Virus record (IMG/VR): IMGVR_UViG_3300037294_000266
Coordinates: 62,001 to 126,000 of that record
Strand: one strand, 5' to 3'
Length of the DNA: 64,000 nucleotides
The notes beneath the pieces were generated by a model. That model was given only the letters and a program-made list of their open reading frames with translations, was not told the origin of the DNA and did not search any database. This document shows positions 1 to 64,000 of the stretch, one piece after another (position 1 is the first letter of the stretch; every line of letters begins with the position of its first letter). The position numbers were made by a program, and so were the translations under genes.

Positions 1-777
1 GACCGACAGTGTAGATTTCTTCCAGAAAGGAGAACGCCCGTGGTATTTGTCAGGCTGAGGGAATGGAGCATAACCAGCTGGTATTTCCCCGGTACGATAA
101 CGGCCAAGTGATGTCTTTGAAACTTTAAGATAATCGGCTGCGGCTGCCGCTGTTAGCAGATCATCGTAGTCTGTTGCACCCCTAGTGAAATGAGTACTAC
201 ATAAAGAGACATCTTCGCGAATTGCTTCTTGCCATTGACGCATGACCGCTGCTCTTACTTTGTCTGATAGCAATGCAGTGGCGCGTCCAACGCGTTGATA
301 GAGATGCTCCATCAAACGTTCATAAGTGACAATAGTTCCTTCGTCGATAATGCTGCCATTGATTAACACTCCTGCCTGTGGCTTTCCAAGGGCACGGAGC
401 ATTGTTACGCTGTCTATCTTCATGGCAAGTTGGACGGATGTCTTAAACTCCATGATAAGCGTTTGATGTCCAGGAGGTCCAAAGACCTCGTGGTTGTCGC
501 CGTGAACACGCATGACCCCAGTGATTGCTTTGACCACCTTCAAATCGTGTTCCAGTGAACTAAGAATGCGTGACTGATCTTTCAAATCCACCAATCCTTC
601 AGGTGGGTGCTTAAGATCAAAGATAACTATCGTGGATGATGCATTAGTCAGGTAGTCGGAGCGGCTAAACGCGACGCGGTCGCCCAGTGATGATGGCTTG
701 TAGATGCACTCGACTATATCTTTTTCGTTATTGTAATAGTAACCATAGGGACGAGATATTTCTTCATTGATACACAT
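1..777 (-). CDS. Protein with C-terminal AlpA/excisionase-like HTH (partial, runs off window)
   Basis: Open frame from ATG 777 to base 1, absent from the ORF track because no stop is in the window. It ends DDLLTAAAAADYLKVSKTSLGRYRTGEIPAGYAPFPQPDKYHGRSPFWKKSTL, an HTH_17/AlpA pattern. Confidence 0.7.
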   Translation of the reverse strand, partial: MCINEEISRPYGYYYNNEKDIVECIYKPSSLGDRVAFSRSDYLTNASSTIVIFDLKHPPEGLVDLKDQSRILSSLEHDLKVVKAITGVMRVHGDNHEVFGPPGHQTLIMEFKTSVQLAMKIDSVTMLRALGKPQAGVLINGSIIDEGTIVTYERLMEHLYQRVGRATALLSDKVRAAVMRQWQEAIREDVSLCSTHFTRGATDYDDLLTAAAAADYLKVSKTSLGRYRTGEIPAGYAPFPQPDKYHGRSPFWKKSTLSV

Positions 778-807
778 GGGTTAATCTCTGATGGTAATAG
801 CACATGA

Positions 808-1056
808 CTATTGCGGGAACAATTCCACCATATCGCCAGCAAATGTTCGACACATCACGGACGTCACCGTGGTTGGATCGAGACCGTAGTCTTTCATGGC
901 AGCTGCAATAACAGTGCCACATGACCAGTCTGGGAATGCGGATACCTTAAATCGAAACCAGTAGTCTGTTTTATAGTGGTAGACGAAGTCTTCACCTCGC
1001 ACCACTATATCAAAACTAGCAGACGCTACCGGCACTACCGGTATCAGTTCTATCAT
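808..1056 (-). CDS. Hypothetical protein
   Basis: 82-aa ORF in a tightly packed co-oriented run. Confidence 0.55.
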   Translation of the reverse strand: MIELIPVVPVASASFDIVVRGEDFVYHYKTDYWFRFKVSAFPDWSCGTVIAAAMKDYGLDPTTVTSVMCRTFAGDMVELFPQ

Positions 1057-1438
1057 ACTTACTCCACCAAAGGTCAGGATCTTTAGTCATCAATAACCCC
1101 ACCTTCTTCATCCCGAACAGGTCGACTATTCTAACGAATGTACGATAAGTAATCAACGCGTCCAAGAGCAGAGTTTGCGGGATATCTCCCTTTGAGACTA
1201 TGTATTGTAAGTACATCCATACACGGTCTCGTTTGACATGACGACTCGAGTAAACGGCCTTGAAAGCAGCTTCTTCTACCGACATCGAACCTGCATGTTT
1301 GTACATACCATGAAGTGCTTTCCATGTCTCTGTCGTTTGTATATCGACTTCAAAAGCTTCGAATATGGCGTAGAGATCATGTTTAGCTCGATGGAAGAAC
1401 CAGATGTCTTTAAGATATTCACGGATACTTGAAAGCAT
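1016..1438 (-). CDS. Hypothetical protein
   Basis: 140-aa ORF with GGAG upstream. Confidence 0.65.
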   Translation of the reverse strand: MLSSIREYLKDIWFFHRAKHDLYAIFEAFEVDIQTTETWKALHGMYKHAGSMSVEEAAFKAVYSSRHVKRDRVWMYLQYIVSKGDIPQTLLLDALITYRTFVRIVDLFGMKKVGLLMTKDPDLWWSKYDRTDTGSAGSVC

Positions 1439-1447
1439 AAGTTTCTC

Positions 1448-1768
1448 CTAGAAGTAACATTCCTTACCTAGGTTGGAAAGGTCAGTGGTGTAAGGTTGGA
1501 ACTGGGAACTGCCAGGTCCTTCTGAACGCGGGGTGACACTGGCCAGGAAACCCATTGCCATCGGGAGCGCTGATTGAGGATTGAGGACAATTGCGTTAAT
1601 CAGCATTGCCTGGTCATCATACCCGTTGAGGTAGTATGCCTTGCCGATTTTGAATTTACTGATGTCAAGTTCAGTCAGTGCCTTGGCCTTCTTCAACTGG
1701 GCCTTTAACTGAGAGGTGATGGAGAACATACCACGGACATCAAGTACTTCTTCGTTGTCATCACTCAT
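1448..1768 (-). CDS. Hypothetical protein
   Basis: 106 aa, ATGA overlap with the upstream gene. Confidence 0.65.
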   Translation of the reverse strand: MSDDNEEVLDVRGMFSITSQLKAQLKKAKALTELDISKFKIGKAYYLNGYDDQAMLINAIVLNPQSALPMAMGFLASVTPRSEGPGSSQFQPYTTDLSNLGKECYF

Positions 1769-2394
1769 TTCTTTCTTCCTATTGGGAATTGACGTTTATC
1801 ACCGCGAACACGATGAGGGATTCGCTCACGCCGAGGTATCTTGACATTGGCGTCAAGGCCGAACACTTGATGAGTGAGTTCGTTATACATGTCGCCGTGC
1901 ATTCTTAGCAATTCGTCCAGATTATTCTTAGGGGGCTCATATGAATTGACGAGCACGATGTCCGGCAGTCCTTTGAGTAGTTCTATTAACCGCTGATGCA
2001 TCACATTACTTTTACCGCCGCCTGCGACAAGTACGCTTACAGGCGCCCTTACTGGGTTACGTGCAATGTGCTGCTTCAGCATACCGATGTACTCACGTGC
2101 TTGATAGTGAGTTAATTCGGGCACCAATGTGTCTACACAGTCGGAGTAACGAAGCCATGTGGATTCGTCAGTACCTGTGAAATCCCCGAGATTGTCTTCA
2201 ATCATTTCACGCCAAGGCTCGTATAGTCCTACCAACGGCGCAAATTGATTGAACGTGACCTGAGTACAGCCTTCACGGTAGTGGCGCTCTTGACGTTTCT
2301 GTTCAACGCTGGTTACGTCAACCACCCCTGCTGGGATTAGCTTCCATTTCCATTCAAGGAATTCTTCCAACCCCGTTCCTGGAAATGTATTCAT
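1765..2394 (-). CDS. Hypothetical protein
   Basis: 209 aa, ATGA overlap. Confidence 0.7.
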   Translation of the reverse strand: MNTFPGTGLEEFLEWKWKLIPAGVVDVTSVEQKRQERHYREGCTQVTFNQFAPLVGLYEPWREMIEDNLGDFTGTDESTWLRYSDCVDTLVPELTHYQAREYIGMLKQHIARNPVRAPVSVLVAGGGKSNVMHQRLIELLKGLPDIVLVNSYEPPKNNLDELLRMHGDMYNELTHQVFGLDANVKIPRRERIPHRVRGDKRQFPIGRKK

Positions 2395-2897
2395 ACCGCA
2401 TGTACTCGTTTGATAAGGAGCCAGCCTGCTTGCAAGGTCTGATCAAGTTCCGATGCATACAAATCCTTTTCAGACTGGGTGTACGTATGGTACTGGCTGC
2501 AGAACCGTCGATCGAGCATACGCTTGAGAGAATAGTCTCCCTGAGCGATCTCTACCTCAAGTTCTTTAGCATGCGGGCCGACCTGACCTTCGGCATCCTT
2601 GATGTGTTTATATTCGGCAAGGAGTTTAAGTCCCCAATCCAATGACAGTTCTTCCTCGCCACTGATGGTTTCGACCAGCTTGAGATCGATATCAGGAAGG
2701 ATGGTCGACATCAACGACAAATCACGCTCAGTGCTCAACTGATAACGGGATGGATGACCTGTACTGCGAGATTTAATTTCCATCTCATCAAAGACGACAC
2801 TAACTGCATCAAAAATAGCTTGCCTGTGGTCTTTGGTAATGGTAGTGAAATCCAAGCCATTGCCTTTGTAACTGAGGTCGTATATCAAGTAAGCCAT
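2391..2897 (-). CDS. Hypothetical protein
   Basis: 168 aa, operon-like packing. Confidence 0.7.
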   Translation of the reverse strand: MAYLIYDLSYKGNGLDFTTITKDHRQAIFDAVSVVFDEMEIKSRSTGHPSRYQLSTERDLSLMSTILPDIDLKLVETISGEEELSLDWGLKLLAEYKHIKDAEGQVGPHAKELEVEIAQGDYSLKRMLDRRFCSQYHTYTQSEKDLYASELDQTLQAGWLLIKRVHAV

Positions 2898-2907
2898 GCG
2901 TCATTCC

Positions 2908-3417
2908 CTATTCAATACGGTTCTTGGATTTAGACACGCGATCAAGCCATCCCTTACGATAGTCTCTCTGACGCTTCTTAACGAGACGCGAAGCTTCGCG
3001 CGGATCGTTTTGGATAGCCGCCAATTCAGTCCGACTGATGGCAAATTCACCAAGTAGTTCGCAGATTTGATTCTTGTCGAAGAACTCCTGCGAGGAGTCG
3101 TCAGGTCTGGCGTTACACTGGTCTCTCGTCACGCCGGTGAATTCCAAGAGAGCTTCGATCAACGATGATCCAATACCTTGCCTGCGATATTCTTCCGCTA
3201 CAAAAACCTGGACAAGCTTAGTGCGCTTGGTAAATGCAGCACATCCAACATACTTACCATCCACCATAGCGCCTACGATCCGATGTCGCCCGATATTGCC
3301 GCCATCCCAGACATCATCCAACGCTGAATGAAGAGGGCTCATGCGCCCTCTATTCAACTTAGCGTCTAGACAACCTGCGGCGATGGCTACCTGATCATTG
3401 TAAAGGATTTCCATCAA
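2908..3417 (-). CDS. GNAT-family acetyltransferase
   Basis: Acetyl-CoA motif A: VFVAEEYRRQGIGSSLIEAL. Confidence 0.85.
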   Translation of the reverse strand: MMEILYNDQVAIAAGCLDAKLNRGRMSPLHSALDDVWDGGNIGRHRIVGAMVDGKYVGCAAFTKRTKLVQVFVAEEYRRQGIGSSLIEALLEFTGVTRDQCNARPDDSSQEFFDKNQICELLGEFAISRTELAAIQNDPREASRLVKKRQRDYRKGWLDRVSKSKNRIE

Positions 3418-3430
3418 CTGCTCCTTGCCG

Positions 3431-4612
3431 TTAGGCTTTGGTCACTACGTACGTTTTCATAATCCGACCGCCTTCATCACGATTAACAACCACCTCAGGG
3501 ATCCATACACGCTCACCACTGGCCAATGTTCTCCAGTGTGCAATACGGGTGTGTTCACGAGGCGCGGCGTGTGTATCGCCCTGCCACGGCGTCTTACCTG
3601 CCTTTGGTTTACCGATCACATAACGGACTATGTTGAAACCGTCAGCCAATGCCGCTGGCGGCACAGGTATCGATTCATTACCAGGACCACGATATTGATT
3701 AGTTGTCTCAACCCCTTCACTTTCAAGTGCCTTTATAAGTCCAACCAAAGTCAGTACGTTGGCTCGTATTTGCTCTCTAGAGATGGACTGGTCATCGACC
3801 TTCGATGTGATGTCGAGTGGTTCACCTTCGTGTTTAATGATAAGTCCGGTACCAATGACGTTAACGTCATCGACAGCATCAACGGTAGCAAACTCAATGA
3901 AGACTTCATGATCATTGAGTTTGCTAACCACCATCACCTGCGGCGTTTTATCATCGCCCATCTTTAACATGAACTTAACGTACGGTAGTTTGAGGTCTAT
4001 TGGATCGTTCTCAATAGATAACTCGTGGGTAAATAACTCAGGATCCATGATGAAGATCGTTGGAATTGCTGCTACCTGGTCAGCGAGAGTTTGTTCTTTT
4101 ACAGGCGGAGCTCCATTGACCAGATAGTCTACAATGGATCGCATCGCTCCTCGATACAGATCGTCTTGATCAGACCAGCCGTCGATAGTGGCAATGTAGG
4201 GTTCTGGAATAGAGGGGAACTCAGAACGAACTCCGGTACCGGCGATACGAATTTTCCCGCTGTCTTTCTCAAGGAACTGGAACATCACAGCGCCGCAGGT
4301 ATGTAGTCGCACTACAACCTCTTTCACAATACCGCCGATGTTTACTTTGAAGACAGTAACTTCGGTAAGGTTCACTCGCCCCTTAGGAACAGATTCTTCT
4401 AGGTCTTCACGAGCTGTGAAACTAATGTTCTTGAGACCGTTGAGTGTTTTACGCAAGACTCCGATCTTATCTTTGAGAATCAGACGAGCTTTACGCCGAT
4501 CCCATTTCATGAGAATGGCGTCGTTCTGCTGTTGCCGGCGACTGAATGCTTCTTCACGACTAAGACTAGCGCCGGTGTTAAGATGTACCCGTTCGTGTAA
4601 TTGAATTTCCAC
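3431..4612 (-). CDS. Hypothetical phage protein, 393 aa
   Basis: Start revised to GTG 4612 behind GGAGG (4617-4621). C-terminal PREHTRIAHWRTLASGERVWIP motif recurs in uncharacterised phage proteins. Confidence 0.75.
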   Translation of the reverse strand: MEIQLHERVHLNTGASLSREEAFSRRQQQNDAILMKWDRRKARLILKDKIGVLRKTLNGLKNISFTAREDLEESVPKGRVNLTEVTVFKVNIGGIVKEVVVRLHTCGAVMFQFLEKDSGKIRIAGTGVRSEFPSIPEPYIATIDGWSDQDDLYRGAMRSIVDYLVNGAPPVKEQTLADQVAAIPTIFIMDPELFTHELSIENDPIDLKLPYVKFMLKMGDDKTPQVMVVSKLNDHEVFIEFATVDAVDDVNVIGTGLIIKHEGEPLDITSKVDDQSISREQIRANVLTLVGLIKALESEGVETTNQYRGPGNESIPVPPAALADGFNIVRYVIGKPKAGKTPWQGDTHAAPREHTRIAHWRTLASGERVWIPEVVVNRDEGGRIMKTYVVTKA

Positions 4613-4652
4613 GATGCCTCCATTATTCGGTTTGGTTATGCTATCATCGATA

Positions 4653-4659
4653 TAATGTA
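4653..4659 (-). promoter_or_regulatory. Candidate phage promoter motif TACATTA (representative copy)
   Basis: The same heptamer, behind an AT-rich tract, lies just upstream of minus-strand gene starts at 4653, 9968, 21798, 27369, 58890, 62193 and 62205. Confidence 0.5.
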
Positions 4660-4688
4660 CGACTAAAATAAAATGCAATCAGGTGATA

Positions 4689-4713
4689 GGAGAGGTGGGT
4701 TCCCCACCTCTCC
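4689..4713. terminator. Intergenic stem-loop
   Basis: GGAGAGGTGGG-TTC-CCCACCTCTCC, 11-bp perfect stem. Confidence 0.7.
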
Positions 4714-4721
4714 ATTATGGC

Positions 4722-5102
4722 CTATGCAAGCTTCTCGAGGCTATCAAGAAGCATATTGAATATCGCTTCCCAGCCATCGGGTAGCGTATGACGGTAACGA
4801 GAACTGTAATCGAGGAGATACATTCCAGGACTTTCTACCATGATGACGATATTGTCAGACGGTAGAGGTATTCTCACGTTAGGATCTAAACATGAAAGCG
4901 TCACCACCAATGAGCCCGGCATGCTCGCTTGATAATGTCGCCCGTTATGAATGGACTTACTCCCACTTGCCTTAAATGCATTCAATACGAACCAAATGCC
5001 TTCAGCTCTTTGAGAAAACGTAACTTCATCGGGGATGTTTGTTGGGTCGATGGCTAAGACCCGGAAAGCCATCTTGTCCTTTGGATCATCGATAGTCATC
5101 AC
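4722..5102 (-). CDS. Hypothetical protein
   Basis: 126 aa, GTGA overlap. Confidence 0.65.
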   Translation of the reverse strand: MMTIDDPKDKMAFRVLAIDPTNIPDEVTFSQRAEGIWFVLNAFKASGSKSIHNGRHYQASMPGSLVVTLSCLDPNVRIPLPSDNIVIMVESPGMYLLDYSSRYRHTLPDGWEAIFNMLLDSLEKLA

Positions 5103-5743
5103 GCCTCCCTATCAGTTACGTAGTCCAACATTGCGTCAAAGAACTTCTCAGCTTCAACCGCCCACGTCCGTTTACCGGCTTGGGTGAACAGCTCAGCATT
5201 GGATAGAAACACTCGCTGACCGGTGCACATTTCGTTATAACCGATGTTACGCCCTAAGGCAACTTGCATCTCAGAACGCAACGCTTCCAGCACAATGGCA
5301 GGATCGCCCGACATTGTAGTGTACAGGAGATCGGCATCTCGCAGTATCTTCTCAAGATGGTTCTTGGGAGGATTTACAAACGGGAACTGGGTACAGAAGA
5401 TTGCTGAATCGACTGCTTTGTAAACACAGTCTGGAAATTCAATAACCGACTTATCCATAAACGCCTTAGCATGCTCACGAGCCACTGTGACATTAACGTC
5501 ATCGGTTGTTTTACCAGCACTGTGGCCCCAGTCGTGTAATGATGCTGCGATCACGAGCACTGGTCCGATCCACTCTTCGGGTACAGCGACATCAGTTACG
5601 TGTTGTTTCTCCCTGGTCAATATCCAGCAGGCGATATCGCACACCTTGACCATGTGGACTGTGTTATGGTAGGGAGCTGATTTACTAGGGTTGCTTTTGA
5701 GTTCTTCGAGGAGCTCAGTGCTTAGGGTCTTACCGATATCCAT
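5099..5743 (-). CDS. HD-superfamily phosphohydrolase
   Basis: PYHNTVH...SLHDWGH...LRDADL. Start revised to 5743 (GGAG SD, no overlap). Confidence 0.85.
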   Translation of the reverse strand: MDIGKTLSTELLEELKSNPSKSAPYHNTVHMVKVCDIACWILTREKQHVTDVAVPEEWIGPVLVIAASLHDWGHSAGKTTDDVNVTVAREHAKAFMDKSVIEFPDCVYKAVDSAIFCTQFPFVNPPKNHLEKILRDADLLYTTMSGDPAIVLEALRSEMQVALGRNIGYNEMCTGQRVFLSNAELFTQAGKRTWAVEAEKFFDAMLDYVTDREA

Positions 5744-5759
5744 GTCATCTCCTTTATAA

Positions 5760-6113
5760 TCAATGGTATTTGAAAACCAATGGCAGTCGATAAGTGACTC
5801 TGACACCAGCGCCGTTGCAATAGGTGACATCGATACCTACTTCGCCAGCTTCACCGCTACCAGCTGCAAAGGTAATGCATATACCGGCATCATCAAGCAT
5901 GTCTTTAGCAAACGACCAGAAGTTACAGGCTCTCTGAGTGTTCACGTAGGCCATGTTGTCAGCAGGGAATAGCACTCGATGGATGTGTTGCGCAAGTCCA
6001 TCGATGCTGTTGTCGGCAACCAATGAAGCTTTTCCAGATTTATGAAGTCGCAGAAGAAATTCAAATAACGTCCTCTGCTCTCTGGTGAGAAACTCTACGT
6101 CAGACGTCATCAA
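5760..6113 (-). CDS. Hypothetical protein
   Basis: 117 aa in operon. Confidence 0.65.
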   Translation of the reverse strand: MMTSDVEFLTREQRTLFEFLLRLHKSGKASLVADNSIDGLAQHIHRVLFPADNMAYVNTQRACNFWSFAKDMLDDAGICITFAAGSGEAGEVGIDVTYCNGAGVRVTYRLPLVFKYH

Positions 6114-6304
6114 TAATGCCTCATCTTGCCATTACGGGCACGGTGGTAGAATGGTTGCGAGACCAGTTTGGGATTAGTGCGTTCGCCGTGATCAGCTTTG
6201 CTAGTACTGTTACGACGACGCATCTCTTCTTCAGAGGTGTCGTCAACGGCTTCGGGTTCGTAATAGTACATGTGTGAATAATTGAAGTCTCGTCCGGTAT
6301 TCAT
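6110..6304 (-). CDS. Hypothetical protein
   Basis: 64 aa, GGAGG SD. Confidence 0.65.
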   Translation of the reverse strand: MNTGRDFNYSHMYYYEPEAVDDTSEEEMRRRNSTSKADHGERTNPKLVSQPFYHRARNGKMRHY

Positions 6305-6313
6305 ACTGACCTC

Positions 6314-7027
6314 CTACTTACCGTCCTTTACAATGACCCACTTGTAAAAGCCGATGAATGAATTGATAGTGAACACTGTCCACATTACGACAATAGGCAT
6401 CGACCCTTCTCCATCAAGTGCAGGAAGCACCCACATGTAGATACAGAACAGATTGGCGGTTATCCAGAAGAACCACTGCTCAGCGTAATGTTTAACCATC
6501 AGCACAGTCCCAACTAGAGACAGTACGAGCATCGCTGCATCTGCGTAAGGATACGGATTGTCAGTATGGACTGCGAAATAATAGTGGACGATGCTGATGA
6601 AGAATACTGTCAGTCCACTGACTATAATCATCATACGACGAGTAAGAACATTGACTTTGACTTCGACGTCAAGACCATTAGACTCACCCATCGATTTATA
6701 CCACGTCCACCAGCCCCAGAACTGCGCACCAACGAACAATACGTTCAGAGATGCTGTACCGTACAACTTAGCATTGAACGCCACTACAGCCATGCCTACG
6801 ACGCCCACCATCCCCCAGTAGAAGTTGGACAAGCGACCCTTAGCGACTAACAGCACACAAACCACGTTAGCGATGGCCGTAACGATGTCGAGAGTGTTAC
6901 TTTCCATCAAGAGGGTGGACAGAATGATAGCGCCCACGGCTACTGCCAGCCACAGGCGATCCATGACACCCCAGCCTTTGAAGTCGCTCCAGATACTGTT
7001 CAGGCCTACTTGAATTGCTTCTTTCAT
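6314..7027 (-). CDS. pnuC: Nicotinamide riboside transporter PnuC
   Basis: Multi-TM protein with KGRLSNFYWG, GWWTW, PYADA and EQWFFWITAN motifs. Located next to nadR. Confidence 0.9.
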   Translation of the reverse strand: MKEAIQVGLNSIWSDFKGWGVMDRLWLAVAVGAIILSTLLMESNTLDIVTAIANVVCVLLVAKGRLSNFYWGMVGVVGMAVVAFNAKLYGTASLNVLFVGAQFWGWWTWYKSMGESNGLDVEVKVNVLTRRMMIIVSGLTVFFISIVHYYFAVHTDNPYPYADAAMLVLSLVGTVLMVKHYAEQWFFWITANLFCIYMWVLPALDGEGSMPIVVMWTVFTINSFIGFYKWVIVKDGK

Positions 7028-7185
7028 TTAGCGTTCCTGCCTTTAAGTGAAAGTTTCCGAATGCTTTCTCTCCATGCTAATTTCTTAGTTAGAGAGAAGT
7101 TCTGATATTTCCGACGCATCTTAATTTTGAAGCTAGGGTGTATGATTCGGAAAACATATTCTTTCTTCATGGTAAGATTTTTCAC
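7024..7185 (-). CDS. Small basic protein (53 aa) between nadR and pnuC
   Basis: GGAGG followed by GTG at 7185. Stop overlaps the pnuC ATG (ATGA). Below the ORF-track cutoff. Confidence 0.5.
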   Translation of the reverse strand: MKNLTMKKEYVFRIIHPSFKIKMRRKYQNFSLTKKLAWRESIRKLSLKGRNAK

Positions 7186-7208
7186 ACGACCTCCACGAAA
7201 TACAATGT

Positions 7209-8321
7209 TTAGATGTTGTAGTCGGACATGTAATCGTCGATGATCGAGACGGCTTCCATGTAACGCTTGTTGAAGTTATCAGACTCGATGGTGTAGGTAT
7301 ACTCCGGAGTCTGGTTAGGATATTCGACCAGCATGTTCTGGAACAGATCCCAGGTCTTGGTGCGGTTCGGATTGCTGCGCATGCCATCGTCTACCCACGG
7401 CACATTGTCTCGCAGAATGATAACCAGGTCGTAGTTTTCAGACCGGGCAATTGCCGAGACCACTGGATTCGAACAACCTTCGTAGAGTCTGTGGTAGAAC
7501 TCGGTGATTAATGCGTTCGTGTCAACCAGGCAAATTCGATTGGCAGACCGCATTGCTTTCTCTTCCAGGTGCTTATGACGATACGCAATCAACGGGTAGT
7601 CAGAACTACGCAACGTAGCCTCACTGCCAGCCAACTCAGTCTCGACATAGACACGACCGTACTCCTCTACCCATGAAGTATTGAAGTATTTGGCCAGTGC
7701 TCTTACCAAGGTGGTCTTGCCTGTGGATTCCGTACCGAGGATCACCACCTTGCGAGTGTAATCGCGGCGTACAATGGACGGCAGATACTCCCAATTGGCG
7801 TAAAGGTTTTCACGTACCTTGGTTGCTGAGATAGGCATGGTAGTACGATGGGCATCAACCACTTCATGGCTGACGTACGGGAGATACTTCTTGTAGTTCT
7901 CATCGTAGTCAACTTCACTGCTGAAGATAGCAGCTGTCCTGGCCGTACGTTGGAAACTCACTTCTACCTTTCGATTCTCGAGACATATTGGTGATTTATC
8001 CGCAGCCAAGTGACCGTTAATCAATTTACCTAACATCCCAGCGTACGCTTCCCAGCCATTGGGATACTGGGGGATTTCAGATTCATCGATTACAGCGACT
8101 TCGATGTGCTTGTCTTGTGCGAAGGTCTGCTGTAACCACCGCAGCCGGTTCTTCAATGCCAGGACTTCACGATCACGAGGCCGCTGGGAATCTACCCAAC
8201 GCTGATCGTGACTGAGTACCACAATGACTTTCTTAGCCTTGGTAGCTGCCTGGTTAATGAGCATGATGTGCCCACGAGTCAGTGGGGCAAACTTACCCAC
8301 CACAAATCCTAAATCGTACAT
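7209..8321 (-). CDS. nadR: NadR-type bifunctional NMN adenylyltransferase / nicotinamide riboside kinase (no repressor HTH)
   Basis: GKFAPLTRGH (HxGH-like), ISATKVR, P-loop GTESTGKTTL, DTN, VPWVDDGMR. Start at 8321 with GAGG SD. Confidence 0.92.
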   Translation of the reverse strand: MYDLGFVVGKFAPLTRGHIMLINQAATKAKKVIVVLSHDQRWVDSQRPRDREVLALKNRLRWLQQTFAQDKHIEVAVIDESEIPQYPNGWEAYAGMLGKLINGHLAADKSPICLENRKVEVSFQRTARTAAIFSSEVDYDENYKKYLPYVSHEVVDAHRTTMPISATKVRENLYANWEYLPSIVRRDYTRKVVILGTESTGKTTLVRALAKYFNTSWVEEYGRVYVETELAGSEATLRSSDYPLIAYRHKHLEEKAMRSANRICLVDTNALITEFYHRLYEGCSNPVVSAIARSENYDLVIILRDNVPWVDDGMRSNPNRTKTWDLFQNMLVEYPNQTPEYTYTIESDNFNKRYMEAVSIIDDYMSDYNI

Positions 8322-8373
8322 GCTAATTCCTCTGATGACATAGAGCACAGGGACGTCCCTGTGCTCTATGTAT

Positions 8374-8850
8374 TTATAACGTAGTGACAGTGATCTTTCC
8401 AATGTCTAACGTCGCTTCAAAATCACGATGCCAGAGTTTATGGAATTCGGCTTTCTTAGAAATCATGGAGAGTAAGTAACATGCATACGCACGCTCTGCA
8501 CTTCCCATGTCACTTCGCTCAATTCCAAACATGCCGTTATTGCGAGTCACAAGAACCGTTCTAAGGAATGTATTCCGTAACTCAAACGTAAGCTTTATGA
8601 CGTCGTGTTCGAGGAGCAGCGGTGAAATGTCCTGACCGTCCAAGTGCTTCCACATGGAATTCAAGACAGGACCTGCTCGACACACCTTACCTTTATATCC
8701 ACCCAACCAGGTCGATGCAATGTGCAGTTCGCTTAATAACACCTGCTCTGCTAGACGCCCTGGACTGTAGATACACTGACCACTTGGATCAAACCCAATG
8801 CATTTGAACACTCGGTTAAGTCGCTTGAAGAATTCTTCACGATCGTCCAT
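8374..8850 (-). CDS. Hypothetical protein
   Basis: Start revised to MDDREEFF. Confidence 0.65.
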   Translation of the reverse strand: MDDREEFFKRLNRVFKCIGFDPSGQCIYSPGRLAEQVLLSELHIASTWLGGYKGKVCRAGPVLNSMWKHLDGQDISPLLLEHDVIKLTFELRNTFLRTVLVTRNNGMFGIERSDMGSAERAYACYLLSMISKKAEFHKLWHRDFEATLDIGKITVTTL

Positions 8851-8851
8851 G

Positions 8852-9064
8852 TCAGGTCCTCGGGATCTTGACAACGATAATGACATCGTCGTCAGTGGTC
8901 TCCACGGTGGTAGTTGAACTCATCTCGAGACGCAGCTGAGCCAGGTTCATGGCAATGTTGCAGACGACATCGTGAGCGTCGGTCTGTTCTTCTAGACCAG
9001 CGTCCTCAATGAGAACTTCAACCAGTTCATCTACATTGCCATCGATGCACAGTACCGTACTCAT
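8852..9064 (-). CDS. Hypothetical acidic protein
   Basis: Start revised to the ATGA overlap. Confidence 0.6.
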   Translation of the reverse strand: MSTVLCIDGNVDELVEVLIEDAGLEEQTDAHDVVCNIAMNLAQLRLEMSSTTTVETTDDDVIIVVKIPRT

Positions 9065-9294
9065 GAATTCCATCCGTTTGGCAAGCATCGAGTAAGAGCC
9101 TGTTGAAATTCTCCATCTATCGCCAACGCATTGGCAATTTCAGTGAGTGTATCAAGAGAGCCAGGCATGTCCAGACCCCCTGCTACCATTTCAGGACCCG
9201 ATGATTTAATTACAGGGACTGTGACGCCGCAGGCTGGGAGGACACTGGCAACGGTTCCAATTCCAACCATTCTAAGAAAGTTTCTACGGTACAT
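9061..9294 (-). CDS. Small protein with twin-arginine signal and lipobox
   Basis: MYRRNFLRMVGIGTVASVLPAC: RRxFL motif, hydrophobic stretch, L-P-A-C. Confidence 0.6.
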   Translation of the reverse strand: MYRRNFLRMVGIGTVASVLPACGVTVPVIKSSGPEMVAGGLDMPGSLDTLTEIANALAIDGEFQQALTRCLPNGWNS

Positions 9295-9634
9295 GAATAA
9301 CCCCTTCGTTGTCAATGTTCACTTCATCGCCATACACAGATCCAACGATACCACGACAGAACCATACCAAGATACTGCCGGCGCGACCATCGACTTCATC
9401 ACGCCAGTTAGGCCCTAGTTGTTCGATAAGCCATGAGGTTGTCTCTCGCCAGTGCTTGTCAATCAACACCCCACATTGAGCCCAGTCACGATCGGGTCGG
9501 AAGTATTCTCGATGTCCGGCGACCATCACACGCTTGCCAATGCCATATTCTGGCGGGACAACAGTGAATGTGTAGCCGAGTGCTTTTGCAAGCATGATGC
9601 GCAATGGCAGGTCTTCTAAATCAGTTGTTTTCAT
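9284..9634 (-). CDS. DUF2591/NinX-like phage protein
   Basis: YFRPDRDWAQCGVLIDKH resembles the F-x-P-x-x-D-W-A-Q-G-G-P-I-I motif. Confidence 0.6.
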   Translation of the reverse strand: MKTTDLEDLPLRIMLAKALGYTFTVVPPEYGIGKRVMVAGHREYFRPDRDWAQCGVLIDKHWRETTSWLIEQLGPNWRDEVDGRAGSILVWFCRGIVGSVYGDEVNIDNEGVIHVP

Positions 9635-9939
9635 ATTGACGCCTCGTATCCAGCTGGTAGTTCGTCAATAATCTTGGCCATTGATAGAGCAGACATGGAA
9701 TAATTAGACTTAAAACCAATCAGTCTAACGATTACACGGTCTTCCAATGACAAGGCGATCACATGCATACCTACTTTGCGAACGCTAGGGGGGATGACGT
9801 GACAGACAACTCCATATAGGACAGGCGAATCAACGAAAGGATTGCTGTGTGGAGACAGACATTCAACAATCATCCCTTCGGTTATCGAAGTCTCATCATC
9901 TTTCCAGCTTTTTAATGTAGCTTCAACCAATGGATGCAC
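9631..9939 (-). CDS. Hypothetical protein
   Basis: 102 aa, GAGG SD, downstream of the TACATTA motif. Confidence 0.65.
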   Translation of the reverse strand: MHPLVEATLKSWKDDETSITEGMIVECLSPHSNPFVDSPVLYGVVCHVIPPSVRKVGMHVIALSLEDRVIVRLIGFKSNYSMSALSMAKIIDELPAGYEASI

Positions 9940-10003
9940 GTTATCACTCCTCGTCTATTCAATCGTATAATGTATCTTCAAAAGAAAATTCAGCGTAGGT
10001 AGA

Positions 10004-10027
10004 GTCAGAGGGATTTCTCCCTCTGAC
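10004..10027. terminator. Intergenic stem-loop
   Basis: GTCAGAGGGA-TTTC-TCCCTCTGAC. Confidence 0.7.
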
Positions 10028-10035
10028 ATGGCAGT

Positions 10036-10245
10036 TTACTTTGCTTTCAACTGTCGTTCGGCAAAGTCAAGAAACTTAAACCAACCGACTGCGACCATCG
10101 TAGTTACAAACAGAAATGCTTGAACCGAGATAAAACGCAACCATACCTTCACGTCGGCTGGTTCACTGGCACTTACTTCTACTTTAAAGTAGAGGATGGT
10201 GAACACAACGACCCAGATCAACAACAAAATAAATAGAATCAGCAT
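10036..10245 (-). CDS. Small two-TM membrane protein
   Basis: Two hydrophobic helices. GAGG SD before ATG 10245. Confidence 0.6.
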   Translation of the reverse strand: MLILFILLLIWVVVFTILYFKVEVSASEPADVKVWLRFISVQAFLFVTTMVAVGWFKFLDFAERQLKAK

Positions 10246-10262
10246 AACAGCCTCGTTATACA

Positions 10263-10288
10263 ACAGCCCTCCCATCAGGGAGGGCTGT
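10263..10288. terminator. Intergenic stem-loop
   Basis: ACAGCCCTCCC-ATCA-GGGAGGGCTGT. Confidence 0.7.
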
Positions 10289-10302
10289 ATTGTGCATGTT
10301 AA

Positions 10303-11182
10303 TTAACGAACTGCTTTGAGCGTACCGTTGATGCCACGGGCGATAGCGCGCTTGACTTCACGTGCTTGTTTCTTCTCGAGGCCGTCGGTGTAGGTTTCGT
10401 TGTAGACAACCGTGGCGTTCATGCAGTAGGTGTCAGGCTTACCCCCAGGTGCTGGTCTTGATGCCATTGGTCATCTTCTCAGTCAGTTCACATGTGTAGT
10501 ACAACGGATTACCTGCCAGGTCTTTGGTGTCACTGAACGAGGATTCGGCGATCTCACCAACCATCAACTTAGGACCGAAGTCAGTAGTGATGTCTTTGGT
10601 AATAAAACCAGGACGACCAACGTAAAGCATGCCAGCGATGTTAACGCGAACACCGGCCTTCATGGTGTAACCTTGAGCCACGGCTTCTGCCGCCAGGTAC
10701 CAGTCGTCAAATTCAACAGGGAGTACGTCCTTGTAGTCTTTGTCAACAGCGCGGAAGTTGTCAAGCGTTACTTCAGCACCCGAGCCGGAAACAATAGCAA
10801 CCTTCTTGCTGGAGTTTTCTTTAGAGGTCATGTCAGCGAAATCACTAACACCACCAGTACCGAAGATCCAGAAGACAGCTTCAACGTGTGCATTGGTGAC
10901 TGAGATACTGCGCGGCAGACCACGGGAGACAACAGCATCGCCCTGCATGATAGCCATGTAGCAGCTACCATCAGACATCAGCTCTGCGTTCTCGATAGAA
11001 CCGCCAGTGTTGATGACTTCCAGCTCACCACCGATCTTGCGAACAATGTCGCTACCGATTTGAGAACCCAGGGCCTCGTATGCACCACCTTCACCACCCG
11101 TACAGATAGTGAGTGGTTTCAGATCAGCCAATGCGACGTTCGCCATGAACATCGTGAATACAGCAAGCAACATCTTTTTCAT
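10303..11182 (-). CDS. TAXI/TRAP-type periplasmic solute-binding protein, with apparent frameshift near 10440
   Basis: Signal peptide, ICTGGEGGAY, TGGSIENAELM, AIMQGD. The frame stops at TGG GGG TAA (10439), but removing one G gives 46 more codons ending at TAA 10303, just before the hairpin. Confidence 0.75.
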
Positions 11183-11242
11183 GTTTTACTTCCTCGATTT
11201 AATGGGGTGTTGCGGTTTAAGTGAATCTAAGGGATTGACGCA

Positions 11243-11539
11243 TCAGACAGCAATTGGAGCAGAGATAGCAGCGTCGTGGACGTAATCAACCAGTTCGAAG
11301 TCATCAATGGTGAAACCGAAAATATCCTTAACATCAGGATTGATCTTCATCGTTGGCAGTGCATGCGGTGTACGGGTCAGTTGCAGATCAACCTGTTCCA
11401 CGTGGTTGCTGTAAATGTGGATGTCGCCACCCGTCCAGATGAACTCGCCAGGAACCATGTTAGTAGCCTGAGCCACCATCATGACCAGTAATGCGTAGCT
11501 GGCGATGTTAAACGGAACTCCCAAGAAGACGTCACAACT
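11243..11539 (-). CDS. thyA: Thymidylate synthase exon 2
   Basis: [18 protein letters not shown]...GDIHIYSNH...ISAPIAV. Confidence 0.95.
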
Positions 11540-12625
11540 CATTATATTCAGTTAGGTTCGTTAATCCTAACCCGCCTCTCAGTAGCAGGCAGCTGCATGT
11601 CGCCATGCAGAGTAGACTATATCACACTCCACTTCCATGTGGAGTCCTCCCATTTCGAGTCCACTTGGACCCTACAATACTCGGTTCGCCATTATCATCA
11701 ATGTGGCGCCTTTCTTTAGTCGTTGGGCCTTACCGTAGTCCGTATCCACTGTATTTTGGGTTCTTGCTTTTGATCCTGTAATGGATCGTAGGAACTGGAA
11801 TTCCTAACTGCCGGCCTGCCTCGGCCAGCGAAGGATAGACAACGCCATCTATAACCACACTGAGTGTGTTTGGCGGTATATTTCCTTTACGGGCTTCTGA
11901 CAACTTTGCGCGAGTTTCGAGGGTGTGACTACGGCCAAAGAACGGGTTACTTTCACCAGTCCTTGCAGATGCTATTTCAGAAAGTCGTTTTCGAGTCTCT
12001 TCTGATCTAACACTACCTGTAGCGTAACTGTTTCCTCGTTGAATATCGGATAAACGAGCAATGACTTCAGCAGTATGACTGCGCCCAAACATTCCGTTTG
12101 ATTCGCCTTGCCTTCCGTACACCTGTACTCGTTCTTCTTCCGTCATTCTTTCCAGCCGTAATCTAAGAGAATCACCTATCCGAGAAATTATATCTTCTCG
12201 ATCAGGATGTCTCGTTAGATTATCGCCACCGATAGCCTGCGTACCGATATTGAGGCACTTCTTATTAAAAGTACCGCGACGGATTAAATGATCTTCGCAC
12301 TTGTAAGCTTCTTCCCTAGAATCGTACTCTTGGATAGATGCTCGCATTTCATGGCCAGCGTCAAATAGCTGCTGAAGTAACTGGTTATGATGAGTCCCAT
12401 TATAGAGCTCTCGCTCATGCCGGTCTAATCGCTTGTCCAGTTCACCAGTGCTACCGACGTAGTAACTTCCAGTATTCAAATCAGTGATTACGTATGTGTA
12501 GTACATTGTCGTCTCCTTTGGATAGGAAACGGACTACGGCTTTAGCAACGGATTGTCTCTTAGAGAGTTCCCCGTTTTAGAGAGGTTTTCAAGATAGCTT
12601 ACGCTATCAGGGCGCAGTTTGATTT
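11540..12625 (-). mobile_element. Group I self-splicing intron (1086 nt) in thyA
   Basis: 5' exon ends in U with P1 GCGUA/UGCGC including the U.G pair. P-like AAAACGGGGAAC, Q-like AAUCCGUUGCU, R-like CCCAACGACUAAA, S-like GAUAUAGUCU, terminal G. Splicing restores LYQR|SCDVFLG. Confidence 0.93.
11730..12506 (-). CDS. Intron-encoded GIY-YIG homing endonuclease (I-TevI-like)
   Basis: YTYVI...YYVGST...R...H catalytic domain, three NUMOD3-like HT/S-x-E-T-R-x-K-L-S repeats and a C-terminal HTH. Flanked by the P6a arms GCCGTAGTCCGT / ACGGACTACGGT. Confidence 0.93.
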   Translation of the reverse strand: MYYTYVITDLNTGSYYVGSTGELDKRLDRHERELYNGTHHNQLLQQLFDAGHEMRASIQEYDSREEAYKCEDHLIRRGTFNKKCLNIGTQAIGGDNLTRHPDREDIISRIGDSLRLRLERMTEEERVQVYGRQGESNGMFGRSHTAEVIARLSDIQRGNSYATGSVRSEETRKRLSEIASARTGESNPFFGRSHTLETRAKLSEARKGNIPPNTLSVVIDGVVYPSLAEAGRQLGIPVPTIHYRIKSKNPKYSGYGLR

Positions 12626-13726
12626 ACGCTGGTAGAGCTGACAATAGAGACGCCGTTCTGGAACACCCAGTTCATTCAAGACCAGTGTTGCATTGACAAT
12701 TCCGCCCTGAGGGTCTTCACCTACTACGAAGCCTTTCTTCTTAGCAAGTTCTTGACGTTCTTCAAACGACAACGGAGCCGTGTAGAACTGGAACAGGCAG
12801 TGACATGGCGGTAAAGCCATCTGATCCACTTCAGCAGGGTTCCAGGCACTGACGATCAACCGCCGGCTGTCTGGGTTGTTCTTGAGCTGATTGATCAAGT
12901 TGGCGATCTGATCAATGGCCGGATTGATAACTTTAGCCACCCGCCGTTCTTTTGGAACGCCAAGACGATCGAAGGTTTCCGATAGGTTCTTCAACGCCTC
13001 GTTGCGCTCAGGACCGCTTGGTTTGACATACGCCTTACCAAGGAGTTCGAAGTAATCGTCGTGCTGATTGGCTTCGACACAGCGTTCGTAGATCGACAGG
13101 TTTTCACCCAACTTCACCATCTGAGGGTTTGGCCAAGAGCGCCACTGACTACCGTAGACAGGACCGAGTTCACCAGCGATCAGTTTCTTAGTTTCGATGC
13201 CGTAGAACTCAGCAATGTGCTTGTACGCATATGCCTGAGCCTGGGGTTCAGTCTCGTGATTGTCGAAGGCTTCTTTCTTACAGCGATTGTAGAAGTCCTC
13301 AGTCACAAGGAACAGTACGGCAGGATTGCTCTCAGGCCCTAGCATCTCAAATGAGATGTCGACTGGTTGATCGGCATGTTCGATTCCAGCCAGCCGGTCG
13401 GCTTTGAAGCGCTTTTTGATGCCGGTATGAAGTTCGGAAATGGTCAGATCTTGCCATTCTTCCGTACCTTCTTTGATCCACTCGTCCCAGATGGAGACGC
13501 CGTTTTCCTTCAGGTAACGGATGTTGGTCTCACCTTTAAGGAACCACAGGAGTTCGTGGATGATGGACTTCAGGTGGGTCTTCTTGGTCGTAACCAATGG
13601 AAATCCGTCAGACAGATCAAAACGCATCTGGTGACCGAAGATGGAGTACGTCCCTGTCCCGGTTCGGTCTTGCTTATACCTGCCGGTTTCACGGATGATG
13701 CGGAGGAGATCAAGATACTGTTTCAT
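12626..13726 (-). CDS. thyA: Thymidylate synthase exon 1
   Basis: DRTGTGT, FPLVTTKK, ELLWFL, LGPVYGSQWRSW, DSRRLIVSAWNP, LPPCH, LYQR. Spliced product is 465 aa. Confidence 0.95.
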
Positions 13727-13735
13727 GCTGTTTCC

Positions 13736-13972
13736 TTATTTGAAGAACACTTGGCATGAACGCCCGGTGAACTTGGCTTCGGTAAGGTAAATTTCATTAC
13801 CATTAACTTGCTTGGTCAAGACACGGCAAGCAGACGTTTCCATTACAACGGTGGGGTTATCAGGCACAGTCGTGACGCGTGTATCTACCACTTGTTTGTG
13901 CTGCATGAACGCGAAGAAAAGAGCCAGTACAACGACGATGACGATTAAGGCTGCCGTGACAACTGTTTTCAT
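13736..13972 (-). CDS. Small N-terminally anchored membrane protein
   Basis: N-terminal TM helix, ATGA overlap. Confidence 0.6.
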   Translation of the reverse strand: MKTVVTAALIVIVVVLALFFAFMQHKQVVDTRVTTVPDNPTVVMETSACRVLTKQVNGNEIYLTEAKFTGRSCQVFFK

Positions 13973-14319
13973 GATGTCTCCTCAACTGCACTTGGGTTGA
14001 AAGAGATGACGCCGGTAGGGCCAGCAATGTCACGCAGGTTCATGTACGTATCGACACTGAGCTGCACCAGAATGACATCGGTCAAGAACACGTTGCCGGT
14101 ATTCATCAGGGAGGTGACGTTGTCCTCAATCAGTCCATTGACTAAACGAGGTATTTTCTCGCCCAGCAGACCAACATCCTCACGGATAACATCAATCACC
14201 TCAGCTGAGATACGGATGAAATTCCAGAGTGATTTGAGATCACGACCGGTCTGAGTATCGTAATGGGCGATGATCTCATTAGCCTTAATCTTGTTAACTG
14301 CGATGATAACCTGCATCAA
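13969..14319 (-). CDS. Hypothetical protein
   Basis: 116 aa, ATGA overlap. Confidence 0.65.
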   Translation of the reverse strand: MMQVIIAVNKIKANEIIAHYDTQTGRDLKSLWNFIRISAEVIDVIREDVGLLGEKIPRLVNGLIEDNVTSLMNTGNVFLTDVILVQLSVDTYMNLRDIAGPTGVISFNPSAVEETS

Positions 14320-14663
14320 AGTTCTCCAGGTTCAAGATGATCGTCGCCGGTACTTTTCTCAGCACTGCGTCCGCTTGAATTGAGTCTGAAACGCTCGGCT
14401 GCTCCAGAGTCAATGAACTCCTTGTACTCGACCAGTTCTTTATAGCTGTTCTTCAAACCTTCCAGCCCACAGTAAATGATTTCACGGTGGCCTGAACCAA
14501 ATCCGGATTCGGAAGCACACCAGTCATCATCATTGTGTTTAACACCCCGGCCGATATCGGCAAACGAGACAGTCTTCCAGAGACCTCGTCCCGTTTCAAT
14601 AGCCAGGGCTGTAATGGCCGTTTTGAGTTCATCGACTGTTTCAGGGACTTTGCTCTCCATCAT
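14316..14663 (-). CDS. Hypothetical protein
   Basis: GGAGG SD, ATGA overlap. Confidence 0.65.
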   Translation of the reverse strand: MMESKVPETVDELKTAITALAIETGRGLWKTVSFADIGRGVKHNDDDWCASESGFGSGHREIIYCGLEGLKNSYKELVEYKEFIDSGAAERFRLNSSGRSAEKSTGDDHLEPGEL

Positions 14664-15088
14664 TCCCTCCAACGTGGCTTTCGAGCCAGTAAATCAATGA
14701 GCGCTTGATTCGGCTTGGCATCTGCATTATCAGTAAGAGCGGTAAGTCGATCAAACGCCTCGGGAGACAATTCGATCCGTTCGGCACGGATACTGAACAG
14801 AGTTAATTTATCCTCACGTTCTACTTCACGCTTCAGCAGCCGAGAAGCAATGTCACGCGCTTCCTTAGGAATGCCCACGGTATCTGGACGTTCGCCGGTT
14901 TGCCACGCTTCCTGATCGAGGAGATTTGGAGACTCTTGATGATTGTCGTACAGTACCGCCAGCATTGTATAAATACCGGTCGTAGCACGATCTTTAAGAA
15001 GGTCTTCAGGGAGGATGTACTGATCATCAACACCTTCAGATTTCAACTTGTTCTTGTACAATTGATACAGTTCAGAGAAATCACTCAT
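14660..15088 (-). CDS. Protein with C-terminal DUF1778/TacA-antitoxin-like segment
   Basis: C-terminus IELSPEAFDRLTALTDNADAKPNQALIDLLARKPRW fits the DUF1778 tail pattern. Start at the ATGA overlap, 15088. Confidence 0.6.
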   Translation of the reverse strand: MSDFSELYQLYKNKLKSEGVDDQYILPEDLLKDRATTGIYTMLAVLYDNHQESPNLLDQEAWQTGERPDTVGIPKEARDIASRLLKREVEREDKLTLFSIRAERIELSPEAFDRLTALTDNADAKPNQALIDLLARKPRWRE

Positions 15089-15318
15089 GCTACACCCCAC
15101 ATTTGCATCACACGTTCTACCAGTAAGTACATGGCATACGGCGGCATGATAACGGCAAACAGACACGACCAGAAACCCTTAGCCAGTACAATACCAGCGA
15201 GCCACCAGACGACAAAGATGAACAAGAATAACCCACCACCGCCAGTGACTCGTTCTACCCGGATGATGTTGGTGGTCTTGGCTGGAGCTTTGTTAGTTTC
15301 TTCGGTCATGTCACTCAC
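15085..15318 (-). CDS. Small two-TM membrane protein
   Basis: Hydrophobic segments GLFLFIFVVWWLAG and FAVIMPPYAMYLL. Confidence 0.65.
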   Translation of the reverse strand: MSDMTEETNKAPAKTTNIIRVERVTGGGGLFLFIFVVWWLAGIVLAKGFWSCLFAVIMPPYAMYLLVERVMQMWGVA

Positions 15319-15660
15319 TCAAAAATCTGAAATGAACGTGAAGTTATAGTCGTAAATGCGGAGACTATAACGCTTGTGATCCACTGTGTCCAGATCGAGG
15401 CCATACTTCTCACGCATGTACTGCATGTTACGCTCTCTGACCTCCTCAGACTCGTTCTCAGTAAGTTTCAGACCGTTGCGTATCGTACGGTAGAACGTGA
15501 AGAAGTCACGCGGGATTGGTGGCTCTGGAGGTCTTGCGTAGACTGGCTTATCGCGGCAATGTTCGACATAGGCTTTAATGGAAGGACATTCCTTCCAGTT
15601 TGAAAGGATAGTTGCTTCGTTATCAGGACGGACATTAATATCAAACACAGCAGACCTCAT
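15319..15660 (-). CDS. Hypothetical protein
   Basis: 113 aa. Confidence 0.65.
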   Translation of the reverse strand: MRSAVFDINVRPDNEATILSNWKECPSIKAYVEHCRDKPVYARPPEPPIPRDFFTFYRTIRNGLKLTENESEEVRERNMQYMREKYGLDLDTVDHKRYSLRIYDYNFTFISDF

Positions 15661-15709
15661 CTAGTGGCATGTCATAGTGACAGTTCATTCAAAATGACAT
15701 GACGACGGC

Positions 15710-15743
15710 ATATGGGAGAGCGGCACCTGCCGCTCTCCCATAT
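15710..15743. terminator. Intergenic stem-loop, 15-bp perfect stem
   Basis: ATATGGGAGAGCGGC-ACCT-GCCGCTCTCCCATAT. Confidence 0.75.
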
Positions 15744-15747
15744 TTAA

Positions 15748-16446
15748 TCAACCTACTTGTTCAAGAGAAGGCTGGTCGCAATGACCGACAGTGCCCACGT
15801 TAACAGGCATGCCCGCAGAAGCATAGGTCTTGCCGAAAACATTGTCCGTGTAGAACGGTTCACAGCGATACATGCGATCAACCGAATTGACACAATGGAT
15901 AGGGCGAACAAAACGAGCGAACTCGAAAGCCGTCAGATCGAATCGCTGTTGGATGGACAGGCGGTTATACGGCACGGGCGCTGGCACCGATGGCATGTTA
16001 CGCATGGCGATGTCCAACGTTTCAACCGCAGCGCAATCGTCTGGTAAATCCAGGGTGTCCAACCAATGCATTTCTCGGCAGCTCAGTTGAGTCACTGCAC
16101 GGTGCCGGTTCAATGCCGAGGAGATGTCATGAGGGGTGTGGAGCGAGATGAACATCAGATCGTTAGCTGACGTGTAAGCGCCTTCGTCCTTGCCACGTTC
16201 GGCGTCAACCGCAGCCATAGCCCGCCATAACGTGTTCCACGAGCCAGAAGGCCGGATGCGGAAGATCTTGACATGTTTGCCAGAGAGACCGACGGTCTTC
16301 TTGTTCAACTCACTCCCAGCAATCAGGAAGAACTCCTTAACGTTAGGGTTCTTCTCGATCACCTGAATAGCTTGTTCGTAGTCATTGACGAACACGATAG
16401 CGTGGCTCAGCAGTGACAGAGGGACTGTGCTATTAACATCTTTCAT
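15748..16446 (-). CDS. Hypothetical protein
   Basis: 232 aa, AGGA SD. Confidence 0.7.
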   Translation of the reverse strand: MKDVNSTVPLSLLSHAIVFVNDYEQAIQVIEKNPNVKEFFLIAGSELNKKTVGLSGKHVKIFRIRPSGSWNTLWRAMAAVDAERGKDEGAYTSANDLMFISLHTPHDISSALNRHRAVTQLSCREMHWLDTLDLPDDCAAVETLDIAMRNMPSVPAPVPYNRLSIQQRFDLTAFEFARFVRPIHCVNSVDRMYRCEPFYTDNVFGKTYASAGMPVNVGTVGHCDQPSLEQVG

Positions 16447-16487
16447 GAGGTTTCCTTACTTCTTTGGTTAGGTCAGGATTATTACAG

Positions 16488-16784
16488 CTAGAGTAATTCT
16501 GGGTCTACAGTACAGGTGCTATAAAATCCAAAGAGTATCTCAATGGATTCTACTAAGGTGTACGTGGTCGGAGTGACGTCTTTGATGTCAAGTCGCTCGA
16601 CCATTGCGTCCAATTTACGGCTGTATTCTTCCGTAATATCGGTCACGTATTTCAGTTGGATGGATTTCATGATCCGCCAAAGGGATTTGAACTCATTGAC
16701 TGCTCGATGCGACTTAGCTCGCTCAAGGTCATTGGTAAAACGTTCGAGATTATCAAACGTCTCCATCCATTTTATATTCAACAT
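16488..16784 (-). CDS. Hypothetical protein
   Basis: 98 aa, GTG start behind AGGAG. Confidence 0.6.
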   Translation of the reverse strand: MLNIKWMETFDNLERFTNDLERAKSHRAVNEFKSLWRIMKSIQLKYVTDITEEYSRKLDAMVERLDIKDVTPTTYTLVESIEILFGFYSTCTVDPELL

Positions 16785-16785
16785 G

Positions 16786-17271
16786 TCACTGTCTCCTAAC
16801 TAACTGCAATTCGGCTTGAGCAGGCTGTGCTGCGACCTCAGCTAAGACCGGACTGTCTTTATCAAGGATCTGTGCTTCTACATCTGATTTTCTACGACGC
16901 ATCATGCCACCTGAGTAAATGACTGGCGGCACAGAGATCAAGTTCAACTGACCATCTGTCATCGCGCCACCGGCATTAGCAGCGATCACATAGCGAATGG
17001 AGCTGTACGGGATGAACATGACATGATGACAGGCATCGAACCTGACAGCGATTGTAAGTTCTTCTGCGCCGAAATCAAGTTGCGTGGTGAACCCAGGAGC
17101 AACACAGATAATGAAGTCCGTGTCGTCTTCCCGACTGATTGCATTGAGCACCCCGTCTACTAACAGCGCGTTATCAACTACTAGACAGGCACGTGCGTGA
17201 CGTTCTGTAAAGTAATCAATTGCTGCTCGGATGAGGTGTTTGGCCCAAGTAGTGGGCGGGGAATGGTCCAT
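16786..17271 (-). CDS. sspB: SspB-like ClpXP adaptor homologue
   Basis: KHLIRAAIDYF / CLVVD / IICVAPGFTTQLDFGAEELTIAVRF / IPYSSIRYV align by eye with E. coli SspB (PYLLRAFYEWL / HLVVD / LNIAPRAVGNLELANDEVRFNARF / VPLAAVLAI). C-terminal LQLVRRQ resembles the XB motif LRVVK. Confidence 0.7.
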   Translation of the reverse strand: MDHSPPTTWAKHLIRAAIDYFTERHARACLVVDNALLVDGVLNAISREDDTDFIICVAPGFTTQLDFGAEELTIAVRFDACHHVMFIPYSSIRYVIAANAGGAMTDGQLNLISVPPVIYSGGMMRRRKSDVEAQILDKDSPVLAEVAAQPAQAELQLVRRQ

Positions 17272-17318
17272 GGACAGTACCTGTAAGTAGTTACGGATTG
17301 TGCCATAGGATCACTCGA

Positions 17319-18050
17319 TCACTCGTCTTCTAGGCACTCTGTGTCGAAGAACACCACCCCGGTCTCTTCATCTAACAAAAGGTTGAGGTTGGTAAGGTGC
17401 GAATTCCCACTGACTAGTTGAAAGGCCTGAACCAAGATAAAGTCCACGATGCCAGTTTCAACATCGACGACATCAATAGGACCTTGAACAAGTACCGTGT
17501 AGGCTTGACCATTGATACGCAACAGTCGGTTGATCATAGGGGCGGTGTAATCAGCACTGGCCAGACTGACCAGATCAGAACGATACGGTGTGTTGAACAG
17601 CATGGCGTAGATACGGTGGGTCAACGACCCTAGCAAAGCGTTTGTCGGGACCAGCATGTGCATGTCAACGTCCTTAAAGCTAAGGCACTGAACATGTTCA
17701 GCCTGACCAGCGATAGCCTTAAGTTCTGCGGTGAGGGCGGCATCTAACTGGATATCAACCGATGTACTGACGAGCAACAGGTCTTTGTTGAACGTCATGA
17801 CTGTACAAAACTTCCCGCCATTGTAATCAGACAACGGGATACAGCTGACCACAGTCATCATGTCGCCATCTAGCTTGACGTTAGGTACGTCAATGCCATG
17901 TTCCACCAATCGCCAAGCAGCAAGCAGAACTGCGTATGCGTCAGCCACTTCTGGTGCTTCGTGGATATCGATGGTGTATTCGATACGAATATCAATAGCC
18001 AGTTTATTCAATACAGCAGCCAAAGCCATTGTTGTATTTCGATTCGACAT
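17319..18050 (-). CDS. Hypothetical protein
   Basis: 243 aa, AGGA SD. Confidence 0.7.
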   Translation of the reverse strand: MSNRNTTMALAAVLNKLAIDIRIEYTIDIHEAPEVADAYAVLLAAWRLVEHGIDVPNVKLDGDMMTVVSCIPLSDYNGGKFCTVMTFNKDLLLVSTSVDIQLDAALTAELKAIAGQAEHVQCLSFKDVDMHMLVPTNALLGSLTHRIYAMLFNTPYRSDLVSLASADYTAPMINRLLRINGQAYTVLVQGPIDVVDVETGIVDFILVQAFQLVSGNSHLTNLNLLLDEETGVVFFDTECLEDE

Positions 18051-18102
18051 GATAGATCCTTGTTTGTCTTCATAAGACTCGGTGAAAGGTTTTTTATTTA
18101 AG

Positions 18103-18351
18103 TCAAGTGACTGACACTTTATCTTTCCACTCTAAGAACAGGAACAGTCCGTAAACGATGTAAATAAAGAGAACTGGATAAAGTAAGCCACAGTCCTTAA
18201 AATGCTTAAAGAGGGGTTTACTCTCTACGTCACAGTCAATCTCTATCCAGTTCTTTGGAGGCGGATAAGCCTGATTGCGGACAACCACCATGATACTTAT
18301 CAGGATGATTAACGATAACAATAGAAGAACAATTACCTGCACGAGGGTCAT
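18103..18351 (-). CDS. Small membrane protein
   Basis: Two hydrophobic helices. Confidence 0.6.
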   Translation of the reverse strand: MTLVQVIVLLLLSLIILISIMVVVRNQAYPPPKNWIEIDCDVESKPLFKHFKDCGLLYPVLFIYIVYGLFLFLEWKDKVSVT

Positions 18352-18830
18352 TATGGCGCCTTAATGAAAATAGGTTTATCGAAAGCAAACACAGACTGGA
18401 TGTCCCGACGTGTGTTTGGTAAAGGGAGTGTGTACGGCTTGACCGTCTCGAGGAATTTTGGGTCTACTGTCATCACTTCAGGCATTGGTACATTAGTCCC
18501 ATAACCTGCGTTTGGTTCTATGGCCGCAAGTACCCTCTGATGTTCTTCTTCTTTAGCTGCCAGTTCTCGTTGGGCTTGCTCGATAGCTGCATCGACTTCT
18601 ACTTTATACTGACCTGAGAACACTCCTAATTCCAAATAGAAGTTGGCAGCCGACAGACGTTTTTCTGCGGTAGGCACTTCCATTAACTTGTCAATCAATC
18701 GGGTTTGACGATCGAATTGTTTCTGTTCCATCTCAGCACGCCAGCGAAGAGAGTTGTCTGCAATGCTAGTGAGCGCTGTGATGAGGACAGGAATTACAGC
18801 AATGGCGATGTGCTTACCGGTGATTTCCAT
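18351..18830 (-). CDS. Membrane-anchored coiled-coil protein
   Basis: N-terminal TM followed by a helical charged segment. Confidence 0.65.
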   Translation of the reverse strand: MEITGKHIAIAVIPVLITALTSIADNSLRWRAEMEQKQFDRQTRLIDKLMEVPTAEKRLSAANFYLELGVFSGQYKVEVDAAIEQAQRELAAKEEEHQRVLAAIEPNAGYGTNVPMPEVMTVDPKFLETVKPYTLPLPNTRRDIQSVFAFDKPIFIKAP

Positions 18831-18885
18831 GACAAATGCCCTATGTGATTATTCACATGATGGGACATAGTTTCACAGGCCTTCT

Positions 18886-19482
18886 TTAGATGACGATGTC
18901 ATCGGCCTCAGCCTTATAGGTCACAATGAGATTGGACAGTGGGTTAACAAGGATGTCGCCGTTAATGACCTGCTCCTTAGCCACCCGTCCCATCACCGTA
19001 CCTAGCTGAGCTACCATCTCATCAACGACTTGGTTGTTATCGCCTTTGACTTCAAAGGCCCATACAAACTCGCCTTTAATTGTGGCAGGGAACTTAAAGT
19101 CCTTAGTGTCCAACTTCATGTCAATGTGAGGTTGGTCAAGTAAGATGACGATCTTGCCCACGATACTTGAACACAGTGACATCATTGGGTCGGTGGGGTT
19201 GTGACTGATGAAGTCATCCTGTTTGATAAGGAAGCTCACGTAAATCGACGGAAGGCCTTCTTTCGCAAAGGCGTAATAAATGATCTCTTCATCTACCACG
19301 GTATACGGGACGACATGTACTGCAAGTGGACGATAGCCAACTGGACATTCAGGTGCGATGTCCAGGAAGTCCATGATGACCGTGTCCAACATGTATTCGT
19401 TGGTGTCGTCTTTCTTGAAAGCCAGACGATCGATCTTTGCACTTACATCAGGAGAGTCGAGGACAAACAGAGGTAGATTCAT
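18886..19482 (-). CDS. Hypothetical protein
   Basis: 198 aa, TAATG coupling. Confidence 0.7.
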   Translation of the reverse strand: MNLPLFVLDSPDVSAKIDRLAFKKDDTNEYMLDTVIMDFLDIAPECPVGYRPLAVHVVPYTVVDEEIIYYAFAKEGLPSIYVSFLIKQDDFISHNPTDPMMSLCSSIVGKIVILLDQPHIDMKLDTKDFKFPATIKGEFVWAFEVKGDNNQVVDEMVAQLGTVMGRVAKEQVINGDILVNPLSNLIVTYKAEADDIVI

Positions 19483-20162
19483 TAGTTGCTCCGTGGTTTC
19501 TTGTTGACTCGCATGCCCACGATACGCCGCATTCTAGCAGCAAACTCTGGGGATGCGCCATCAGCATCTAGGTTATCAAGATCAGCAAACACATTCATCG
19601 TAACGCCTTTGCGGACGTAGTAGTTAGTGCCTGGATATTTGGTCATGCCTTCAGTGTCACCACACGCCATCTCGATGATACGCGGTTCTCCTGAGAAACC
19701 GAACTGGGGGAACAGTACTACTTTCCCGTAGAAAGAACCCTTATCGTGTTCCTGCATCCAGTTATTGCACGCATCATGCTGGATAATCATTTCCTGTTCT
19801 GGATCCCATTTGGTACCTTCAGTCAACCAATTGTCACGGGTATCAAGTTTCACCGGATAGACTTCCAAACCATCCTTGCCGGTGAACAACATTCCGTGAT
19901 TACCGTCTTCGATAAACTGTTCAACAAGAATAGCACAGTCACGGATCTTGTTGATACACGACCACATGTACTTCACAGGATCGTCTGCACGGAAGATATC
20001 GCGACACAGGCGCTTTTGGATATCGCTGGTGACTTCACCGTAAAGCCGCGATGCCAGCTTCTTAACCTTTTTAGGGTTTGGGTTCTTGATGCCTTCGAAG
20101 ATGTCTAGGATAGCGGACTCTTCTTTAAGGTTATCGTATTCTGCTGGCTGGATAGGATCCAT
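19482..20162 (-). CDS. Hypothetical protein
   Basis: 226 aa, AGGAG SD. Confidence 0.75.
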   Translation of the reverse strand: MDPIQPAEYDNLKEESAILDIFEGIKNPNPKKVKKLASRLYGEVTSDIQKRLCRDIFRADDPVKYMWSCINKIRDCAILVEQFIEDGNHGMLFTGKDGLEVYPVKLDTRDNWLTEGTKWDPEQEMIIQHDACNNWMQEHDKGSFYGKVVLFPQFGFSGEPRIIEMACGDTEGMTKYPGTNYYVRKGVTMNVFADLDNLDADGASPEFAARMRRIVGMRVNKKPRSN

Positions 20163-20193
20163 TATAAACTCCTGGGTATGAACTTGTTAAACG

Positions 20194-20216
20194 ATGAGGG
20201 AGCGTTGCTCCCTCAT
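20194..20216. terminator. Intergenic stem-loop
   Basis: ATGAGGGAGC-GTT-GCTCCCTCAT. Confidence 0.7.
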
Positions 20217-20225
20217 TATGCCGAC

Positions 20226-20897
20226 TTAGTTAAACCAACGACGGAACGCTGCGCTGACAGATTCCTTCAACAAATCTGAATGAATGGAATCCATTGTCGG
20301 TGCAATGAAATTCTTGATGAAATAATCACCCATTACATCAGGCGCATGCGCCATCGAGGTTCTGATGATGGTCTCGGCTTGTTCTGGCACAATGCGGCAA
20401 GGCGAACAGAAGTACTTGGTGGTGATCTGACTTCCACCAGCGTGTGCACCGAACTGATTCTTGTTGCTGTGCATGGCCCACTGTGTGAAGATGCCGTCGA
20501 CAACGAAGTATGTACCGCCCAAGACACTGAGGAGATCGAACAGTTCATCACAGTCAAGATCGGTGTCGTTGACGCCTGATGCATAGCGCTCTACGTCGAA
20601 CAAACGACTGATCGGAACAATCCCTTCTTCAACAGCCAAGACACGGAACGCTGTAACGAGTTCGTCAAAGACCATGTCGTAAGCATCCTGACAACCCACC
20701 GGCAGAAGCCGCTCGGGGAACGTATCGGACAGAGCATCGCAGAGGATGGTGGCTTCGCCTTCACTTTGAACGAGATCCCAGACATTAGGATCTTCCGTCT
20801 TTTCCATACCGAGCACTTCCGTCAACTCTTCGAGGAGTTCGCGGTTGGTAACGTTGGAGAAGTAGACGCGATGGTGAGTGGTTTGGCTTGTGTGCAT
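20226..20897 (-). CDS. Hypothetical protein
   Basis: 223 aa, GGGG SD. Confidence 0.75.
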   Translation of the reverse strand: MHTSQTTHHRVYFSNVTNRELLEELTEVLGMEKTEDPNVWDLVQSEGEATILCDALSDTFPERLLPVGCQDAYDMVFDELVTAFRVLAVEEGIVPISRLFDVERYASGVNDTDLDCDELFDLLSVLGGTYFVVDGIFTQWAMHSNKNQFGAHAGGSQITTKYFCSPCRIVPEQAETIIRTSMAHAPDVMGDYFIKNFIAPTMDSIHSDLLKESVSAAFRRWFN

Positions 20898-20916
20898 TGT
20901 AAATCCCCTTAAATAA

Positions 20917-21363
20917 TCAATGACGGGTTGGTTTCATGTACTTGGCGTAATACTCGGAAATAGAATCCCAGTCTGTCGAATGGAAGATAAGATTAACGCT
21001 TTTCTTACCGATCAGGATAAACGACAACTCGTTAACCTTTTTATAGGCTGTCGAGGTGGTGTCGAAAATGATATCTGACTGCGGATGTGCCAGGAGGCTT
21101 ACTGCTGCCAGATACCCTAGGTCAGATACGATGTGCTTTATCTCGCTATAACTGACTTCGACATAGTCAGACCCTATCATTACGTCACGACCGACCGAGT
21201 TCCAAAGCTCAACCTTATCACTCTCCATGGAGAATGCAAATTCCAAATATCCGTCTTCTGGAGTACCGGCTTCTTTGACCAAATGAAGGGTGGCAGTCTG
21301 GTTAGCTGCAAGGCTTTTAATACAGAACTCAACCGCCACGTCGATGTCTTTAAACTCACTCAT
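20917..21363 (-). CDS. Hypothetical protein
   Basis: Start revised to MSEFKD. Confidence 0.65.
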   Translation of the reverse strand: MSEFKDIDVAVEFCIKSLAANQTATLHLVKEAGTPEDGYLEFAFSMESDKVELWNSVGRDVMIGSDYVEVSYSEIKHIVSDLGYLAAVSLLAHPQSDIIFDTTSTAYKKVNELSFILIGKKSVNLIFHSTDWDSISEYYAKYMKPTRH

Positions 21364-21373
21364 CGAATCACCT

Positions 21374-21769
21374 TTAGAACTTGTGAATGAGATATTGTTC
21401 AACGACGTCTTTTGCTTCGTGGATCGTCAATAACTCAATCGACTCACGTAGTTCTCGAACAGCACTGACCACTCGGCCGGCTTCAGCATGCGTTCGCCAG
21501 TTAGGGATGGGCTTAGCTGACTCAAACTCACGGACGTACAGGACGCTGGCAAGGGACTGGAGTTTCTTAACAGCTTTACCAGCCTTCACGTTTAAAAGCC
21601 CACCGGCCTCAAGAATGCTGACGTTGGCGTGGGTTTTGAAATCGACCACTAGATCGAAATCATTGATGGTCATGAGAGAAGCTACCAGTTCTTCAATCTC
21701 ATTGAGTTTCTCGTCCACCACTTTCAATTTAGTGGAGAGTAATTTAGCTTTATCAATTAGAGCAGCCAT
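21374..21769 (-). CDS. Protein with C-terminal ribosomal L7/L12-CTD-like motif
   Basis: RVVSAVRELRESIELLTIHEAKDVVEQ resembles K-I-x-A-I-K-x-x-R-x-x-T-G-x-x-L-K-E-A-K-D-x-V-E. Confidence 0.5.
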   Translation of the reverse strand: MAALIDKAKLLSTKLKVVDEKLNEIEELVASLMTINDFDLVVDFKTHANVSILEAGGLLNVKAGKAVKKLQSLASVLYVREFESAKPIPNWRTHAEAGRVVSAVRELRESIELLTIHEAKDVVEQYLIHKF

Positions 21770-21811
21770 GATGAATCCCCTTGGATGTATACTTAGGTAA
21801 TGTACTGTTAT

Positions 21812-22129
21812 TCAGAATTTCAGATCGAATTGCACGGTTAGCTGATGAGCCAGCCAATCGGCCCTGTCACACGCCCGGCGATCTACGTACGACAGGTCGC
21901 CATAGCCCGACACACTGTAACCAATAAGCTGTGCGAACTGCTGGTGCTCTTCTTGAGTATAACGATTAAGTGCTATCTCATTAAGGCCATAGCCGTTAAG
22001 TTTACTGACCTCTAACACATCCCTGACGATTCGGTTGTCGAGGAAACGAATATGGCCATTAGAATCAAGATAGACGGGCTGGATAGGGGGTTCGTCACCC
22101 TCGTAAAGGATTACCATTTCACCGGACAT
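21812..22129 (-). CDS. Conserved phage hypothetical protein
   Basis: QP...G.IRF..N.IV...LNEIA...QFAQLIGYSVSGY pattern. Confidence 0.7.
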   Translation of the reverse strand: MSGEMVILYEGDEPPIQPVYLDSNGHIRFLDNRIVRDVLEVSKLNGYGLNEIALNRYTQEEHQQFAQLIGYSVSGYGDLSYVDRRACDRADWLAHQLTVQFDLKF

Positions 22130-22628
22130 AATTAATCACCTCTGTGGCATAACGACCACCTGTCTCTTTCATTACCTTACGGTGTTCTTCCAACCAGTCA
22201 GTGGCTGAAGCTGCCTCTGATTTACGTCGTTTAGGGCAGGTGTAGTTAGTAGTGACGTAGGTTATCTGCCACGAACCACCAAGGTCGATTTCTTCACCCG
22301 TACTTTCAAACACAGACTTGAGTGATGAATAAACGACTCCCGTGGCGAAATCAATACTGATCTCCAAGGTATGGATATACCCAGGAGTTCTAATCGTTCG
22401 ACTTACCGGCCCTTCTTTAAGGATCATTGCAGGAGTGAGTTCGATGGCCTGTCCTGCTATCGTTATAAACTTAACCATCGGACTTTGTTCAACACGTTCA
22501 CGTATCTTTAAACGTCCATCATCCGCATCCTGAAGCGCCGCTATATCGGCCGCAGATGTGGATTGTGATGCTTTATTGGCATATTGAGAAGATATAACAA
22601 GTGAAAGCATATTGAGCTTCATGTACAC
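22119..22628 (-). CDS. Hypothetical protein
   Basis: 169 aa, GAGGTG SD. Confidence 0.65.
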   Translation of the reverse strand: MYMKLNMLSLVISSQYANKASQSTSAADIAALQDADDGRLKIRERVEQSPMVKFITIAGQAIELTPAMILKEGPVSRTIRTPGYIHTLEISIDFATGVVYSSLKSVFESTGEEIDLGGSWQITYVTTNYTCPKRRKSEAASATDWLEEHRKVMKETGGRYATEVINYVR

Positions 22629-22643
22629 CTCACATCGGGCAAA

Positions 22644-22668
22644 AGAGTGGTGGGATTCCCACCACTCT
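22644..22668. terminator. Intergenic stem-loop after tmk
   Basis: AGAGTGGTGGG-ATT-CCCACCACTCT. Confidence 0.7.
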
Positions 22669-22672
22669 ATCT

Positions 22673-23356
22673 TTAGACAACAGGTCTTGCACGCATGACA
22701 GCATCGATATTCATCAGATGAGGTATTAGCTGAGCCTTTACCTGTTCTTCATTGACTTCCGCATTGATCAGTACGTAGCGTTCTTTGTTAGCCCACGCAA
22801 AGTCACGATACAGGTTACGGGTCTTATAATGGAAGTCAGAACCCATTTTGTCGAAATGATTCAACTTACTGGATTCACCACGCAACGCCAAGCGCTTACG
22901 AAAAACCTCAGGATCGCCATCGAGAACAATGGTCAGGTCTGGTACGATTCCGTCGAATGCCAGGTTGTGCATCTCACGCAGCTTAATGATGTCAAGTCCA
23001 CGACCAGCACCCTGGTAACAGAACGTACTGTCACAGAATCGATCAGTGATAACCAGACTACCTTCGGCAAGACGCGGCTTCACCATGTTGTCAAGATGCA
23101 GTGCACGAGCCACCATGAACAACAGTGTTTCTGCCATCGGGGAGATTGGCTCAGAAAGACTTTCACGATCGGCAAGAATGTACTTCTCACGAATCTGTTC
23201 AGCCAAAGGAGTACCGCCTGGTTCACGGGTCATGACAGGAACGATTCCCACAGAAGAAAAATACTCCTGCATGAAGTCTCGCATGGTGGTCTTACCAGAA
23301 CCGTCGGCACCTTCCAGACACAAGAAGAAACCTTTGTTTTTAGGTGTTGAAGACAT
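22673..23356 (-). CDS. tmk: Thymidylate (dTMP) kinase
   Basis: LEGADGSGKTT, TREPGGTPLAEQIRE, ITDRFCDSTFCYQGAGRG, PDLTIVLD. Confidence 0.95.
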   Translation of the reverse strand: MSSTPKNKGFFLCLEGADGSGKTTMRDFMQEYFSSVGIVPVMTREPGGTPLAEQIREKYILADRESLSEPISPMAETLLFMVARALHLDNMVKPRLAEGSLVITDRFCDSTFCYQGAGRGLDIIKLREMHNLAFDGIVPDLTIVLDGDPEVFRKRLALRGESSKLNHFDKMGSDFHYKTRNLYRDFAWANKERYVLINAEVNEEQVKAQLIPHLMNIDAVMRARPVV

Positions 23357-23449
23357 GCATGTCCCTTTTATAAATGGCGAGTCGTCTTTGGTAACGTTCG
23401 TAGGGCCAAAGCCACGCGCCAGGGCAGTTGCTCGATTCATTCGCATGAG

Positions 23450-23668
23450 TTAGCCTTTCTGAGGTTCGTTATCCTGAGACGTATCTTCAGGACTGAGATT
23501 GAATAATTGAGTCAGCGACATACCGCCTGGCCGCTTGACCTCCTTGACTTCGCAAACGACGCCTTGATCACCGTAACGATCGGTGGTCTTAAAACCAGGA
23601 GTCCGACACATCGAGGTCATGCTACTATGGCCAGATTTTAAAACGACTCCAGCATTTTCATTCAGCAT
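23450..23668 (-). CDS. Small hypothetical protein (72 aa)
   Basis: GAGG SD before ATG 23668. The longer ORF-track start overlaps the neighbouring gene. Confidence 0.55.
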   Translation of the reverse strand: MLNENAGVVLKSGHSSMTSMCRTPGFKTTDRYGDQGVVCEVKEVKRPGGMSLTQLFNLSPEDTSQDNEPQKG

Positions 23669-24176
23669 GATCGACCTCTTTGAATTCCAACGACAGTACG
23701 TTATCCACAATCTCTTGCAACTGCGGATTCGATTTGACACGGTATGTGAACTGACCGCTCTGGATACCGTCCGTCTTACAGACCCATTCAATAATTCGCT
23801 GCCCAGGCTTAGGGTCTTGGACGATTTCAACAATCGGTTCCCAGATCGAGTACTTCTGGTACTTGAAATTGCGATAGCGGGCCCACTGTACGAACGCTCT
23901 GCTTTTATAGCAGTCGTCTTCACCATCACCGTGGATCAGATCCACGATATTCACGATGCCAGCCGAGACTTTCATCATTCGGAAGAAGTTATCATCGAAC
24001 GACATCTGACTGATATGAAAGTTAGGTTCTTCCTTTGGACTGTGGCCCCAGGCTTTCCACCAGATACCTCGGAAGAAATCCTTCACCGGCAGCCAAGTGT
24101 TGACAAACTTGATTACCAGATAACATTGAAAGAAATGTCTGATGGCGTGCTGAACTTCTTGACTGATAGTGCTCAT
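23658..24176 (-). CDS. Hypothetical protein
   Basis: 172 aa. Confidence 0.7.
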   Translation of the reverse strand: MSTISQEVQHAIRHFFQCYLVIKFVNTWLPVKDFFRGIWWKAWGHSPKEEPNFHISQMSFDDNFFRMMKVSAGIVNIVDLIHGDGEDDCYKSRAFVQWARYRNFKYQKYSIWEPIVEIVQDPKPGQRIIEWVCKTDGIQSGQFTYRVKSNPQLQEIVDNVLSLEFKEVDHAE

Positions 24177-24178
24177 GG

Positions 24179-24808
24179 CTACTCCAGTGTTGGAATGGGT
24201 ATGTTTCGCTTGGTTAGTTGGACCTCGACCCAGGATTTGAACTTGTCACGTTCTTCTTCCAGATACAGGTTTACTCTTTTGACATTGTTCATGATGGCAA
24301 TTTGCACGGCAGTGTTTGTACCGCCTTTAACCAGACCTTTCTTGCCCACCGGTTTAGCGTAGAACAACACTACCCACACCGGATGAATTAAAGTCTCGCT
24401 CAGCACCTGCATTGGATTGCGGCTATGTAGACCGATGCCCGATGCAAACAACCCTTCAAATGAACCACGAGCCCTGAAAGCCATAGCTTTTGATTCTTCA
24501 TGGGTTTCGTAACGTTCTGCTTCATGACAACCAATGACGGGATCGTGAGGAAGACCCCGCTGGTTCTTGAGACCGGTGTAGTAGATCTGTGCAGGAGGCA
24601 TGTCTACCGCTTTACCAGTTAAGTAGCCACTGAGAAAGAAGAAGTCGGCACCTTCGGCATCTCCAGTACTAAGTACCCCACCTAAGAGGGCCATGCATCG
24701 ACCGGCCCAGATAAGAAAGGGGACGTGCTCAACAGGAACTTCTCGAGAACCTACGCCACACCAACGGAAATGCCACTTGAAGCCCATGCTCTTCCACAAA
24801 TCAGTCAT
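24179..24808 (-). CDS. SLOG-superfamily (DprA/YpsA-like) nucleotide-binding protein
   Basis: CGVGSREVP...LSTGDAEGAD...VLFYAKP...GGTNTAVQIA. Confidence 0.75.
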   Translation of the reverse strand: MTDLWKSMGFKWHFRWCGVGSREVPVEHVPFLIWAGRCMALLGGVLSTGDAEGADFFFLSGYLTGKAVDMPPAQIYYTGLKNQRGLPHDPVIGCHEAERYETHEESKAMAFRARGSFEGLFASGIGLHSRNPMQVLSETLIHPVWVVLFYAKPVGKKGLVKGGTNTAVQIAIMNNVKRVNLYLEEERDKFKSWVEVQLTKRNIPIPTLE

Positions 24809-25421
24809 GCCAACTCACTTTAGCCAGGTTCATGTAGCGTTTCATGCCGTCCTTAAATAGATCGGCACAGCCATTATTCGCACCAACAAGCGCCATCTTG
24901 AATTCAAGTAAAGCCTGTCGCTGCTGCCGCAATGCTACTTCGGCGACTGCACCGCCAGTTCCAACGCAGTACAGTGGACATAGTGCTTTCTTAAACACCA
25001 TTCCATTCTTTCTTTCATATTCGTGAACAGCTACAAGCGAACTGTACATGGACATGTAAGGAAGAAGAACGTCTGTAAACTGAGTGGGTACAAACATGGT
25101 TGGCGTGTAGACAAATCCACGTCCGTTGACCACGACCACTTCAGCGCGTCCTACAGGCATCATGCCGAAGTATTTGGTAGCGATCATCTGACGTATAGTA
25201 GTTTCAACCTCACTACCATAGACATCAACCACGCCCTGATCGAACCCTCCAGTCATGTGACCAAAACTATTGCCAGGGCAGAACACCAGATCAAAACGGT
25301 TCAGACTTTCACGGACCTCATCGTCGTCCTTTAAGAACACTGAAATGAAGTCCACCGAATCGTCCACTATGGCAAACTTAATTTGAGAGCGATCGTGGAC
25401 AACGAAAGACATGCGTTCCAT
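24801..25421 (-). CDS. Macro domain (ADP-ribose-binding/hydrolase) protein
   Basis: VFCPGNSFGHMTGGFDQGV...PTMFVP...CVGTGG. Confidence 0.8.
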   Translation of the reverse strand: MERMSFVVHDRSQIKFAIVDDSVDFISVFLKDDDEVRESLNRFDLVFCPGNSFGHMTGGFDQGVVDVYGSEVETTIRQMIATKYFGMMPVGRAEVVVVNGRGFVYTPTMFVPTQFTDVLLPYMSMYSSLVAVHEYERKNGMVFKKALCPLYCVGTGGAVAEVALRQQRQALLEFKMALVGANNGCADLFKDGMKRYMNLAKVSWHD

Positions 25422-25984
25422 TAAACGTCACCGTCTAACATAGCGCGCATGGCGCACAGATCAGGCATGGCCAGATCCATGGTAGTGATGATGCCGGCGT
25501 AATGTTTGATCTTGTCGTAATGGGCCATCTCAAATGGAATGCCTACGAACTTGTCGTAAAGTACCGATTTTAACGACTGGCTGTCAATCACGTCATCCAC
25601 GTGATCAGGGTCGACAATATTGCGCAGGGTCATAGGGACGATCAGATGACCGTCGAAGACTGTGCCGCGAGAGATGCTGTTAAAAGCCATTCGCAGATGA
25701 CCGGGAATAGGTGGGATGTTCATCTGACCGGTATCGCCCTGTTCCGACTGGTAATGTGCAGCCATCACATGGTAACTATCTAACCACCAGATAAATAGGT
25801 TACGGTTCTCGACCGAGTTTGGATCGGCCATCTCAACGAAACCCTTGCCACCATGATCAAGACGATAACGAGTCTCTGTTGAGATCACGTAGTAGATATT
25901 GTCATGGGTGATCTGGCCAGCTTGAAAAGCTTCTTCCAAGGCAGCCCGATCTTCGTAATTGATTTCTGGTTTGTAGTTGAGCAT
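25421..25984 (-). CDS. Hypothetical protein
   Basis: 187 aa, TAATG coupling. Confidence 0.7.
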   Translation of the reverse strand: MLNYKPEINYEDRAALEEAFQAGQITHDNIYYVISTETRYRLDHGGKGFVEMADPNSVENRNLFIWWLDSYHVMAAHYQSEQGDTGQMNIPPIPGHLRMAFNSISRGTVFDGHLIVPMTLRNIVDPDHVDDVIDSQSLKSVLYDKFVGIPFEMAHYDKIKHYAGIITTMDLAMPDLCAMRAMLDGDV

Positions 25985-25987
25985 TAC

Positions 25988-26179
25988 TTATCCCCTGTGC
26001 ATGATTTCAGCGAGGCCTTTACGGGCGACACTGAGTCGGTAATGAGCCGGTTGTCCAGCCACTTGGTAATGGACGCCTTTCTTTAGTTGCCCGGCATCAT
26101 GGGCGCGTTCTAGAGCAATCTTACTCTGGAACAGAATGGGTTGAGTCTTCATATTTTCTTTGGATTCGTTAATACACAC
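25988..26179 (-). CDS. Hypothetical protein
   Basis: 63 aa. Confidence 0.55.
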   Translation of the reverse strand: MCINESKENMKTQPILFQSKIALERAHDAGQLKKGVHYQVAGQPAHYRLSVARKGLAEIMHRG

Positions 26180-26223
26180 TATCTTGCCGATAGGTTTGTT
26201 TTTACAGATTGTAGGACTGACAG

Positions 26224-26254
26224 CATACAGGGAGGGCAGAACCCTCCCTGTATG
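26224..26254. terminator. Intergenic stem-loop of the CATACAGGGAGGG family
   Basis: CATACAGGGAGGG-CAGAA-CCCTCCCTGTATG. Confidence 0.75.
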
Positions 26255-26260
26255 TGCCGA

Positions 26261-26599
26261 CTAGACCGCTTTGTAAAACTTCAAGAACTTGGCCAGTGAG
26301 ATACTCTGGCTGTGCTTGTCGCTGGGCTGGTCTTTGTACAACGCTACATCCTTACGGATCTCGATCAGGTAGACCTGAGTTGTCTGGCCATTACGGACCG
26401 TCTTGTACCAGCTGTTGAGCTCACCGGTGAAGGCAAGAGGTTCAGGCTGGACTTGAGGAGGACGACGGGTGATCTCAGGCGCAGCAATTTCAACCAGCCG
26501 ACCAAGCGACTGGAAACTATCGGCACGTTGACCACGACCTTTAGATTGAAACTCGTCATTACGACTGGAGCATGGCGTTGTCATGGATTGTTGGCTCAT
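26261..26599 (-). CDS. Hypothetical protein
   Basis: 112 aa. Confidence 0.6.
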   Translation of the reverse strand: MSQQSMTTPCSSRNDEFQSKGRGQRADSFQSLGRLVEIAAPEITRRPPQVQPEPLAFTGELNSWYKTVRNGQTTQVYLIEIRKDVALYKDQPSDKHSQSISLAKFLKFYKAV

Positions 26600-27329
26600 T
26601 TACAGTTCCTTTACTCTTTGAGTTTTGGTTTTCTGTTGAAGGTGGTTTAAGTTCTGGAAGGTGTCGCATGAAGGAATTAGAACCGAAGATAGGGTTGGAT
26701 GTCAGGTCGACTCGTTCCACCATTACTGCGATCTCACTCATGTGTAAGGCGATATCAGACTGAAGTGCCAGTCGAAGACGCTCTATATCCTCATCACTGA
26801 TCAGCGTGTGCTGTCCATCGGGTATAACACAGAGTCTTAAGACCCCTAGGTAATCCCCTTTTAAATCAATAAGGTTGGCTGAAATGTAGAAGGGTGCTTC
26901 TATCCCGAACATAACAGTCAACATTTGCTGTTGATGATTAAGTATCGCAAACGACTTATGCGTGTAGCGGTGCGTAAGTTTCTCTTCCCAGAAGAACTCT
27001 GGGTTGATATCAAAGCGATACTCGTTAAGTAAACGTGCGGCAGGCCTCCTAGCAGCTCCGAAGTGCACCGATACCTCAGCACCGACATGAAGCAATCGCT
27101 TCCCTGCCAAATACTCTATAAACGCCGGTAGGGCGTTCTCAGTATAGATGTCTTTACCAGACCTGTTAGTCTTTTCACAGAACGTAGCCATCTCCTTACT
27201 TAAATCAATATCTGAGATAGCTACGACTGTGATTCTCCTCGGACGATCAGGGACGTTGTCGTCGAAGGTGAAAGTTATCAATTCTCCTGCTTTAACGAGT
27301 ACCAGTCCCAGTGTGTGTTTACCGGGCAT
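26559..27329 (-). CDS. Hypothetical protein
   Basis: 256 aa, downstream of TACATTA at 27369. Confidence 0.7.
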   Translation of the reverse strand: MPGKHTLGLVLVKAGELITFTFDDNVPDRPRRITVVAISDIDLSKEMATFCEKTNRSGKDIYTENALPAFIEYLAGKRLLHVGAEVSVHFGAARRPAARLLNEYRFDINPEFFWEEKLTHRYTHKSFAILNHQQQMLTVMFGIEAPFYISANLIDLKGDYLGVLRLCVIPDGQHTLISDEDIERLRLALQSDIALHMSEIAVMVERVDLTSNPIFGSNSFMRHLPELKPPSTENQNSKSKGTVNEPTIHDNAMLQS

Positions 27330-27384
27330 AAAGGCGAACCTCGGGTTGAGGGATGGGTATTCAAGTGATAATGTACTGTTGAAA

Positions 27385-28752
27385 TTATTTCTGTTCGTTA
27401 ACGAACGATGAATATTCAGGCGCTGTACGGTCTACCATCACCACCACTTCTGTAGTGACTTGGTGAATGCGCTGATGCATGCCTGTACCTGACAGTGCTG
27501 ATAAACCGTGCGTGTGCACAACAACACCATAAAGGAACTTGACTTCGTTGTTAACAAGGAATCCTACTTCACACTGCATTCCTGGAATAATGAGATCAGG
27601 GTCACTGTTCTCCCAGTGCATGGTAACGTAAGCTCCGTTACGTGCCGAGATCTTAGAGGCTTCTTGGAAAGCATTGGATGACGACACATCTTGGCTGACA
27701 CGCGTCATGGTAGGACCACGTCGAGCGACTGCGTCATACTCGTTTGCGTTGTTAGTTCTTTTTGCCACGGCTTTGTTATTACTGATTTCGAGGAATCCTT
27801 CCATCGCATTATCAGTGTTAGCAAACCGCGCTCCGTTACCGAGGTTAAGTAACATAGCCTCAGAGGGATCAGAACGACTCATGCCGCCCGTGATGAGGAT
27901 ATTGACAGTCTTGTCTACCTTACGCCACGTGCGTTCGATACCACGCGTTCTGGAACTGGGGGCGATGATGAACATCAATGTCCGTTCTGAGACATCGAAC
28001 AACTTGTAGTTATATAGAGGCCATACATACCAGAAGCCCTTCTGGAAATAACAACCAATGTCTGCTGTGTAGATCCCACCAAACTGGGTCTGCAACATCC
28101 CTGCCAGCGCAACCAGTGGAGTGCCATGTGGAATTACCAAATGGGCTCGTTTAGTTTTATTGTTCGGCGGGATAGCGTTGACTCCCAAGACAGCGTTTTC
28201 AATATCTGTCTTATAGTCAAGTGCCGTTTTATGCAGCAGCGATATAAGTACCTCAAACGGAACCGAATCTCTGAATACACCGCCCACTAACGTAGATCGA
28301 ATGAGTGCAAAGACTTCATCTTGCAATTGGACCGTGACAGTCTTGAGTCCCATGAGGTCAGCGGTATATTCACTCGCCACCTCTGGCCCGGAACTCATCA
28401 TAGCGCCTTCAGATTCCATGGGAAGGAACGCATCGAAGGTTTGCTCTAAGATGACATGTCCCGAATCCATTCCAGCCGAGTTGAGTTTTGTTCTCACCAC
28501 GGTGATCTTGAGATTCTCTTTAAACGGGGCGACCTGATGAAGATACTTGCCCCAAGGTACGACCAACTTTATCTGGATCTCGTCACCAGCCGCATTGCGA
28601 TAGTCACGAATCCAATCAACACTCACCACCGACATGGCTTCCAACGTACCCTTTTCAGTAACGAAGGTTGCAGTGTACTTGTAATAAGCCTCGGTACCTA
28701 ACTGGGTGATCAATGCTGCTTCAGCACCCAGTGGTGTGTTTTGGAATTCCAT
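27385..28752 (-). CDS. Virion structural protein (phiKZ gp101-like; possible tail/baseplate hub)
   Basis: 455 aa. Position at the end of the gp82-gp101-like syntenic block. Function is inferred. Confidence 0.65.
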   Translation of the reverse strand: MEFQNTPLGAEAALITQLGTEAYYKYTATFVTEKGTLEAMSVVSVDWIRDYRNAAGDEIQIKLVVPWGKYLHQVAPFKENLKITVVRTKLNSAGMDSGHVILEQTFDAFLPMESEGAMMSSGPEVASEYTADLMGLKTVTVQLQDEVFALIRSTLVGGVFRDSVPFEVLISLLHKTALDYKTDIENAVLGVNAIPPNNKTKRAHLVIPHGTPLVALAGMLQTQFGGIYTADIGCYFQKGFWYVWPLYNYKLFDVSERTLMFIIAPSSRTRGIERTWRKVDKTVNILITGGMSRSDPSEAMLLNLGNGARFANTDNAMEGFLEISNNKAVAKRTNNANEYDAVARRGPTMTRVSQDVSSSNAFQEASKISARNGAYVTMHWENSDPDLIIPGMQCEVGFLVNNEVKFLYGVVVHTHGLSALSGTGMHQRIHQVTTEVVVMVDRTAPEYSSFVNEQK

Positions 28753-28769
28753 AGGACACTCTCATGTAG

Positions 28770-29360
28770 TTAACGGCCTTTCTTACGTTCCGCTAACATT
28801 TGCTCAATTGAGTTCATGGCAGCGCCAGTGTCTTCGACAATAGCCCCGACACCCGTCGGATTGAACAGCTCAGCAATCCCTTCACCCATACCGAACAAAG
28901 CAGACACTCGTTTCAGATGAGGGACGTCCTGTACTTTTGGCTTGAACCCTTTAACCTGATTTTGGATCGTCTGACAATAATCCGACATCAGGTAGAGTGA
29001 TTCGAGAGGAGCGTTCTTTACGTTCGGATCGTTATTGACATGGCGCGCCCAGAAATGAAGGTGTGCAGTAAGGACTTCGTAGATTGTCACGAGATCCTTA
29101 CCATCGCGCATCTTAATGTCCGCCCCTTTTTCATAGAGGCGTAAGATGTCTTCAATTGTCCCGCCGATGTCAACGTATTCATTCATCACGGCTTGGTTCA
29201 ATGCTTTAGAACCTGTATCGAGATGACCGACTGTTTTGTTGTACTCTTTCGAATACCGATAATAGCCGGGTATAGCGTACAAATACGTCTTGTTGAAGAT
29301 ATGCTTACGCACAGCTTCTGGACTGCTTAGATCAACAGTCGAGGCGGGAACTTGGCTCAC
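28770..29360 (-). CDS. Conserved phiKZ-like protein (gp100-like)
   Basis: 196 aa, synteny. Confidence 0.6.
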   Translation of the reverse strand: MSQVPASTVDLSSPEAVRKHIFNKTYLYAIPGYYRYSKEYNKTVGHLDTGSKALNQAVMNEYVDIGGTIEDILRLYEKGADIKMRDGKDLVTIYEVLTAHLHFWARHVNNDPNVKNAPLESLYLMSDYCQTIQNQVKGFKPKVQDVPHLKRVSALFGMGEGIAELFNPTGVGAIVEDTGAAMNSIEQMLAERKKGR

Positions 29361-30754
29361 TTGATTCTCCTCCGGTACACGCGCAGCAGGGTGAACAGAA
29401 TCGGGAAGTAATAGAACCTCTCGACGTTATCCCAGCGCGGGGCACCTTTACATAGGTCGTCCAACATCTTGATGTCAATCGCTTGGCCCTTAAGAGCAGC
29501 CATCGTCAATGTTTCAAGCTTGGACAGTTTGGTTTCGGGCGTGTGTAAGTAGAAGTCTTCACTAAGAACATAGAAGTCGTCTACCGTCACCTGCTTAATC
29601 TGAGGGGCACGATCGGGCGATACAGCCTGATAAATCTCAAGCGTTGGATCCATTACCAGATCAGTGCGGCACAGTCGATTCAATTCACGGAACCGAGCAT
29701 GACCACGCACTAACTTGTTAAGACTTGGATCTAACGGAGGACAATACCCTGAATCTACATAGGTAGGGGACATGTCAGGATAAATAACTGCCCTCACGCC
29801 CGTGTAGTAAATGCTGTTCAATGTAGGACGTCCATTGAAGAAACACCCTACCCCAACAATACCTGCATGATGGATACTCATGCTCAGCATAGCGTGGTCC
29901 ATCGATTCCAGACAGTTCCAGAACGTGAACTCGTACATCGCCTGATCGCCCTGGACGTTGAACTCTGTCAGGTGGCGCATCATTGGATGATCGTCGGTGG
30001 TCAGGATGGTCTTGATATACCGAATCAGGAATGGATCGTACGTTGTCATTGGCTGATTCGGAATCAACAGTGTCTTCAGGTCACGGGAATAGAAGTCGTG
30101 GAAGTAAAGAGTAATCAAACGCCCGTAATGTTCCTTCAGGTTATTGATACTCTCGGTCTGATCTTCCGACAGCATTGGATCACTGCCAGACTCTAAGAAG
30201 TCTTTATGGAACACTGACGTCTGTTGAGTCTTTGCTTCTAGCTCTGCACGTAACTCAGCAGAACTCAGTCGGGTTACGATGTATTCAATCTCGTAGACCG
30301 CTGAATTGTAGTGAGAAAGCTTACGCGTGCTGGTGACAGTCAATAATCCTTCACGTCCATCACCGATATCAGCCAAGAACACTTCACCTTCAGTCGGAAC
30401 CACTACGCCATAGACGTTAGCCGTGCCTGTGATAGAGAAGTCCTTGGTATCTCCATCCTGAGATGACGACAGCGGAGACGTGACCTTCAGTTCAAGTCCT
30501 TTGATCTGATGATACTGTTGATACACGGGATGTAGTGCTGATTCGAATGGACGGGAGTCGTCGTCCTTGCCACGAATACGTGAGAAGTAGTCGACGTCCC
30601 ATGCCTGACCAGCCACGTAGGTAGTCAGGATGTCCAAGCGTACGGCTGACGTATCGACAACAGCACTGGAATACGACTTAGGTTGTACCGTTACAGGTTT
30701 GACAACAGGTTCTTTTACCGTGGTGTCTATGTTACCGTGTTGTGGGACTGGCAT
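29357..30754 (-). CDS. Virion structural protein (gp99-like)
   Basis: 465 aa, synteny. Confidence 0.65.
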   Translation of the reverse strand: MPVPQHGNIDTTVKEPVVKPVTVQPKSYSSAVVDTSAVRLDILTTYVAGQAWDVDYFSRIRGKDDDSRPFESALHPVYQQYHQIKGLELKVTSPLSSSQDGDTKDFSITGTANVYGVVVPTEGEVFLADIGDGREGLLTVTSTRKLSHYNSAVYEIEYIVTRLSSAELRAELEAKTQQTSVFHKDFLESGSDPMLSEDQTESINNLKEHYGRLITLYFHDFYSRDLKTLLIPNQPMTTYDPFLIRYIKTILTTDDHPMMRHLTEFNVQGDQAMYEFTFWNCLESMDHAMLSMSIHHAGIVGVGCFFNGRPTLNSIYYTGVRAVIYPDMSPTYVDSGYCPPLDPSLNKLVRGHARFRELNRLCRTDLVMDPTLEIYQAVSPDRAPQIKQVTVDDFYVLSEDFYLHTPETKLSKLETLTMAALKGQAIDIKMLDDLCKGAPRWDNVERFYYFPILFTLLRVYRRRIK

Positions 30755-30756
30755 GG

Positions 30757-32388
30757 CTACACCTTATTTCGTTTGAGTGCGACAATGGTAAGGATCTCGA
30801 CGTATGGCACGTCCATACGGAAACCAAAGTTGTCGTCATTATCAAGCCAAGTATCGCTAGGGTAGCGATTGTTGTTGTTAGTTCCGGTGGGTGTATCGAC
30901 TCCACCATATTGCTGATGGCGCATCCAACCGAAGAACCGCTTGATGTACGAGATACTCAACTTACCGTCTTCAGTCATGTGATTCTGATACGCATCCTCC
31001 ACATCAAGGCGGTTGACCACAGATTGGAAGAGCTTCAGTGCCACGATACCATTCTCATGAAGATCCATGAGTGCCTGTTCGGTATACTTCTCGATCTCTG
31101 TACAGAAACTGAGACGCATGTGGTACGACTGGCGAAGATCAACTGGTTCGGTTGTCTCGACTGTAAAGGCGGTAGGTGTCAACTTGATAGACAGTACACC
31201 ATCAGCGACAGGTTCTTTCCCACGGTAGATACCGAAGTGGAACGGAGACTGTCCTAACGTTACCATCTTAGATCCCTGAGCTCGCATGAACGCCATGACA
31301 TCTTCAGAGAAGTTGGCTCCTTGAATATCGGCTTCATCCAACGCTAAGACCATGTTCTTCTGACTGAACACCACCATCCAGTTAATGAGAGATGTGGTGT
31401 AAGGCCGTACCGAGTCAGGAATCCATTCGTCGTATTCAGGAATGCACTGACCACCTAGCGCTTTACGTGGTATTCGAGCAAGAAGGTCAAAGTGATCCAG
31501 CGCAAACCGGTAATCACTCTTATACGTCGGGAGTGCCAATGGGTCTTCTGTACGCTCACGCAATACAATGAAGTCTGGTGCGATGAGTTGGTTGTGTACA
31601 ATCTGAGGATAAACCACATTCAAGCTAACAGGCTTGTGATAACTGAACTTGTAATTGAATTGAACAAGGTAGCTAGGGCCGCTCTCGTTCTTCTCTTCCT
31701 CTATTGGCAACTCGAAATCAAACCACCCTTGAATACCGACTTGTTTCTCGCCGATTACAAGGAGTGTATTCCGGTCGTCTCCACCCTGAGTGGTCAAGAC
31801 TTTTGCACGTTTGGTGTAATGTAGCTGAAGATAATCGCCTAGCTTGTCACCATACCCTGCCTGAGCCTCTCTAAGCTCGTACACGTGCTTTAAGAGCATT
31901 GAGCAGAAGTCTGGTACCGGGAAGTGGTAATCGGCCTCGTGGAGGTGTGCCTGGCGGTTGTCAGCCATTCGTACTTTTACGTCGTCACGCCATACAGCAG
32001 CTTCTTGTTTCGACTTAGCGCGGTAGGTAAAGTTAAGCTCCATCTCTGTAGCACTGTAGATCGGCTTGATGTGAATGCCGATGTTAGGGTCTGCAAAGAT
32101 AGGTTGGGCATATGGGTGTCTGACTTCAGCGTTGATTACTTCGGAGTCGACATACGTTTCACGGAACGAGACAATGACACGTCCATCATGAATCAGGCGC
32201 AGATCGGGAGTGTTGAGGTCGCCGATCTCTGTACCAGGTTGTGCGGCTTTCTGTTGTTCACCACGGATCTCAACTCGAGTTGTCTTATCGAGACTAGTGA
32301 TGTGGATTATTTTGTCAATTACCGATTTGGCAACTGGGCGAGATACCGAATCCAAGGTATTCTCGATAGGGATCAGAAGGTTGGGCAT
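30757..32388 (-). CDS. Virion structural protein (gp98-like)
   Basis: 543 aa, two TATG motifs upstream, synteny. Confidence 0.65.
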   Translation of the reverse strand: MPNLLIPIENTLDSVSRPVAKSVIDKIIHITSLDKTTRVEIRGEQQKAAQPGTEIGDLNTPDLRLIHDGRVIVSFRETYVDSEVINAEVRHPYAQPIFADPNIGIHIKPIYSATEMELNFTYRAKSKQEAAVWRDDVKVRMADNRQAHLHEADYHFPVPDFCSMLLKHVYELREAQAGYGDKLGDYLQLHYTKRAKVLTTQGGDDRNTLLVIGEKQVGIQGWFDFELPIEEEKNESGPSYLVQFNYKFSYHKPVSLNVVYPQIVHNQLIAPDFIVLRERTEDPLALPTYKSDYRFALDHFDLLARIPRKALGGQCIPEYDEWIPDSVRPYTTSLINWMVVFSQKNMVLALDEADIQGANFSEDVMAFMRAQGSKMVTLGQSPFHFGIYRGKEPVADGVLSIKLTPTAFTVETTEPVDLRQSYHMRLSFCTEIEKYTEQALMDLHENGIVALKLFQSVVNRLDVEDAYQNHMTEDGKLSISYIKRFFGWMRHQQYGGVDTPTGTNNNNRYPSDTWLDNDDNFGFRMDVPYVEILTIVALKRNKV

Positions 32389-32434
32389 TGGGGTGCTCCC
32401 CGGTTGATGAACTTCGTCATAAAATCGGCATAAA

Positions 32435-32454
32435 GAGGAGGCCGAGACCTCCTC
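32435..32454. terminator. Intergenic stem-loop
   Basis: GAGGAGG-CCGAGA-CCTCCTC. Confidence 0.6.
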
Positions 32455-32460
32455 CGTATG

Positions 32461-33876
32461 TTAACGGTTGACTGCCACGTAACCTTTCAACTGTTCTTCG
32501 AGATTGTACAAGGTACCGTCGATGAAACGGAAGTAAGGCGCACGCAGGCTCTCGACACTGTAGTAGGCTTTGTCGAGGAAGGTGAACATTGCAGTTACAC
32601 CCACATCAAACCCACGCCACAGTTCGTTGCTCATGTGACTGAACTCAACGTTACTAACCATCGCCCACAACCGCTCATAAACTTCAGACGCTTCGTACCA
32701 CGCCTGACACAGTTCATTGTAGTAATCGAAATCACTCGCTGCGGCGTCACCAAGAATATCGGCCAATTCATTAGTGACTTCACTAAGAGCTGCCACATTT
32801 GCGTAACGGGTGTCGCACATGCCGTTCAGTCGAGGCTTACTTGGAGTAGCTGGCATTTCAACCAAGGTAACCAGTTCCATGATCCACTCGACATCACGGT
32901 AGCGGCTACGGTAGCCAACCGCTCCATCAAAGAATGTCAAGCCAGCGATTTCCTTAAGGCCATTTGCGATCTTAGCCGCCGGAAGAGGAGCGCCCACCTC
33001 TTTAAACAACTTGTGAAGTGCATCAGACGCTGAGATCTCATCACGCATGGTGAGGATGTTGGCAATCGAATCTGCAAGGGCATCCGAACGCTTGACAGCG
33101 TCTGGGTGGATCTCGGTGATAGCCTTCTTGAGAAGCCCAATCACTTTCTGGCCTGATGATTTAACAGCAGCGCTAGAGATTTCAACCGCCTTGCCATCAA
33201 AGTACATCTGCCCGACCATCCGACCGTCAAGACGCATTCCTTTAGCAGGAACACCGTAGTCAGCAGGGAGATTGGTGATGCGAGCTGTGATTGCAGCCAG
33301 GCGCTTATCGAACATGGCACGGGAATGAATGCCACGACGCATGGCAATTGTCATGTTCTGGAATTTCTCCTTGATCCACGTCTTCAATCGGCTCAGAAGA
33401 GTCTTCAGGAAGTCACCCAGACCTTCCATAGAAGCACTGGTCAACTGACCGTCTTCAGCTACCAGTACTGGTGGGGTGCAGTCACCCGCTTGCTGAGCAA
33501 TGTTGGCAAGAGCTGTGTTAGCCATGGCCACATCGCCCGCGTCCAGACTTTCCATGGAGGTGATTACACCTGCCATTTCCATACCGGCCGAGATGTTCTG
33601 GATGGTACCTGAGATCTCACTGAGATCACGACGCATGGCAGCGTGTTCTTCTTCGTTCTTGACGATGTAGTCTGTGCAGACTTCACGACAGGCTTCTTCG
33701 CTATTATAGCGTTCGGCTGTGACGTGTTCAAGGACCTCAGCAGAAATGGTATCTGCAGTGATTACCGTCAGGCCTTCGACAGGACCTGGGGTTTCTTCAG
33801 CCACACCGACTTCACTGGAAAGTGCGCGGAGATCCTGCAATGATTCTTGCAGAATGGATTCGAGACTCGATTTCAT
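32461..33876 (-). CDS. Internal head / inner-body family protein (phiKZ gp93-97-like)
   Basis: Acidic propeptide with SLE and SME sites, then GLGDFLKTLLSRLKTWI helix. Confidence 0.75.
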   Translation of the reverse strand: MKSSLESILQESLQDLRALSSEVGVAEETPGPVEGLTVITADTISAEVLEHVTAERYNSEEACREVCTDYIVKNEEEHAAMRRDLSEISGTIQNISAGMEMAGVITSMESLDAGDVAMANTALANIAQQAGDCTPPVLVAEDGQLTSASMEGLGDFLKTLLSRLKTWIKEKFQNMTIAMRRGIHSRAMFDKRLAAITARITNLPADYGVPAKGMRLDGRMVGQMYFDGKAVEISSAAVKSSGQKVIGLLKKAITEIHPDAVKRSDALADSIANILTMRDEISASDALHKLFKEVGAPLPAAKIANGLKEIAGLTFFDGAVGYRSRYRDVEWIMELVTLVEMPATPSKPRLNGMCDTRYANVAALSEVTNELADILGDAAASDFDYYNELCQAWYEASEVYERLWAMVSNVEFSHMSNELWRGFDVGVTAMFTFLDKAYYSVESLRAPYFRFIDGTLYNLEEQLKGYVAVNR

Positions 33877-33888
33877 GCCAGCACCTAT

Positions 33889-35148
33889 TTATTGATTATG
33901 AAGTGACTTACGAGCGTAAGTCAACAGATTGCGAGAAACGGTTAGCAGGTTGGTAGTCATCTGATCTACCGGACCAATAGCCATGTTTGCGTACGACCGT
34001 ACAAAACGAATGGTGCTCTGATCAAACGTATCACCGCCATCCAGAATGTTCTGATATCGTTCGCCAGCACGCAGGACGTTCTTGATCTGACTTTCAATGC
34101 GGTTGAATGCCATGACACGTTCCTGGGCATCAATCATGTCGAGAATTTCTACGACACGCTTACCAATGAGTTCTACCTGCTGACCGGAAGCTGTCTTCAC
34201 AATGCCACTCAGCGTGTTGCTGACGTTGACATTGGACATGGAGAACTTAACGCCCGTGGTGCGGAGCGCTTGTGCAAAAGCAATCGGATCAGACTCTAGC
34301 CCATCGCGTGCATCTGACTCGATTGTCAGGAAGAACATCGTCCAGCCACCAATGATCGGCGGAGCAGCCAGAACAAGACGGTTACCAAAGCGAGAGTCGC
34401 GATACGCCATGGCACGCATCTTAGATGCGATAGTGGTCACTGGAGAATCGTTGAACACACCGCAGACTTCTGAAAGGAGTTCTCGACTCACTTTACCACT
34501 GCCAAGCGCCCGTTCAAACTTCTTACCCATCTCAAGCATTGCAGGACCGTAACTTGAGGTCATTGCTTTGTATTGCTCAAGGGCTGCACTGACAGCACGA
34601 ATGATACTGTCAGGATCGCCTAAGGTATTAGAACCAACGATGAATGATTTGATCTCAATGCCAAGCTGCACATCTTGGTTCTTAATACTTGTGTTACGTC
34701 GAACTGCCCCATGCTTCTGGATATGTTCGGCTGAGAGGCGTAACTGTCCCCGATAGGTCGATACACTTGCCCAGAAGTTCTTTACGAACTGTACGATGGA
34801 AAGCACCATCGAGACAATGCGCTTCCACAGTTCACGGGTGAGGTCTTTGAGCGACTCTGTAGAAACAATACCTTGCTCGTGAGACTCAAGCGATGGGATG
34901 ATGTCATTTACAGTGATGCCAGTGCCCGAGACAAGGTTCTCGAAGCTGACCTTAATGGCTTGTTTGTGACCTGGAGAGACGACTTCATTACTGTCCAGGT
35001 GTGCGATCAGAGATTCCAAAGAATCTGCTGCATCTAAAAGGGACTCCATCTGAACCTTGGCATCGGTCAAATCACGATGAGCTTCCAGTACGTTGAATAG
35101 TCCCTCGTTCTCGAGGCCTGTAAGTTCAGGCAGTTGTTCATCAGACAT
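33889..35148 (-). CDS. Internal head / inner-body family protein
   Basis: SLE and STE sites, LWKRIVSMV helix, C-terminal LLTYARKSL. Confidence 0.75.
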   Translation of the reverse strand: MSDEQLPELTGLENEGLFNVLEAHRDLTDAKVQMESLLDAADSLESLIAHLDSNEVVSPGHKQAIKVSFENLVSGTGITVNDIIPSLESHEQGIVSTESLKDLTRELWKRIVSMVLSIVQFVKNFWASVSTYRGQLRLSAEHIQKHGAVRRNTSIKNQDVQLGIEIKSFIVGSNTLGDPDSIIRAVSAALEQYKAMTSSYGPAMLEMGKKFERALGSGKVSRELLSEVCGVFNDSPVTTIASKMRAMAYRDSRFGNRLVLAAPPIIGGWTMFFLTIESDARDGLESDPIAFAQALRTTGVKFSMSNVNVSNTLSGIVKTASGQQVELIGKRVVEILDMIDAQERVMAFNRIESQIKNVLRAGERYQNILDGGDTFDQSTIRFVRSYANMAIGPVDQMTTNLLTVSRNLLTYARKSLHNQ

Positions 35149-35215
35149 GGCAGATGCTCGTGTTAGAGATTGAGTTTATAATTCACCATAGAATTCGGTG
35201 AAACGAATAAAATAA

Positions 35216-35245
35216 ACATCAGCCCGGAATGAACCGGGCTGATGT
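35216..35245. terminator. Intergenic stem-loop
   Basis: ACATCAGCCCGG-AATGAA-CCGGGCTGATGT. Confidence 0.75.
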
Positions 35246-35278
35246 ATTCATTACAACAACTATCCGACCGGGGGTCGA

Positions 35279-36511
35279 TTAGTTGTAAGCAGCCATCGCT
35301 TTCTTAGCGAAGCCGAACGATGCTTTAGCAGCGTTAGCTGCGTAGGACATGTAGGCTGGGCCCAGGCCGCTGGACATGCGGTAGATCGATTTGAACTGCT
35401 TCAAGCTGTCGCGATAAGAAGCAGCTTCTTCTTTATCGTAATCGGCAGTCTTGACCAGCTTGTCTTGAGCAGCGATAAACGCGTCGAGTTCTTTCTGAAG
35501 CGCTTTGAAGTGCTTCTTATCGAACTCAGCGATCATGCGGCCGACGGCGATGATTTCGTTGGCGATAGCTTTAATTTCGTTCTTATTAGGAACGGCAACT
35601 TCGCTTTCTTTGCCATCGAATTCAGCAGCAGTATTCAACTTGAACACGTTTGCAGTGGTGTCGAATGCGATCATGCGGCCGCCAGGGAGTTTTACGTCCA
35701 TTGGAATGCCTGGGAATACTTTCTTGCCGTATTCAACGCCTTCTTCGAAACCGGCAGTCGCCGAACCCGACATGAAGCGACCGGCCAAGGCTTTGACTTC
35801 GCTTGCAGCATGGCTGGTGGCAGCCGATACTTTTACGCCGTTGGTCAGGATGTCTTTCAGCTTGCCGGCTACAGAGCCTTCAACCTTGCCATCAATGTGC
35901 AGGTACTTACCAGCACCGCCCATCGATACTTTCTTGTCGCCAGGCTCGCCAGACAGGCTGTTAGCCGAAGACTTCAGCTGGTTGCCAGCAACCATCAGGG
36001 CTTCGCCAGATTTGCCGATGGTCTGGATGAACTTAACCACGGCCTGGTAGGCAGACGTGATTGCATTCTTGACAGCATTCCAGATCTTGGCCAGAAGGTC
36101 TTTGGCGCCTTGCATGGCTTCCAAAGAAGCTTGCAGTTTGTCGCCAGTGCCGCCGAAGGATTCAACGGAAACGCTGTACTGGCTGCCATCGATAGGCAGA
36201 CGGCGAACGGCGTTAACCATGGCGCGGCCATGAACGTCAGCAGCCTGAGGATTCATGCCGCCGTCAGCGATGGCAGATTCCAGAGAAGCGATCAGAGATT
36301 CCAGGCTTTCAGCAGCGCCTTCCAGATCTTCAACAGCGTCATCGTGTTCTTCAACACTGTCAGCGCCGTCACGAACTTCTTCGAGGATCTCGTCGATCGC
36401 TACGGTGGTTTCTTCGGTGACCGGGTTCAGTTCAGCAGTTTCGCCTTCACCGTCCAAGGACTCCAAGGACGAGATGGCCAGTGCAGAGGCGAGAATAGAG
36501 TTACGCATCAT
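35279..36511 (-). CDS. Major internal head protein (phiKZ_IP family, gp93-like)
   Basis: Several SLE/SVE sites, LAKIWNAVKNAI helix, C-terminal FAKKAMAAY, strongly biased codons. Start revised to 36511. Confidence 0.8.
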   Translation of the reverse strand: MMRNSILASALAISSLESLDGEGETAELNPVTEETTVAIDEILEEVRDGADSVEEHDDAVEDLEGAAESLESLIASLESAIADGGMNPQAADVHGRAMVNAVRRLPIDGSQYSVSVESFGGTGDKLQASLEAMQGAKDLLAKIWNAVKNAITSAYQAVVKFIQTIGKSGEALMVAGNQLKSSANSLSGEPGDKKVSMGGAGKYLHIDGKVEGSVAGKLKDILTNGVKVSAATSHAASEVKALAGRFMSGSATAGFEEGVEYGKKVFPGIPMDVKLPGGRMIAFDTTANVFKLNTAAEFDGKESEVAVPNKNEIKAIANEIIAVGRMIAEFDKKHFKALQKELDAFIAAQDKLVKTADYDKEEAASYRDSLKQFKSIYRMSSGLGPAYMSYAANAAKASFGFAKKAMAAYN

Positions 36512-36544
36512 TATCTTGTTGCTCCGTGTTTGCAAACAAAGGAA

Positions 36545-36580
36545 GAGATAAGGGTTCACCTAGGACGGAGCCCTTATCTC
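36545..36580. terminator. Intergenic stem-loop followed by a TATG motif on the minus strand
   Basis: GAGATAAGGGTTC...GAGCCCTTATCTC. Confidence 0.65.
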
Positions 36581-36610
36581 GCACACCATAGGTGTAATTT
36601 TACAGAGCAC

Positions 36611-37138
36611 CTAAGCGGCGTCTGAACGCTCGTGCCAGCCGTCTGGCAATGACCCTGCAATCAAGTGCAGACACACTACCAGATCAGTCAGACCGTCTTC
36701 ACGACCTAGCCAGGCTGAGATAATCTCGCCCTTGGATGCAGTGAACATCCAGCCGTAATCGTTCTCGCGGACCAACTTGCCAGCATCAACCGAAATCCGA
36801 TCTTTAGGATGGAACACCATCAGATCACGGTAGTTTTCAAGCGCCAGGGCTCGAGTCTTACCGTTGATAAAGTTGAGCGTGGAAATGGAGAAGTTCAATA
36901 CCCAGTTCGACTGAAGTTCTTTCAACTGATTAAGCAGAATGAACTGACCGGAACGGGTGAACAGTACTTGCTTCGCAGCTACGACAACATCTTCGAGATA
37001 ATCGAAATCATGCTCGAACCCATTGATGCTCTCCATGCGATGGTAGAGCTTGTCAATGAGGGGAAGGTCGATGAAACCTTCTGGATGTTGGGACGTGGTG
37101 TCCAAGATGAAGCCGCGATGAGTTTTAATCACGCTCAT
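36611..37138 (-). CDS. Conserved phiKZ-like protein (gp91-like)
   Basis: 175 aa, synteny. Confidence 0.6.
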   Translation of the reverse strand: MSVIKTHRGFILDTTSQHPEGFIDLPLIDKLYHRMESINGFEHDFDYLEDVVVAAKQVLFTRSGQFILLNQLKELQSNWVLNFSISTLNFINGKTRALALENYRDLMVFHPKDRISVDAGKLVRENDYGWMFTASKGEIISAWLGREDGLTDLVVCLHLIAGSLPDGWHERSDAA

Positions 37139-38022
37139 CCGTACTTAGCCTCCATCTTAGCGATCTTCTCGGCTGTCTGGTTCAAGAACCGCTCGTACTT
37201 GCCGATGGTACTTTCCAACTGGGCATCGCTCTTGCCTTCTGCTTGAAGACGGAGTTGTTCGATACGCAACTGGATAGAACGAGCATCTTCTTTCAGACGA
37301 TCGTATTTAGCGACTTGCATCTGAGCACGCCAAATACCAATAGCCATGGCCACATCGCTGACGATAGGTACAAAGTTATTCTTCAGAGGGTCGAGTTTAG
37401 CCAGACCCACCTGAGGAGCAATGACCTTGTCGTCGTCTTCACCGATACTGATCTCAGGTATCGATTCGATGAGGGAGGCAATTTCACGAGAAGGGCGCGA
37501 GAAGGTTTGCAGCAAGGTAATGAACGCACGGCGGTTATCTTTAAGCCATGCCAGCTCAGGCCGAGGACGTTCTTGGCCTTCTGGATGTTCTTTAGATACC
37601 AGTGACGCTTCTGCCACAAGGATATAATGGAGCAACTGCATCGAGTAGTTGACCACGAAGTCCATGTAACCTAACGTACGTAGGAGTTCTGCACGACGGT
37701 AGGTAATGCCTTCTATCACGATGTCCTTACCGTAACTCTTCTCGACGATAGCGCCTAAGAGTTCTGCGGTAATGGACATGTTCGCCAGCACCTGACGAAT
37801 GTAGCCAAAAGCTGTCATGCGCGGTGGAAGACGGACGCCCTTGCTAAGGTCGGATTCGAAGTCCTTGCCTGCTTTCGACTTGAGGGTCGGAAGACCTGTC
37901 TCAGCATTCATGAACGTTTCGATTGCCTTCTGCAGACCTTGTGTAAAGATACGCATACGTTCTTTCAGTTCGTCCTTGGTGAAGGACGCCGCCAGCTGAC
38001 GGACGTAGTCGAGGATTCGCAT
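37135..38022 (-). CDS. Virion head protein (gp90-like)
   Basis: 295 aa, helical with C-terminal coiled coil, synteny. Confidence 0.65.
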   Translation of the reverse strand: MRILDYVRQLAASFTKDELKERMRIFTQGLQKAIETFMNAETGLPTLKSKAGKDFESDLSKGVRLPPRMTAFGYIRQVLANMSITAELLGAIVEKSYGKDIVIEGITYRRAELLRTLGYMDFVVNYSMQLLHYILVAEASLVSKEHPEGQERPRPELAWLKDNRRAFITLLQTFSRPSREIASLIESIPEISIGEDDDKVIAPQVGLAKLDPLKNNFVPIVSDVAMAIGIWRAQMQVAKYDRLKEDARSIQLRIEQLRLQAEGKSDAQLESTIGKYERFLNQTAEKIAKMEAKYG

Positions 38023-38049
38023 GTTCCTAGTTCCTTAATTGGGGAGTGA

Positions 38050-39408
38050 TCAGATACGGCCTGGGGCGCGCCCGAGCTGATAAGACTTGAGGATTTCCAT
38101 CATCTCTTTACTGTCAGACTTGCCAGCAGTACGGATGTCCTTTGCAGTCAGCTTGGTCGGCATTTCGATACCGCGCGTATAGATGACCAGAGATTCCCAA
38201 TCAGGATCTACAACAGCCAGCAACATCGAGTAGGTGTGACCGAAGATGCCTTGACGTACCTTGAAGTTCTCCAGCTTGCCGCCAATGCGCCGCTCAAGCT
38301 CTTGAGCAGTCAGTGTGTCGATTACAATCAACGCACTGGCAGTGGCCAGTGACGGGCCTTGAGTCAAGATCTCAGCAGTGGCGTTACGACGAGCACGAGA
38401 ATAGACAGCCTTGTAATAACCAGACTCGTCTTTCATCATTGCCGCACGGTGTGCGTCGACACGGTCCATCTGGAGAACGAAGTCAGACCAGAAACCGATC
38501 TCACCAGCACGCCATGCACGATAACGACTACCAAAGGTAGCATCTGAACCACCAACGGCCAAAGTCTGAATCATGGAGTCAGATGGCATCGTGGCCACCC
38601 GCAGACGAATGGTCACTGGGACAACGGCTTCTTTGCCATCTTCGCTGATCGTTACATCGATGACGTTACCGACAGCCAGGTTCACAGCCTTCTCGACATA
38701 CTTGGCAGCAGAAGTTACACCGGTGCCGTTGTTACTGTAATTCGCTTTCTTGAACTCGGCATCAAGTTCCTTAGCCAGCTTGGCGGCTTCGGCGCCTGTG
38801 CTCTTCTTGATGTTCTCGTAATCACGGGTCAGCTTTTCCTTAAGCTTCTCATCGGTGATCTTGGCCAAGGCTTCTTCAGGCGTTAGCGCTTCCATGGAAG
38901 CAGTGCGCTCAAGCAGTTCTTGTTCAGCAACGATCTCGTCAATGAAAGGAAGGCCGAATGATTCCATGGATGTGATCAGCTTCTCAGAAGCAGTCAGTGC
39001 ATCCATGGTGGCGTTGCCCAGATCGCGATCTGTGGCGAACTTATCAAGACGCCGACCGACCGAAATGCCGTTGATTTTGGTGTCAAGAGAAACAGCCAGC
39101 AACCAATAACCAGTGAACATGTTGTACATGCTGTAAACGACGTCTTGGATGAACGGAGTGTTCAAAGAACGCTTGTCCATTAAAAGAATCGGTTCAACAC
39201 GGGCAGATTGTGTGAAGCGTACAAGGTCGCCTTGATTACTGGCCGCCAAAACTTCCTTGGTCTTTTGGATTACTTCACCTGCTGCTTGCTTGCCAATTTT
39301 CTCGGCAATGGCAGAGATGACCTGCGGAGCGTATTTGGCAAGAAGACTGCCACCGGCGATAATTAACGAGCCGGTGATAAGACCTTCTTGCGAGACTTGT
39401 TTGTTCAT
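38050..39408 (-). CDS. Virion head protein (gp89-like)
   Basis: 452 aa, SME sites, synteny. Confidence 0.65.
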   Translation of the reverse strand: MNKQVSQEGLITGSLIIAGGSLLAKYAPQVISAIAEKIGKQAAGEVIQKTKEVLAASNQGDLVRFTQSARVEPILLMDKRSLNTPFIQDVVYSMYNMFTGYWLLAVSLDTKINGISVGRRLDKFATDRDLGNATMDALTASEKLITSMESFGLPFIDEIVAEQELLERTASMEALTPEEALAKITDEKLKEKLTRDYENIKKSTGAEAAKLAKELDAEFKKANYSNNGTGVTSAAKYVEKAVNLAVGNVIDVTISEDGKEAVVPVTIRLRVATMPSDSMIQTLAVGGSDATFGSRYRAWRAGEIGFWSDFVLQMDRVDAHRAAMMKDESGYYKAVYSRARRNATAEILTQGPSLATASALIVIDTLTAQELERRIGGKLENFKVRQGIFGHTYSMLLAVVDPDWESLVIYTRGIEMPTKLTAKDIRTAGKSDSKEMMEILKSYQLGRAPGRI

Positions 39409-39437
39409 GTAAAATTCCCTTCAGAGGCGTGTAAGGA

Positions 39438-40559
39438 ATGGCTGATTATAAACTGATGAAAGAGGTGCTAGACACCATTGCCAAAGGCGGGGGCTTCGAC
39501 AGCGATGACGCATTGATGCGTCGTTTGACCCGTGAACAAGGCATGGGTGCCCTAGGGGCTCGGTTTCACGACTTGCTCGGCGGATACAACCGTACACAAC
39601 AAGGTTCTGCGGTACCAGCTAACACAGACATGCAGGGTTTGACGTTTTTCTCACGCCCAAATTTGAACCTGTCATACGATAACATCATGGCCATGCGTCA
39701 GTTGTCTGTAATGGCTAGTAATAAGCCCACTTCATACAACCGAATCATCCGTCGGATGCTCTGGCCTGACAGTATAGATAGTGACATTTCAGGCGATAAT
39801 AACATCTTCGACAACCGTCAAGCGTTTATGCCGTTACTCAGTAACTGCTTAACTAACATGTCGGGTTGGCCAGACCTTACGCTCCATGCATACAGCACAA
39901 ACGAGGGGATGGCCAAAGAAGTCTGGATGATGAACGACTCCATTGCAGAGATCAATGGTAGATTTACGCTGGACTGCACATTCGAAAACACCTTAGGCGA
40001 TCCTATATCATTCACGCTTTTTGCGTGGCTTCTATATATCGGCGGTGTCTACATGGGCACTAAGATCCAGCCAGCCGGGTACTCTATTGTCCAACGTGAA
40101 GTCGATTACATGACACGGATCTACCGGTTTGTTACAGACTGGTCAGGTCGCTATATTCAGAAGTGGGCTTCGTGTGGTGCTGCGTTCCCTGTCGGCCTTT
40201 CTATCGGTACGTCGTTTAACTATTCCCGTGAGACGCCGTACAACGAAAACAACAAACAAGTGCAAGCTTCGTTTGAATGTGTAGTAGCAGAATACAATGA
40301 CCCCATTACGTTATGGGAGTTCAACAAATTAGTGGTGATCTTTAACCCTGACATGGGTGACGGTAAGCGTGAGAAGACGATGGTGCATGTCTCCCCAGAA
40401 GAACGTAAGCTGTTTAACTATAAAGGTTTCCCGTGGATCAATCTTCAAGGTGATCCTGAACTGCAATGGTGGGTAGACAAGTCTGAATATGACGCTGTCA
40501 GTAAAGGGAAGTTGATTCTTCCAACCACCCTCAGTTCCACTCAGGTATCGCAACTATAA
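39438..40559 (+). CDS. Virion structural protein (gp88-like)
   Basis: 373 aa, divergent pair with the next gene, as recalled for phiKZ-like genomes. Confidence 0.65.
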   Translation: MADYKLMKEVLDTIAKGGGFDSDDALMRRLTREQGMGALGARFHDLLGGYNRTQQGSAVPANTDMQGLTFFSRPNLNLSYDNIMAMRQLSVMASNKPTSYNRIIRRMLWPDSIDSDISGDNNIFDNRQAFMPLLSNCLTNMSGWPDLTLHAYSTNEGMAKEVWMMNDSIAEINGRFTLDCTFENTLGDPISFTLFAWLLYIGGVYMGTKIQPAGYSIVQREVDYMTRIYRFVTDWSGRYIQKWASCGAAFPVGLSIGTSFNYSRETPYNENNKQVQASFECVVAEYNDPITLWEFNKLVVIFNPDMGDGKREKTMVHVSPEERKLFNYKGFPWINLQGDPELQWWVDKSEYDAVSKGKLILPTTLSSTQVSQL

Positions 40560-40573
40560 CACTGGAGTCTGTA

Positions 40574-43495
40574 ATGGCAAGAGCAGAACTTGATGCCTTG
40601 ATTGAGGCAGCAAAACTCAACCCGATGGCAGTGCAGCGGGCGGGTATCGAATACCTACAGCGCGTCACCAACGGTGAAGTCGAAGTCGTTGACCCAAGTA
40701 ACGCTTTCGTCTATCTGATGGAGTTTGCATCTACCCTGTTCAGTAACGGCCGGCGTAAAGCTGAGTTCTTGAACCGGGTTCAATATCCAGAACAAGCAAT
40801 GACTCGCAGTGATCTGTATCGCCACATGAGCGATGTGGATTATATCAACGTCTTCGGTTCTCCATCTGTGACCAAACTACTCATCTGTCCGAGTAAGAGT
40901 GAGGTCATGGATAAGGCGGTCGATACAGGTGTGGGCGGTATTCGTAAACTGGTCATCCCTCGTCACACCGAGATTCGTGCAGGCGATGTGCCGTTTACTT
41001 TACAATATCCGATTGAAATTCGAGTACTGGCGCACGGTGGTCTTCAGATCGTTTACGATAACGATCGTCCTTCGCCACTGATGGCTCTTGAAACCAACCA
41101 AGTCGATTGGTCTCTCGAGAACTACAACATCGGTAATGAAGAGTTCATCCAGATGGAAGTACCTGTACAGCAGGTCGCCATCAAAAGTTACACAGCAGCC
41201 CTCACTGCGGCTAAGGTATTCAGTAAGACGTACGCTATAAGCGACCAATTCCATTACTGTCGTGTCTATACCTCGTTGGGCAATGGTCAGTGGGAAGAGA
41301 TCAGAACCACTCATAGTGAACAGATCTTTGATCCAGCCACTCCTACAGCGGTTCTTAAGCTGACCGATGCTGGATTGAATGTATCGATCCCTCAGATCTA
41401 CTACAGCACAAACCTTGTCAACAAGTCAATCCGTGTCGATGTATATACCACTCGTGGTGTATTAGAACTGGCATTGAACGGTTACAGCGCTGATATGTTC
41501 ACTGCGACGTTCGCTGACTTCGACAACGATGACAACGGCAAGTACACGTCACCAGCCTCACGCATCACGTCAATCTACATGATGGCATCCAAGCCAGCTA
41601 CGGGTGGCAGTAATGCTATCAGCTTTGATAAGTTGAAAGAACGTGCGGTGAATAACGCCCTTGGTCCAATCGAGGTCCCAATCACCAACGTCCAGATCCA
41701 GACACAGTTAGATCAATTGACTGATTCGGGGTTCAGCTGCGTTCTGGTGATCGACAATACAACCCGGCGTCTTTACTCTGCCAGTCGTGAGCTACCCGCA
41801 CCGTTTGTGAAAGAAGTCTCCACAGGTGCCGGTGCTAACGTAGTGACTCTGAGTAAGTCAATTGCTCAGATCTTGGCTGAAGCCGATGTCATGGACAATG
41901 GTCAACGTATCACGGTAATGCCAACCACTCTGTATCGTGATAACGGCGGCTACCTGTCGATCGTCGATGCAGAGACTCGAGACGCGATGTTGCGTATGCC
42001 GAGCGATCTGCTGGTTGATCAGGTTACTAATGGCAACTACTTCTACACGCCTTTCCATTATGTCTACGATACTAACGACGGTGTGTTCACTGTGCGTCCG
42101 TATTACTTCGGAGACCCGACTGTAAGTAATCGGTTCTTCGTAACAGACAACGGCACCATGGGTGTGGGCGTGACGTCGAACAGTCATGTGTTTGAACGGA
42201 CTCCGACAGGCTGGGTAGTTCGGGTCATGACGAACAGCACTGATGCCATGAAAGATCTGGACGACGACGCGCTTGTTGCACAGCTAGCGTACATTCCTCC
42301 AGGCGAGATCAGTCGAGTTTACCTTAATGGTTCGCTCTATGGCCGTGACCCTAAGTCTAAGGAATGGATCTTTGAGTTCCGTTTCGATTCGACATGGGAT
42401 GTGGACAGCACTCATCACGTTTATCTGGATGGTTTTGAAGGCGAGGGGATTTCTCCTCACCCTTATCCAGCGTCGATGAACACTGTGTTCGACATCTTCT
42501 ACGGCGTAGAGACTGCTCAGGTCGAAGCGGGTGAGCGTACCAGCATTGATGACAACATGGGCATGTTCATGTACCCGAATAGCCTTGCTGGTCTGTATCA
42601 TGAACAGGTGACACTCAAGTTAGGTGAATCTCTTGAAGGTCTCTGGGCACGGGCTCGTTCAACTGCTGGTGAAGAACAGTACATGCGGTATGAGGAAGAC
42701 ATTCCTAGCCGTTATACCGCTAACGTTCCAGAGTTGAATGACGAGACGGGTGCGGTGGTTGTGGATTACGATGGCGATGGTAAGCCGTACGTTGTTTACA
42801 AGCATCGGGTCGGTGACATCATGACAGATCCTGAAACTGAGCATGAAATCATCCTGCATCGTGCAGGTACCATCATGTATCAGAATGGCGAACCTATCGT
42901 CAAGACGCCTCGTGCGGTTCTGCGACAGGTTGAACTCTGTCTTCTTGACGGTGCTTACTACTTTGTAACCAACGATACTGATGTTGCCTACCGGGAAACC
43001 GTCCCGCAACAGATTGTAGAGTGGGTTAACATCACTCTTGCTCCGATCCGTAAGAAGCTCTTGGAGAACACCACTCTGTGGTTCCATCCTAAGGCCACTG
43101 TGGGTCTGATCAAAGCAATCGTTGATGGTAGCTTAGCAATGACGATGCAAGCTGCTCAGCACCTTGAGGTGGAGTATTTCGTCGATGCTAACGTCTACCG
43201 TAACGAAGCCCTTAAAGAAGAAATTCGTAAAAGCACCCGCAAGACAATCACCGCTGCATTTAAAGCACTTCAAGTAAGCCGCGATGGATTACAAAGCGAA
43301 CTGAAAGATGTGATGGGTGATGATGTAATGTCTGTCTCTGTGAGTAATCTCGGAGGCGTGAGTAATTACAGCGTCATTACCATGGCAGATGAGTCTTCTC
43401 GTCTGTGTATCGGTAAGAAGCTTGTAGCACTGCCGAACGCAACGTTCGGTGTTGAAGACAGTATAGACATCGTCTTCTCGAAACATTCATCGTGA
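40574..43495 (+). CDS. Large virion structural protein (gp87-like; possible baseplate component)
   Basis: 973 aa, beta-rich, synteny. Confidence 0.7.
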   Translation: MARAELDALIEAAKLNPMAVQRAGIEYLQRVTNGEVEVVDPSNAFVYLMEFASTLFSNGRRKAEFLNRVQYPEQAMTRSDLYRHMSDVDYINVFGSPSVTKLLICPSKSEVMDKAVDTGVGGIRKLVIPRHTEIRAGDVPFTLQYPIEIRVLAHGGLQIVYDNDRPSPLMALETNQVDWSLENYNIGNEEFIQMEVPVQQVAIKSYTAALTAAKVFSKTYAISDQFHYCRVYTSLGNGQWEEIRTTHSEQIFDPATPTAVLKLTDAGLNVSIPQIYYSTNLVNKSIRVDVYTTRGVLELALNGYSADMFTATFADFDNDDNGKYTSPASRITSIYMMASKPATGGSNAISFDKLKERAVNNALGPIEVPITNVQIQTQLDQLTDSGFSCVLVIDNTTRRLYSASRELPAPFVKEVSTGAGANVVTLSKSIAQILAEADVMDNGQRITVMPTTLYRDNGGYLSIVDAETRDAMLRMPSDLLVDQVTNGNYFYTPFHYVYDTNDGVFTVRPYYFGDPTVSNRFFVTDNGTMGVGVTSNSHVFERTPTGWVVRVMTNSTDAMKDLDDDALVAQLAYIPPGEISRVYLNGSLYGRDPKSKEWIFEFRFDSTWDVDSTHHVYLDGFEGEGISPHPYPASMNTVFDIFYGVETAQVEAGERTSIDDNMGMFMYPNSLAGLYHEQVTLKLGESLEGLWARARSTAGEEQYMRYEEDIPSRYTANVPELNDETGAVVVDYDGDGKPYVVYKHRVGDIMTDPETEHEIILHRAGTIMYQNGEPIVKTPRAVLRQVELCLLDGAYYFVTNDTDVAYRETVPQQIVEWVNITLAPIRKKLLENTTLWFHPKATVGLIKAIVDGSLAMTMQAAQHLEVEYFVDANVYRNEALKEEIRKSTRKTITAAFKALQVSRDGLQSELKDVMGDDVMSVSVSNLGGVSNYSVITMADESSRLCIGKKLVALPNATFGVEDSIDIVFSKHSS

Positions 43496-43498
43496 CAG

Positions 43499-43530
43499 CA
43501 TACAGGGAGGGCCTAGGCCCTCCCTGTATG
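43499..43530. terminator. Stem-loop between convergent genes (CATACAGGGAGGG family)
   Basis: CATACAGGGAGGGC-CTAG-GCCCTCCCTGTATG. Confidence 0.75.
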
Positions 43531-43533
43531 TCG

Positions 43534-44736
43534 TTATGCTTTAACAACCCCTGCTTCAATAAGGGTCTTTGACATTTTGGTAGTTGTCGTTATGAAGACA
43601 CTGACCAGCACTTGGAGATTGTACAACACGTTAACTACTTCACGCTGAACTGTTAGATCGCCCGTTACTTTGTCAAGTACTTCTTTTGTGGCAGCTTTGT
43701 CTGTCGCTTTCTTTTCAAGACTGTCCACTGACTTATTGGCCATGACAAGCGCACTGTTAACCTTAGAGGTCATCTTGCCAGCTATGCCTTTAGGGATCGT
43801 TGCCAATGTAGCCTGATAACGTCCAATGGTGCTGACCGCTTCGAATTCTTTATGGCTTACTGGGAGGTTGATCAGTGCACGCGCATCGAATGCAATGTCG
43901 GTACTGCCAATGCCAATCGAAGTGATCGTGCGGGCCGAGTTAGATTCGTTCGGAATCACTTCGGCGATTTCTTTCACGATCGGTAACAGTTGCTCTAACG
44001 TAACCGCCTCACCTGCATCAAGATACACGTCGCAGAACTTCACTACGTTATATGTCAACCCTCGGATCATAGAGCCTCTGATCATGTGGTAGATAAACAT
44101 ATTGGATTTAACGTAAACCAAACTTTCTTTTCGTTCGAACGAAGGGAATGGTTCTGGTGTGAAGTGTTCAGCATTTGAAAGCTCTGGTTTGATGAGATCC
44201 AAGTTGGTTTTCGATACCACCTTTTGGTTGAACTCATCTGCAGCTTTGGCTTTTGGCAGGTTTGCACGGAAGGTAGCAGAGAAAGATTTGATCTTACTCC
44301 TTATCCACGCAATGATTTTTCGAATGGTCGCCACGACAGAAGTCAACGCTCTTGAGAAAATACTTTCCATGGAAACGTCAAAGTTGACTTTGGAAGGCAT
44401 CTCGGTAAAGCTGTTGATTGGAGTGCTGGCGAACATGTCGTCGAAGCCTTCCATTGACGCTGTCATTGCATGGAGAGACTGGGCATCCACACGAGAAATA
44501 GAACCAGACTCTCGGATATTTCCCAACACTGCCAGTAGGGATTCAAGACTAGGAGAAATCCCCAATTCTTCTAATGTATCTGGGGGTAGGAGAGACAGTT
44601 CACCATCAACGCGGTCGATCTCTTCAACCAGTTCTTCAAACGACGCTGACTCAATACGTGTAACTTCTTCAGGTGATAAGCATGCAGCAATCTCGTTGAT
44701 ATCTAGGATTGCTCCTGACTCAGAAATCATGGTCAT
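43534..44736 (-). CDS. Internal head protein (gp86-like)
   Basis: SFE, SLE and SME sites, then IRKIIAWIRSKIK helix. Confidence 0.7.
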   Translation of the reverse strand: MTMISESGAILDINEIAACLSPEEVTRIESASFEELVEEIDRVDGELSLLPPDTLEELGISPSLESLLAVLGNIRESGSISRVDAQSLHAMTASMEGFDDMFASTPINSFTEMPSKVNFDVSMESIFSRALTSVVATIRKIIAWIRSKIKSFSATFRANLPKAKAADEFNQKVVSKTNLDLIKPELSNAEHFTPEPFPSFERKESLVYVKSNMFIYHMIRGSMIRGLTYNVVKFCDVYLDAGEAVTLEQLLPIVKEIAEVIPNESNSARTITSIGIGSTDIAFDARALINLPVSHKEFEAVSTIGRYQATLATIPKGIAGKMTSKVNSALVMANKSVDSLEKKATDKAATKEVLDKVTGDLTVQREVVNVLYNLQVLVSVFITTTTKMSKTLIEAGVVKA

Positions 44737-44752
44737 TTTAATTCCTCATAAC

Positions 44753-44774
44753 GCGAGGGAGCGGACTCCCTCGC
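44753..44774. terminator. Intergenic stem-loop
   Basis: GCGAGGGAG-CGGA-CTCCCTCGC. Confidence 0.7.
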
Positions 44775-44783
44775 TGTATAGAT

Positions 44784-45215
44784 TTAGACAATGAAACGAC
44801 GGACGAATTCGGTCAGTTCACTACGAAGAAGACCACCCATGCCTGTCTGTAGGACGTTGGCATGCACTGCACTTACCGAAGCCTGGAATGCTGGCCGGCT
44901 CAACTGCGCGCAGATGTCTTCAACAGACAGTAGACGCGGCTCGTAAGCGACGGTGTAACGATTCTTGTAGACATCGACCACCATGGTGTACACGACGTTT
45001 ACTGCGAATGGATACATCTCGTTCAGTTCGCCAATGACGCGCTTGGCATTATCAGAATGGAACTGTTCAAAATGAGCGACAATGCTTTCCACTTTGCCGC
45101 TTGGCAGATCAAACGCGTAACCGAGTTCGATGGCGATGGCAACTTCCAGTGCAGGTTTACGCGACTGTGCTTCTGGAATCGTGTCCAGCAGTTGGATCAA
45201 GCGAGAGATGTTCAT
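44784..45215 (-). CDS. Conserved phiKZ-like virion protein
   Basis: 143 aa, synteny. Confidence 0.6.
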   Translation of the reverse strand: MNISRLIQLLDTIPEAQSRKPALEVAIAIELGYAFDLPSGKVESIVAHFEQFHSDNAKRVIGELNEMYPFAVNVVYTMVVDVYKNRYTVAYEPRLLSVEDICAQLSRPAFQASVSAVHANVLQTGMGGLLRSELTEFVRRFIV

Positions 45216-45217
45216 GG

Positions 45218-46549
45218 TTACACCGTTTGGGTCTGGAGTTTGTTGGAGAGTTCGAAAAGCCGGTTGTTGACCAAGCTCTCTAATTGACGTTGGAACTTCT
45301 GCTGAGCAGGATGTCCGGTCATGATCCCAAGAAGGAAATCGCCGATCAGTGACGGACCAAAGAAACTACTGGTAGTCAATGACTTCAGCACTTCGTCGAT
45401 GGCTTCGATCTGAGCAATAATTTCAGTACGCTGCCGGACTGACAGATTCTGATCTTTAGACGACGAGATCAATTCACGACGCATCGCTTCATACCGCTTA
45501 GGAATCGGATCGTAGATGCCATTGTCGTAATCGGCAAGCAGTGACGTAAGAACAAACAGACTACCTGCTAGGATAAGTGGAATGCCGCCGCCTATAGCAG
45601 ACAGTCCGATGGTGACCGCTCCGATGTAGATGCCACCTGCCCCTAAGAACAATTTAAGATAACCGTAAAGGGAGGCCATCGTGTTGGCAAACCGGCCACG
45701 ATACTCTTTGAAGTAGACTGGATAAGCGCGATACATGAAGTCGAGAGCTTCGACAATATACTGGCCGCCGCCATGTCGAGCAACGAATTGGTCTGCCGAG
45801 AACTCAAATGCACGGCGATCGTAAAACTTGGTGCCGAGTTCAGAACGAATGCTCTCAACCATACCTGCCATGACGATCTGCTGAATCAACAACGGATCAG
45901 TCGAGCGGTTGATTTCGCCAAGGTCGCGCAGGCGCCAACCTGTTTTCTGTTCAGCAACCTTAACGATCTCCTGGATGATCTTGTCATCCCCTCCTTCATG
46001 CTGACGACGAGTGATTTCAGCCACCACGACGTTAGACAGCACAAAGTTACCCAGGTAGCGAAGGTAGGTAAAGCCGTGACCGATTTCATGCAGTGCCACG
46101 GCTGCGATGTGTTTACCAGTGATTTCACGCATGTCAGGATCGGTGAAGAACTCAGTTGCTACAAACACATCCACTGGGATTTCACTGTAGATGCCAGATA
46201 CCTTACCTTTCTTAACATCGACGATGCCTTTGAAAAGCTCCTGTTCTGACACAGGACGGCCGAAACGCTGTACCTTGGTAGCCAGTTCGTCTGGACGCAT
46301 TGGTGAAGCGATATCAGCCTGTGGTGGGATCACGTAAGCGTTCGGTCCGCCACAACGGACGAAGTGGAAGTTGAAGTGCATCCCAGTGTGTTTCTTGGCG
46401 ATCTTGTGGAGGGCAGCTGAGGCTTTGTTGAAGACGTCCTTAGTAGGAGTCTGGATACAAGCATCGTACTGTGCAGCCATTTCACTGAGGAGCGTAGAGT
46501 CCCGTTGGAAGTCAATGGCTTCCATCGATGCTGTAAGGGCTTTATTCAT
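45218..46549 (-). CDS. Virion head protein with zincin metalloprotease motif
   Basis: N-terminal ASME site, ALHEIGHGF (HExxH) and EFSADQF. Start revised to 46549. Confidence 0.7.
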   Translation of the reverse strand: MNKALTASMEAIDFQRDSTLLSEMAAQYDACIQTPTKDVFNKASAALHKIAKKHTGMHFNFHFVRCGGPNAYVIPPQADIASPMRPDELATKVQRFGRPVSEQELFKGIVDVKKGKVSGIYSEIPVDVFVATEFFTDPDMREITGKHIAAVALHEIGHGFTYLRYLGNFVLSNVVVAEITRRQHEGGDDKIIQEIVKVAEQKTGWRLRDLGEINRSTDPLLIQQIVMAGMVESIRSELGTKFYDRRAFEFSADQFVARHGGGQYIVEALDFMYRAYPVYFKEYRGRFANTMASLYGYLKLFLGAGGIYIGAVTIGLSAIGGGIPLILAGSLFVLTSLLADYDNGIYDPIPKRYEAMRRELISSSKDQNLSVRQRTEIIAQIEAIDEVLKSLTTSSFFGPSLIGDFLLGIMTGHPAQQKFQRQLESLVNNRLFELSNKLQTQTV

Positions 46550-46678
46550 GACAAAGTCTCTTAAATTAATTACTGTCGGACAAATCCAATCATAGTGATT
46601 AGCGTAAATTCTTACCAAGTTTAGGTATTACTTTGTATAAGGACTGCGGTCAGCCAGAATCAATAGTGAGACATACCA

Positions 46679-48403
46679 ATGACTACTGTTAAGAAAACGC
46701 CTCTATTTGATAAAGAGGATGTACTCGGCCTTGAGTGTAAACATGCCGTTTATACCGAAAGTACTCGTAATGATACAGACGATCTCCTGACCGTAAAGGA
46801 GCTCGTCCACCTTAAAGATGGACGGAAGGTTCCACGCCTCCGGTTCTACAAGAACCGTCCACGTCCATTCTGGATCACGAAAGAAAAGTACAAGAACCAC
46901 ACTGACAAAAAAGAAGTAGAGTACGAAGACAAGTTAGTGAAGGTCGAGTGTCAGCAACGTGAACTTAACAGACAGATTGTTAAGCGCCTTGGTTATGGCA
47001 ACCCTAAGCAGCAGTTACGTACTCTGTGTCGCGACCCATTCATCTACGGTGCTGACATCAGTCCAGCTACTCTCCTCAAGAACCAGTATCAGGAGAAATG
47101 GCCTGGTCTCTTCCATTCCAATAGCGTAGCGGTACTCGATACCGAGACTGACATGTGGAATGAGAATGGTGGTAAGGACATCATCATTTCTACAGTCACT
47201 CTGAAGAACAAGGCCATCGTTACAATCCTCGACACCTGGATTGCCGGCATTCCTGATGCTGAGAATCAGATCCTTGAGGCGCTTGATAAGAACCTAGGTC
47301 ATATCACTAAGCCACGTGGTATCGAGTTCGAGATCAAGATCATGAAGTCTCCTGGGGCTATGGTCAAGGAATGTATCGACAAGTGTCACGAATGGATGCC
47401 TGACTTTGTGACGTTCTGGAACATGGACTTCGACATGACGGTGATGCTCAGAGCGCTAGAAGCAGAAGGCTATAACTTAGCTGATGTCTTCAGTGCACCT
47501 GAAGTACCACCTGAATATCGTTACATGCGTTATAAGCGCGGTCCTGACCAGAAGATCAAAGCAGACGGCAAGGCTGAGAACCTGGCATGGTACGACAAAT
47601 GGCACGTGGTAGAGACACCATCCAGTCATTTCTGGATTGATGCGGCTGCTGTCTACCGGAACATCCGTCGAGCTAAGGGTAAGGAGCCCAGTTACTCTCT
47701 TGACAACATTTTAAAGAAGAACCTGGGCGAAGAGTGGGGTAAACTCTACTTCCCCACAGGCGACTCCACAGCGCCTTCTGGCAGTGTCGAGTGGCACCAA
47801 CAAATGCAGAAGTACTTTAAAGTCAATTACGTCGTATACAACGTCTACGACTGCATTGGTGTTGAGTTGCTTGATGAAAAGGTAACTGACCTGAATACTC
47901 AAATCGGGATCCTGTCAGGCAGTTCTGAGTACAATGTGTTTAACTCTAACCCTAAGCGTAACGTCAGTGCGTTTTACTTTGACATGCTTAAGGAAGGGCT
48001 GATTGCAGGAACGTTGTCGGATCAGATGGAGACTGAGCTTGATAAGTCTCTACTCGGGAAGGAAGATTGGATCGTAACACTCTCTACGCACAACGTAGTG
48101 CCTAACGGCGTGTTCATGGTTCGTGATCTACCATCGGTTCGTTCATTTGTACGACGGTACACATCAGACGCTGACATCGGTTCGACTTACCCTAACGGTG
48201 AGATCATCATGAACCTGTCTAAGATGACGACCATGTACGAAGTATGTCGTATAGAAGGCGTGACGTCCAGTAAGCAACGACTCATCGGCGTTAACCTTAC
48301 GGGCGGGCCTGTGAACGCCATTGAGATCCTCATGGATACCATGAAGGCTCCTGATCCATTCGTACTGTTAGAAGATTATCGTAAAGAACTTGCAGCTGCT
48401 TAA
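46679..48403 (+). CDS. Split family-B DNA polymerase subunit with 3'-5' exonuclease (phiKZ gp82-like)
   Basis: ExoI LDTETD, ExoII FWNMDFD, ExoIII YNVYDC, motif A DADIGSTYP, NLSKMT. Motif C is absent and is expected in a separate subunit. Confidence 0.85.
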   Translation: MTTVKKTPLFDKEDVLGLECKHAVYTESTRNDTDDLLTVKELVHLKDGRKVPRLRFYKNRPRPFWITKEKYKNHTDKKEVEYEDKLVKVECQQRELNRQIVKRLGYGNPKQQLRTLCRDPFIYGADISPATLLKNQYQEKWPGLFHSNSVAVLDTETDMWNENGGKDIIISTVTLKNKAIVTILDTWIAGIPDAENQILEALDKNLGHITKPRGIEFEIKIMKSPGAMVKECIDKCHEWMPDFVTFWNMDFDMTVMLRALEAEGYNLADVFSAPEVPPEYRYMRYKRGPDQKIKADGKAENLAWYDKWHVVETPSSHFWIDAAAVYRNIRRAKGKEPSYSLDNILKKNLGEEWGKLYFPTGDSTAPSGSVEWHQQMQKYFKVNYVVYNVYDCIGVELLDEKVTDLNTQIGILSGSSEYNVFNSNPKRNVSAFYFDMLKEGLIAGTLSDQMETELDKSLLGKEDWIVTLSTHNVVPNGVFMVRDLPSVRSFVRRYTSDADIGSTYPNGEIIMNLSKMTTMYEVCRIEGVTSSKQRLIGVNLTGGPVNAIEILMDTMKAPDPFVLLEDYRKELAAA

Positions 48404-48428
48404 ACAAATAAAAAATGTTTGACAAAGA

Positions 48429-48465
48429 AGACCACTATACCGACATGTAGCCGGTATAGTGGTCT
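48429..48465. terminator. Stem-loop between convergent genes
   Basis: AGACCACTATACCG...CGGTATAGTGGTCT, 14 bp. Confidence 0.75.
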
Positions 48466-48479
48466 CTATGTTGGTTTCA

Positions 48480-48701
48480 TTAGAACATTGTTCTTAACAC
48501 GTCGAACAGCCAGGATGCTTTCTGCGAATAAACGTCCCATCTCATCAGTACCTTAAATAGCCCGAATGACACTCGCCATTTGTTATCGACAAGTAGTTTA
48601 ACCATTCTCTTTACTAACGGTGTTTTCTGCTTCTTTCTTACCTCCCTTTTCTTTTTGTTATGTCTGTTGTTTCTATTGTGTAGCTTGTTTTTATTTTTCA
48701 T
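48480..48701 (-). CDS. Small highly basic protein
   Basis: Lys/Arg/Asn-rich N-terminus, AGGGA SD. Confidence 0.55.
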   Translation of the reverse strand: MKNKNKLHNRNNRHNKKKREVRKKQKTPLVKRMVKLLVDNKWRVSFGLFKVLMRWDVYSQKASWLFDVLRTMF

Positions 48702-48822
48702 AGTTAAGTCCCTGTTAAGGCGAGGACAATCGTCCCCAACCCGGTTAATTAGTCATTGAATCTCGCAATGAGATCGGGGTTGACTTAGACCCTCTCTTAA
48801 TTTAACATACTAGAGGAGTATG

Positions 48823-49197
48823 TCAACGACCATTCGTCGAATGAAGCTTATTCATGAGCAGCATACGGTCTTCTCGTGAGATGAGTACGACCTGCATCCC
48901 AAGTTCAGGATAGCGGTATGTGGCTACTTGCGTTTCAATCTGTCGAGTGCCATCGGTCAATATAACATCACATTTAAATGAAGTCGTATAGAAGAAAGCC
49001 CCTGTTGTGATGACGGTTACAATCGCTGCTGTAACACTTACAGTGGTTATAACCGATTCACGGCGGTTTGGATAGATATACAATGCAATCAGCATAGAAA
49101 CAATGATGATGATCACTGCAATGATAAACAGTCCCACTGCCCTACCGTCAAGCATTGGAATACAGGAGAAATCCAGTAATGTGAAATACTTACTCAT
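48823..49197 (-). CDS. Two-TM membrane protein
   Basis: Two hydrophobic helices. Confidence 0.65.
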   Translation of the reverse strand: MSKYFTLLDFSCIPMLDGRAVGLFIIAVIIIIVSMLIALYIYPNRRESVITTVSVTAAIVTVITTGAFFYTTSFKCDVILTDGTRQIETQVATYRYPELGMQVVLISREDRMLLMNKLHSTNGR

Positions 49198-49490
49198 TTG
49201 ATATCTCCCTCAAAGCTATCAAGTTTACGCTGCCGGCGACAAATCGCCGTCTTAGTCTTACGTGACGCGTTGTTGTAACGACGACGGTTGTTGACAGGAT
49301 CTTCGTTGTACTTCAATGCCGACTTAATGATCGCCAGACCTCGGCGAACATATTCGATGTCATTGAGAGGACGGTGTTTGAAAAGAAATGATTTGGTGGC
49401 AGACCGCGACACCACTTCAGGTTCTTGATGTGCAGTGATGTCATACGCATGCTCAATTGGTTTTGCAAACATTTCGCTATCGATGTCCAT
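49194..49490 (-). CDS. Hypothetical basic protein
   Basis: 98 aa, AGGA SD. Confidence 0.6.
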   Translation of the reverse strand: MDIDSEMFAKPIEHAYDITAHQEPEVVSRSATKSFLFKHRPLNDIEYVRRGLAIIKSALKYNEDPVNNRRRYNNASRKTKTAICRRQRKLDSFEGDIK

Positions 49491-49520
49491 GGCAGTTCCT
49501 TAACTCTAAACAAAATAAGA

Positions 49521-49540
49521 AGAGGGGCCGGAGCCCCTCT
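49521..49540. terminator. Intergenic stem-loop
   Basis: AGAGGGGC-CGGA-GCCCCTCT. Confidence 0.65.
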
Positions 49541-49542
49541 CA

Positions 49543-49866
49543 TTAAGCAACCATCAAACGTTCCATTGTGGTGTCTAAGACATCACAGGCAGCCTCAATA
49601 AGGTCTTCAAACCCTATCTCCAGCTCCTTCCAGGTATCCAACTGCAGAATGCACAGTTCAGTAACCCGCTCCCCAATAACACGCGCTTCCACCAAACCCA
49701 CACCGAACATACTGTAACGCACGATCCCTTCATCGCGCATTACTTCGATATGGAAGCAATGTCCTGTAGCTGAGAATGCCGTGTCATCAATGACATTAGA
49801 CATTACCAGCTTGTTAAGACATGCTGCTAGGATTTGGTTGAGCTTTCGCTTGTTATCTACTTTCAT
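49543..49866 (-). CDS. Hypothetical protein
   Basis: 107 aa. Confidence 0.65.
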   Translation of the reverse strand: MKVDNKRKLNQILAACLNKLVMSNVIDDTAFSATGHCFHIEVMRDEGIVRYSMFGVGLVEARVIGERVTELCILQLDTWKELEIGFEDLIEAACDVLDTTMERLMVA

Positions 49867-49938
49867 GTACTACCCCTGGTTATCAATTCGTTATTGTTGG
49901 ACTTTGTCCGTATTATTAGTGTGAAACGTATTGCTTGA

Positions 49939-50346
49939 TTAGAACTCGGTGCGAGACTTAAGCGATGTTGGTACGTCTTCAAAGAAAGACTCGATGTATT
50001 TCCTCGAGATACATTCACCGTCTTTGAATCTCGCAAGGATGGCGATGCTGTGGGTAACTGTAACCTCACCGATCTTAGACAACTCTTGAGCGATCTGATA
50101 AACGTGATCTTGGAACTCCGCCCAGAACGTGATATCATAATGCCCGCCATCTGGACGAGGGACTTCTAAATTGATGCTCAGTTGGTGGTAGAACGGTCTT
50201 ACAGCAGAGTATGGAATGATCTCGACGCCCTTGTCCATGAGACTGTTAAGTCTATCGATAGTGCCAGCAAGACCATATAAACCCTTGACGCGAGTCATTA
50301 CAAGACTGCCGTAATTTACGTCGTCAATAACTGTATTCGTTTCCAT
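49939..50346 (-). CDS. Hypothetical protein
   Basis: Start revised to METNT (GGAG SD). Confidence 0.65.
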   Translation of the reverse strand: METNTVIDDVNYGSLVMTRVKGLYGLAGTIDRLNSLMDKGVEIIPYSAVRPFYHQLSINLEVPRPDGGHYDITFWAEFQDHVYQIAQELSKIGEVTVTHSIAILARFKDGECISRKYIESFFEDVPTSLKSRTEF

Positions 50347-50425
50347 GCAAAGATCTCCAATGATCAGGGTTATGGTTGTTTGATCACCCTTATCATGTAC
50401 TGTCAAAATAAATTCGAATCAGTAT

Positions 50426-50454
50426 ACAGGAGGAGGGCACTGCCCTCCTCCTGT
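50426..50454. terminator. Intergenic stem-loop
   Basis: ACAGGAGGAGGGC-ACT-GCCCTCCTCCTGT. Confidence 0.75.
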
Positions 50455-50465
50455 GATATGTACCA

Positions 50466-51020
50466 CTACCACCTGAACGATGCAGGAAGGCTCTCTGTGG
50501 AGACCTCAGGTACTTTAGTGCCTGTATCCCTGATCATCTTAGAGAGATTCTTCTCTCGTTGTTTATCATCAAACAATGTCGACGAATCCCAACCCCATTG
50601 TAAAAGACCTTGACGCTGTTTAGCATGGCAATTGTCATCACTGAGTCGGCATGAACTTTTCACCTGACCCATGTGCCTAGCAACGAAACTCTTCCAACGT
50701 GCCACCTGCTTGTCATCTTCTTTCCCAAGTCTACGACCGAGATAGTAGAGACAGTACCAGTGGAACCAGCCTCCCTTGTCAGTCATGATCCATCCGTTCT
50801 CTTTCCATACTGACAAGGGCTGACGTGACTTGACTTTATAATGGTTGAGTTCTACATCAGGAGGATCGTTTGGCCCCACTACCTTTGGAAGTTTCTTCCA
50901 AGATGCAGGAATGCCTTTGATGATATTGATGTACTTGCCTTCAAACACTCCAAGCTTAAGCATCTCTTCTGGAGTATATGATGGTGTGAATTCTGGATGC
51001 CATTGCTTTGCTGAAGGCAT
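50466..51020 (-). CDS. Conserved protein of unknown function
   Basis: FTPSYTPEEMLKLGVFEGKY, GWFHWYCLYYLGRR, RQGLLQWGWD. C-terminal VSTESLPASFRW. Confidence 0.75.
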   Translation of the reverse strand: MPSAKQWHPEFTPSYTPEEMLKLGVFEGKYINIIKGIPASWKKLPKVVGPNDPPDVELNHYKVKSRQPLSVWKENGWIMTDKGGWFHWYCLYYLGRRLGKEDDKQVARWKSFVARHMGQVKSSCRLSDDNCHAKQRQGLLQWGWDSSTLFDDKQREKNLSKMIRDTGTKVPEVSTESLPASFRW

Positions 51021-51059
51021 GTTATGCCGTCCTATGGGTAGGAGTGCGTATATTGGTGA

Positions 51060-51977
51060 TTACGGCGTGTACTCAGATAGGCCATTGTTGACGCCAACTT
51101 CCGTGACTCCACCGAAAACATACATTTTGTTACCGTAAACCACAGCTGCCATTGAATGGTGGGTATTTGGACCGGCTGGTTTATCTACTATATCCCATGC
51201 ATTCGTAACGGGATCGTATACGTAGATAATAGTGGCAGTTACAGAGCCGCCTCCATAAACATATAACTTACCGTTTATCGAAAAGGCGGTGTGGTACTGT
51301 AGGGCGTTTGGCATGCCTGCTAAATCGGTCCATTTATTCGTGAGTGGATCATACATGGACAATCCGTACACGACGCTTCCCGTACTATTTCGACCACCGG
51401 TCACGTACATCTTATCACCGACTACCGCAGCGGCATGGTAACGACGTGGAGTACTTGAGGCGAGAGCCTTCCAAGTGTCGGTAGCGGGGGTGTATTCGTA
51501 CAGCGATCCTAATGCGTTGCCGGCATTACCAGCACCGCCGTAAACATATAACTTACCGTTGATAGCCACTGCGGAATGAGATTGTACTCCTACCGGGTAC
51601 GGGTTCTTAGTAGTCCAGGTATCCGATGATGGGTCGTAGACATCAAGACCGTTGGAAGTGCCGTATCCGTTATAACCGCCGAGAACATAAATCTTGTTAT
51701 TGATTGTACAGGCGGTGTGACGTATTCTTTTTAAAGCTGACTTTCTTCCACGCCACGTACCGTTAAGAAAATTGTATTCATAATGTAAATCTAGGACGGG
51801 TCCATTCACTGTACTCGACCCTCCGTAAACGTAGATACAATCTTCGGAAACGGCTGCTGAATACCAATGACTTTTAAATGACGTTGGAGCACTGCTTTTA
51901 GATATCCATGTACTAATCGCAACCGATAACTTACTTCGTTCAAAAGCGTGAGCTGCAGGTAATAGACTGGCTAACAT
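51060..51977 (-). CDS. Kelch-repeat beta-propeller protein
   Basis: Six repeats of the form H-x-A-x-x-x-N-G-K-I/L-Y-V-x-GG...Y-D-P-x-T-x-x-W. Confidence 0.92.
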   Translation of the reverse strand: MLASLLPAAHAFERSKLSVAISTWISKSSAPTSFKSHWYSAAVSEDCIYVYGGSSTVNGPVLDLHYEYNFLNGTWRGRKSALKRIRHTACTINNKIYVLGGYNGYGTSNGLDVYDPSSDTWTTKNPYPVGVQSHSAVAINGKLYVYGGAGNAGNALGSLYEYTPATDTWKALASSTPRRYHAAAVVGDKMYVTGGRNSTGSVVYGLSMYDPLTNKWTDLAGMPNALQYHTAFSINGKLYVYGGGSVTATIIYVYDPVTNAWDIVDKPAGPNTHHSMAAVVYGNKMYVFGGVTEVGVNNGLSEYTP

Positions 51978-52053
51978 AGAATCCTCGACATTTAACTAAA
52001 TGGGGTTGGTTGAATGTAGTTATTCAAAGAATACCGATAAAACGTTTAGACAA

Positions 52054-52077
52054 AAGAAAGGGATATCTCCCTTTCTT
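52054..52077. terminator. Intergenic stem-loop
   Basis: AAGAAAGGGA-TATC-TCCCTTTCTT. Confidence 0.65.
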
Positions 52078-52191
52078 AAACTAGGTATATTTTTCAATGA
52101 CGCCGGGTCGATGTGCGGAGCGCTCGATTGAATTTGTTTCCATTCGGAACAATACCGAATTCTATGACAGCCTCTTGGGAGGGTAAGTTAA

Positions 52192-52545
52192 ATGAATCGG
52201 ATTGCAGATATGATTAAGTGGATGATGGATAATTGGAAGCCAGCGTGCGCTCTGATCTATACGATCATTTGCGTGTTTGACTTTGTTGTGTTTCCATGTT
52301 GGGTGGGCTGGCATCGCATGCCTGTCAGTGAATTCCTTGTAACCACTCAGGGGATTGACGTGACCTTAAAGACAAACATCTTCGAATACCTCTACCGAGC
52401 GTACAGTCCGTACACTTTGTCAGGGGGCGGGCTGTTCCATCTTAGTTTCGGTGCTTTGCTGACAGGTGTGGCCATTACAGCCAAAGCCAAAGTTATCTCA
52501 GACAGACGGGCTCCAGAGACTGACAACGAACAAGAAAAGAAATAG
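52192..52545 (+). CDS. Holin-like membrane protein (3TM family)
   Basis: WKPACALIYTIICVFDFVVFP...PYTLSGGGLFHLSFGALL, TATG upstream, GGAGGG SD. Confidence 0.6.
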   Translation: MNRIADMIKWMMDNWKPACALIYTIICVFDFVVFPCWVGWHRMPVSEFLVTTQGIDVTLKTNIFEYLYRAYSPYTLSGGGLFHLSFGALLTGVAITAKAKVISDRRAPETDNEQEKK

Positions 52546-52553
52546 CCAACATA

Positions 52554-52585
52554 CATAGAGAGGAGGCGTTGGCCTCCTCTCTATG
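52554..52585. terminator. Stem-loop between convergent genes
   Basis: CATAGAGAGGAGG-CGTTGG-CCTCCTCTCTATG. Confidence 0.75.
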
Positions 52586-52599
52586 TTGCATGCAAGAGG

Positions 52600-53061
52600 T
52601 CACGAAGAATGAGATGTCAATTCAAACTCACGATAATCCTGGAACATTAAGTCCACATCACTTGCGTTATATAGTCTTCCACATGCCACGGTGGTTTTGA
52701 TGAGTAGATAGTCAACCGCGAATGTGTGGGTGTGTTTAATACCCTTCTCGCGAACAAACTGACAATTGAATTCGTTCAGCCCGATGTTACTGATTTCAAC
52801 ATGACCCCAGAAGGATTGTTTTGCATACAGTGCTTTGTTACTCACTATCATGCGCTTAGAAGGTTCGACACGCACTGCAGATACTTCAGTGTAGAGAGAC
52901 ACCTCTACATCACCACCATATCCCAACTTTGCAATGTACATACAACGACCTACAAGTCGATGCAAACCGGGTGTGATAGTGACCAGCTCATTGATGCGAG
53001 TGTTTATCTTAGTCAGTAAACGACTGCGAAGCTTTTGACGATGAGGGCGGGTTGTTTTCAC
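52600..53061 (-). CDS. Hypothetical protein
   Basis: 153 aa, GTG start. Confidence 0.55.
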   Translation of the reverse strand: MKTTRPHRQKLRSRLLTKINTRINELVTITPGLHRLVGRCMYIAKLGYGGDVEVSLYTEVSAVRVEPSKRMIVSNKALYAKQSFWGHVEISNIGLNEFNCQFVREKGIKHTHTFAVDYLLIKTTVACGRLYNASDVDLMFQDYREFELTSHSS

Positions 53062-53296
53062 GACGATATCCTTTATATTGCGACAATGAAATCATTGTCG
53101 AGGCGGCATAACACCCTACTGGATTTCTCCAGTAGGGTGACAGAGGCTTATTTCGGTTACTGCTTCAACCGTGTCACGTGCTGCGGCGGGTATTGCAACC
53201 AGATCGTACAACAGTCCATCAGGATATTACACATCGAACCATTCCCAGGATGAACCTCCAGGACGGCTAGCCTCTCCATGGTGCGGTGAGGGCGTG

Positions 53297-53512
53297 TCAG
53301 GTTTCGGAACGAGGGGCGAAGGCCATGTCAAGTCCTTCCCAAGCACCGACTGCATTGGAGGTGTCAATATAACCAGAAGGACCTCGTGCACCACAGTTGG
53401 TACATTCAACCTGATGTCCAGGCATTAAGCCTTCTACCTCAGGAGTGAGTCCTTTACTAAGAACACGAATAATACTTTCTTTGCACCAAGGGCACGGGGT
53501 CTTTGACTTCAT
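53297..53512 (-). CDS. Lar-family (restriction alleviation-like) zinc-finger protein
   Basis: CPWC...VECTNCGARGP...AVGAW, GGAG SD. Confidence 0.65.
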   Translation of the reverse strand: MKSKTPCPWCKESIIRVLSKGLTPEVEGLMPGHQVECTNCGARGPSGYIDTSNAVGAWEGLDMAFAPRSET

Positions 53513-53543
53513 GGGTATACTCCAGTTGATAAATCATCCACAC

Positions 53544-53612
53544 AAGCGGAACCTAAGCTCACACCAAGCCCGAAGGCTATTACAGACAGTGCAATGCGTT
53601 CATATACCGCTT
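53544..53612 (-). ncRNA. Small multibranch structured element with cUUCGg tetraloop
   Basis: Closing stem AAGCGG/CCGCTT, internal ATTGCA/TGTAAT and AGCC-TTCG-GGCT. Confidence 0.4.
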
Positions 53613-53661
53613 CCTACCTTTGATCCCAGCACGTTAGGGAGGCAGCACTAAAATAGTCTTT

Positions 53662-53810
53662 TGGTTCGTGTCGCGATGATATTAGATTCCATAGGCCGGT
53701 CGTAATGAGAGAGACTCTCGTTACTCCTTACTAAGCAGACAGACAGTTTCTCAGGCTGTTCCGTCTACGTTTCTCATCTTGAGCCTCGCCGTTGAGTACG
53801 GCTCTCGGAA
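53662..53810 (-). ncRNA. Three-hairpin structured element ending in CCA
   Basis: GCCGT/ACGGC, AGAC..ACAG/CTGT..GTCT, GTAA-GAGAG/CTCTC-TTAC. The 3' end reads GAACCA. Confidence 0.4.
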
Positions 53811-53812
53811 AT

Positions 53813-53995
53813 TGGCGGGAAATTGAGGATTTGAACCCCCTTCTCCAGACGTCTTTTCTTACCGTTCGGATTCCTGATTAACCCACTGGTCAGGTGGGAT
53901 TTCGCTTGGCCTCAGAACCACCTGAGACGAGCTACTGCCCTATGCACCGATAAGAGTACCGCCTGTCGCATTAAACATGTCTATGCTAAGATCCC
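53813..53995 (-). ncRNA. 183-nt tRNA-like RNA with pseudoknot-containing domain replacing the anticodon arm
   Basis: Acceptor GGGA/TCCC with G-CCA end, D-stem GCAT/ATGC, T-loop TTCAAAT, extended stem CAGGCG/CGTCTG and TCTTATCG/CGGTAAGA, pseudoknot CCCAC/GTGGG with CCTGA/TCAGG. The first G is the G of a TATG motif. Confidence 0.7.
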
Positions 53996-54005
53996 ATAAC
54001 TGTTA

Positions 54006-54194
54006 TCAAAGACTGCTCAAGTAATTATCTCGTCTTTCGACGAACGCCTGATGGGTCTTTGATGTCTTAACCATTTCGTTGATAACAAAGGTAATGTCGT
54101 CAACTGCATCCTTACCCTGCTCTTTGAACACGCGATCGAGAATAGCATCGCGCTGAGCTAAGGTAAGTCGTTTGTGTGTTTCAATGGGTATCAT
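54006..54194 (-). CDS. Hypothetical protein
   Basis: 62 aa, GAGG SD. Confidence 0.6.
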   Translation of the reverse strand: MIPIETHKRLTLAQRDAILDRVFKEQGKDAVDDITFVINEMVKTSKTHQAFVERRDNYLSSL

Positions 54195-54206
54195 GCTAAC
54201 CTCTAG

Positions 54207-54653
54207 TTAAAGGCCGCACCAACCAACTTTAGTGCCGCCAGAATAAGGGACTGCGAGTCCTCGAGCAATAAGCTCATCTCCAACGACTCTGCCGTCTACG
54301 ACCACAGTGGCCAGTAAGCGAAAGTACTTATCACGATCGAGGTTGGTCAGTGTCACTCGTTTACCATTGGCAATCATTTCACCGACAGCGTCACGAGCTT
54401 TTATGGCCAGTATTTTCTCTGCATCACGTTCAGCCTTTGTGGCACAGTCACTCCGCATCTCTGGTGTATCGATGCCATTTACTCTGACTGACAACCGATC
54501 TCCAAAGACATCAGGCAGGTACGGAATCTGGACAGTGAGTGTGTCACCATCGTAGATACTGACAACGTCCTCAGGAATGAGTTTTATCTCTTCAAGAGGA
54601 TACGCTTGAACGGTGCCACATGCCAGCAGAAAACTAAGAAGTAAAATACGCAT
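54207..54653 (-). CDS. Secreted thermonuclease (SNase family)
   Basis: Signal peptide, YDGDT, VRVNGIDTPE, DKYFRLLA, LIARGLA. Confidence 0.9.
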   Translation of the reverse strand: MRILLLSFLLACGTVQAYPLEEIKLIPEDVVSIYDGDTLTVQIPYLPDVFGDRLSVRVNGIDTPEMRSDCATKAERDAEKILAIKARDAVGEMIANGKRVTLTNLDRDKYFRLLATVVVDGRVVGDELIARGLAVPYSGGTKVGWCGL

Positions 54654-54797
54654 GATGACTCCAGGTCAATGACAGTTAATTCATAGTCATTGACCTGTAA
54701 AGGGGTGAGTGATGAGTTTACCAAACTAGGTGGTCACCCGCGCAACGGAGACCTCATCAACTCGATCAACACTGTCCATGGCAGGACAGAGTTAAAA

Positions 54798-54885
54798 TGG
54801 CGGAAGCGGTGAGATTCGAACTCACGGACCCCGAAGAGTCGACAGTTTTCAAGACTGTAGGATTCAACCGCTCTCCCACGCTTCC
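54798..54885 (-). tRNA. trnS: tRNA-Ser(UGA)
   Basis: Complete type II cloverleaf GGAAGCG...ACAGTCT-TGA-AAACTGT...long variable arm...GTTCGAATC...CGCTTCC-G-CCA. Confidence 0.97.
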
Positions 54886-54890
54886 AATAC

Positions 54891-54963
54891 AGGTGCTGAT
54901 ACCGGGAATCGAACCCGAGTCCTCCGTCACCAACAGGTGCGCCTTCTCTGCGCCACTATCTAC
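54891..54963 (-). ncRNA. Degenerate tRNA-like element (intact T-arm, weak anticodon arm, ACCT end)
   Basis: D-stem GCGC/GCGC, T-arm TCGGG-TTCGATT-CCCGG, acceptor 6/7 bp. Confidence 0.6.
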
Positions 54964-54965
54964 CA

Positions 54966-55039
54966 AGTAGATAGACAGGACTTTAACCTGCGACCTCCTG
55001 TCTCGTTTACCGGGACACTACCAGCTGAGCTATAACGGC
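54966..55039 (-). ncRNA. Degenerate tRNA-like element with non-matching acceptor strands
   Basis: TAGCTCAGCTGGTAG D-region, T-arm GCAGG-TTAAAGT-CCTGT. Its 3' strand CTATCTAC pairs with the next element rather than its own 5' end. Confidence 0.55.
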
Positions 55040-55044
55040 GAAAT

Positions 55045-55133
55045 AGGCGGAGAGCCACCTTAGACTTCCTGATGTGCCCGACGGGAGAGCACGGAAGTAA
55101 CGGGTTAGATTAGCACCCTCCAAGGGGCTCTCC
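55045..55133 (-). ncRNA. Y-shaped RNA with long acceptor-like stem and G-CCT tail
   Basis: GGAGAGCC/GGCTCTCC plus CCTTGG/CTAAGG, hairpins GGGT/ACCC and ACTTCC-GTGC/GCAC-GGAAGT. Confidence 0.55.
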
Positions 55134-55137
55134 TGTT

Positions 55138-55258
55138 TGGTCCAAGTATCCGGGTTCGAACCGGTGGAGTATAACATCCGATCGACGTGCGACCATAGTC
55201 GCGTTCGTCATCAGACATCACTCCCAGAGCCACCTCCCAAACCCGATCATAATCTTGG
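55138..55258 (-). ncRNA. 121-nt tRNA-like RNA with long irregular stem replacing the anticodon arm
   Basis: Acceptor CCAAG/CTTGG with A-CCA end, T-arm CCGG-TTCGAAC-CCGG, about 24-bp interrupted stem capped by GCGAC-TATG-GTCGC. Confidence 0.7.
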
Positions 55259-55440
55259 GACTAAGGCCGAATTACACGGCGAGCACGGATCTCTGTACTT
55301 GTACACTAGGCGCGAGCGTTTACGACCATCGAGTTCTTTTGCTTCCGAACGCTAAAGGTAAGGGGCCTCGACGTCATCTACTCGCATTAATCGGTTCTCT
55401 CACTGCGGATCTCTACATATATCAGCAGTGTTAATATTTT

Positions 55441-56691
55441 TTAATTGGTTATTACAGTACACCCACGGCTTATTAAAGTGTTTTTAGACGCTATACCGTT
55501 TGCAGAAGGTGCAGCGCTGGTTCCAGTTATTGTAATGTTTTCATTAGTAAATAACGTGGTCCCATTAGTTCCGTCTAATGAAGCAAATTGTGCAAGAAGA
55601 GCATCGACAGAAACAGCTGATAGTGGACAGTTGATATAAACCGATCCATTGACTTCTTTTAAACTATTGCTTAATTTAAATATAGTGAGTCCAGTCAGCG
55701 TAGGCCCGAGACTTATAGCATTGCCGTCAGTTAGGTTACAGCCTATTTTCTCTAACGAACTAAAGGTTAAATTTGTTATAGCTGGTGCTGTTGAAATACT
55801 TAGCCTTCCTTTAATTTGAGTTAAATTAGGAAGACTGACGGTTGTACATGCAGCCAATTCGTTTATACTGAAATTACCTTCTACAGTGGTCAAGCCGGCA
55901 AAGTTAACCGTGGTGCACCCAGCTAAGGTGTTTAACGAAAAGTTACCGTATACCGTAATCAATGAAGGGACGGAGATTATTGCAAAGGCTACATTACTTG
56001 CTATGTTAAAATTACCAACCACCACAGTCAATAGCGGACAAGATAAACTTGTTAGACCAGCCAGGTTAGAGGTAGAGAAACCACCCATTACAACCTTTAA
56101 CTCTGGAAAATTAAGAAAGGATAATGCAACCAATCCACTAATCGACAAGGTCCCTGTAAGGCCTTGTAAATTACTGAACGTTAAAGTCGTTATATCCACG
56201 TTAGCACTTGGAACGACTAACGTGGAAGCCCAAATGCCTGAATAGTCCGGAGTCACAACACTATTTATAGCGGTCGGGGGAGGTGTCAGGATAGCTGTAA
56301 TTGGTTCAGCCACCACTCCTACTGTTGAATAATCTAAAATAAATAAAGTACCGATTGGTGTACCGCCTAAACTAAACCAATCATCCCCATTAAATCCTTC
56401 GAACCATGTGAAATCGGTATTAAACCTAAAATGTCCGCCCTCGGTTACAATGGGGCGGTTTAGTGTAGAACCTACTGAAAACCATTTAACTAAAAAGTCT
56501 AATTTAATTTTATCATCAGACGACATAAAACCGTTTTCTAAAAGGTTTACAATGGCGTGAGCGAGACTTCCAGATTCAAGATGACTTAATAGTGCTGGAG
56601 GTATCAGATCTTGCTTTTTATCAACCCTGGCTATGAGACGTGTCATCAATTTGTTAAATTCTTTTACCATTGTTTCGATGACAGTTGTCAT
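55441..56691 (-). CDS. AT-rich L-domain/LRR-like beta-solenoid protein (possible tail appendage or receptor-binding protein)
   Basis: About 23-aa repeats (F/L-P-x-L-x-x-V-x-G-x-F-x-I), C-cap AAPSANGIASKNTLISRGCTVITN. Start revised to 56691. Confidence 0.75.
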   Translation of the reverse strand: MTTVIETMVKEFNKLMTRLIARVDKKQDLIPPALLSHLESGSLAHAIVNLLENGFMSSDDKIKLDFLVKWFSVGSTLNRPIVTEGGHFRFNTDFTWFEGFNGDDWFSLGGTPIGTLFILDYSTVGVVAEPITAILTPPPTAINSVVTPDYSGIWASTLVVPSANVDITTLTFSNLQGLTGTLSISGLVALSFLNFPELKVVMGGFSTSNLAGLTSLSCPLLTVVVGNFNIASNVAFAIISVPSLITVYGNFSLNTLAGCTTVNFAGLTTVEGNFSINELAACTTVSLPNLTQIKGRLSISTAPAITNLTFSSLEKIGCNLTDGNAISLGPTLTGLTIFKLSNSLKEVNGSVYINCPLSAVSVDALLAQFASLDGTNGTTLFTNENITITGTSAAPSANGIASKNTLISRGCTVITN

Positions 56692-56721
56692 ATATAAATT
56701 TCCTGTGCTCATTTTGTGGAT

Positions 56722-56763
56722 GTAACATCCGATCAGAGTAATGGTACTCTGATCGGATGTTAC
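56722..56763. terminator. 19-bp perfect stem-loop
   Basis: GTAACATCCGATCAGAGTA-ATGG-TACTCTGATCGGATGTTAC. Confidence 0.7.
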
Positions 56764-56820
56764 GTCGAGCGCGGATCTTTATACGAGTCATGTCATCTAC
56801 TCACATTGACTTTATAGCCT

Positions 56821-57090
56821 TTAACAGCCTAATGAGCAGATCTCTTCGTTACCTACAACTATCTTGACCAAAGGTCGCTCTCCAGACGCATCGAGCTTTA
56901 CGTCGATGTCGTATTCATGGAAACCAGCCTTCTGGTCTTCGAGGGCTTCGTTCATTGCATGACGAGTGCGTTCATCAATAAGGACATCGCCAGTCTCCGA
57001 TAATGCATGGAGGGTGGCTCTTACTCTTAGAACTACCGCATCTACAATGGACTTGTCTGCGGGACGGTAGATATCAAGCTTCTTACTCAT
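56821..57090 (-). CDS. Hypothetical protein
   Basis: 89 aa, GAGG SD. Confidence 0.65.
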   Translation of the reverse strand: MSKKLDIYRPADKSIVDAVVLRVRATLHALSETGDVLIDERTRHAMNEALEDQKAGFHEYDIDVKLDASGERPLVKIVVGNEEICSLGC

Positions 57091-57250
57091 ACCACTTCCT
57101 CAGACATAAATAACTACACGTTAGCTTCCATTGACCCACAGGCTTTTTCCGTCATCCAGGATCTCTCCTACACTGACGCCTATCCACAGGATTCACCTTA
57201 CGAGGGTTACTTTGGTTTGTGCTGTCATCGCTCGCGTGTATCGCAGTGCA

Positions 57251-57397
57251 CTACGATTCTTTACCGAATATCCTATCCATTGCCAGACGAAGTCTTTCTT
57301 CATCTTCTGGGGTAGGAGTAGGAAGGGGCTTTCCAGGGCAGGCGTGAATGCCACAGATATTACATATCGGACAACACTGCCTTTCGTCTTCTAACAT
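57251..57397 (-). CDS. Small Cys-rich protein (48 aa)
   Basis: MLEDERQCCPICNICGIHAC. The SD GGGGG is supplied by the 3' acceptor strand of the upstream tRNA-like element. Confidence 0.5.
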   Translation of the reverse strand: MLEDERQCCPICNICGIHACPGKPLPTPTPEDEERLRLAMDRIFGKES

Positions 57398-57491
57398 GAT
57401 ACCCCCTACAGGATTCGAACCCATGCTCGCGCAGTATCCGAATGCGAATTTGGACACTACCCAGCTCTAACCAACTGAGACTTAAAGAGGC
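57397..57491 (-). ncRNA. tRNA-like RNA with 7-bp anticodon stem and 12-nt loop
   Basis: Acceptor GCCTCTT/AGGGGGT, CTCAGTTGGTTAGAG D-arm, AGTGTCC/GGATACT, T-loop TTCGAAT, A-TCA end. Confidence 0.65.
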
Positions 57492-57504
57492 TTAACAGAA
57501 ATCG

Positions 57505-57825
57505 TGGGTTGATGACCTGAAGCGGTCTTAGATGTTTTCACATCACCCGTCAACCTACTGGGCTTGCCGTTACCATTTCGCCCGAATGGTCAAGGGGATC
57601 TGTCATACGCTTCTAGATCTTGGGCAGGGCGGTGACTAAACAGTTCTATTGTTCAGACACATCCTTCTCGGGGTGCGGCTTTGGACTTCCCTGATCGCAC
57701 GTCTCCAATAGACTAGAGGATGCGGTCGTAGGGTTTCAGATAAGAGATCAGACTGTGCAGTCCGGTGCCTAGGTGAGTAGGGCACTGTCTTGATCAATCA
57801 TTCCCCAGCTGGTTGAGGGGGAATT
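57505..57825 (-). ncRNA. Run of structured non-coding elements
   Basis: GGTTGA/TCAACC junction with GATGT-GAAA-ACATC and GACC/GGTC, plus ACCATT/AATGGT, GTGCC/GGCAC, GACTG/CAGTC and ATTCCCC/GGGGAAT. No ORF of 60 aa or more in the track. Confidence 0.5.
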
Positions 57826-57828
57826 AAA

Positions 57829-57910
57829 CACCTCTAGCGAGTCTCGAAGTCGCACACCGTCGATTAGAATGGCTACCAATCGACTGTCCTACCAATTGGA
57901 CGATAGAGGT
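57829..57910 (-). ncRNA. tRNA-like RNA with 7-bp anticodon stem and 12-nt loop
   Basis: Perfect acceptor ACCTCTA/TAGAGGT, D-arm GTCC-AATTGGTA-GGAC, GTCGATT/AATCGAC, T-loop TTCGAGA. No encoded CCA. Confidence 0.75.
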
Positions 57911-57924
57911 ATAAACGCTGTATG

Positions 57925-58050
57925 TAAGTATGATGGGATTCAAACCCACGTACGCTTTGGTATAGCCAATGGACTGGCACCTCGGCGTTCTAGTCCAACC
58001 GTCCGCGTTACCGGACATTTCACCCTTAAGCCAGGCTCAGGAACATACTC
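57925..58050 (-). ncRNA. 126-nt tRNA-like RNA with three hairpins between the D- and T-arms
   Basis: Acceptor GAGTATG/CATACTT, D-stem CCT/AGG, hairpins GTCC/GGAC, GGACT/AGTCC and TTGG/CCAA, T-arm GTGGG-TTTGAAT-CCCAT. Confidence 0.7.
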
Positions 58051-58060
58051 ACACACAAAC

Positions 58061-58148
58061 AGGTGGCAGCCGACCGAGTTCCCCCGATCCGATCCAGTAT
58101 GGGTTCGAAAACGCACTAAGGCAATCGACGTACTGAACTTAAGCTACC
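58061..58148 (-). ncRNA. Degenerate tRNA-like element (acceptor, long arm, T-like arm, ACCT end)
   Basis: GGTAGCT/GGCTGCC, TTCAGTA/TACTGGA, GATCG/CGGTC. Confidence 0.5.
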
Positions 58149-58157
58149 ATTGTAACG

Positions 58158-58270
58158 TCGAGAACGCGGGCCGGCGCCGCGTATGGCTGCCTCATTGGGC
58201 TGCCGATCATAGTGCGCGCTGCCACTAGGGCTGCCGCTGATCCGGTGCGGAGACGAACCCGCGTTCTCGA
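58158..58270. ncRNA. Multibranch hairpin with 13-bp closing stem and four GGCAGC motifs
   Basis: TCGAGAACGCGGG/CCCGCGTTCTCGA. GCTGCC on the + strand at 58186, 58199, 58218 and 58230. Confidence 0.65.
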
Positions 58271-58321
58271 ACTCTTACACGATTGTTAATCGTGATTAAA
58301 ATGGCGATTTGGCGTAATTAT

Positions 58322-58858
58322 TTAAGCTGTCGTATAGCGTTTACCGGAGTGTATGTTCTCTACAACACCCCTACTAATTCCAAACATTCTGGCTATTTCA
58401 CGCTGAGAATGTTTACCCTTTAATGAGAGAACTCTATTCGCCTCTTCTTGAGTAAGAACAGCATTATGACTATCGGCTCCGCGACGTTGTTTCAATAAAC
58501 CATTTTCTTTTGCATGGTCCATATTACCTTGCCGAGTAGTCCACTCTAATTGAGTGTAACCATTTTTGGCTTTATCGCAGAAAACATGATTGACTTCAAG
58601 ATCATCACTTTCTCTTCCAACAAAGGCTTTGGCAACCTGTACATGGATTTTTATACAGATGTTCTTACCCTTCCTACCACCTATTTTACTAGCATGGGTC
58701 AGGTAGCCATTATGATTCAATGTCTGAGACAGTATTTTACCTGTCCTGCGACTTCTCAAGGTGCCTTTCGAACCAATATCAAAGTGTTCTGGATAATCCG
58801 GACACGGAACAAATATTTCATCTTCGTCGTCAAGTGTCCAGCCAACTAATTTACTCAT
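58322..58858 (-). CDS. Free-standing NUMOD4-HNH homing endonuclease with C-terminal HTH
   Basis: IGSKGTLRS, IHVQVAKAF, EVNHVFCDKAKN...LEWTTRQGNMDHA, SQREIARMFGISRG. Start at 58858 with GGAGG. Confidence 0.85.
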   Translation of the reverse strand: MSKLVGWTLDDEDEIFVPCPDYPEHFDIGSKGTLRSRRTGKILSQTLNHNGYLTHASKIGGRKGKNICIKIHVQVAKAFVGRESDDLEVNHVFCDKAKNGYTQLEWTTRQGNMDHAKENGLLKQRRGADSHNAVLTQEEANRVLSLKGKHSQREIARMFGISRGVVENIHSGKRYTTA

Positions 58859-58865
58859 GTTGACC

Positions 58866-58889
58866 TCCATCTGTTTATTGTCAGATGGA
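58866..58889 (-). promoter_or_regulatory. Hairpin occluding the HNH ribosome-binding site
   Basis: TCCATCTG-ACAATAAA-CAGATGGA overlaps GGAGG, with TACATTA immediately upstream. Confidence 0.6.
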
Positions 58890-58912
58890 TAATGTATGAT
58901 CTAAAGAAAAGG

Positions 58913-58949
58913 AACAGCCAGCTACTCTACCTGTCTGAGCTATCATGGA
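58913..58949 (-). pseudogene. 5' half of tRNA-Asn(GUU), truncated right after the anticodon
   Basis: TCCATGA-TA-GCTC-AGACAGGTA-GAGT-A-GCTGG-CT-GTT, then unrelated HNH leader sequence. No matching 3' half (CCAGC...TCATGGA) found. Confidence 0.75.
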
Positions 58950-58957
58950 ATTAAATT

Positions 58958-59203
58958 GTGTAGCGCTGAGGACTTTCACCTCTCCTTTTCATGTCAGAGT
59001 TTAGTCGGACACGGAACACAACGCCACCTATGTTCAGAGTAATCGCCTGTCAGGACGGAATCCACCTTCATGGTGCGCGATGCGCACCATTGCTGACAGA
59101 CTATTGCTACAACGGAACGGAGACCAGTCCTATTCAGAACCGATAAGACAGCCGTGAAGAAGTCTCGTCCGTTCTGCCTTTGCAGCAAATTCTTCTAGGC
59201 ATA
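58958..59203 (-). ncRNA. Long-hairpin structured element(s) plus decayed tRNA-like tail
   Basis: TTGCTGCA/TGTAGCAA-closed hairpin, GTCTGTCAG/CTGACAGGC enclosing ATGGTGCGC/GCGCACCAT, T-like GAGG-TGAAAGT-CCTC. TATG at 59200-59203. Confidence 0.5.
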
Positions 59204-59223
59204 CAATACAGAGAATCAGTTAT

Positions 59224-59382
59224 TTAACACACCATCTCTGGAACTGGGATATCTTGTTCTTTACAGAATCGCTCAAGGTTAGCCTGAGCCAGTTGAAACT
59301 TCAAGACAGCTTTTAGAGTCTTCTGTCGGTTATCTTCAGAAGGACATCCTCTTAGTACAGCAACCTTAATCGTCTTGATCAT
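59224..59382 (-). CDS. Small hypothetical protein (52 aa)
   Basis: MIKTIKVAVLRG..., below the track cutoff. Confidence 0.4.
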   Translation of the reverse strand: MIKTIKVAVLRGCPSEDNRQKTLKAVLKFQLAQANLERFCKEQDIPVPEMVC

Positions 59383-59537
59383 GACCGATACCTCACGATG
59401 GGTACATTCTCCTCATCTGCACCTAGGACACGTGCCATTCTGGACGGGCTAGGATACAGATGAGGGGCTATCATCGCATCCAACATGGGACGCAAGTGTT
59501 TCACATATTGTACGCTAACAATGTTATTTTTTACAAG

Positions 59538-59969
59538 TCATTGTTCTTGGTTCAACACGTCGACAACCGAACCGAGCATATGAGCTGTCTTCAGATCAAT
59601 GATACCGCGCTGGAAGGATGAGTTGGCATGGTCGTGCCGATAACCCTCAATGGAGCTCAACACGGTACATAGCGTGTAAGAACGAATACGTCCTTCTCCA
59701 CACTGAATGTAGATCGCTTCCGCACCTGCCTTACGCTGTTCTTCACAGAACGCAACGAGCTGTTCACCTTTATCCTTAGTGAACAGTCGCTCTGCAGCTA
59801 CGTCGTTATGGAAGTGATCGCCTGGAAAGAAGCTAAGGCGAAGGACAGGACGGTTGGCTTCGTTAGGTATTTCGATATGGCTGGAGTAGACATCACCAAT
59901 ACTTACGATAGGGACATCCTTAGGAATGTCCTTTATGCGGTCTTTGCCGACATTGAGTAAACGGGTCAT
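59538..59969 (-). CDS. Protein-tyrosine/dual-specificity phosphatase-like protein
   Basis: IVSIGD...LRLSF...IYIQCGEGRIRS (CX5R P-loop). Confidence 0.7.
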   Translation of the reverse strand: MTRLLNVGKDRIKDIPKDVPIVSIGDVYSSHIEIPNEANRPVLRLSFFPGDHFHNDVAAERLFTKDKGEQLVAFCEEQRKAGAEAIYIQCGEGRIRSYTLCTVLSSIEGYRHDHANSSFQRGIIDLKTAHMLGSVVDVLNQEQ

Positions 59970-61090
59970 TCGTTTTCTTCCTTTACAGGGATGGGGATGT
60001 ACCATTCCGCATCGGGGAATAGTCCGTTCATGTACACTTCAACAGCATCTTTGACAGTGTTGAGGATGGATATTGGGAGTTGTCGTTCGCTTACATTCAC
60101 TCCATGAAGTTCGATGGTCTCAAACGTCAAGGGTGTTTTGTCACGCGCCCAGGAGTTCTTCATCTTCAATTCATTCATACGCTCCCAACTATTCCAGTCG
60201 GTATCGTTCGTAGAAATGGAGACGTGACCACCATCGAATTTAATCTGTCTGCCGTAGCCAGAACGAGAACGGTCGTTGAAATGATACATGCCTTTATTAA
60301 GGGCCGCAATCACTCGATCAGAATGGACTTTGCCAGCAGCGATCTCGAGCAGTGCGGATGGAGAGAACGAGCGACGTGATTGGTTATGCGCCGAGCTTAG
60401 TATGGTATCGACAGTTTCATCAACCATCAATTCTTCAGCCAGTACATCGAGGACGCTTTGGGCGAGGTACTTGTTAGTAAGGGACACGAACGCGTCTTCG
60501 ACATGATGGCAGAGATGTGCTGAATGGTATTGGAAATTGTTGTTATAAAGCGCATGACTGCGTTCGATCGATCCGGTAAGATCCCACCAACACTCTGGAG
60601 TATAGATGCGGTAACTGACCTTATCGATATATGACATACCTTCACTGGAAGAGGATTTAGGAGTCAATTCAATGTCGATGATCAACGACCCAGAATGAAT
60701 GACCTTTATCATCTTGCCATCAGTATCAAAGTCACCCGTCGGCCATAGCTTCATTAACATCTGACTCCATCGGCACATGGCGTAGATCAGATGTTCTTCA
60801 TCGATGACAGGGAGGACTTTAACAGCTAGGTTGTCAAGATTACCTTCGACGGTTTGGCCGAGGTATTTACACGCATTACGCAAAGCCGTTGACTGGATGC
60901 CACGACCGCTCAAAATAGTACCTTCATGACTAGTGGTAATCATGCCGATGTTCGCCATGGCGTTGTCAGCGATCTGGCGGAATTCATTTCTCACCATCTC
61001 CGGCAACGCGGCGTTGTTAGACAACTGACTGAGACCAGATGCAATCATATCCAAAGTCTGTCTGATGTGAAGCATGTTCATAGTGTCCAT
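59966..61090 (-). CDS. Hypothetical protein
   Basis: 374 aa after start revision. Confidence 0.7.
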   Translation of the reverse strand: MDTMNMLHIRQTLDMIASGLSQLSNNAALPEMVRNEFRQIADNAMANIGMITTSHEGTILSGRGIQSTALRNACKYLGQTVEGNLDNLAVKVLPVIDEEHLIYAMCRWSQMLMKLWPTGDFDTDGKMIKVIHSGSLIIDIELTPKSSSSEGMSYIDKVSYRIYTPECWWDLTGSIERSHALYNNNFQYHSAHLCHHVEDAFVSLTNKYLAQSVLDVLAEELMVDETVDTILSSAHNQSRRSFSPSALLEIAAGKVHSDRVIAALNKGMYHFNDRSRSGYGRQIKFDGGHVSISTNDTDWNSWERMNELKMKNSWARDKTPLTFETIELHGVNVSERQLPISILNTVKDAVEVYMNGLFPDAEWYIPIPVKEENE

Positions 61091-61095
61091 ACGAA

Positions 61096-61539
61096 CTATC
61101 TCTTCTGTAAGACGGTGATAAACCGTCGATCGTGGTAAGGGAAGATGGCTTTGTAAACCAGACTGATGTCTTTGTCCCAACTAAGACCGCCATTGCCACA
61201 ACCCATAGGGGGTAGGGCGATTGTTCCCATCTGAGGATGACGATTGGCAAGTACGGCCAATCGATTGATGTTGTGGATAACTAAGCCCCGTGGAGACTTT
61301 TGCTTCCAGTCTAATTTGGTAGGTATGAGGAGATAAAGTACTCCATCATGCTTGTACGTGATAAACTGTCCCGGTTCGATCGTCGAGTACATCTTCTTGT
61401 AATGTTTGTAGAGCCCTGGAATGTTATCACGGGCTGATTTTGCCACGCCGGCGCCCATTGCCCCTACAAGGTTAATTGTGATGACTTTAGTATCTGCTTT
61501 GACGGACAGGATGTCGTTGTATTCGAACTCTAGAGACAT
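61096..61539 (-). CDS. DarG/OARD1-like macro domain protein
   Basis: INLVGAMGAGVA, IPTKLDWKQKS, TIALPPMGCGNGGLSW. Confidence 0.8.
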   Translation of the reverse strand: MSLEFEYNDILSVKADTKVITINLVGAMGAGVAKSARDNIPGLYKHYKKMYSTIEPGQFITYKHDGVLYLLIPTKLDWKQKSPRGLVIHNINRLAVLANRHPQMGTIALPPMGCGNGGLSWDKDISLVYKAIFPYHDRRFITVLQKR

Positions 61540-61558
61540 GTATAACTCCAGGATGAAA

Positions 61559-62167
61559 CTAATCCATGAGGTCGAGACCTACCAGCGCCATTGGTAAGTC
61601 GGCATTCTTGGTTACGACCACCTTTGCCGTCTTGTTAACGTATTTGATAGATTCTACGTCACCGCCGGACAGGGGGTCTAGCTGCAAGACAGTTGACATT
61701 ACCTGTGTCAGACTGATCTTAGGGAATATAGTCATGACCGCTTTAGCAAACTTACTGCCAGTGCCTGTCATGAAAGGGAACTCTTCAATCTTACTGACAC
61801 GGGTGTTGTGCTCAGAGAGATTGATCGAATAGCTACCTGCCTCTGTGATAACAATCACATTCACTGTCTTATCGAATGACAGCGGCATTAGTTTCTGTGC
61901 ATCTGTCATGATTTCAACAGGACACTTCCCAGATTCGATCATGGCGTATACGCGACGCGATTGAGCTTTGTTGCCAGCAGCAGTCATGGCAATGATCTTA
62001 CTGCCTTTGTAGCTGCATGGTTTTTCAGGAACGTGGATCTTCGATGACGCTGTTACCTCTCGCACGTTCGTGCCAGAACAATCCGCGCATTTGTGAGAAG
62101 CCTTCAAATCCAACGAAGCCTGACCGTCTGTGATCAACATGTCTTTTGTTAGAATAACTGTGGTCAT
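61559..62167 (-). CDS. HslV/proteasome-beta-like Ntn peptidase
   Basis: N-terminal MTT, D at position 14, K, AAG, TGTG, and DPLSGG. CxxC insertion. Confidence 0.7.
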   Translation of the reverse strand: MTTVILTKDMLITDGQASLDLKASHKCADCSGTNVREVTASSKIHVPEKPCSYKGSKIIAMTAAGNKAQSRRVYAMIESGKCPVEIMTDAQKLMPLSFDKTVNVIVITEAGSYSINLSEHNTRVSKIEEFPFMTGTGSKFAKAVMTIFPKISLTQVMSTVLQLDPLSGGDVESIKYVNKTAKVVVTKNADLPMALVGLDLMD

Positions 62168-62233
62168 TACAATGTAGTCCGTTTGGATTGTTTAATGTAC
62201 CTTATAATGTAGTTCCATGCAAAAGTGGAATAA

Positions 62234-62256
62234 AGAGGGGGCCGAAGCCCCCTTTC
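62234..62256 (-). terminator. Stem-loop with cUUCGg loop and T-rich tail
   Basis: Minus strand GGGGGC-TTCG-GCCCCC followed by TCTTTATT. Confidence 0.75.
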
Positions 62257-62678
62257 TATTTCTTACCGCCAGTGGCCCCATCCATTAAGTTCTGAACAGC
62301 GGTGTCTTCCTTGGTCGATACAGTATCGCATCGTTTAAGGACGGCATCTGCTCGATCTCGCGGCAACTTGAGGAACTCGCTAAACGACATGCCTGTGAAT
62401 TTAAGTACGTTGGCAACCAAGTACCGTTCAAGGTAGACGTCATACGCGTCGACAGCTACAACATCTTCAGGGTCATGCATGGCAACAGAAGCAAAGTTAG
62501 ATTCACCAAACTTACTGTTGCTATAGATCCCGAAGTAATCGTCGTAACATTCTATCGCAACGATCTGGGCAGGAATACTGGTCAGTAATGCATCAGACTC
62601 GGCCAGTACAGTGTCAAGGATCGAAGGTTCATCAGACTCAAGTTGTCTGGTGCCGAAAGGGCGGTCACTGACATGCAT
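62256..62678 (-). CDS. Conserved phiKZ-like protein
   Basis: Start revised to avoid overlap. Motif GMSFSEFLKLPRD. Confidence 0.6.
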   Translation of the reverse strand: MHVSDRPFGTRQLESDEPSILDTVLAESDALLTSIPAQIVAIECYDDYFGIYSNSKFGESNFASVAMHDPEDVVAVDAYDVYLERYLVANVLKFTGMSFSEFLKLPRDRADAVLKRCDTVSTKEDTAVQNLMDGATGGKK

Positions 62679-62692
62679 GCCAATCGGCAAGT

Positions 62693-64000
62693 TTACACGG
62701 CCGCGCCTTCGACTAGGCTGATCTTCAGCACGGCTAGGGTGAAAAAAACGTAGCCTATGTCGATCGGGATGAGGTGAGGATGCGACTGGTCTTCCGGCTC
62801 CTGCTGGCATGACGGACAGGCAGACTTTGGCAGACCAACGTAGCTTACCGTTGTCTTACGCACCCATTCAATGATACGCTTCGTCAACGCCAGAGAGATC
62901 TCTGGGTCTTCAGTCAACATATCGAGCATCCGATCTTTGTTCTGAAGGTCTTCGATGATACGCGGCTGACTGTCAGGATCGGTGGTGTGTTCAAACTGCT
63001 TGATCCAGTGACTATGTTGCCGCAGACCGCTGATAGCACCAGAACGCATGATGTGACGGACACGTTCCATGTCGGACAGGCGGGCGCCGAAGGCATTGCT
63101 GGTAGCCTTAGAGATACCGTCTACCCACATGTGACCTGCATCGATCTGATCTGCCAATGATGGAACGGCCAATACAGCTACCAGTCCACGCCCAAGATCA
63201 ACACGTTCTTCAAAGAACGTAAAGTCAGCTTGATATTCTGCCAGTTGCAGCGCTGTCTTCTTGTCCTTACGGTTCGCCATCATGCGCGCTTGTTTCTCAG
63301 TGATCTTGTCCCGGTCGGTGAAGCCCATCCGAGCAAAGTTGAGAAGCAATTCGTCCATGTGCTCGCACTTGTCCGTGTTGGCAACGCATGGCTGACGGAA
63401 GGGGTAACCGTCAGGATACATCGCAGTAACCAGACCCAGGCACATCTGTTGGTAATCACGGTTACGGATCACGCCAAGCAGTTCTTCAACAGCATCGCTG
63501 GTCTCGAGCTTATACGTAGTCGAGATAACGTGTTCCAATACGAACCGCATGTAGAGTTCGACCGTGTACACTTCGACGTTCGAGAAGACCATGCCATTAG
63601 TCGAGCGACCAAGATTCATCTTCTCAAGGCGAGCGCGTTGATCGAAGTCCAGGAGTTCTTGTACCGTCGGTGCTTTGACCGAGATCCAGATGCCTGTGTT
63701 CCAGAGAGGGACTTGGATAACAGTGCCTTGACCAAACGTGGCGCGGATGGCCATGATTGGGTCGGACATCGTTTCTACTTTAAAACGCCCGATGCCGAGG
63801 CGGCTGGTATCATGCTGAACTGCCTGATGCCAGTTGCCTGTTTTATCGATGTCGTCGAAATAGACGTCTTGCCAGATCTGAGTCAGGCTGCGGGACAGTG
63901 AGACCAAACGTCTGTCGCTGTTGGACAGTTTCTCGATAGCGGAGTCGTCGAGATCGACCAGGCCGCGTGCTTGCAGAATGGATTCGAGTTCGTCGATGTC
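62693..64000 (-). CDS. Conserved phiKZ-like core protein with C-terminal CxxC (partial, start outside window)
   Basis: Frame is open to the window edge (DIDELESILQARG...). Motifs VPLWNTGIWISVKAP and CPSC. Confidence 0.7.
   Translation of the reverse strand, partial: DIDELESILQARGLVDLDDSAIEKLSNSDRRLVSLSRSLTQIWQDVYFDDIDKTGNWHQAVQHDTSRLGIGRFKVETMSDPIMAIRATFGQGTVIQVPLWNTGIWISVKAPTVQELLDFDQRARLEKMNLGRSTNGMVFSNVEVYTVELYMRFVLEHVISTTYKLETSDAVEELLGVIRNRDYQQMCLGLVTAMYPDGYPFRQPCVANTDKCEHMDELLLNFARMGFTDRDKITEKQARMMANRKDKKTALQLAEYQADFTFFEERVDLGRGLVAVLAVPSLADQIDAGHMWVDGISKATSNAFGARLSDMERVRHIMRSGAISGLRQHSHWIKQFEHTTDPDSQPRIIEDLQNKDRMLDMLTEDPEISLALTKRIIEWVRKTTVSYVGLPKSACPSCQQEPEDQSHPHLIPIDIGYVFFTLAVLKISLVEGAAV

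What the first reader, a model, noticed from the sequence alone, without database searches (positions are those of the whole stretch)
53813..53995. tRNA shell carrying a ~110-nt pseudoknot domain, starting exactly at a late-promoter G
The D-arm, T-arm and G-CCA end enclose a tmRNA-P2-like interrupted helix, a CTCAG/CTGAG hairpin and an H-type pseudoknot (53873-53898). G1 is the G of TATG, the +1 of phiKZ late promoters. It is not a canonical tmRNA: it is half the size, has a D-stem, and has G3-C70 and G73 rather than Ala identity. A short frame GCA GTA GCT CGT CTC AGG TGG TTC TGA (AVARLRWF) follows AUAGG, loosely like a resume site.
Basis: partly seen in the sequence, partly recalled or inferred. 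Interest (0 to 1): 0.85.

Follow-up and report, generated by a model that had tools for sequence, protein, structure and literature searches.

The report
Phage tRNA-like RNA, not a tmRNA
A giant phage related to phiKZ carries, next to its tRNA genes, a conserved 183-base RNA gene with the ends and elbow of a tRNA but a 108-base folded domain in place of the anticodon loop; it is a real structured RNA of unknown job, most like the unexplained "species 1" RNA of phage T4, and it is not a tmRNA.

Summary
The element is real and lies on the minus strand, 53995 to 53813. I found seven distinct versions in uncultivated phiKZ-like phages, in at least three different flanking contexts. They come in two types: 183-184 nt, and 202-204 nt with an extra hairpin in the D-loop. 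Homology runs from about 6 nt before G1 to the CCA.

All eight helices of a tRNA-like model keep pairing. Six pairs show compensatory double changes and several more show compatible single changes. Exceptions are two invariant mismatches in the acceptor stem (U5.U68, C6.U67).

The RNA is about 86% identical between phages whose neighbouring genes are only 68-74% identical at the DNA level.

The tmRNA-flavoured details fail. The TATG "late promoter" reads TTTG in 4 of 7. The short reading frame is frameshifted between the two types. G3-C70 and G73 rule out alanine identity.

Rfam and ARAGORN call nothing, even after the insert is removed in silico.

Best reading: a processed, non-decoding tRNA-like stable RNA from the phage tRNA cluster, analogous but not homologous to T4 rnaC. 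Its function is unknown; a tRNA mimic or scaffold carrying a conserved payload domain is my inference.

The parts
53813..53995 (-). Whole tRNA-like RNA gene, 183 nt. RNA position p corresponds to window coordinate 53996-p.
   Evidence: Homology block shared with L012, L033, L147, L156, L155 and L159/L160. It ends at the CCA and begins about 6 nt before G1.
53989..53995 (-). Acceptor stem, 5' strand (RNA 1-7, GGGAUCU).
   Evidence: Pairs with RNA 173-179. Five pairs are invariant; U5.U68 and C6.U67 are mismatches in all 7 sequences.
53813..53823 (-). Acceptor stem 3' strand (RNA 173-179), discriminator G73 equivalent and encoded CCA (RNA 180-183).
   Evidence: Read directly from the sequence. 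GCCA in 6 of 7 variants; GCCG in L156.
53968..53986 (-). D-arm: 4-bp stem (RNA 10-13/25-28) and an 11-nt loop.
   Evidence: The stem is invariant. The long-type homologs carry a 20-21-nt hairpin insertion in this loop and a GGUUA motif.
53960..53965 (-). Helix at the anticodon-stem position, 5' strand (RNA 31-36).
   Evidence: Two compensatory double changes (A-U to U-A, G-C to U-A) and one G.U to G-C change between the two types.
53846..53851 (-). Helix at the anticodon-stem position, 3' strand (RNA 145-150).
   Evidence: Partner strand of RNA 31-36.
53948..53955 (-). Extension helix, 5' strand (RNA 41-48), beyond the GUAC/AAAGA internal loop.
   Evidence: 8 bp, 100% paired. U46.G134 becomes U-A in L156 and in L159, one sequence of each type, which suggests separate events.
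53857..53864 (-). Extension helix, 3' strand (RNA 132-139).
   Evidence: Partner strand of RNA 41-48.
53933..53947 (-). Conserved joining strand J1 (RNA 49-63).
   Evidence: Nearly invariant across 7 sequences, with 2 variable positions. No pairing partner was established.
53904..53932 (-). Hairpin H3 (RNA 64-92): 2-bp clamp plus 8-bp stem (68-75/80-87) and invariant UGGU loop.
   Evidence: Four compensatory double changes and two compatible single changes; 100% paired.
53882..53898 (-). Hairpin H4 (RNA 98-114): CCCAC/GUGGG stem. The loop's 3' ACCA is invariant.
   Evidence: The stem is invariant, so it is uninformative. Loop positions 103-105 vary and L159 has an insertion there.
53865..53881 (-). 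Conserved joining strand J3 (RNA 115-131). It includes the proposed 3' strand of pseudoknot stem 2.
   Evidence: Invariant apart from a 1-nt deletion in L156. Stem 2 is not supported.
53824..53840 (-). T-arm (RNA 156-172): 4-bp stem, 7-nt T-loop, and G156.A172 unpaired.
   Evidence: T-loop A57 is G in the long type. G158.U170 becomes A-U in L156 and in L159.

Best explanation
This is a gene for a non-decoding, tRNA-like stable RNA that belongs to the phage's tRNA gene cluster.

How it is probably made (inferred): it is transcribed on the minus strand together with the neighbouring tRNAs and small nuclease genes. It is cut out like a tRNA, with RNase P cleaving before G1 (U at -1, G at +1, encoded RCCA) and 3' trimming to the CCA. 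The product would be about 183 nt.

How it folds: the acceptor/T minihelix and the D-arm form a tRNA-like top half. The anticodon arm continues as a 6+8-bp interrupted helix, capped by a conserved junction with two hairpins and two long invariant single strands.

What it cannot do: it has no anticodon loop and no alanine identity, so it can act neither as a tRNA nor as a tmRNA.

Most likely role (inferred, not shown): a tRNA mimic or scaffold. The shell would give tRNA-type processing, stability and access to tRNA-binding machinery, and the conserved 108-nt insert would be the working part. That part could be, for example, a binding site or decoy for a host or phage factor that handles tRNAs.
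For: - Discrete gene: homology starts about 6 nt before G1 and stops at the CCA, in at least three different flanking contexts.
- Spread: seven distinct sequences in related uncultivated phiKZ-like phages.
- Selection on RNA structure: 44 modelled pairs are 95.5% paired, with six compensatory double changes. Slid-partner controls give 0-2 double changes and 36-49% pairing. All 9 pairs that differ between the window and L012 stay paired.
- Strand: five G.U pairs per sequence fix the RNA strand as minus.
- Conservation: the RNA is 86% identical between the window and L012. The adjacent nuclease gene is 68.5% identical and the DNA polymerase gene 73.9% at the DNA level.
- tRNA ancestry of the shell: canonical T-loop, U8, A14, A21 and G53-C61. 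The covariance model built from the family picks true tRNAs as its next-best hits in 541 kb (tRNA-Asp, 29.8 bits).
- Setting: same strand, 0.8 kb downstream of tRNA-Ser and tRNA-Thr, among HNH and SNase nuclease genes. This is the layout of the T4 tRNA cluster, whose primary transcript yields eight tRNAs plus species I and II RNAs and carries segB (PMC2330249).
- T4 rnaC also has a canonical T-arm next to a terminal stem with tandem U.U mismatches and has no anticodon loop.
Against: - There are no expression data. The phages are known only from metagenomes.
- Folding energy is no better than that of shuffled sequence.
- The seven sequences fall into two types, so most covariation comes from one deep split.
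- The structure-aware alignment was fitted to my model.
- The acceptor stem carries two mismatches, and L156 ends in CCG rather than CCA.
- The functional part of the statement (mimic, scaffold or decoy) rests on no direct evidence.
- No partner protein co-varies with the RNA. The SNase neighbour also occurs in relatives that lack the RNA.
Confidence: 0.55

Rival explanations
1. Miniature tmRNA-like ribosome-rescue RNA. It would be charged, enter stalled ribosomes with SmpB and add a short tag read from the frame that starts after AUAGG.
For: It has a T-arm, an encoded CCA, a long interrupted helix in the P2 position, and a short open frame ending inside hairpin H3, much as tmRNA tag frames end in helix 5.
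Against: - Pair 3-70 is G-C and the discriminator is G in all 7 sequences, so the alanine identity is absent.
- The frame is shifted by a 1-nt indel between the two types, giving AVARLRWF or AVARLGWF against AVAHVGGSAC. Neither has a hydrophobic ...AA-type ending.
- Changes in that stretch follow hairpin pairing, not codons.
- Pseudoknot stem 2 is broken in 5 of 7 sequences.
- No Rfam tmRNA family matches at E<=10, and ARAGORN gives no tmRNA call even at an 80% threshold.
Confidence: 0.04
2. A tRNA gene interrupted by a non-group-I intron that is spliced out to give a working tRNA.
For: - Related phages carry tRNA-Glu(UUC)-like genes with a hairpin insert of about 40 nt at position 37/38 (L007, L011; variant in L009/L010). 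L006 has a tRNA-like gene with a 40-nt insert in the equivalent slot.
- The window's own tRNA-like gene at 57829-57910 has an enlarged anticodon loop.
Against: - No 7-nt loop with U33 and a purine at 37 can be made by removing an insert at 37/38. The only U33/R37 join gives an AAA anticodon with G32 (sequence inspection).
- ARAGORN with introns allowed finds nothing.
- The shell without the insert still fails tRNA detection.
- The insert is the most conserved part, with a 42-nt stretch identical between the two types, which is unexpected for a discarded intron.
- At 108 nt it is too short for a group I intron, and Rfam reports no intron hit.
Confidence: 0.07
3. A cis-acting processing or stabilising module. 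The tRNA-like fold would serve only as an RNase P 'punctuation' site that separates the upstream mRNA from the downstream structured RNA; the released RNA would have no role of its own.
For: - The gene starts 7-10 nt after the stop codon of an upstream ORF in two contexts.
- In several phages it is followed directly by further conserved structured non-coding sequence.
Against: A punctuation site would need only the acceptor/T minihelix. This reading does not explain the near-invariant 108-nt insert, its covarying hairpin, or the conserved single strands.
Confidence: 0.12
4. A decaying tRNA pseudogene that acquired an insertion and has no function.
For: - The region is littered with tRNA-like fragments and degenerate tRNA-like genes.
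- The acceptor stem is mismatched, the D-loop is non-canonical, and L156 has lost the terminal A.
Against: - Identity is higher than in flanking essential genes.
- Every stem change is compensated or compatible.
- The two acceptor mismatches are themselves invariant rather than drifting.
- The element persists through rearrangements of its flanks.
Confidence: 0.05

Closest known systems
Phage T4 species 1 RNA (rnaC/RNAC), with species 2 RNA (rnaD), from the T4 tRNA gene cluster
   Same: - It is encoded at the distal end of a phage tRNA cluster that also holds a mobile nuclease gene, and it is made from the same precursor as the tRNAs (PMC2330249).
- It has a canonical T-arm abutting a terminal acceptor-like stem with tandem pyrimidine mismatches, CGAUUCG/CGUUUCG in T4 against GGGAUCU/AUUUCCC here.
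- It has no anticodon loop and is longer than a tRNA, at 139 nt.
- Its function is still unknown (PMC3014915, PMC9697503).
- Rfam has no family for it.
   Different: - There is no detectable sequence or model homology: model R1 finds nothing in the T4 region.
- T4 rnaC has no D-arm of the kind seen here.
- The internal domains have different architecture.
- T4 rnaC does not encode CCA.
- The host and phage lineage differ.
tmRNA (SsrA)
   Same: A tRNA-like acceptor/T domain with CCA, joined through a long interrupted helix to an internal structured domain.
   Different: - It is about half the size.
- Pair 3-70 is G-C and the discriminator is G, instead of G3.U70 and A73.
- A D-stem is present.
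- There is no conserved tag frame and no supported pseudoknot.
- No covariance-model or ARAGORN match is found.
Engineered 'tRNA scaffold' RNAs, in which a foreign RNA replaces the anticodon loop to gain tRNA processing and stability (from my own knowledge of the recombinant-RNA literature; not checked here)
   Same: The topology is the same: a structured insert is grafted onto the anticodon stem of an otherwise tRNA-shaped shell.
   Different: Those are artificial constructs. Here the arrangement is natural and conserved, and the shell is itself non-canonical.
Insert-bearing tRNA-like genes in related phages (L007, L011, L009/L010, L006)
   Same: They occur in the same phage clade and the same tRNA cluster, and they carry a hairpin insert in the anticodon loop.
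   Different: - Their shells are near-perfect tRNAs, which ARAGORN calls when introns are allowed.
- Their inserts are about 40 nt and variable in sequence.
- They do not align with this family.
Bacterial Y-RNA-like YrlA (tRNA-like module; from my own knowledge)
   Same: A non-coding RNA with a tRNA-mimicking T/D/acceptor module.
   Different: - In YrlA the RNA termini lie in the Ro-binding stem and the acceptor-like stem is closed by a loop. Here the termini form the acceptor stem with a free CCA.
- There is no Rfam match.

Membership tests
tmRNA | Recognised by tmRNA covariance models or ARAGORN | tested here: not met
   The Rfam gathering and E<=10 scans give no tmRNA-clan hit on the element. 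ARAGORN -m finds nothing at the default or 80% threshold.
tmRNA | Alanine identity: G3.U70 wobble pair and A73 | tested here: not met
   Pair 3-70 is G-C and the discriminator is G in all 7 sequences.
tmRNA | Conserved tag reading frame with a resume codon and an in-frame stop | tested here: not met
   A 1-nt indel shifts the frame between the two types, so the peptides differ after residue 3. The substitutions follow hairpin pairing.
tmRNA | Pseudoknot(s) flanking the tag frame | tested here: not met
   The proposed stem 2 is paired in 74% of cells, has no compensatory change, and every variant breaks a pair. Stem 1 is invariant.
tmRNA | T-arm and 3' CCA of a tRNA-like domain | tested here: met
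   The T-loop is canonical, the 4-bp stem shows a compatible G.U to A-U change, and GCCA is encoded in 6 of 7 sequences.
tmRNA | Works with SmpB on stalled ribosomes | not testable with these tools
   This needs binding and tagging assays.
tRNA (including intron-bearing tRNA) | Recognised by tRNA models, with or without an intron | tested here: not met
   No Rfam tRNA hit at E<=10. ARAGORN finds nothing, with introns allowed or not. The shell with the insert removed fails at the default and 90% thresholds.
tRNA (including intron-bearing tRNA) | A 7-nt anticodon loop with U33 and a purine at 37, directly or after removing an insert at 37/38 | tested here: not met
   Sequence inspection of RNA 37-42 and 138-144. 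A join at 37/38 puts a pyrimidine at position 37.
tRNA (including intron-bearing tRNA) | Seven fully paired acceptor base pairs | tested here: not met
   U5.U68 and C6.U67 are unpaired in all 7 sequences.
tRNA (including intron-bearing tRNA) | T-loop consensus, G53-C61, D-stem, U8, A14, A21 | tested here: met
   Read from the sequence. G18G19 is present only in the long type.
T4 rnaC-type tRNA-like stable RNA | Encoded within a phage tRNA cluster, on the same strand as the tRNAs | tested here: met
   tRNA-Ser and tRNA-Thr lie at 54798-54963 (-) and a tRNA-like gene at 57829-57910 (-).
T4 rnaC-type tRNA-like stable RNA | Canonical T-arm next to a terminal stem with internal pyrimidine mismatches; no anticodon loop | tested here: met
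   T4 rnaC sequence and fold compared with this family.
T4 rnaC-type tRNA-like stable RNA | Sequence or structure homology to rnaC | tested here: not met
   Model R1 gives no hit at E<=10 in the T4 region L063. blastn of the region against GenBank phages finds no match.
T4 rnaC-type tRNA-like stable RNA | Accumulates as a processed stable RNA during infection | not testable with these tools
   No transcript data exist for these uncultivated phages.

The most novel reading that the evidence does not exclude
A natural 'tRNA scaffold'. On this reading, phages graft a conserved effector domain onto a deliberately non-chargeable tRNA shell. The RNA is then processed, stabilised and delivered to tRNA-handling machinery such as the ribosome, RNase P, CCA-adding or repair enzymes, or tRNA-targeting defence nucleases and toxins. 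There it would act as a decoy or regulator. The long-unexplained T4 species 1 RNA would be another example of the same strategy.
Probability: 0.25. Interest if true: 0.8.

Novelty: new variant of a known kind. Interest (0 to 1): 0.55.

Why it matters
Phage tRNA clusters have been known for about 50 years to encode extra tRNA-like stable RNAs (T4 species 1 and 2) whose function is still unknown. This family is a second, unrelated example in a very different phage lineage: phiKZ-like jumbo phages, which build a nucleus-like compartment.

The family has a clear secondary-structure model, covariation support and sharply conserved single strands that can be mutated. It therefore gives a concrete object for asking what such tRNA mimics do, for example in the conflict over host tRNA-targeting defences. 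It also shows that standard tRNA, tmRNA and Rfam scans miss this class entirely.

Tried and rejected
- **Standard detectors.** ARAGORN and Rfam at gathering and at E<=10 do not call the element. ARAGORN with introns, tmRNA mode and relaxed thresholds also finds nothing.
- **GenBank phages.** blastn of the 900-nt region finds no match. The neighbouring ORFs give no useful synteny. The nearest isolate, pPa_SNUABM_DT01, has a different tRNA set and no homolog.
- **Exact-word scans.** Scans of IMG/VR with four different conserved words and one gapped pattern found only the window's own contig and one other phage. All other hits were chance matches in coding DNA.
- **Metagenome scan.** It added one more variant and some chance hits.
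- **Bacterial and archaeal genomes.** A gapped-pattern scan gave three hits, all rejected by model R1 (best 11.3 bits) and by inspection.
- **SNase-like neighbour as partner.** The idea was rejected. Homologs are widespread in viral contigs without the RNA, and close relatives carry SNase without the RNA. The protein has a signal peptide. Its look-ups did, however, yield four further RNA variants.
- **Antisense targets.** A search of the 64-kb window for targets of the conserved single strands found only 8-10-nt matches, roughly what a 64-kb window yields by chance; the shuffle control in that script crashed.
- **Alternative tertiary pairings.** GGUGG/CCACC loses a pair in L012 and L156 and competes with H4. 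GGG/CCC (56-58/98-100) and the UGGU/ACCA loop-loop contact are invariant, so they cannot be tested.
- **Nearby ORFs.** Pfam and PHROGs scans found no RNA ligase, kinase, CCA-adding enzyme or SmpB-like protein in the ORFs examined.

Full report
**What and where**

The feature lies on the minus strand. RNA position 1 is window 53995 and position 183 is window 53813. The window is identical to part of IMG/VR contig IMGVR_UViG_3300037294_000266, which is 266.6 kb long. A baseplate-like protein in the window is 72% identical to that of Pseudomonas phage pPa_SNUABM_DT01 and 33-37% identical to other phiKZ-like jumbo phages.

The element sits in an accessory region that holds:
- tRNA-Ser and tRNA-Thr at 54798-54963;
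- a further tRNA-like gene at 57829-57910;
- an HNH/NUMOD4 endonuclease gene, an SNase-like nuclease gene and a Lar-like gene, all on the minus strand.

**Is it detected by standard tools?**

No.
- ARAGORN and Rfam report nothing at these coordinates. That holds for the gathering thresholds and for E<=10, including a scan of only 251 nt.
- ARAGORN with introns allowed, in tmRNA mode, or at relaxed thresholds is also silent.
- When I removed the insert in silico, the remaining shell still failed ARAGORN at default and 90% thresholds.
- The folding energy is ordinary, with z = -0.78 for the window and +0.45 for a homolog.

The case for a real RNA therefore rests on comparative data.

**Homologs**

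GenBank phages have nothing similar. I fetched relatives through the DNA polymerase gene 5 kb away. I also scanned collections for conserved words and looked up contigs encoding close relatives of the neighbouring SNase-like protein.

This gave seven distinct versions:
- short type, 183-184 nt: the window, L155 and L159/L160;
- long type, 202-204 nt: L012, L033, L147 and L156.

The long type carries a 20-21-nt hairpin inserted in the D-loop and a GGUUA motif there, which looks more tRNA-like than the window's D-loop. All other word matches were chance hits, mostly in coding DNA.

**Boundaries and selection**

The flanks differ completely between contexts. Homology begins about 6 nt before G1 (consensus AGTTWT) and ends at the CCA.

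Between the window and L012 the RNA is 86% identical. The adjacent SNase gene is 68.5% identical and the DNA polymerase gene 73.9% at the DNA level. By DNA polymerase, the window is closer to phages that lack the RNA (80-83% amino-acid identity) than to L012, which has it (77%). The gene is therefore patchily distributed and under stronger constraint than its neighbours.

**Structure**

I built covariance model R1 from a hand-set structure and used it to make structure-aware alignments (A7, A9). Across 7 sequences, the 44 modelled pairs are 95.5% paired. The only non-pairs are U5.U68 and C6.U67 in the acceptor stem, and those are unpaired in every sequence.

Evidence for individual helices:
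- The helix at the anticodon-stem position (31-36/145-150) has two compensatory double changes and one G.U to G-C change.
- Hairpin H3 (68-75/80-87) has four double changes and two compatible single changes.
- The extension helix (41-48/132-139) and the T stem each show a G.U to A-U change in L156 and in L159. These belong to different types, which suggests separate events.
- The D stem, hairpin H4 and most of the acceptor stem never vary, so they give no information.

Controls: partners slid by 1-3 columns give 36-49% pairing and 0-2 double changes. All nine pairs that differ between the window and L012 remain paired. Five G.U pairs per sequence fix the strand as minus.

Caveats: the sequences form two types, so most of the covariation reflects one deep split, and the alignment was fitted to the model.

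**The shell as a tRNA**

Present:
- U8, A14, A21 and a 4-bp D stem;
- a 5-6-nt variable region;
- G53-C61 and a T-loop reading UUCRAAU;
- discriminator G and an encoded CCA. The phage's own tRNA-Ser also encodes GCCA.

Absent or odd:
- two mismatches in the acceptor stem;
- an unpaired G49.A65 equivalent (alternatively U8-A172 pairs, giving an 8/4 arrangement);
- no GG in the window's D-loop;
- no anticodon loop.

The model built from this family picks true tRNAs as its next-best hits in 541 kb of related phage DNA (tRNA-Asp, 29.8 bits). That supports tRNA ancestry for the shell.

1. Pseudoknot. Stem 1 (CCCAC/GUGGG) exists but is invariant. Stem 2 (103-106/119-122) is fully paired only in the window and L155. 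Every variant seen breaks a pair without compensation: C103A, U104A, G105A and deletion of U119. Pairing is 74% of cells. The claim is not supported.
2. TATG start. It is present only in the short type. The long type has TTTG in two different upstream contexts. What is conserved is U at -1 and G at +1. From general knowledge of bacterial RNase P, that combination plus RCCA suits RNase P cleavage. So 5' end formation by processing is more likely than a dedicated late promoter, although this is my inference.
3. Resume-like frame. A 1-nt indel shifts it, and the peptides are AVARLRWF or AVARLGWF in the short type against AVAHVGGSAC in the long type. The nucleotide changes follow hairpin H3 pairing. 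No coding constraint is visible.
4. G3-C70 and G73 are confirmed in all sequences. They exclude the alanine identity that tmRNA needs.

**What remains conserved and unexplained in the insert**

- Two long single strands: 49-63 and 115-131.
- The UGGU loop of H3.
- The ACCA at the 3' side of the H4 loop, whose other positions vary.

UGGU and ACCA could form a four-pair loop-loop contact. UGGU could also pair with an NCCA 3' end. Both motifs are invariant, so neither idea can be tested with these data.

**Closest known thing**

The T4 tRNA cluster encodes eight tRNAs, the segB homing endonuclease and two stable RNAs, species 1 (rnaC) and species 2 (rnaD). All come from one precursor that terminates after species 1 (PMC2330249). 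Their roles are still unknown (PMC3014915, PMC9697503).

T4 rnaC is 139 nt. It has a canonical T-arm directly next to a terminal stem, CGAUUCG/CGUUUCG, with tandem U.U mismatches, and it has no anticodon loop. Rfam has no family for it.

The present family shares that setting and design. That includes pyrimidine mismatches in the middle of the acceptor-like stem. It is not homologous to rnaC by sequence or by model. I therefore file it as a new variant of that loosely defined kind, not as a member of the T4 family.

**Mechanism**

Shown:
- It is a discrete, conserved gene for a structured RNA with a tRNA-derived shell, located in the tRNA cluster.
- Its features are not those of a tRNA or a tmRNA.

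Inferred:
- It is co-transcribed with the cluster.
- RNase P cuts at G1 and the 3' end is trimmed to CCA.
- A stable RNA of about 183 nt accumulates.
- The shell provides tRNA-type processing, stability and access to tRNA-binding factors, while the insert is the working part.

Which factor it addresses is unknown. No gene co-varies with it. The SNase-like neighbour is a secreted-type nuclease with a signal peptide, and it also occurs in relatives that lack the RNA.

**Rivals**

- tmRNA-like rescue RNA, 0.04.
- Spliced intron-bearing tRNA, 0.07. Insert-bearing tRNA-Glu-like genes in related phages make this worth testing, but no legitimate anticodon loop can be restored here.
- Pure processing or punctuation element, 0.12.
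- Pseudogene, 0.05.

**Verdict**

This is a real and previously undescribed phage RNA family. It is still of moderate interest as a second, tractable example of the unexplained tRNA-like stable RNAs found in phage tRNA clusters.

Noticed in passing
window 57829-57910 (-): A tRNA-like gene found only by Rfam (41.5 bits), with an 11-nt insertion in the anticodon loop, giving a 16-nt loop. ARAGORN calls it only at a relaxed threshold, as tRNA-Arg(tct) with a 9-nt 'intron'.
   Followed up: partly
window 53104-53258 (-): A non-coding block of about 155 nt, conserved in L033 (90%) and L012 (82%). In L012 it starts 21 nt after the tRNA-like RNA. It has two hairpins with compensatory changes; the last is GC-rich and followed by UUAU, so it may be the terminator of the cluster. 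There is no Rfam match.
   Followed up: partly
window 53533-53812 (-): The 280 nt that follow the CCA are 84% identical to L033. The first 40 nt checked are also shared by L147, L155 and L159, and part is shared by L006. One hairpin covaries (GAGAG/CUCUC against UGGAU/AUCCA). Small ORFs in this stretch are frameshifted between phages, so it looks like further structured RNA or a leader for the next gene.
   Followed up: partly
L007:16853-17112, L011:17749-17862, L009/L010:16865-16983 (all minus strand): Related phages carry near-perfect tRNA-Glu(UUC)-like genes with a hairpin insert of about 40 nt at position 37/38 of the anticodon loop. The hairpin sequence differs between phages but the pairing is kept. 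These are not group I introns, and they are missed by default ARAGORN.
   Followed up: partly
L006:15695-15808 (-): A different tRNA-like gene with an 8-bp acceptor stem and a 40-nt insert. It sits immediately upstream of the homolog of the window's downstream block, so it occupies the same slot as the element studied here.
   Followed up: no
window 54207-54653 (-): An SNase-like nuclease gene with an N-terminal signal peptide. It lies within 1 kb of the RNA in every RNA-bearing contig, upstream of the RNA in some and downstream in others. It is also present in close relatives that lack the RNA.
   Followed up: yes
window about 54965-55020 and 57915-57960 (-): Isolated T-arm-like fragments (a stem with a TTAAAGT or TTTGAAT loop) beside the annotated tRNAs. 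They suggest tRNA gene remnants in this cluster.
   Followed up: no
L002:21765-21850 (Pseudomonas phage pPa_SNUABM_DT01, record about 171764-171849): An unannotated, degenerate tRNA-like sequence with a good T-arm and a 6-bp acceptor stem but a poor anticodon arm. It lies just after a small CDS in the tRNA region of the nearest cultivated relative.
   Followed up: no
window 55043-55138 (-): A 96-nt block that is 92% identical to L033 and 80% identical to L012. It overlaps a 56-aa ORF (55007-55177). Whether it is coding or RNA is undecided.
   Followed up: no

What the first reader, a model, noticed from the sequence alone, without database searches (positions are those of the whole stretch)
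54891..55039. Tandem tRNA-like pair with swapped acceptor strands (permuted or dimeric fold)
The 3' acceptor strand of the upstream unit (CTATCTAC) does not match its own 5' end. It pairs 8/8 with the 5' strand of the next unit (GTAGATAG) across a 3-nt loop (54956-54974). The outer ends can pair 5/7. This gives a T-arm, capped acceptor and D-arm resembling a circularly permuted tRNA, an uncleavable and unchargeable elbow mimic.
Basis: partly seen in the sequence, partly recalled or inferred. Interest (0 to 1): 0.6.

Follow-up and report, generated by a model that had tools for sequence, protein, structure and literature searches.

The report
Nested double tRNA-like phage RNA
What looks like two broken tRNA genes in a giant phage is one conserved 150-base RNA, in which a rearranged tRNA-like body sits inside the anticodon arm of another; four phages keep this fold through compensating mutations, but its job is unknown.

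Summary
On the minus strand, 55039-54891 holds two tRNA-sized units. The 3' acceptor strand of unit 1 pairs 8/8 with the 5' strand of unit 2 across a UUG loop, and the outer ends pair 5/7.

The anticodon-stem strands are also swapped (5/5). The inner halves join into a flawless cloverleaf of 22 pairs with no mismatch and canonical linker lengths. Neither contiguous unit is a credible tRNA.

The window lies in a 266-kb phiKZ-like jumbo phage. A covariance model built from this sequence alone found full-length relatives in two other phage contigs, and a rebuilt model found a fourth. Across the four, 94.7% of pair cells are paired and 25 of 43 pairs changed on both sides. In the capped acceptor, 7 of 8 pairs are compensatory. 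G-U pairs mark the minus-strand RNA as the folded strand.

So this is a conserved, non-decoding structured RNA: an outer tRNA-like body whose anticodon loop is replaced by a circularly permuted tRNA-like core in the order T arm, capped acceptor, D arm. It probably arose from a tandem tRNA duplicate.

The closest known fold is the tRNA-like module of bacterial Y RNA (YrlA), but the tests for YrlA membership fail. Function and processing are untested.

The parts
54891..55039 (-). Whole nested double tRNA-like RNA (149 nt; RNA position n = window 55040-n).
   Evidence: Full-length match of models R2 and R3. It is a single copy in the 266,646-bp phage genome.
55033..55039 (-). Outer acceptor, 5' strand GCCGUUA (RNA 1-7).
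   Evidence: Pairs 5/7 with 54895-54901. The same helix pairs 7/7 in L019, L012 and L035, and 3 of its 7 pairs show changes on both sides.
55015..55030 (-). Outer D arm, GCUC-AGCUGGUA-GUGU (RNA 10-25). The loop is canonical, with G18-G19.
   Evidence: The stem has one U-U mismatch and one G-U pair here, and is perfect in the relatives.
55009..55013 (-). Outer anticodon-stem ('rod') 5' strand CCGGU (RNA 27-31). It is followed by linker AAACGAG (55002-55008). The motif GGUAAA at 55006-55011 is shared with the relatives.
   Evidence: Alignment A6, helix 3, pairs with 54924-54928.
54997..55001 (-). Inner closing stem 5' strand ACAGG (RNA 39-43; it has the position of tRNA 39-43). It is followed by the 5-nt variable loop AGGUC (54992-54996).
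   Evidence: Pairs 5/5 with CCUGU at 54933-54937. Its base-pair probability in the RNAfold ensemble is 0.7-0.8.
54975..54991 (-). Inner T arm, GCAGG-UUAAAGU-CCUGU (RNA 49-65).
   Evidence: Helix 5 of A6: 100% of cells paired, and 4 of 5 pairs changed on both sides. The same T arm occurs in called phage tRNAs.
54956..54974 (-). Capped acceptor hairpin, CUAUCUAC-UUG-GUAGAUAG (RNA 66-84).
   Evidence: 8/8 pairs here. In helix 6 of A6, 7 of 8 pairs are compensatory. The cap loop is 3, 8, 9 or 26 nt in the four members.
54939..54955 (-). UG linker (tRNA positions 8-9) plus inner D arm GCGC-AGAGAAG-GCGC (RNA 85-101).
   Evidence: Helix 7 of A6, 100% paired. The relatives have GCUC-AGUGGUA-GAGC.
54924..54938 (-). 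In order: A (tRNA position 26), inner closing stem 3' strand CCUGU (54933-54937), linker UGGU, and rod 3' strand GACGG (54924-54928).
   Evidence: The relatives carry GUGCAC where this window has GGUGAC.
54902..54923 (-). Outer variable loop AGGAC plus outer T arm UCGGG-UUCGAUU-CCCGG (RNA 117-138).
   Evidence: Helix 8 of A6: 3 of 5 pairs changed on both sides. The T loop is canonical.
54891..54901 (-). Outer acceptor 3' strand UAUCAGC, discriminator A, then CCU.
54798..54885 (-). Neighbouring genuine tRNA-Ser(UGA), 6 nt downstream of the RNA.
   Evidence: ARAGORN, and Rfam RF00005 at 53.9 bits.

Best explanation
The 149 nt are one gene for a structured, non-decoding RNA. It belongs to a small family found in the tRNA islets of phiKZ-like jumbo phages.

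Shown: the fold.
- An outer tRNA-like body has an acceptor stem made by the RNA's own 5' and 3' ends, plus a D arm and a T arm.
- Its anticodon loop is replaced by a second, circularly permuted tRNA-like core. That core has a closing stem (equivalent to an anticodon stem), a variable loop, a T arm, an 8-bp acceptor stem closed by a loop, a 2-nt linker and a D arm.
- The two anticodon-type stems lie end to end, so the RNA has two tRNA 'top halves' and no anticodon loop.

Inferred: origin. The RNA most likely arose as a tandem duplicate of one tRNA. In such a duplicate the domain-swapped fold is available from the start. In this family the swapped fold, not the two separate cloverleaves, is the one that selection kept.

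Inferred, not shown: mechanism.
- The RNA is transcribed with the neighbouring tRNA-Ser.
- RNase P cleavage at position 1 and at the 5' end of tRNA-Ser, plus 3' trimming, would release it.
- Its tRNA-like shape would make it stable.
- It would act by binding a protein or ribozyme that recognises tRNA shape rather than the anticodon, as a decoy or tether in the manner of Y RNA-like tRNA mimics.
For: Fold in this window.
- The swapped stems pair 8/8 and 5/5. The inner D stem pairs 4/4 and the inner T stem 5/5. Linker lengths are canonical.
- The joined inner halves are called a perfect cloverleaf. Their minimum-free-energy fold is that cloverleaf, with z = -2.6.

Family.
- Model R2, built from this sequence alone, finds full-length L019:7866-8018 (54.7 bits, E = 4e-11) and L012:16773-16923 (47.9 bits).
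- Model R3, built without L035, finds L035:8306-8474 at 89.4 bits.
- Ordinary tRNAs reach at most 53 bits, and only as 74-80-nt matches with the inner part deleted.
- Nine tRNA-rich unrelated phage loci give no long match.

Covariation on A6.
- 94.7% of cells are paired and 25 of 43 pairs changed on both sides. None of 500 shuffles reaches this, and the slid controls give 35-45% paired.
- G-U pairs number 15 against 2 A-C, so the minus-strand RNA is the folded molecule.
- The swapped reading beats the contiguous-unit reading in all four members.
- RNAfold alone returns the nested fold for L035 and L019.

Not a decoder.
- There is no 7-nt anticodon loop with U33.
- Rfam's tRNA model misses it.

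Context.
- It lies in tRNA clusters in all four phages.
- No terminator-like site separates it from its neighbours.
Against: - There are only four members, from about three independent lineages. L012 and L019 are close to each other.
- Alignment A6 was fitted to the model's structure, which inflates the pair counts.
- In this window the outer body is the weakest of the four. The acceptor pairs 5/7, the D stem has a U-U mismatch and the rod has a G-A mismatch.
- RNAfold on this window's sequence prefers a shifted 12-bp central hairpin, and the whole 151 nt is no more stable than shuffles (z = -0.47). This copy may therefore be partly decayed.
- The family is absent from the nearest named phage, pPa_SNUABM_DT01, and from 18 other related records. 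It is dispensable.
- No conserved protein neighbour was found.
Confidence: 0.75

Rival explanations
1. These are two decaying tRNA pseudogenes, or a recombination scar in a fast-changing tRNA islet. The junction hairpin would be a leftover of tandem duplication or of a template-switch repair event, and the RNA would have no function of its own.
For: - tRNA content varies widely among the relatives, from 0 to 5 genes.
- In L017, L030 and L032 the same slot holds a plain tRNA-Thr(UGU).
- The first 19 nt of unit 1 are 18/19 identical to L032's tRNA-Thr.
- The outer stems in this window carry four mismatches.
- The whole 151 nt has z = -0.47.
Against: - The nested fold recurs in three other contigs whose helix sequences differ while pairing is kept: 25 of 43 pairs are compensatory and 7 of 8 in the capped stem.
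- In all four members the swapped pairing is better than the pairing within each unit. Neutral decay of two independent tRNAs would give the opposite.
- The inner core here has 22 pairs with no mismatch.
Confidence: 0.1
2. The RNA is cut by RNase P inside the cap loop, 5' of G77 (between window 54964 and 54963), and CCA is added after C73, as in M. smegmatis YrlA. The result would be two half-swapped pieces of about 75 nt that stay base-paired as a bimolecular double tRNA mimic.
For: - The capped stem is 7 bp plus one, followed directly by a T arm. That is the geometry RNase P measures.
- M. smegmatis YrlA, with a 7-bp capped stem, is cleaved by M1 RNA in vitro, and is cleaved and CCA-tailed in vivo (PMC4201824).
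- Cap loops of 8, 9 and 26 nt in the relatives would give a usable leader.
Against:
- S. Typhimurium YrlA and D. radiodurans Yrn1 are not cleaved.
- There are no data for this RNA.
Confidence: 0.1
3. It is the precursor of a decoding tRNA. One version is a permuted or split tRNA joined at the anticodon loop. The other is an outer tRNA whose inner core is an intron that is spliced out.
For: - The order '3' half then 5' half' is that of permuted tRNA genes.
- The in-silico join of the inner halves is called tRNA-His(gtg).
- ARAGORN with introns allowed reads L012's copy as a tRNA with a 75-nt intron.
- Sister phages carry tRNA-like genes with 35-41-nt insertions after position 37/38.
Against: - No bulge-helix-bulge motif was seen by eye at the junctions.
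- The phage genome has no splicing endonuclease, RtcB or Rnl2-type RNA ligase. The Rnl1 search found nothing, but its control genomes were silent too, so it is uninformative. The genome also has no CCA-adding enzyme.
- The would-be anticodon loops lack U33 and are not conserved. The window has UGGUGAC where the relatives have GUGCAC, and that stretch is base-paired in the rod.
- Bacteria are not known to splice such introns (own knowledge).
Confidence: 0.05

Closest known systems
YrlA-type bacterial and phage Y RNAs (Rfam RF02553); tRNA-like module described in PMC4201824
   Same: - The inner core has the same order of elements: variable region, T stem-loop, an acceptor-like stem closed by a loop, then D stem-loop, all closed by a stem that stands where the anticodon stem would be.
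- It is non-decoding and thought to derive from tRNA.
- The Rfam YrlA model gives weak matches exactly on the inner cores of L019, L012 and L035.
   Different: - Scores are 23-27 bits against a gathering score of 69. That is no better than on ordinary tandem tRNAs, and there is no match in this window.
- The phage genome has no Ro60/TROVE gene.
- There is no GNCGAAN0-1G motif.
- YrlA has a Ro-binding helix at its ends. This RNA instead has a complete second tRNA-like body, with acceptor, D arm and T arm.
Circularly permuted tRNA genes of algae and Thermofilum (own knowledge; reviewed in PMC3400036 and PMC4238349, which were listed but not read)
   Same: The 3' half of a tRNA lies upstream of its 5' half. 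The breakpoint lies beside the anticodon loop.
   Different: - Those genes give a mature decoding tRNA through bulge-helix-bulge cleavage, circularisation and end processing.
- Here there is no such motif and no endonuclease or ligase in the phage.
- Here the flanks form another tRNA-like body instead of leader-trailer pairing.
Tandem (dimeric) tRNA precursors in phage tRNA clusters, and the T4 stable RNAs RNAC and RNAD
   Same: - It lies in a phage tRNA cluster with a few nucleotides between units.
- T4 also encodes extra small stable RNAs of unknown function (PMC9697503). That they lie in the tRNA region is own knowledge.
   Different: - In real tandem tRNAs each unit pairs with itself. The model finds only single-tRNA matches in tandem arrays.
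- Here the pairing partners are exchanged between the two units in all four members.
Engineered 'tRNA scaffold' RNAs, in which a foreign RNA replaces the anticodon loop (own knowledge)
   Same: The outer tRNA body carries a structured insert on an extended anticodon stem.
   Different: This RNA is natural, and its insert is itself a permuted tRNA-like core.

Membership tests
Canonical tRNA (Rfam RF00005) | Each unit scores at or above the curated threshold of 29 bits. | tested here: not met
   Neither unit matches even at E<=10. ARAGORN calls only unit 2, with defects.
Canonical tRNA (Rfam RF00005) | The acceptor stem is formed by the unit's own 5' and 3' strands. | tested here: not met
   Unit 1 pairs 4/7. 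Unit 2 pairs 6/7 only with a 1-nt register shift and a 3-nt 8-9 linker.
Canonical tRNA (Rfam RF00005) | A 7-nt anticodon loop with U33. | tested here: not met
   The loops are AAACGAG (A33) and UGGUGAC (G33). In the family these stretches are linkers or paired.
Circularly permuted tRNA gene | The 3' half lies upstream of the 5' half of one tRNA. | tested here: met
   The inner halves join into a perfect cloverleaf.
Circularly permuted tRNA gene | A bulge-helix-bulge motif at the termini, with a splicing endonuclease and a ligase available. | tested here: not met
   No such motif was seen by eye. The phage genome has no EndA, RtcB or Rnl2. The Rnl1 search was uninformative because its controls were silent. 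The host is unknown.
Circularly permuted tRNA gene | A mature, contiguous, aminoacylated tRNA product. | not testable with these tools
YrlA / Y RNA-like (RF02553) | The order V, T, capped acceptor-like stem, D, closed by a stem. | tested here: met
   Alignment A6; description in PMC4201824.
YrlA / Y RNA-like (RF02553) | A score at or above the Rfam gathering score of 69 bits. | tested here: not met
   There is no match in the window at E<=10. The relatives score 23-27 bits, the same as a tandem tRNA pair.
YrlA / Y RNA-like (RF02553) | A Ro60 (TROVE) gene within about 4 kb on the same strand. | tested here: not met
   PF05731 is absent from the whole 266-kb genome, while the control genomes were detected.
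YrlA / Y RNA-like (RF02553) | The GNCGAAN0-1G motif near the 5' end. | tested here: not met
   Read by eye. The nearest strings are AACGAG here and GACGAG in L019 and L012.
Tandem independent tRNAs | Each unit folds on its own, and pairing within units is at least as good as pairing between units. | tested here: not met
   Swapped pairing exceeds contiguous pairing in all four members. The contiguous units have z near 0.
Nested double tRNA-like RNA (family defined here by model R3) | A full-length R3 match well above the tRNA background, with eight helices in the nested order. | tested here: met
   The window scores 125.4 bits, L019 168.5, L012 166.1 and L035 89.4, against at most 53 bits for tRNAs. 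The window, L019 and L012 are in the model; L035 is the independent member.

The most novel reading that the evidence does not exclude
This is a previously undescribed class of phage RNA: a two-headed tRNA mimic made by domain-swapping a tandem tRNA duplicate. It would be released by the host's tRNA-processing enzymes. It would then titrate or tether a host factor that reads tRNA shape, for example a tRNA-directed defence nuclease, RNase P or a modification enzyme. It may also show how YrlA-type permuted tRNA mimics arise from tRNA dimers.
Probability: 0.3. Interest if true: 0.85.

Novelty: new variant of a known kind. Interest (0 to 1): 0.72.

Why it matters
- tRNA mimics are a small, much-studied set: tmRNA, Y RNA-like RNAs, viral tRNA-like structures and mascRNA. 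A natural RNA that nests a permuted tRNA-like core inside another tRNA-like body would add a new architecture.
- It offers a concrete evolutionary path from a tandem tRNA duplicate, through a domain-swapped fold, to a capped-acceptor mimic. That path could explain the origin of YrlA-type RNAs.
- It shows that 'tRNA pseudogenes' and odd ARAGORN calls in phage tRNA islets can hide conserved structured RNAs.
- It gives a defined 149-nt substrate, with three natural variants, for testing what RNase P, the CCA-adding enzyme and tRNA-binding defence proteins do with a two-headed, anticodon-less tRNA shape.

Tried and rejected
Early ideas that were dropped
- Plant mitochondrial origin. This was a first impression from base composition and weak plastid Rfam matches. 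It was rejected when the window proved to be part of a 266-kb virus record with phiKZ-type proteins.
- Unit 2 as a 5'-truncated or internally deleted tRNA-Leu. A Leu model hit it at 19.4 bits, and the 3' end aligns to the Leu-Ser pair of L035. The family alignment explains the same letters better, as an inner D arm plus rod.
- Units 1 and 2 as recent duplicates. Their similarity (5.0) is below the background of unrelated tRNA pairs (9.6 +/- 7.1). Any duplication is old.
- A tRNA-His origin for the inner core. The G-1:C73 pair and GUG occur only in this window. The relatives have U:A and GUGCAC, so this is not a family feature.

Searches that found no further copies
- The exact hairpin pattern in IMG/VR gave 5 chance matches.
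- Two further sequence patterns gave only tRNAs or chance matches.
- Family-derived patterns recovered only the known contigs.
- blastn of this region and of L019's copy against GenBank phages found nothing beyond tRNA-Ser.
- E. coli genomes gave no match.

Other dead ends
- The neighbouring 423-aa ORF has no relatives.
- The SNase-like ORF is not consistently linked to the RNA.
- MAFFT could not align the window with L035, so models were built from a hand-drawn structure.
- The sigma-70 promoter and terminator scan was uninformative.

Full report
**Where the window lies.** The window is bases 62001-126000 of a 266,646-bp IMG/VR virus record. Its proteins match phiKZ-type families: internal head protein, head-to-tail proteins, and phrog DNA polymerase. 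The nearest named phage is Pseudomonas phage pPa_SNUABM_DT01, whose DNA polymerase is 81% identical. That phage was described as a possible new genus with two tRNAs (PMC8541153).

Genes around the finding run on the minus strand. The finding sits in a 787-nt gap between ORF 55441-56712 and an SNase-like ORF at 54207-54653. It lies directly upstream of a good tRNA-Ser(UGA) at 54885-54798.

**The observation.** I number the minus-strand RNA so that position 1 is window 55039 and position 149 is window 54891.
- Unit 1 (positions 1-73) has exactly canonical tRNA segment lengths. Its own acceptor strands pair only 4/7.
- Unit 2 (positions 77-148) is called tRNA-Thr(ggt) by ARAGORN, with an A-A mismatch, a 3-nt 8-9 linker and a 3-bp anticodon stem.
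- Rfam's tRNA model reports neither unit even at E<=10.

A bare 8-bp hairpin is not rare in this genome: 21 with a 3-nt loop are found against 4 expected. Among 46 adjacent tRNA pairs in phage loci, however, the longest junction stem is 6 bp.

**The swap is complete.** ACAGG of unit 1 (tRNA positions 39-43) pairs 5/5 with CCUGU of unit 2 (positions 27-31). I joined the 5' half of unit 2 to the 3' half of unit 1 in a script.
- The joined sequence has a 7-bp acceptor plus one extra pair, D stem 4/4, anticodon stem 5/5 and T stem 5/5, with linkers of 2, 1, 5 and 0 nt.
- ARAGORN draws it without a single mismatch. Its minimum-free-energy fold is that cloverleaf, with z = -2.6.
- The contiguous units have z near 0.
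- The complementary join (unit 1's 5' half plus unit 2's 3' half) is most like tRNA-Thr(UGU) of relative L030: score 31 against a background of 7.6 +/- 6.8.

The arrangement is therefore: outer-5' half, inner-3' half, UUG, inner-5' half, outer-3' half.

**Relatives.** Loci were fetched through the DNA polymerase and through a conserved upstream element.
- In L017/L034, L030 and L032 the slot holds a plain tRNA-Thr(UGU).
- In L035 the slot holds a 169-nt stretch. RNAfold alone folds it (-51.7 kcal/mol) into an outer acceptor (7/7), a D arm and a long rod. Inside the rod lie an inner closing stem, a T arm, a capped acceptor with a 26-nt cap, a UA linker and a D arm. The outer T arm follows.

I then built covariance model R2 from the window sequence alone, with my hand-drawn structure.
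- R2 found full-length matches in L019 (7866-8018; 54.7 bits, E = 4e-11) and L012 (16773-16923; 47.9 bits).
- Ordinary tRNAs matched only with the inner 80 positions deleted.

Model R3, built from the window plus L019 and L012, found L035:8306-8474 at 89.4 bits.
- Nine unrelated tRNA-rich loci gave no long match, and no match above 50 bits.
- The genome holds a single copy.
- DT01 and 18 other related records have none.

**Covariation.** On the four-sequence alignment A6:
- 94.7% of pair cells are standard pairs.
- 25 of 43 pairs have changes on both sides. None of 500 shuffles reaches this.
- Sliding the partners by 1-3 columns drops pairing to 35-45%.
- The capped acceptor reads CUAUCUAC/GUAGAUAG, ACGGGUGU/ACACUCGU, AGGACUGU/ACAGGCCU and AUGGGGGU/ACGCCCAU. 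Seven of its 8 pairs are compensatory.
- The outer acceptor is 7/7 in the three relatives.
- G-U pairs number 15 and A-C pairs 2, so the minus-strand RNA is the folded molecule.
- In every member the swapped pairing beats the within-unit pairing.

Two caveats apply. The alignment was fitted to the model. L012 and L019 are close relatives, so there are about three independent lineages.

**What it is.** It is a conserved, non-decoding structured RNA with two tRNA-like bodies joined tail to tail through their anticodon-type stems.
- One body has free ends. The other is capped.
- In the relatives both D loops (AGUGGUA, AGUGAUA, AAUGGUA) and both T loops are close to canonical, so two elbows are plausible.
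- In this window the inner loops are AGAGAAG and UUAAAGU, and the outer stems carry four mismatches.
- RNAfold here prefers a shifted 12-bp central hairpin. This copy may be the most derived, or partly decayed.

The simplest origin is a tandem duplicate of one tRNA. In a duplicate, both the two-cloverleaf fold and the domain-swapped fold are possible. In this family it is the swapped helices that have been kept by compensation. This origin is an inference.

**Context.** The RNA behaves like a cassette of the variable tRNA islet.
- In L012 and L019 it lies next to a tRNA-like gene with a hairpin insertion.
- The corresponding slot in L014 holds tRNA-His plus about 390 nt. In L016 it holds about 390 nt only.
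- No protein gene travels with it.
- The phage has no Ro60, RtcB, Rnl2-type ligase, splicing endonuclease or CCA-adding enzyme. The Rnl1 search was uninformative.

**Comparison with known systems.** The inner core has the element order of the YrlA tRNA-like module: V, T, capped acceptor-like stem, D (PMC4201824).
- Rfam's YrlA model touches the inner cores of the relatives at 23-27 bits, far under its 69-bit threshold. That is no better than on a tandem tRNA pair, a false positive the YrlA authors themselves warn about.
- With no Ro60 gene and no GNCGAA motif, this RNA is not a YrlA.
- It is not a permuted tRNA gene of the algal or archaeal kind either, because nothing suggests joining at the anticodon loop.
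- T4's RNAC and RNAD are a reminder that phages can encode small stable RNAs of unknown function (PMC9697503). That these lie in T4's tRNA region is own knowledge.
- Literature searches found no description of a nested double tRNA-like RNA.

**Mechanism (inferred).**
- The RNA would be co-transcribed with tRNA-Ser.
- RNase P would release it.
- Its tRNA shape would make it stable.
- It would act by binding a factor that reads tRNA shape.
- RNase P might also cut inside the cap, as it does in M. smegmatis YrlA.

**Verdict.** The structural reading is supported and extended. The functional labels are untested. I rate it a new variant among tRNA mimics, of clear interest to RNA biologists.

Noticed in passing
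window 55040-55300 (minus strand): A conserved structured RNA of about 230-260 nt lies directly upstream of the finding. It is shared with L017/L034, L030, L032 and L035. RNAalifold predicts 59 pairs, 20 of them with compensatory changes. Domain 1 has an acceptor-like stem next to a T-arm-like hairpin (CCGG-UUCGAAC-CCGG here, GGUGG-UUUGACU-CCACC in L017). Domain 2 is closed by GGRGAGC/GCUCYCC, followed by ACC or GCC and UAUUUC. No Rfam family matches it.
   Followed up: partly
window 57826-57912 (minus strand): A tRNA-like gene with a good acceptor, D arm and T arm has an anticodon stem that closes an oversized loop. Rfam's tRNA model scores it 41.5 bits with an 11-nt insertion. ARAGORN does not call it.
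   Followed up: partly
L012:16999-17110, L014:16865-16982, L016:17748-17862, L011:15693-15807: Sister phages carry tRNA-like genes of 112-118 nt with a 35-41-nt insertion. In L012, L014 and L016 it is a hairpin right after position 37/38 of the anticodon loop. ARAGORN with introns allowed reads them as Glu(ttc), SeC(tca) or Ser(gct). The 'anticodon' differs between close relatives, so decoding is doubtful.
   Followed up: partly
L020:17735-17860 and L013/L018:18083-18208: 126-nt tRNA-like RNAs have an acceptor, D arm and T arm, and an 8-bp rod (CCUCAGCA/UGCUGAGG) that carries further hairpins in place of an anticodon loop. This is a third kind of anticodon-less tRNA-like RNA in this clade.
   Followed up: no
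window about 58160-58270 (minus strand); L007 about 20150-20260; L030 and L032: A conserved GC-rich motif with repeated GGCAGCC / GGCAGCG words (CAGCGGCAGCC...GGCAGCGCGC...CGGCAGCC) lies inside a long closing stem, upstream of tRNA genes in several relatives including DT01. It is unexplained.
   Followed up: no
L007 about 19655-19730 (pPa_SNUABM_DT01, minus strand): An unannotated tRNA-like element overlaps the end of CDS PA10_00181. It has acceptor GAGGACG/CGUCCUC, a T arm GUGGG-UUCAAUU-CCCAC and a degenerate middle.
   Followed up: no
window 54892-54963: ARAGORN's 'tRNA-Thr(ggt)' is a false call. It is assembled from the inner 5' half and the outer 3' half of the nested RNA. Automatic annotation of this phage would list a tRNA that does not exist.
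   Followed up: yes
L012, L014-L016, L019, L007: The ordinary tRNAs of this clade are mostly Asn(GUU), Asp(GUC), Tyr(GUA) and His(GUG), plus Gln. The first four are the tRNAs with G34-U35 anticodons that carry queuosine in bacteria (own knowledge). This may hint at what pressure shapes these islets.
   Followed up: no
whole genome G000: Perfect 8-bp hairpins with 3-6-nt loops are about nine times more frequent than the simple expectation: 152 found against 16 expected.
   Followed up: no

What the first reader, a model, noticed from the sequence alone, without database searches (positions are those of the whole stretch)
55138..55258. CCA-ended mimic with a ~24-bp arm instead of an anticodon
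Canonical TTCGAAC T-loop and ACCA end, no clear D-stem, and a long G.U-rich interrupted helix. The topology is like the tRNA-like domain of tmRNA without the mRNA part.
Basis: seen in the sequence. Interest (0 to 1): 0.7.

Follow-up and report, generated by a model that had tools for sequence, protein, structure and literature searches.

The report
Phage tRNA-derived CCA-ended hairpin element
A 121-base stretch in the tRNA gene cluster of a giant bacteriophage ends like a tRNA (T-loop, acceptor strand, ACCA) but has a long hairpin, copied from a nearby repeat, where the anticodon arm should be; it is most likely a non-decoding tRNA-derived small RNA or relic, not a tmRNA-like mimic, and nothing yet shows that it is made or used.

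Summary
The described features are real, but they read on the minus strand (55258->55138). This is the strand of the neighbouring tRNA genes of a 266.6-kb phiKZ-like jumbo phage from a salt-lake metagenome.

What is there:
- a 4-bp T stem with a UUCGAAC loop;
- a 7-nt acceptor 3' strand, then A73 and an encoded CCA;
- a 5-bp acceptor helix;
- no D arm;
- a 23-bp interrupted arm with 6 G.U pairs, stable only as minus-strand RNA (-52.6 against -34.6 kcal/mol).

It is neither a tRNA nor a tmRNA by any test. Rfam gives no hit even at E<=10. ARAGORN gives no call, even after 43,320 trial deletions. It lacks G3.U70 and a tag frame.

The predicted ground state is a rod that buries the T loop. Forcing the T arm costs 9.5 kcal/mol, against 0-1.3 for the neighbouring tRNAs.

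The arm and the 5' part are diverged copies of a hairpin-plus-leader repeat 1.5 kb upstream, and pairing is kept through wobble and compensatory changes. No homolog exists in three related phages, and no RNA data could be found.

Best reading: a lineage-specific chimera of a tRNA 3' end and a hairpin repeat. Its closest architectural match is T4 species 1 RNA (rnaC), and it is probably cut out by tRNA-processing enzymes. Function is unproven. Interest is moderate to low.

The parts
55138..55258 (-). The whole element X (121 nt): CCAAG...long arm...T-arm-like...CUUGG-ACCA
   Evidence: Sequence. Fold -52.6 kcal/mol, z -4.58. The opposite strand folds at -34.6 only.
55138..55146 (-). Last five nt of the acceptor 3' strand (CUUGG, 55146-55142), then discriminator A and encoded CCA (55141-55138)
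   Evidence: Pair probabilities of 1-5/113-117 are at least 0.99.
55254..55258 (-). Acceptor-like 5' strand CCAAG. It pairs with 55142-55146. C1-G72.
   Evidence: A 5-bp complement is chance-level on its own. This stretch aligns with the loop of the hp repeat.
55150..55164 (-). T-arm-like module CCGG-UUCGAAC-CCGG
   Evidence: Motif scan. It is not formed in the predicted ensemble.
55168..55225 (-). Long interrupted arm: 23 bp, 6 G.U, bulged G76, UAUG end loop
   Evidence: Arm alone: -24.9 kcal/mol on the minus strand against -14.7 on the plus strand. It is a paralogue of hairpin hp.
55236..55246 (-). Segment UCGGGUUUGGG, which pairs with the T loop and 3' T stem (55150-55160) in the minimum-energy rod
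   Evidence: pair probabilities 0.7-1.0.
55276..55292 (-). Leader motif AGATCCGTGCTCGCCGT, 17 nt upstream of X. It is one of only two copies in the genome.
56722..56778 (-). Paralogous locus: the same 17-nt motif (56778-56762) followed by a perfect 17-bp palindromic hairpin hp (56763-56722), just upstream of the 423-aa ORF
55040..55137 (-). Structured spacer J between X and the next tRNA-like gene. It shares the 10-mer AGGUGGCUCU with X.
   Evidence: The shared 10-mer is read from the sequence.

Best explanation
X is a lineage-specific chimeric non-coding element, not a decoding tRNA and not a tmRNA.

**What it is made of.** It joins a tRNA 3'-end module (T-arm sequence, 7-nt acceptor 3' strand, A73, encoded CCA) to two diverged copies of a local leader-plus-hairpin repeat. 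One copy supplies the long arm. The other supplies the 5' part, including the strand that pairs with the acceptor end.

**How it most likely works (inferred).**
- It is transcribed with the minus-strand tRNA cluster.
- In both the rod and the cloverleaf-like fold it presents a helix ending in a single-stranded ACCA. This is the feature bacterial RNase P recognises in tRNAs and in hairpin substrates such as pre-4.5S RNA.
- It would therefore be cut at its 5' end and trimmed at its 3' end like its tRNA neighbours.
- The product would be a stable RNA of about 121 nt, as for T4 species 1 RNA.
- With its would-be anticodon nucleotides buried in a helix, it cannot decode.

**Role.** If it has one, it is most likely punctuation or stabilisation of the polycistronic tRNA transcript, or that of a small stable RNA of still unknown function.

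**Shown:** the sequence anatomy, the strand-specific structure, the paralogy with hp, and non-membership of tRNA and tmRNA.

**Inferred:** transcription, RNase P processing, stability and role.
For: **Context.** X lies on the tRNA strand inside a cluster of tRNA and tRNA-like genes of a jumbo phage. Three of the four genome-wide 'T arm + acceptor + CCA' motifs lie within 1.4 kb here, against about 1 expected genome-wide.

**Structure.** The fold has z = -4.58 and is strand-specific: -52.6 against -34.6 kcal/mol.

**Chimeric origin.**
- The 12-mer GATCGGATGTTA, the arm's 3' strand, occurs only in X and in both arms of hairpin hp.
- The 17-nt leader motif occurs only at these two loci.
- The hp hairpin aligns with the leader plus X nucleotides 1-20.

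**Pairing maintained.** Of 17 aligned pairs between hp and the arm, 8 are the same, 5 changed on one side (all to G.U wobble), 3 changed on both sides with the pair kept, 1 is a bulge, and none is broken.

**Precedent.** T4 rnaC lies in the T4 tRNA cluster and has long hairpins plus a canonical T arm. It is an expressed RNA of unknown function (PMC9697503). Bacterial RNase P cleaves hairpin substrates with an RCCA end, including pre-4.5S RNA and the phage M3 and C4 RNAs (PMC11143913).

**Persistence.** X is identical in a second strain from another study, while the tRNA genes on both sides were swapped or deleted.
Against: - No expression data exist; no RNA run was listed.
- No homolog exists in the three related phages or contigs that share the syntenic slot or the upstream gene. 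There is therefore no between-species covariation and no sign of long-term conservation.
- The two strains differ by only about 0.5% around X, so identity there says little.
- The cluster is visibly decaying or rearranging. The neighbouring tRNA-like gene is a deletion chimera. X could therefore be debris.
- The acceptor helix is only 5 bp, which is chance-level.
- The hp hairpin carries two pair-breaking changes in the other strain, so selection on this hairpin family is not strict.
- The pair comparison with hp depends on the homology assignment. Positions 14-17 may not be homologous.
Confidence: 0.42

Rival explanations
1. Non-functional relic. A tRNA gene lost its 5' half and anticodon arm by recombination with, or insertion of, the local hairpin repeat. 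X is transcribed only passively, if at all, and does nothing.
For: - The cluster is in flux between two strains that are otherwise about 99.5% identical around X: a 206-nt indel lies inside the neighbouring tRNA-like gene, tRNA-Ser is replaced, and a 240-nt block holding two tRNA-like genes is swapped.
- X is absent from all relatives.
- X fails every tRNA test.
- Its T loop is buried in the predicted fold.
Against: - The arm keeps all its pairs relative to its paralogue, through wobble and compensatory changes, and is stable on one strand only.
- The CCA end and T loop are intact.
- X is retained unchanged while its neighbours were exchanged.
Confidence: 0.3
2. Decoy or sponge. The CCA-ended helix titrates a host factor that recognises tRNA acceptor ends or T arms. 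Candidates are a defence toxin that modifies or cleaves tRNA 3' ends, the CCA-adding enzyme, or RNase P.
For: - X has a tRNA-like 3' end with encoded CCA but no usable anticodon.
- Sibling tRNA-like genes in the same cluster also have masked or expanded anticodon loops.
- The phage encodes no CCA-adding enzyme or RNA ligase of its own.
Against: This is purely inferential. X is not conserved in relatives. No partner protein has been identified. A literature search found no described case of this kind.
Confidence: 0.1
3. Hairpin regulatory or processing site, for example a double-strand-specific RNase site or a protein-binding site shared with the hp hairpin in the leader of the 423-aa gene. On this reading the tRNA-like 3' end is incidental.
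For: - The arm and its leader motif are paralogous to hp, which sits 10 nt before a start codon and has no tRNA features.
- The minimum-energy structure is one long rod.
Against: - The T-loop, acceptor and CCA motif clusters with real tRNAs on the same strand.
- The 17-nt motif occurs only twice in the genome, so it is not a general signal.
- The hp hairpin has pair-breaking variants in the second strain.
Confidence: 0.1
4. Insertion- or intron-containing tRNA that is matured to a decoding tRNA. It would read as Pro-CGG if the 34 nt before AUCGGAU are removed, or as Gln-CUG if the 34 nt after GUCUGA are removed.
For: - The spacing from the base of the arm to the end is exactly tRNA-like: a 5-bp stem, a 5-nt variable loop, the T arm, a 7-nt acceptor strand, A73 and CCA.
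- C1-G72 with A73 and the loop letters UCGGAU match phage tRNA-Pro(CGG) genes (L030).
- A sibling gene at 57829-57910 becomes a standard tRNA after any 9-nt loop deletion.
- Huge phages are reported to carry tRNAs with 'enigmatic introns' (doi 10.1101/356790).
Against: - None of 43,320 combinations of one deletion in the D region and one in the arm gives an ARAGORN tRNA.
- There is no D arm.
- There is no bulge-helix-bulge motif at either junction (read from the sequence and fold).
- The insert is far too short for a group I intron.
- The phage has no RtcB or RNA ligase gene.
- The letters UCGGAUGUUA belong to the hp repeat, which is not a tRNA.
Confidence: 0.05
5. One reading: a mimic of the tmRNA tRNA-like domain that is aminoacylated and binds SmpB and EF-Tu.
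For: The topology on paper matches: acceptor helix, T arm, no D stem, and a long helix in the place of tmRNA helix P2.
Against: - No tmRNA-family hit.
- Position 3-70 is A-U instead of G.U.
- The -1 base is C, so there is no His-type G-1.
- The would-be Pro anticodon bases are paired in the arm.
- The T arm is disfavoured by 9.5 kcal/mol.
- There is no tag frame and no second piece.
Confidence: 0.03

Closest known systems
Bacteriophage T4 species 1 RNA (rnaC; NC_000866 70908-71046)
   Same: It is encoded inside the phage tRNA gene cluster on the tRNA strand and is of similar size (139 against 121 nt). It has a canonical T-arm sequence next to a short terminal helix, and long hairpins in place of the D and anticodon arms. 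It is a stable RNA whose function is still unknown.
   Different: - There is no sequence similarity beyond 11 nt of the T arm.
- The rnaC T stem forms with probability of about 1.0 in the model, while that of X is about 0.
- rnaC has two side hairpins, X has one.
- CCA is encoded in X but not in rnaC, whose gene ends ...CGUUUCGUA.
- rnaC is conserved among T4-like phages, whereas X is not found in any relative.
tRNA-like domain of tmRNA (SsrA)
   Same: Both have an acceptor helix with a CCA end, a T arm, no D stem, and a long helix leaving the core.
   Different: X has no G3.U70, no tag reading frame, no pseudoknots and no second piece. No tmRNA covariance model and no ARAGORN tmRNA search matches it.
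tRNA genes with short 'enigmatic introns' or insertions in huge phages (Lak megaphages; doi 10.1101/356790)
   Same: These are phage tRNA-cluster genes that standard tRNA finders miss because extra nucleotides sit in or near the anticodon loop. Sibling genes in this window behave this way.
   Different: X cannot be turned into a recognisable tRNA by removing insertions, and it lacks a D arm.
Hairpin-type RNase P substrates (pre-4.5S RNA, phage phi80 M3 RNA, P1/P7 C4 RNA)
   Same: Each is a long, imperfect hairpin whose terminal helix is followed by a single-stranded RCCA-like tail. This is the minimal recognition feature for bacterial RNase P.
   Different: There is no sequence relation. Processing of X has not been tested.
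t-elements of plant mitochondria (tRNA-like processing signals)
   Same: They are partial tRNA-like structures, without decoding function, that serve as RNase P/Z cleavage signals in polycistronic transcripts (title and abstract of PMC1920247, seen).
   Different: They belong to a different domain of life and have no encoded CCA. The comparison is by analogy only.

Membership tests
tRNA (Rfam RF00005 / ARAGORN) | Covariance-model or ARAGORN detection | tested here: not met
   Rfam gives no hit at the gathering threshold, at E<=10 on 5.5 kb, or at E<=10 on 281 nt. ARAGORN gives no call at default settings or with introns allowed at a lowered threshold.
tRNA (Rfam RF00005 / ARAGORN) | T arm: 5-bp stem and a 7-nt UUCRANY loop | tested here: inconclusive
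   The sequence fits, with 4 bp plus an A.A and the loop UUCGAAC. The model gives a pair probability of about 0, and forcing the arm costs 9.5 kcal/mol, against 0-1.3 for the neighbouring tRNAs.
tRNA (Rfam RF00005 / ARAGORN) | 7-bp acceptor stem, discriminator base and CCA | tested here: inconclusive
   Five contiguous pairs are followed by two mismatches, then A73 and an encoded CCA. A 5-bp complement is expected by chance in about two thirds of cases.
tRNA (Rfam RF00005 / ARAGORN) | D arm | tested here: not met
   The 28 nt between position 9 and the arm hold no D stem-loop. In the constrained fold there is at best a 4-bp hairpin with a 4-nt loop.
tRNA (Rfam RF00005 / ARAGORN) | Anticodon arm with a 7-nt loop | tested here: not met
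   It is replaced by a 23-bp arm ending in a 4-nt loop.
tmRNA (RF00023 and the alpha, beta, cyano and mitochondrial variants) | Match to a tmRNA model, or an ARAGORN tmRNA call (one-piece or permuted) | tested here: not met
   The only weak tmRNA hit (15.4 bits) is the T arm of a different gene at 54901-54928.
tmRNA (RF00023 and the alpha, beta, cyano and mitochondrial variants) | G3.U70 alanine identity pair in the acceptor stem | tested here: not met
   Position 3-70 is A-U.
tmRNA (RF00023 and the alpha, beta, cyano and mitochondrial variants) | Resume codon, tag reading frame and pseudoknots, in the same or a second piece | tested here: not met
   The arm is a closed hairpin. The 100 nt downstream hold no complementary acceptor strand.
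tmRNA (RF00023 and the alpha, beta, cyano and mitochondrial variants) | Aminoacylation and binding of SmpB and EF-Tu | not testable with these tools
   This needs biochemistry.
T4 species 1 RNA (rnaC)-type stable tRNA-like RNA | Encoded within the phage tRNA cluster on the same strand | tested here: met
T4 species 1 RNA (rnaC)-type stable tRNA-like RNA | Sequence homology to rnaC | tested here: not met
   Only 11 nt of the T arm match.
T4 species 1 RNA (rnaC)-type stable tRNA-like RNA | Terminal helix plus T arm, with long hairpins instead of D and anticodon arms | tested here: inconclusive
   The architecture can be drawn this way for both RNAs. The T arm is predicted to form in rnaC but not in X.
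T4 species 1 RNA (rnaC)-type stable tRNA-like RNA | Accumulates as a discrete stable RNA, processed by RNase P | not testable with these tools
   No RNA run was listed for this phage.
Intron-containing tRNA | Removing the insert restores a recognisable tRNA | tested here: not met
   None of 43,320 deletion variants is called. The positive control, the gene at 57829-57910, is called after any 9-nt deletion in its loop.
Intron-containing tRNA | A splicing signal (bulge-helix-bulge or a group I core) and a ligase | tested here: not met
   No 3-nt bulges flank either junction (read from the fold). There is no group I hit. The phage has no RtcB or RNA ligase gene.

The most novel reading that the evidence does not exclude
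X is one member of a set of 'anticodon-masked' tRNA mimics that this jumbo phage makes on purpose. The other members lie at 57829-57910, about 57395-57491, about 57925-58051 and about 53815-53951. Each keeps the acceptor and T end that host tRNA enzymes recognise, but hides or replaces the anticodon loop with a helix. Two roles are conceivable. They could be decoys against host defences that attack tRNAs. Or they could be precursors carrying a new kind of short tRNA insert, removed by a mechanism not yet known in bacteria or phages.
Probability: 0.1. Interest if true: 0.75.

Novelty: new variant of a known kind. Interest (0 to 1): 0.35.

Why it matters
Phage tRNA clusters have been known for fifty years to hold tRNA-like stable RNAs whose function is still unknown (T4 species 1 and 2). 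Huge phages have been reported to carry tRNAs with unexplained insertions.

This window adds a clear example of how such an element can arise. A tRNA 3' end is fused to a locally duplicated hairpin, inside a cluster that exchanges cassettes between nearly identical strains.

If X is expressed and precisely processed, it would be a compact natural substrate for studying what tRNA-processing enzymes need. It would also be a candidate non-coding effector. If it is not expressed, it is a datable snapshot of tRNA gene decay in a jumbo phage.

Either way, it warns that 'T loop + CCA' alone does not make a tmRNA-like mimic.

Tried and rejected
**Detectors**
- Rfam at three sensitivities and ARAGORN in three modes found nothing at X.

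**Homolog searches**
- blastn against 50,697 phage records found only tRNA-Pro/Lys-like similarity to the neighbouring gene, not to X.
- Two IUPAC pattern scans of IMG/VR for X's 3' end found nothing or only ordinary tRNAs. One further scan was wasted on a miscounted spacer.
- Relatives found through proteins have the syntenic tRNA slot or the upstream gene, but not X. These were Pseudomonas phage pPa_SNUABM_DT01, IMGVR_UViG_3300014063_000001, and an 81%-identical homolog of the upstream ORF on contig L013.
- A metagenome scan returned only two short contigs that do not reach the region.

**Covariation from strains**
- The second strain is identical across X.

**Expression**
- No RNA run was listed.

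**Intron hypothesis**
- The exhaustive deletion scan was negative.

**Promoter ideas**
- TATATGTA and TATGTAGA are not enriched in the genome.
- Sigma-70-like promoter and terminator scans are at shuffle level.

**Coding potential**
- The three small ORFs overlapping or next to X have no PHROG hits.

**Mobile hairpin family**
- The hairpin repeat has only the two local copies.

**Integrase att-site remnant**
- The 5' acceptor strand of the tRNA-like gene at 57395-57491 does not match X's 3' strand (read from the sequences).

**Literature**
- A search for described phage tRNA-like decoys found none.

Full report
**Where it lies.** The window is bases 62001-126000 of a 266,646-bp virus record that CheckV rates complete. 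Its large proteins hit PHROG families. The 973-aa protein, which matches phrog_3248, is 72% identical to its counterpart in Pseudomonas phage pPa_SNUABM_DT01, which is annotated with phiKZ-type internal head proteins. More distant homologs occur in about 290 jumbo phages. The DNA is held by a salt-lake metagenome run, and a near-identical strain is held by sediment metagenome runs from another study.

**The observation.** The finding reads on the minus strand, from 55258 to 55138. That is the strand of the two tRNAs that ARAGORN calls just downstream, Ser-UGA at 54798-54885 and a weak 'Thr-GGU' at 54892-54963. It is also the strand of an Rfam tRNA at 57829-57910. Numbering X from its 5' end, the parts are as follows.
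- Nucleotides 1-5 (CCAAG) pair with 113-117 (CUUGG).
- Nucleotides 118-121 are ACCA.
- Nucleotides 95-109 read CCGG-UUCGAAC-CCGG.
- There is no D stem.
- Nucleotides 34-91 form a 23-bp arm with six G.U pairs, one bulge and two internal loops.

The fold is -52.6 kcal/mol with z = -4.58. The complementary strand folds at only -34.6, the level of shuffled sequence. For the arm alone the values are -24.9 and -14.7. The structure therefore belongs to an RNA of tRNA sense.

**Is it more than chance?** A scan for 'T arm + 7 nt + N + CCA' finds four sites in the genome, where Markov simulations give about one. Three of the four lie between 53.8 and 55.2 kb of the window on the minus strand. The tRNA-like 3' end is thus not a chance match in this context. 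The 5-bp acceptor complement, by contrast, is what two thirds of simulated hits also have.

**What it is not.**
- Rfam has no match for X at the gathering threshold, at E<=10 over 5.5 kb, or at E<=10 over 281 nt.
- ARAGORN, which also searches for one-piece and permuted tmRNA, calls nothing. It still calls nothing with introns allowed and a lowered threshold.
- I removed every combination of 0-15 nt from the D region and 30-39 nt from the arm. None of the 43,320 variants is called a tRNA. The neighbouring gene at 57829-57910 is called after any 9-nt deletion in its loop.
- For tmRNA, position 3-70 is A-U rather than G.U, there is no tag frame, and no second piece lies downstream.
- The phage carries no RtcB, CCA-adding enzyme or RNA ligase gene.

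**The fold as drawn is doubtful.** In the minimum-energy structure, nucleotides 13-23 (UCGGGUUUGGG) pair with the T loop and the 3' T stem (99-109). This makes one long rod ending in ACCA. The T-stem pairs have probability of about 0. Forcing the T arm costs 9.5 kcal/mol.

Real tRNAs are often mispredicted by such models, so I calibrated on the neighbours. The same forcing costs 1.3 kcal/mol for tRNA-Ser, 0.0 for the 'Thr' gene and -0.9 for the gene at 57829-57910. In T4 rnaC the T stem has probability of about 1.0. X has no D loop to stabilise a T-loop fold, so the rod is the more likely ground state. Co-transcriptional folding could still trap the local T hairpin.

**Origin.**
- The 3' strand of the arm contains GATCGGATGTTA. 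This 12-mer occurs three times in the genome: in X, and in both arms of a perfect 17-bp palindromic hairpin (hp, 56722-56763) that ends 10 nt before the start codon of the 423-aa ORF.
- A 17-nt motif, AGATCCGYGCTCGMCGT, occurs exactly twice in the genome. One copy ends 17 nt upstream of X and the other directly abuts hp.
- The word GAGTAGATGAC is also shared further upstream. The hp hairpin aligns, at 23 of 37 positions, with the leader plus X nucleotides 1-20.
- X is therefore built from two diverged copies of this repeat plus a tRNA 3' end.

Across the 17 aligned pairs of hp and the arm, 8 are unchanged. Five changed on one side, always to a G.U wobble that holds only on the minus strand. 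Three changed on both sides with the pair kept, one became a bulge, and none is broken. This is the only covariation-type evidence available. It depends on the homology assignment.

Some features could also be read as remnants of a tRNA-Pro(CGG): the letters UCGGAU, the 5-bp stem, the 5-nt variable loop, and C1-G72 with A73. Phage tRNA-Pro(CGG) genes have the loop UUCGGAU. But the same letters belong to hp, which is not a tRNA, so I do not rely on this.

**Relatives.** DT01 and IMGVR_UViG_3300014063_000001 share flanking genes and have a tRNA cluster in the same slot. A contig encoding an 81%-identical homolog of the upstream ORF was also recovered. None contains X.

The second strain is identical across 55025-55350. 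It differs in three ways nearby.
- It has 206 extra letters inside the neighbouring tRNA-like gene.
- It has a different tRNA-Ser.
- It has a different 243-nt block in place of 57821-58060.

The cluster evolves by cassette exchange and deletion. X has persisted through that, but only over a very short evolutionary distance.

**Comparison with known systems.** The best architectural match is T4 species 1 RNA (rnaC). It is a 139-nt RNA encoded in the T4 tRNA cluster, with a short terminal helix, long hairpins and a canonical T arm. It is expressed late and still has no known function. There is no sequence homology beyond the T arm.

The rod form resembles the hairpin-type RNase P substrates, whose recognition rests on a helix followed by RCCA. 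Huge phages have been reported to carry tRNAs with unexplained inserts. Sibling genes in this window fit that description, but X does not.

**Verdict.** The tmRNA-like interpretation is not supported beyond a resemblance on paper. The most likely reading (about 0.4) is a lineage-specific chimera of a tRNA 3' end and a hairpin repeat. It cannot decode and is probably excised by tRNA-processing enzymes as a small stable RNA. An inert relic is nearly as likely (about 0.3). No expression data could be found.

Noticed in passing
window 58160-58268 (-); L001 33315-33425 (-); L008 14672-14785 (+): A structured RNA of about 110 nt with repeated GGCAGCC words is conserved in this phage and in two relatives (71% mean column identity). 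The predicted structure has 35 pairs, 10 of them with compensatory changes. In the two relatives the outer stem is followed by ACC and sits directly upstream of the first tRNA of the cluster. Rfam has no match.
   Followed up: partly
window 57829-57910 (-): This is a good tRNA (Rfam 41.5 bits) whose anticodon loop has 16 nt instead of 7. Removing any 9 nt from the loop gives a standard ARAGORN tRNA. It reads as Arg-UCU, Ser-GCU or Thr-GGU, depending on where the 9 nt are taken out.
   Followed up: partly
window ~57395-57491 (-): This tRNA-like gene has a 7-bp G.U-rich acceptor stem, a near-canonical D arm with one extra U, and a good T arm. In place of the anticodon arm there is a 13-bp hairpin with a UCGC tetraloop. 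ARAGORN with introns allowed reads it as Pro-CGG plus 13 nt. In the second strain U4.G69 becomes C4-G69.
   Followed up: partly
window ~57925-58051 (-) and ~53815-53951 (-): Two further tRNA-like genes are missed by all detectors. The first has a 7-bp acceptor stem (GAGUAUG/CAUACUU), a class II-type D arm, the T arm GUGGG-UUUGAAU-CCCAU, and about 35-40 extra nt. The second ends in a T arm, then AUUUCCC-G-CCA, and is about 135 nt long.
   Followed up: no
window 54892-55039 (-); L008 16114-16265 (+): The tRNA-like gene at 55039-54967 has acceptor strands that do not match each other. Its 3' strand instead forms a perfect 8-bp hairpin (CUAUCUAC-UUG-GUAGAUAG) with the start of the next gene. This looks like interleaved or permuted tRNA halves. 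A similar nested arrangement occurs in the relative G001. The second strain has 206 extra letters at 55024, so the window copy is probably a deletion chimera.
   Followed up: partly
window 54798-54885, 57821-58060 and beyond 58305: The two strains are about 99.5% identical around X but exchange whole tRNA cassettes. tRNA-Ser differs at about 24 positions. A 240-nt block with two tRNA-like genes is replaced by 243 other letters. Where the window has an HNH/NUMOD4 endonuclease gene (58322-58870), the other strain continues with another tRNA.
   Followed up: partly
window 57139-57217 (-); L008 ~15785-15850 (+): A non-coding block is conserved between this phage and G001 (71% identity, E = 5e-5). 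It contains GUARCCCUCGUAAGGUGAA...GGAAAAAGCCUG. The surrounding 230 nt hold about ten times more strain differences than the flanks. Its identity is unknown.
   Followed up: no
window 57492-57828 (-): About 330 nt of apparently non-coding sequence lie between two tRNA-like genes. There is no Rfam match.
   Followed up: no
L013 10653-10749 (+): An unrelated phage contig, which carries an 81% homolog of the ORF upstream of X, has a tRNA-like gene with a perfect 7-bp acceptor stem, a T arm, an encoded CCA, and about 20 extra nt in the anticodon/variable region. ARAGORN calls it Met-CAU plus 23 nt only when introns are allowed.
   Followed up: no
L001 32822-32893 (-): DT01 holds an unannotated tRNA-like gene (GAGGACG...CGUCCUC-A-ACC, with a good T arm) that overlaps the end of an annotated CDS. 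ARAGORN calls it Lys-CUU only at a lowered threshold.
   Followed up: no
window 51060-51977 (-) and 54207-54653 (-): The phage encodes a 305-aa Kelch-repeat beta-propeller protein (Pfam Kelch_1, E = 1e-50). It also encodes a staphylococcal-nuclease-like endonuclease directly downstream of the tRNA cluster.
   Followed up: no
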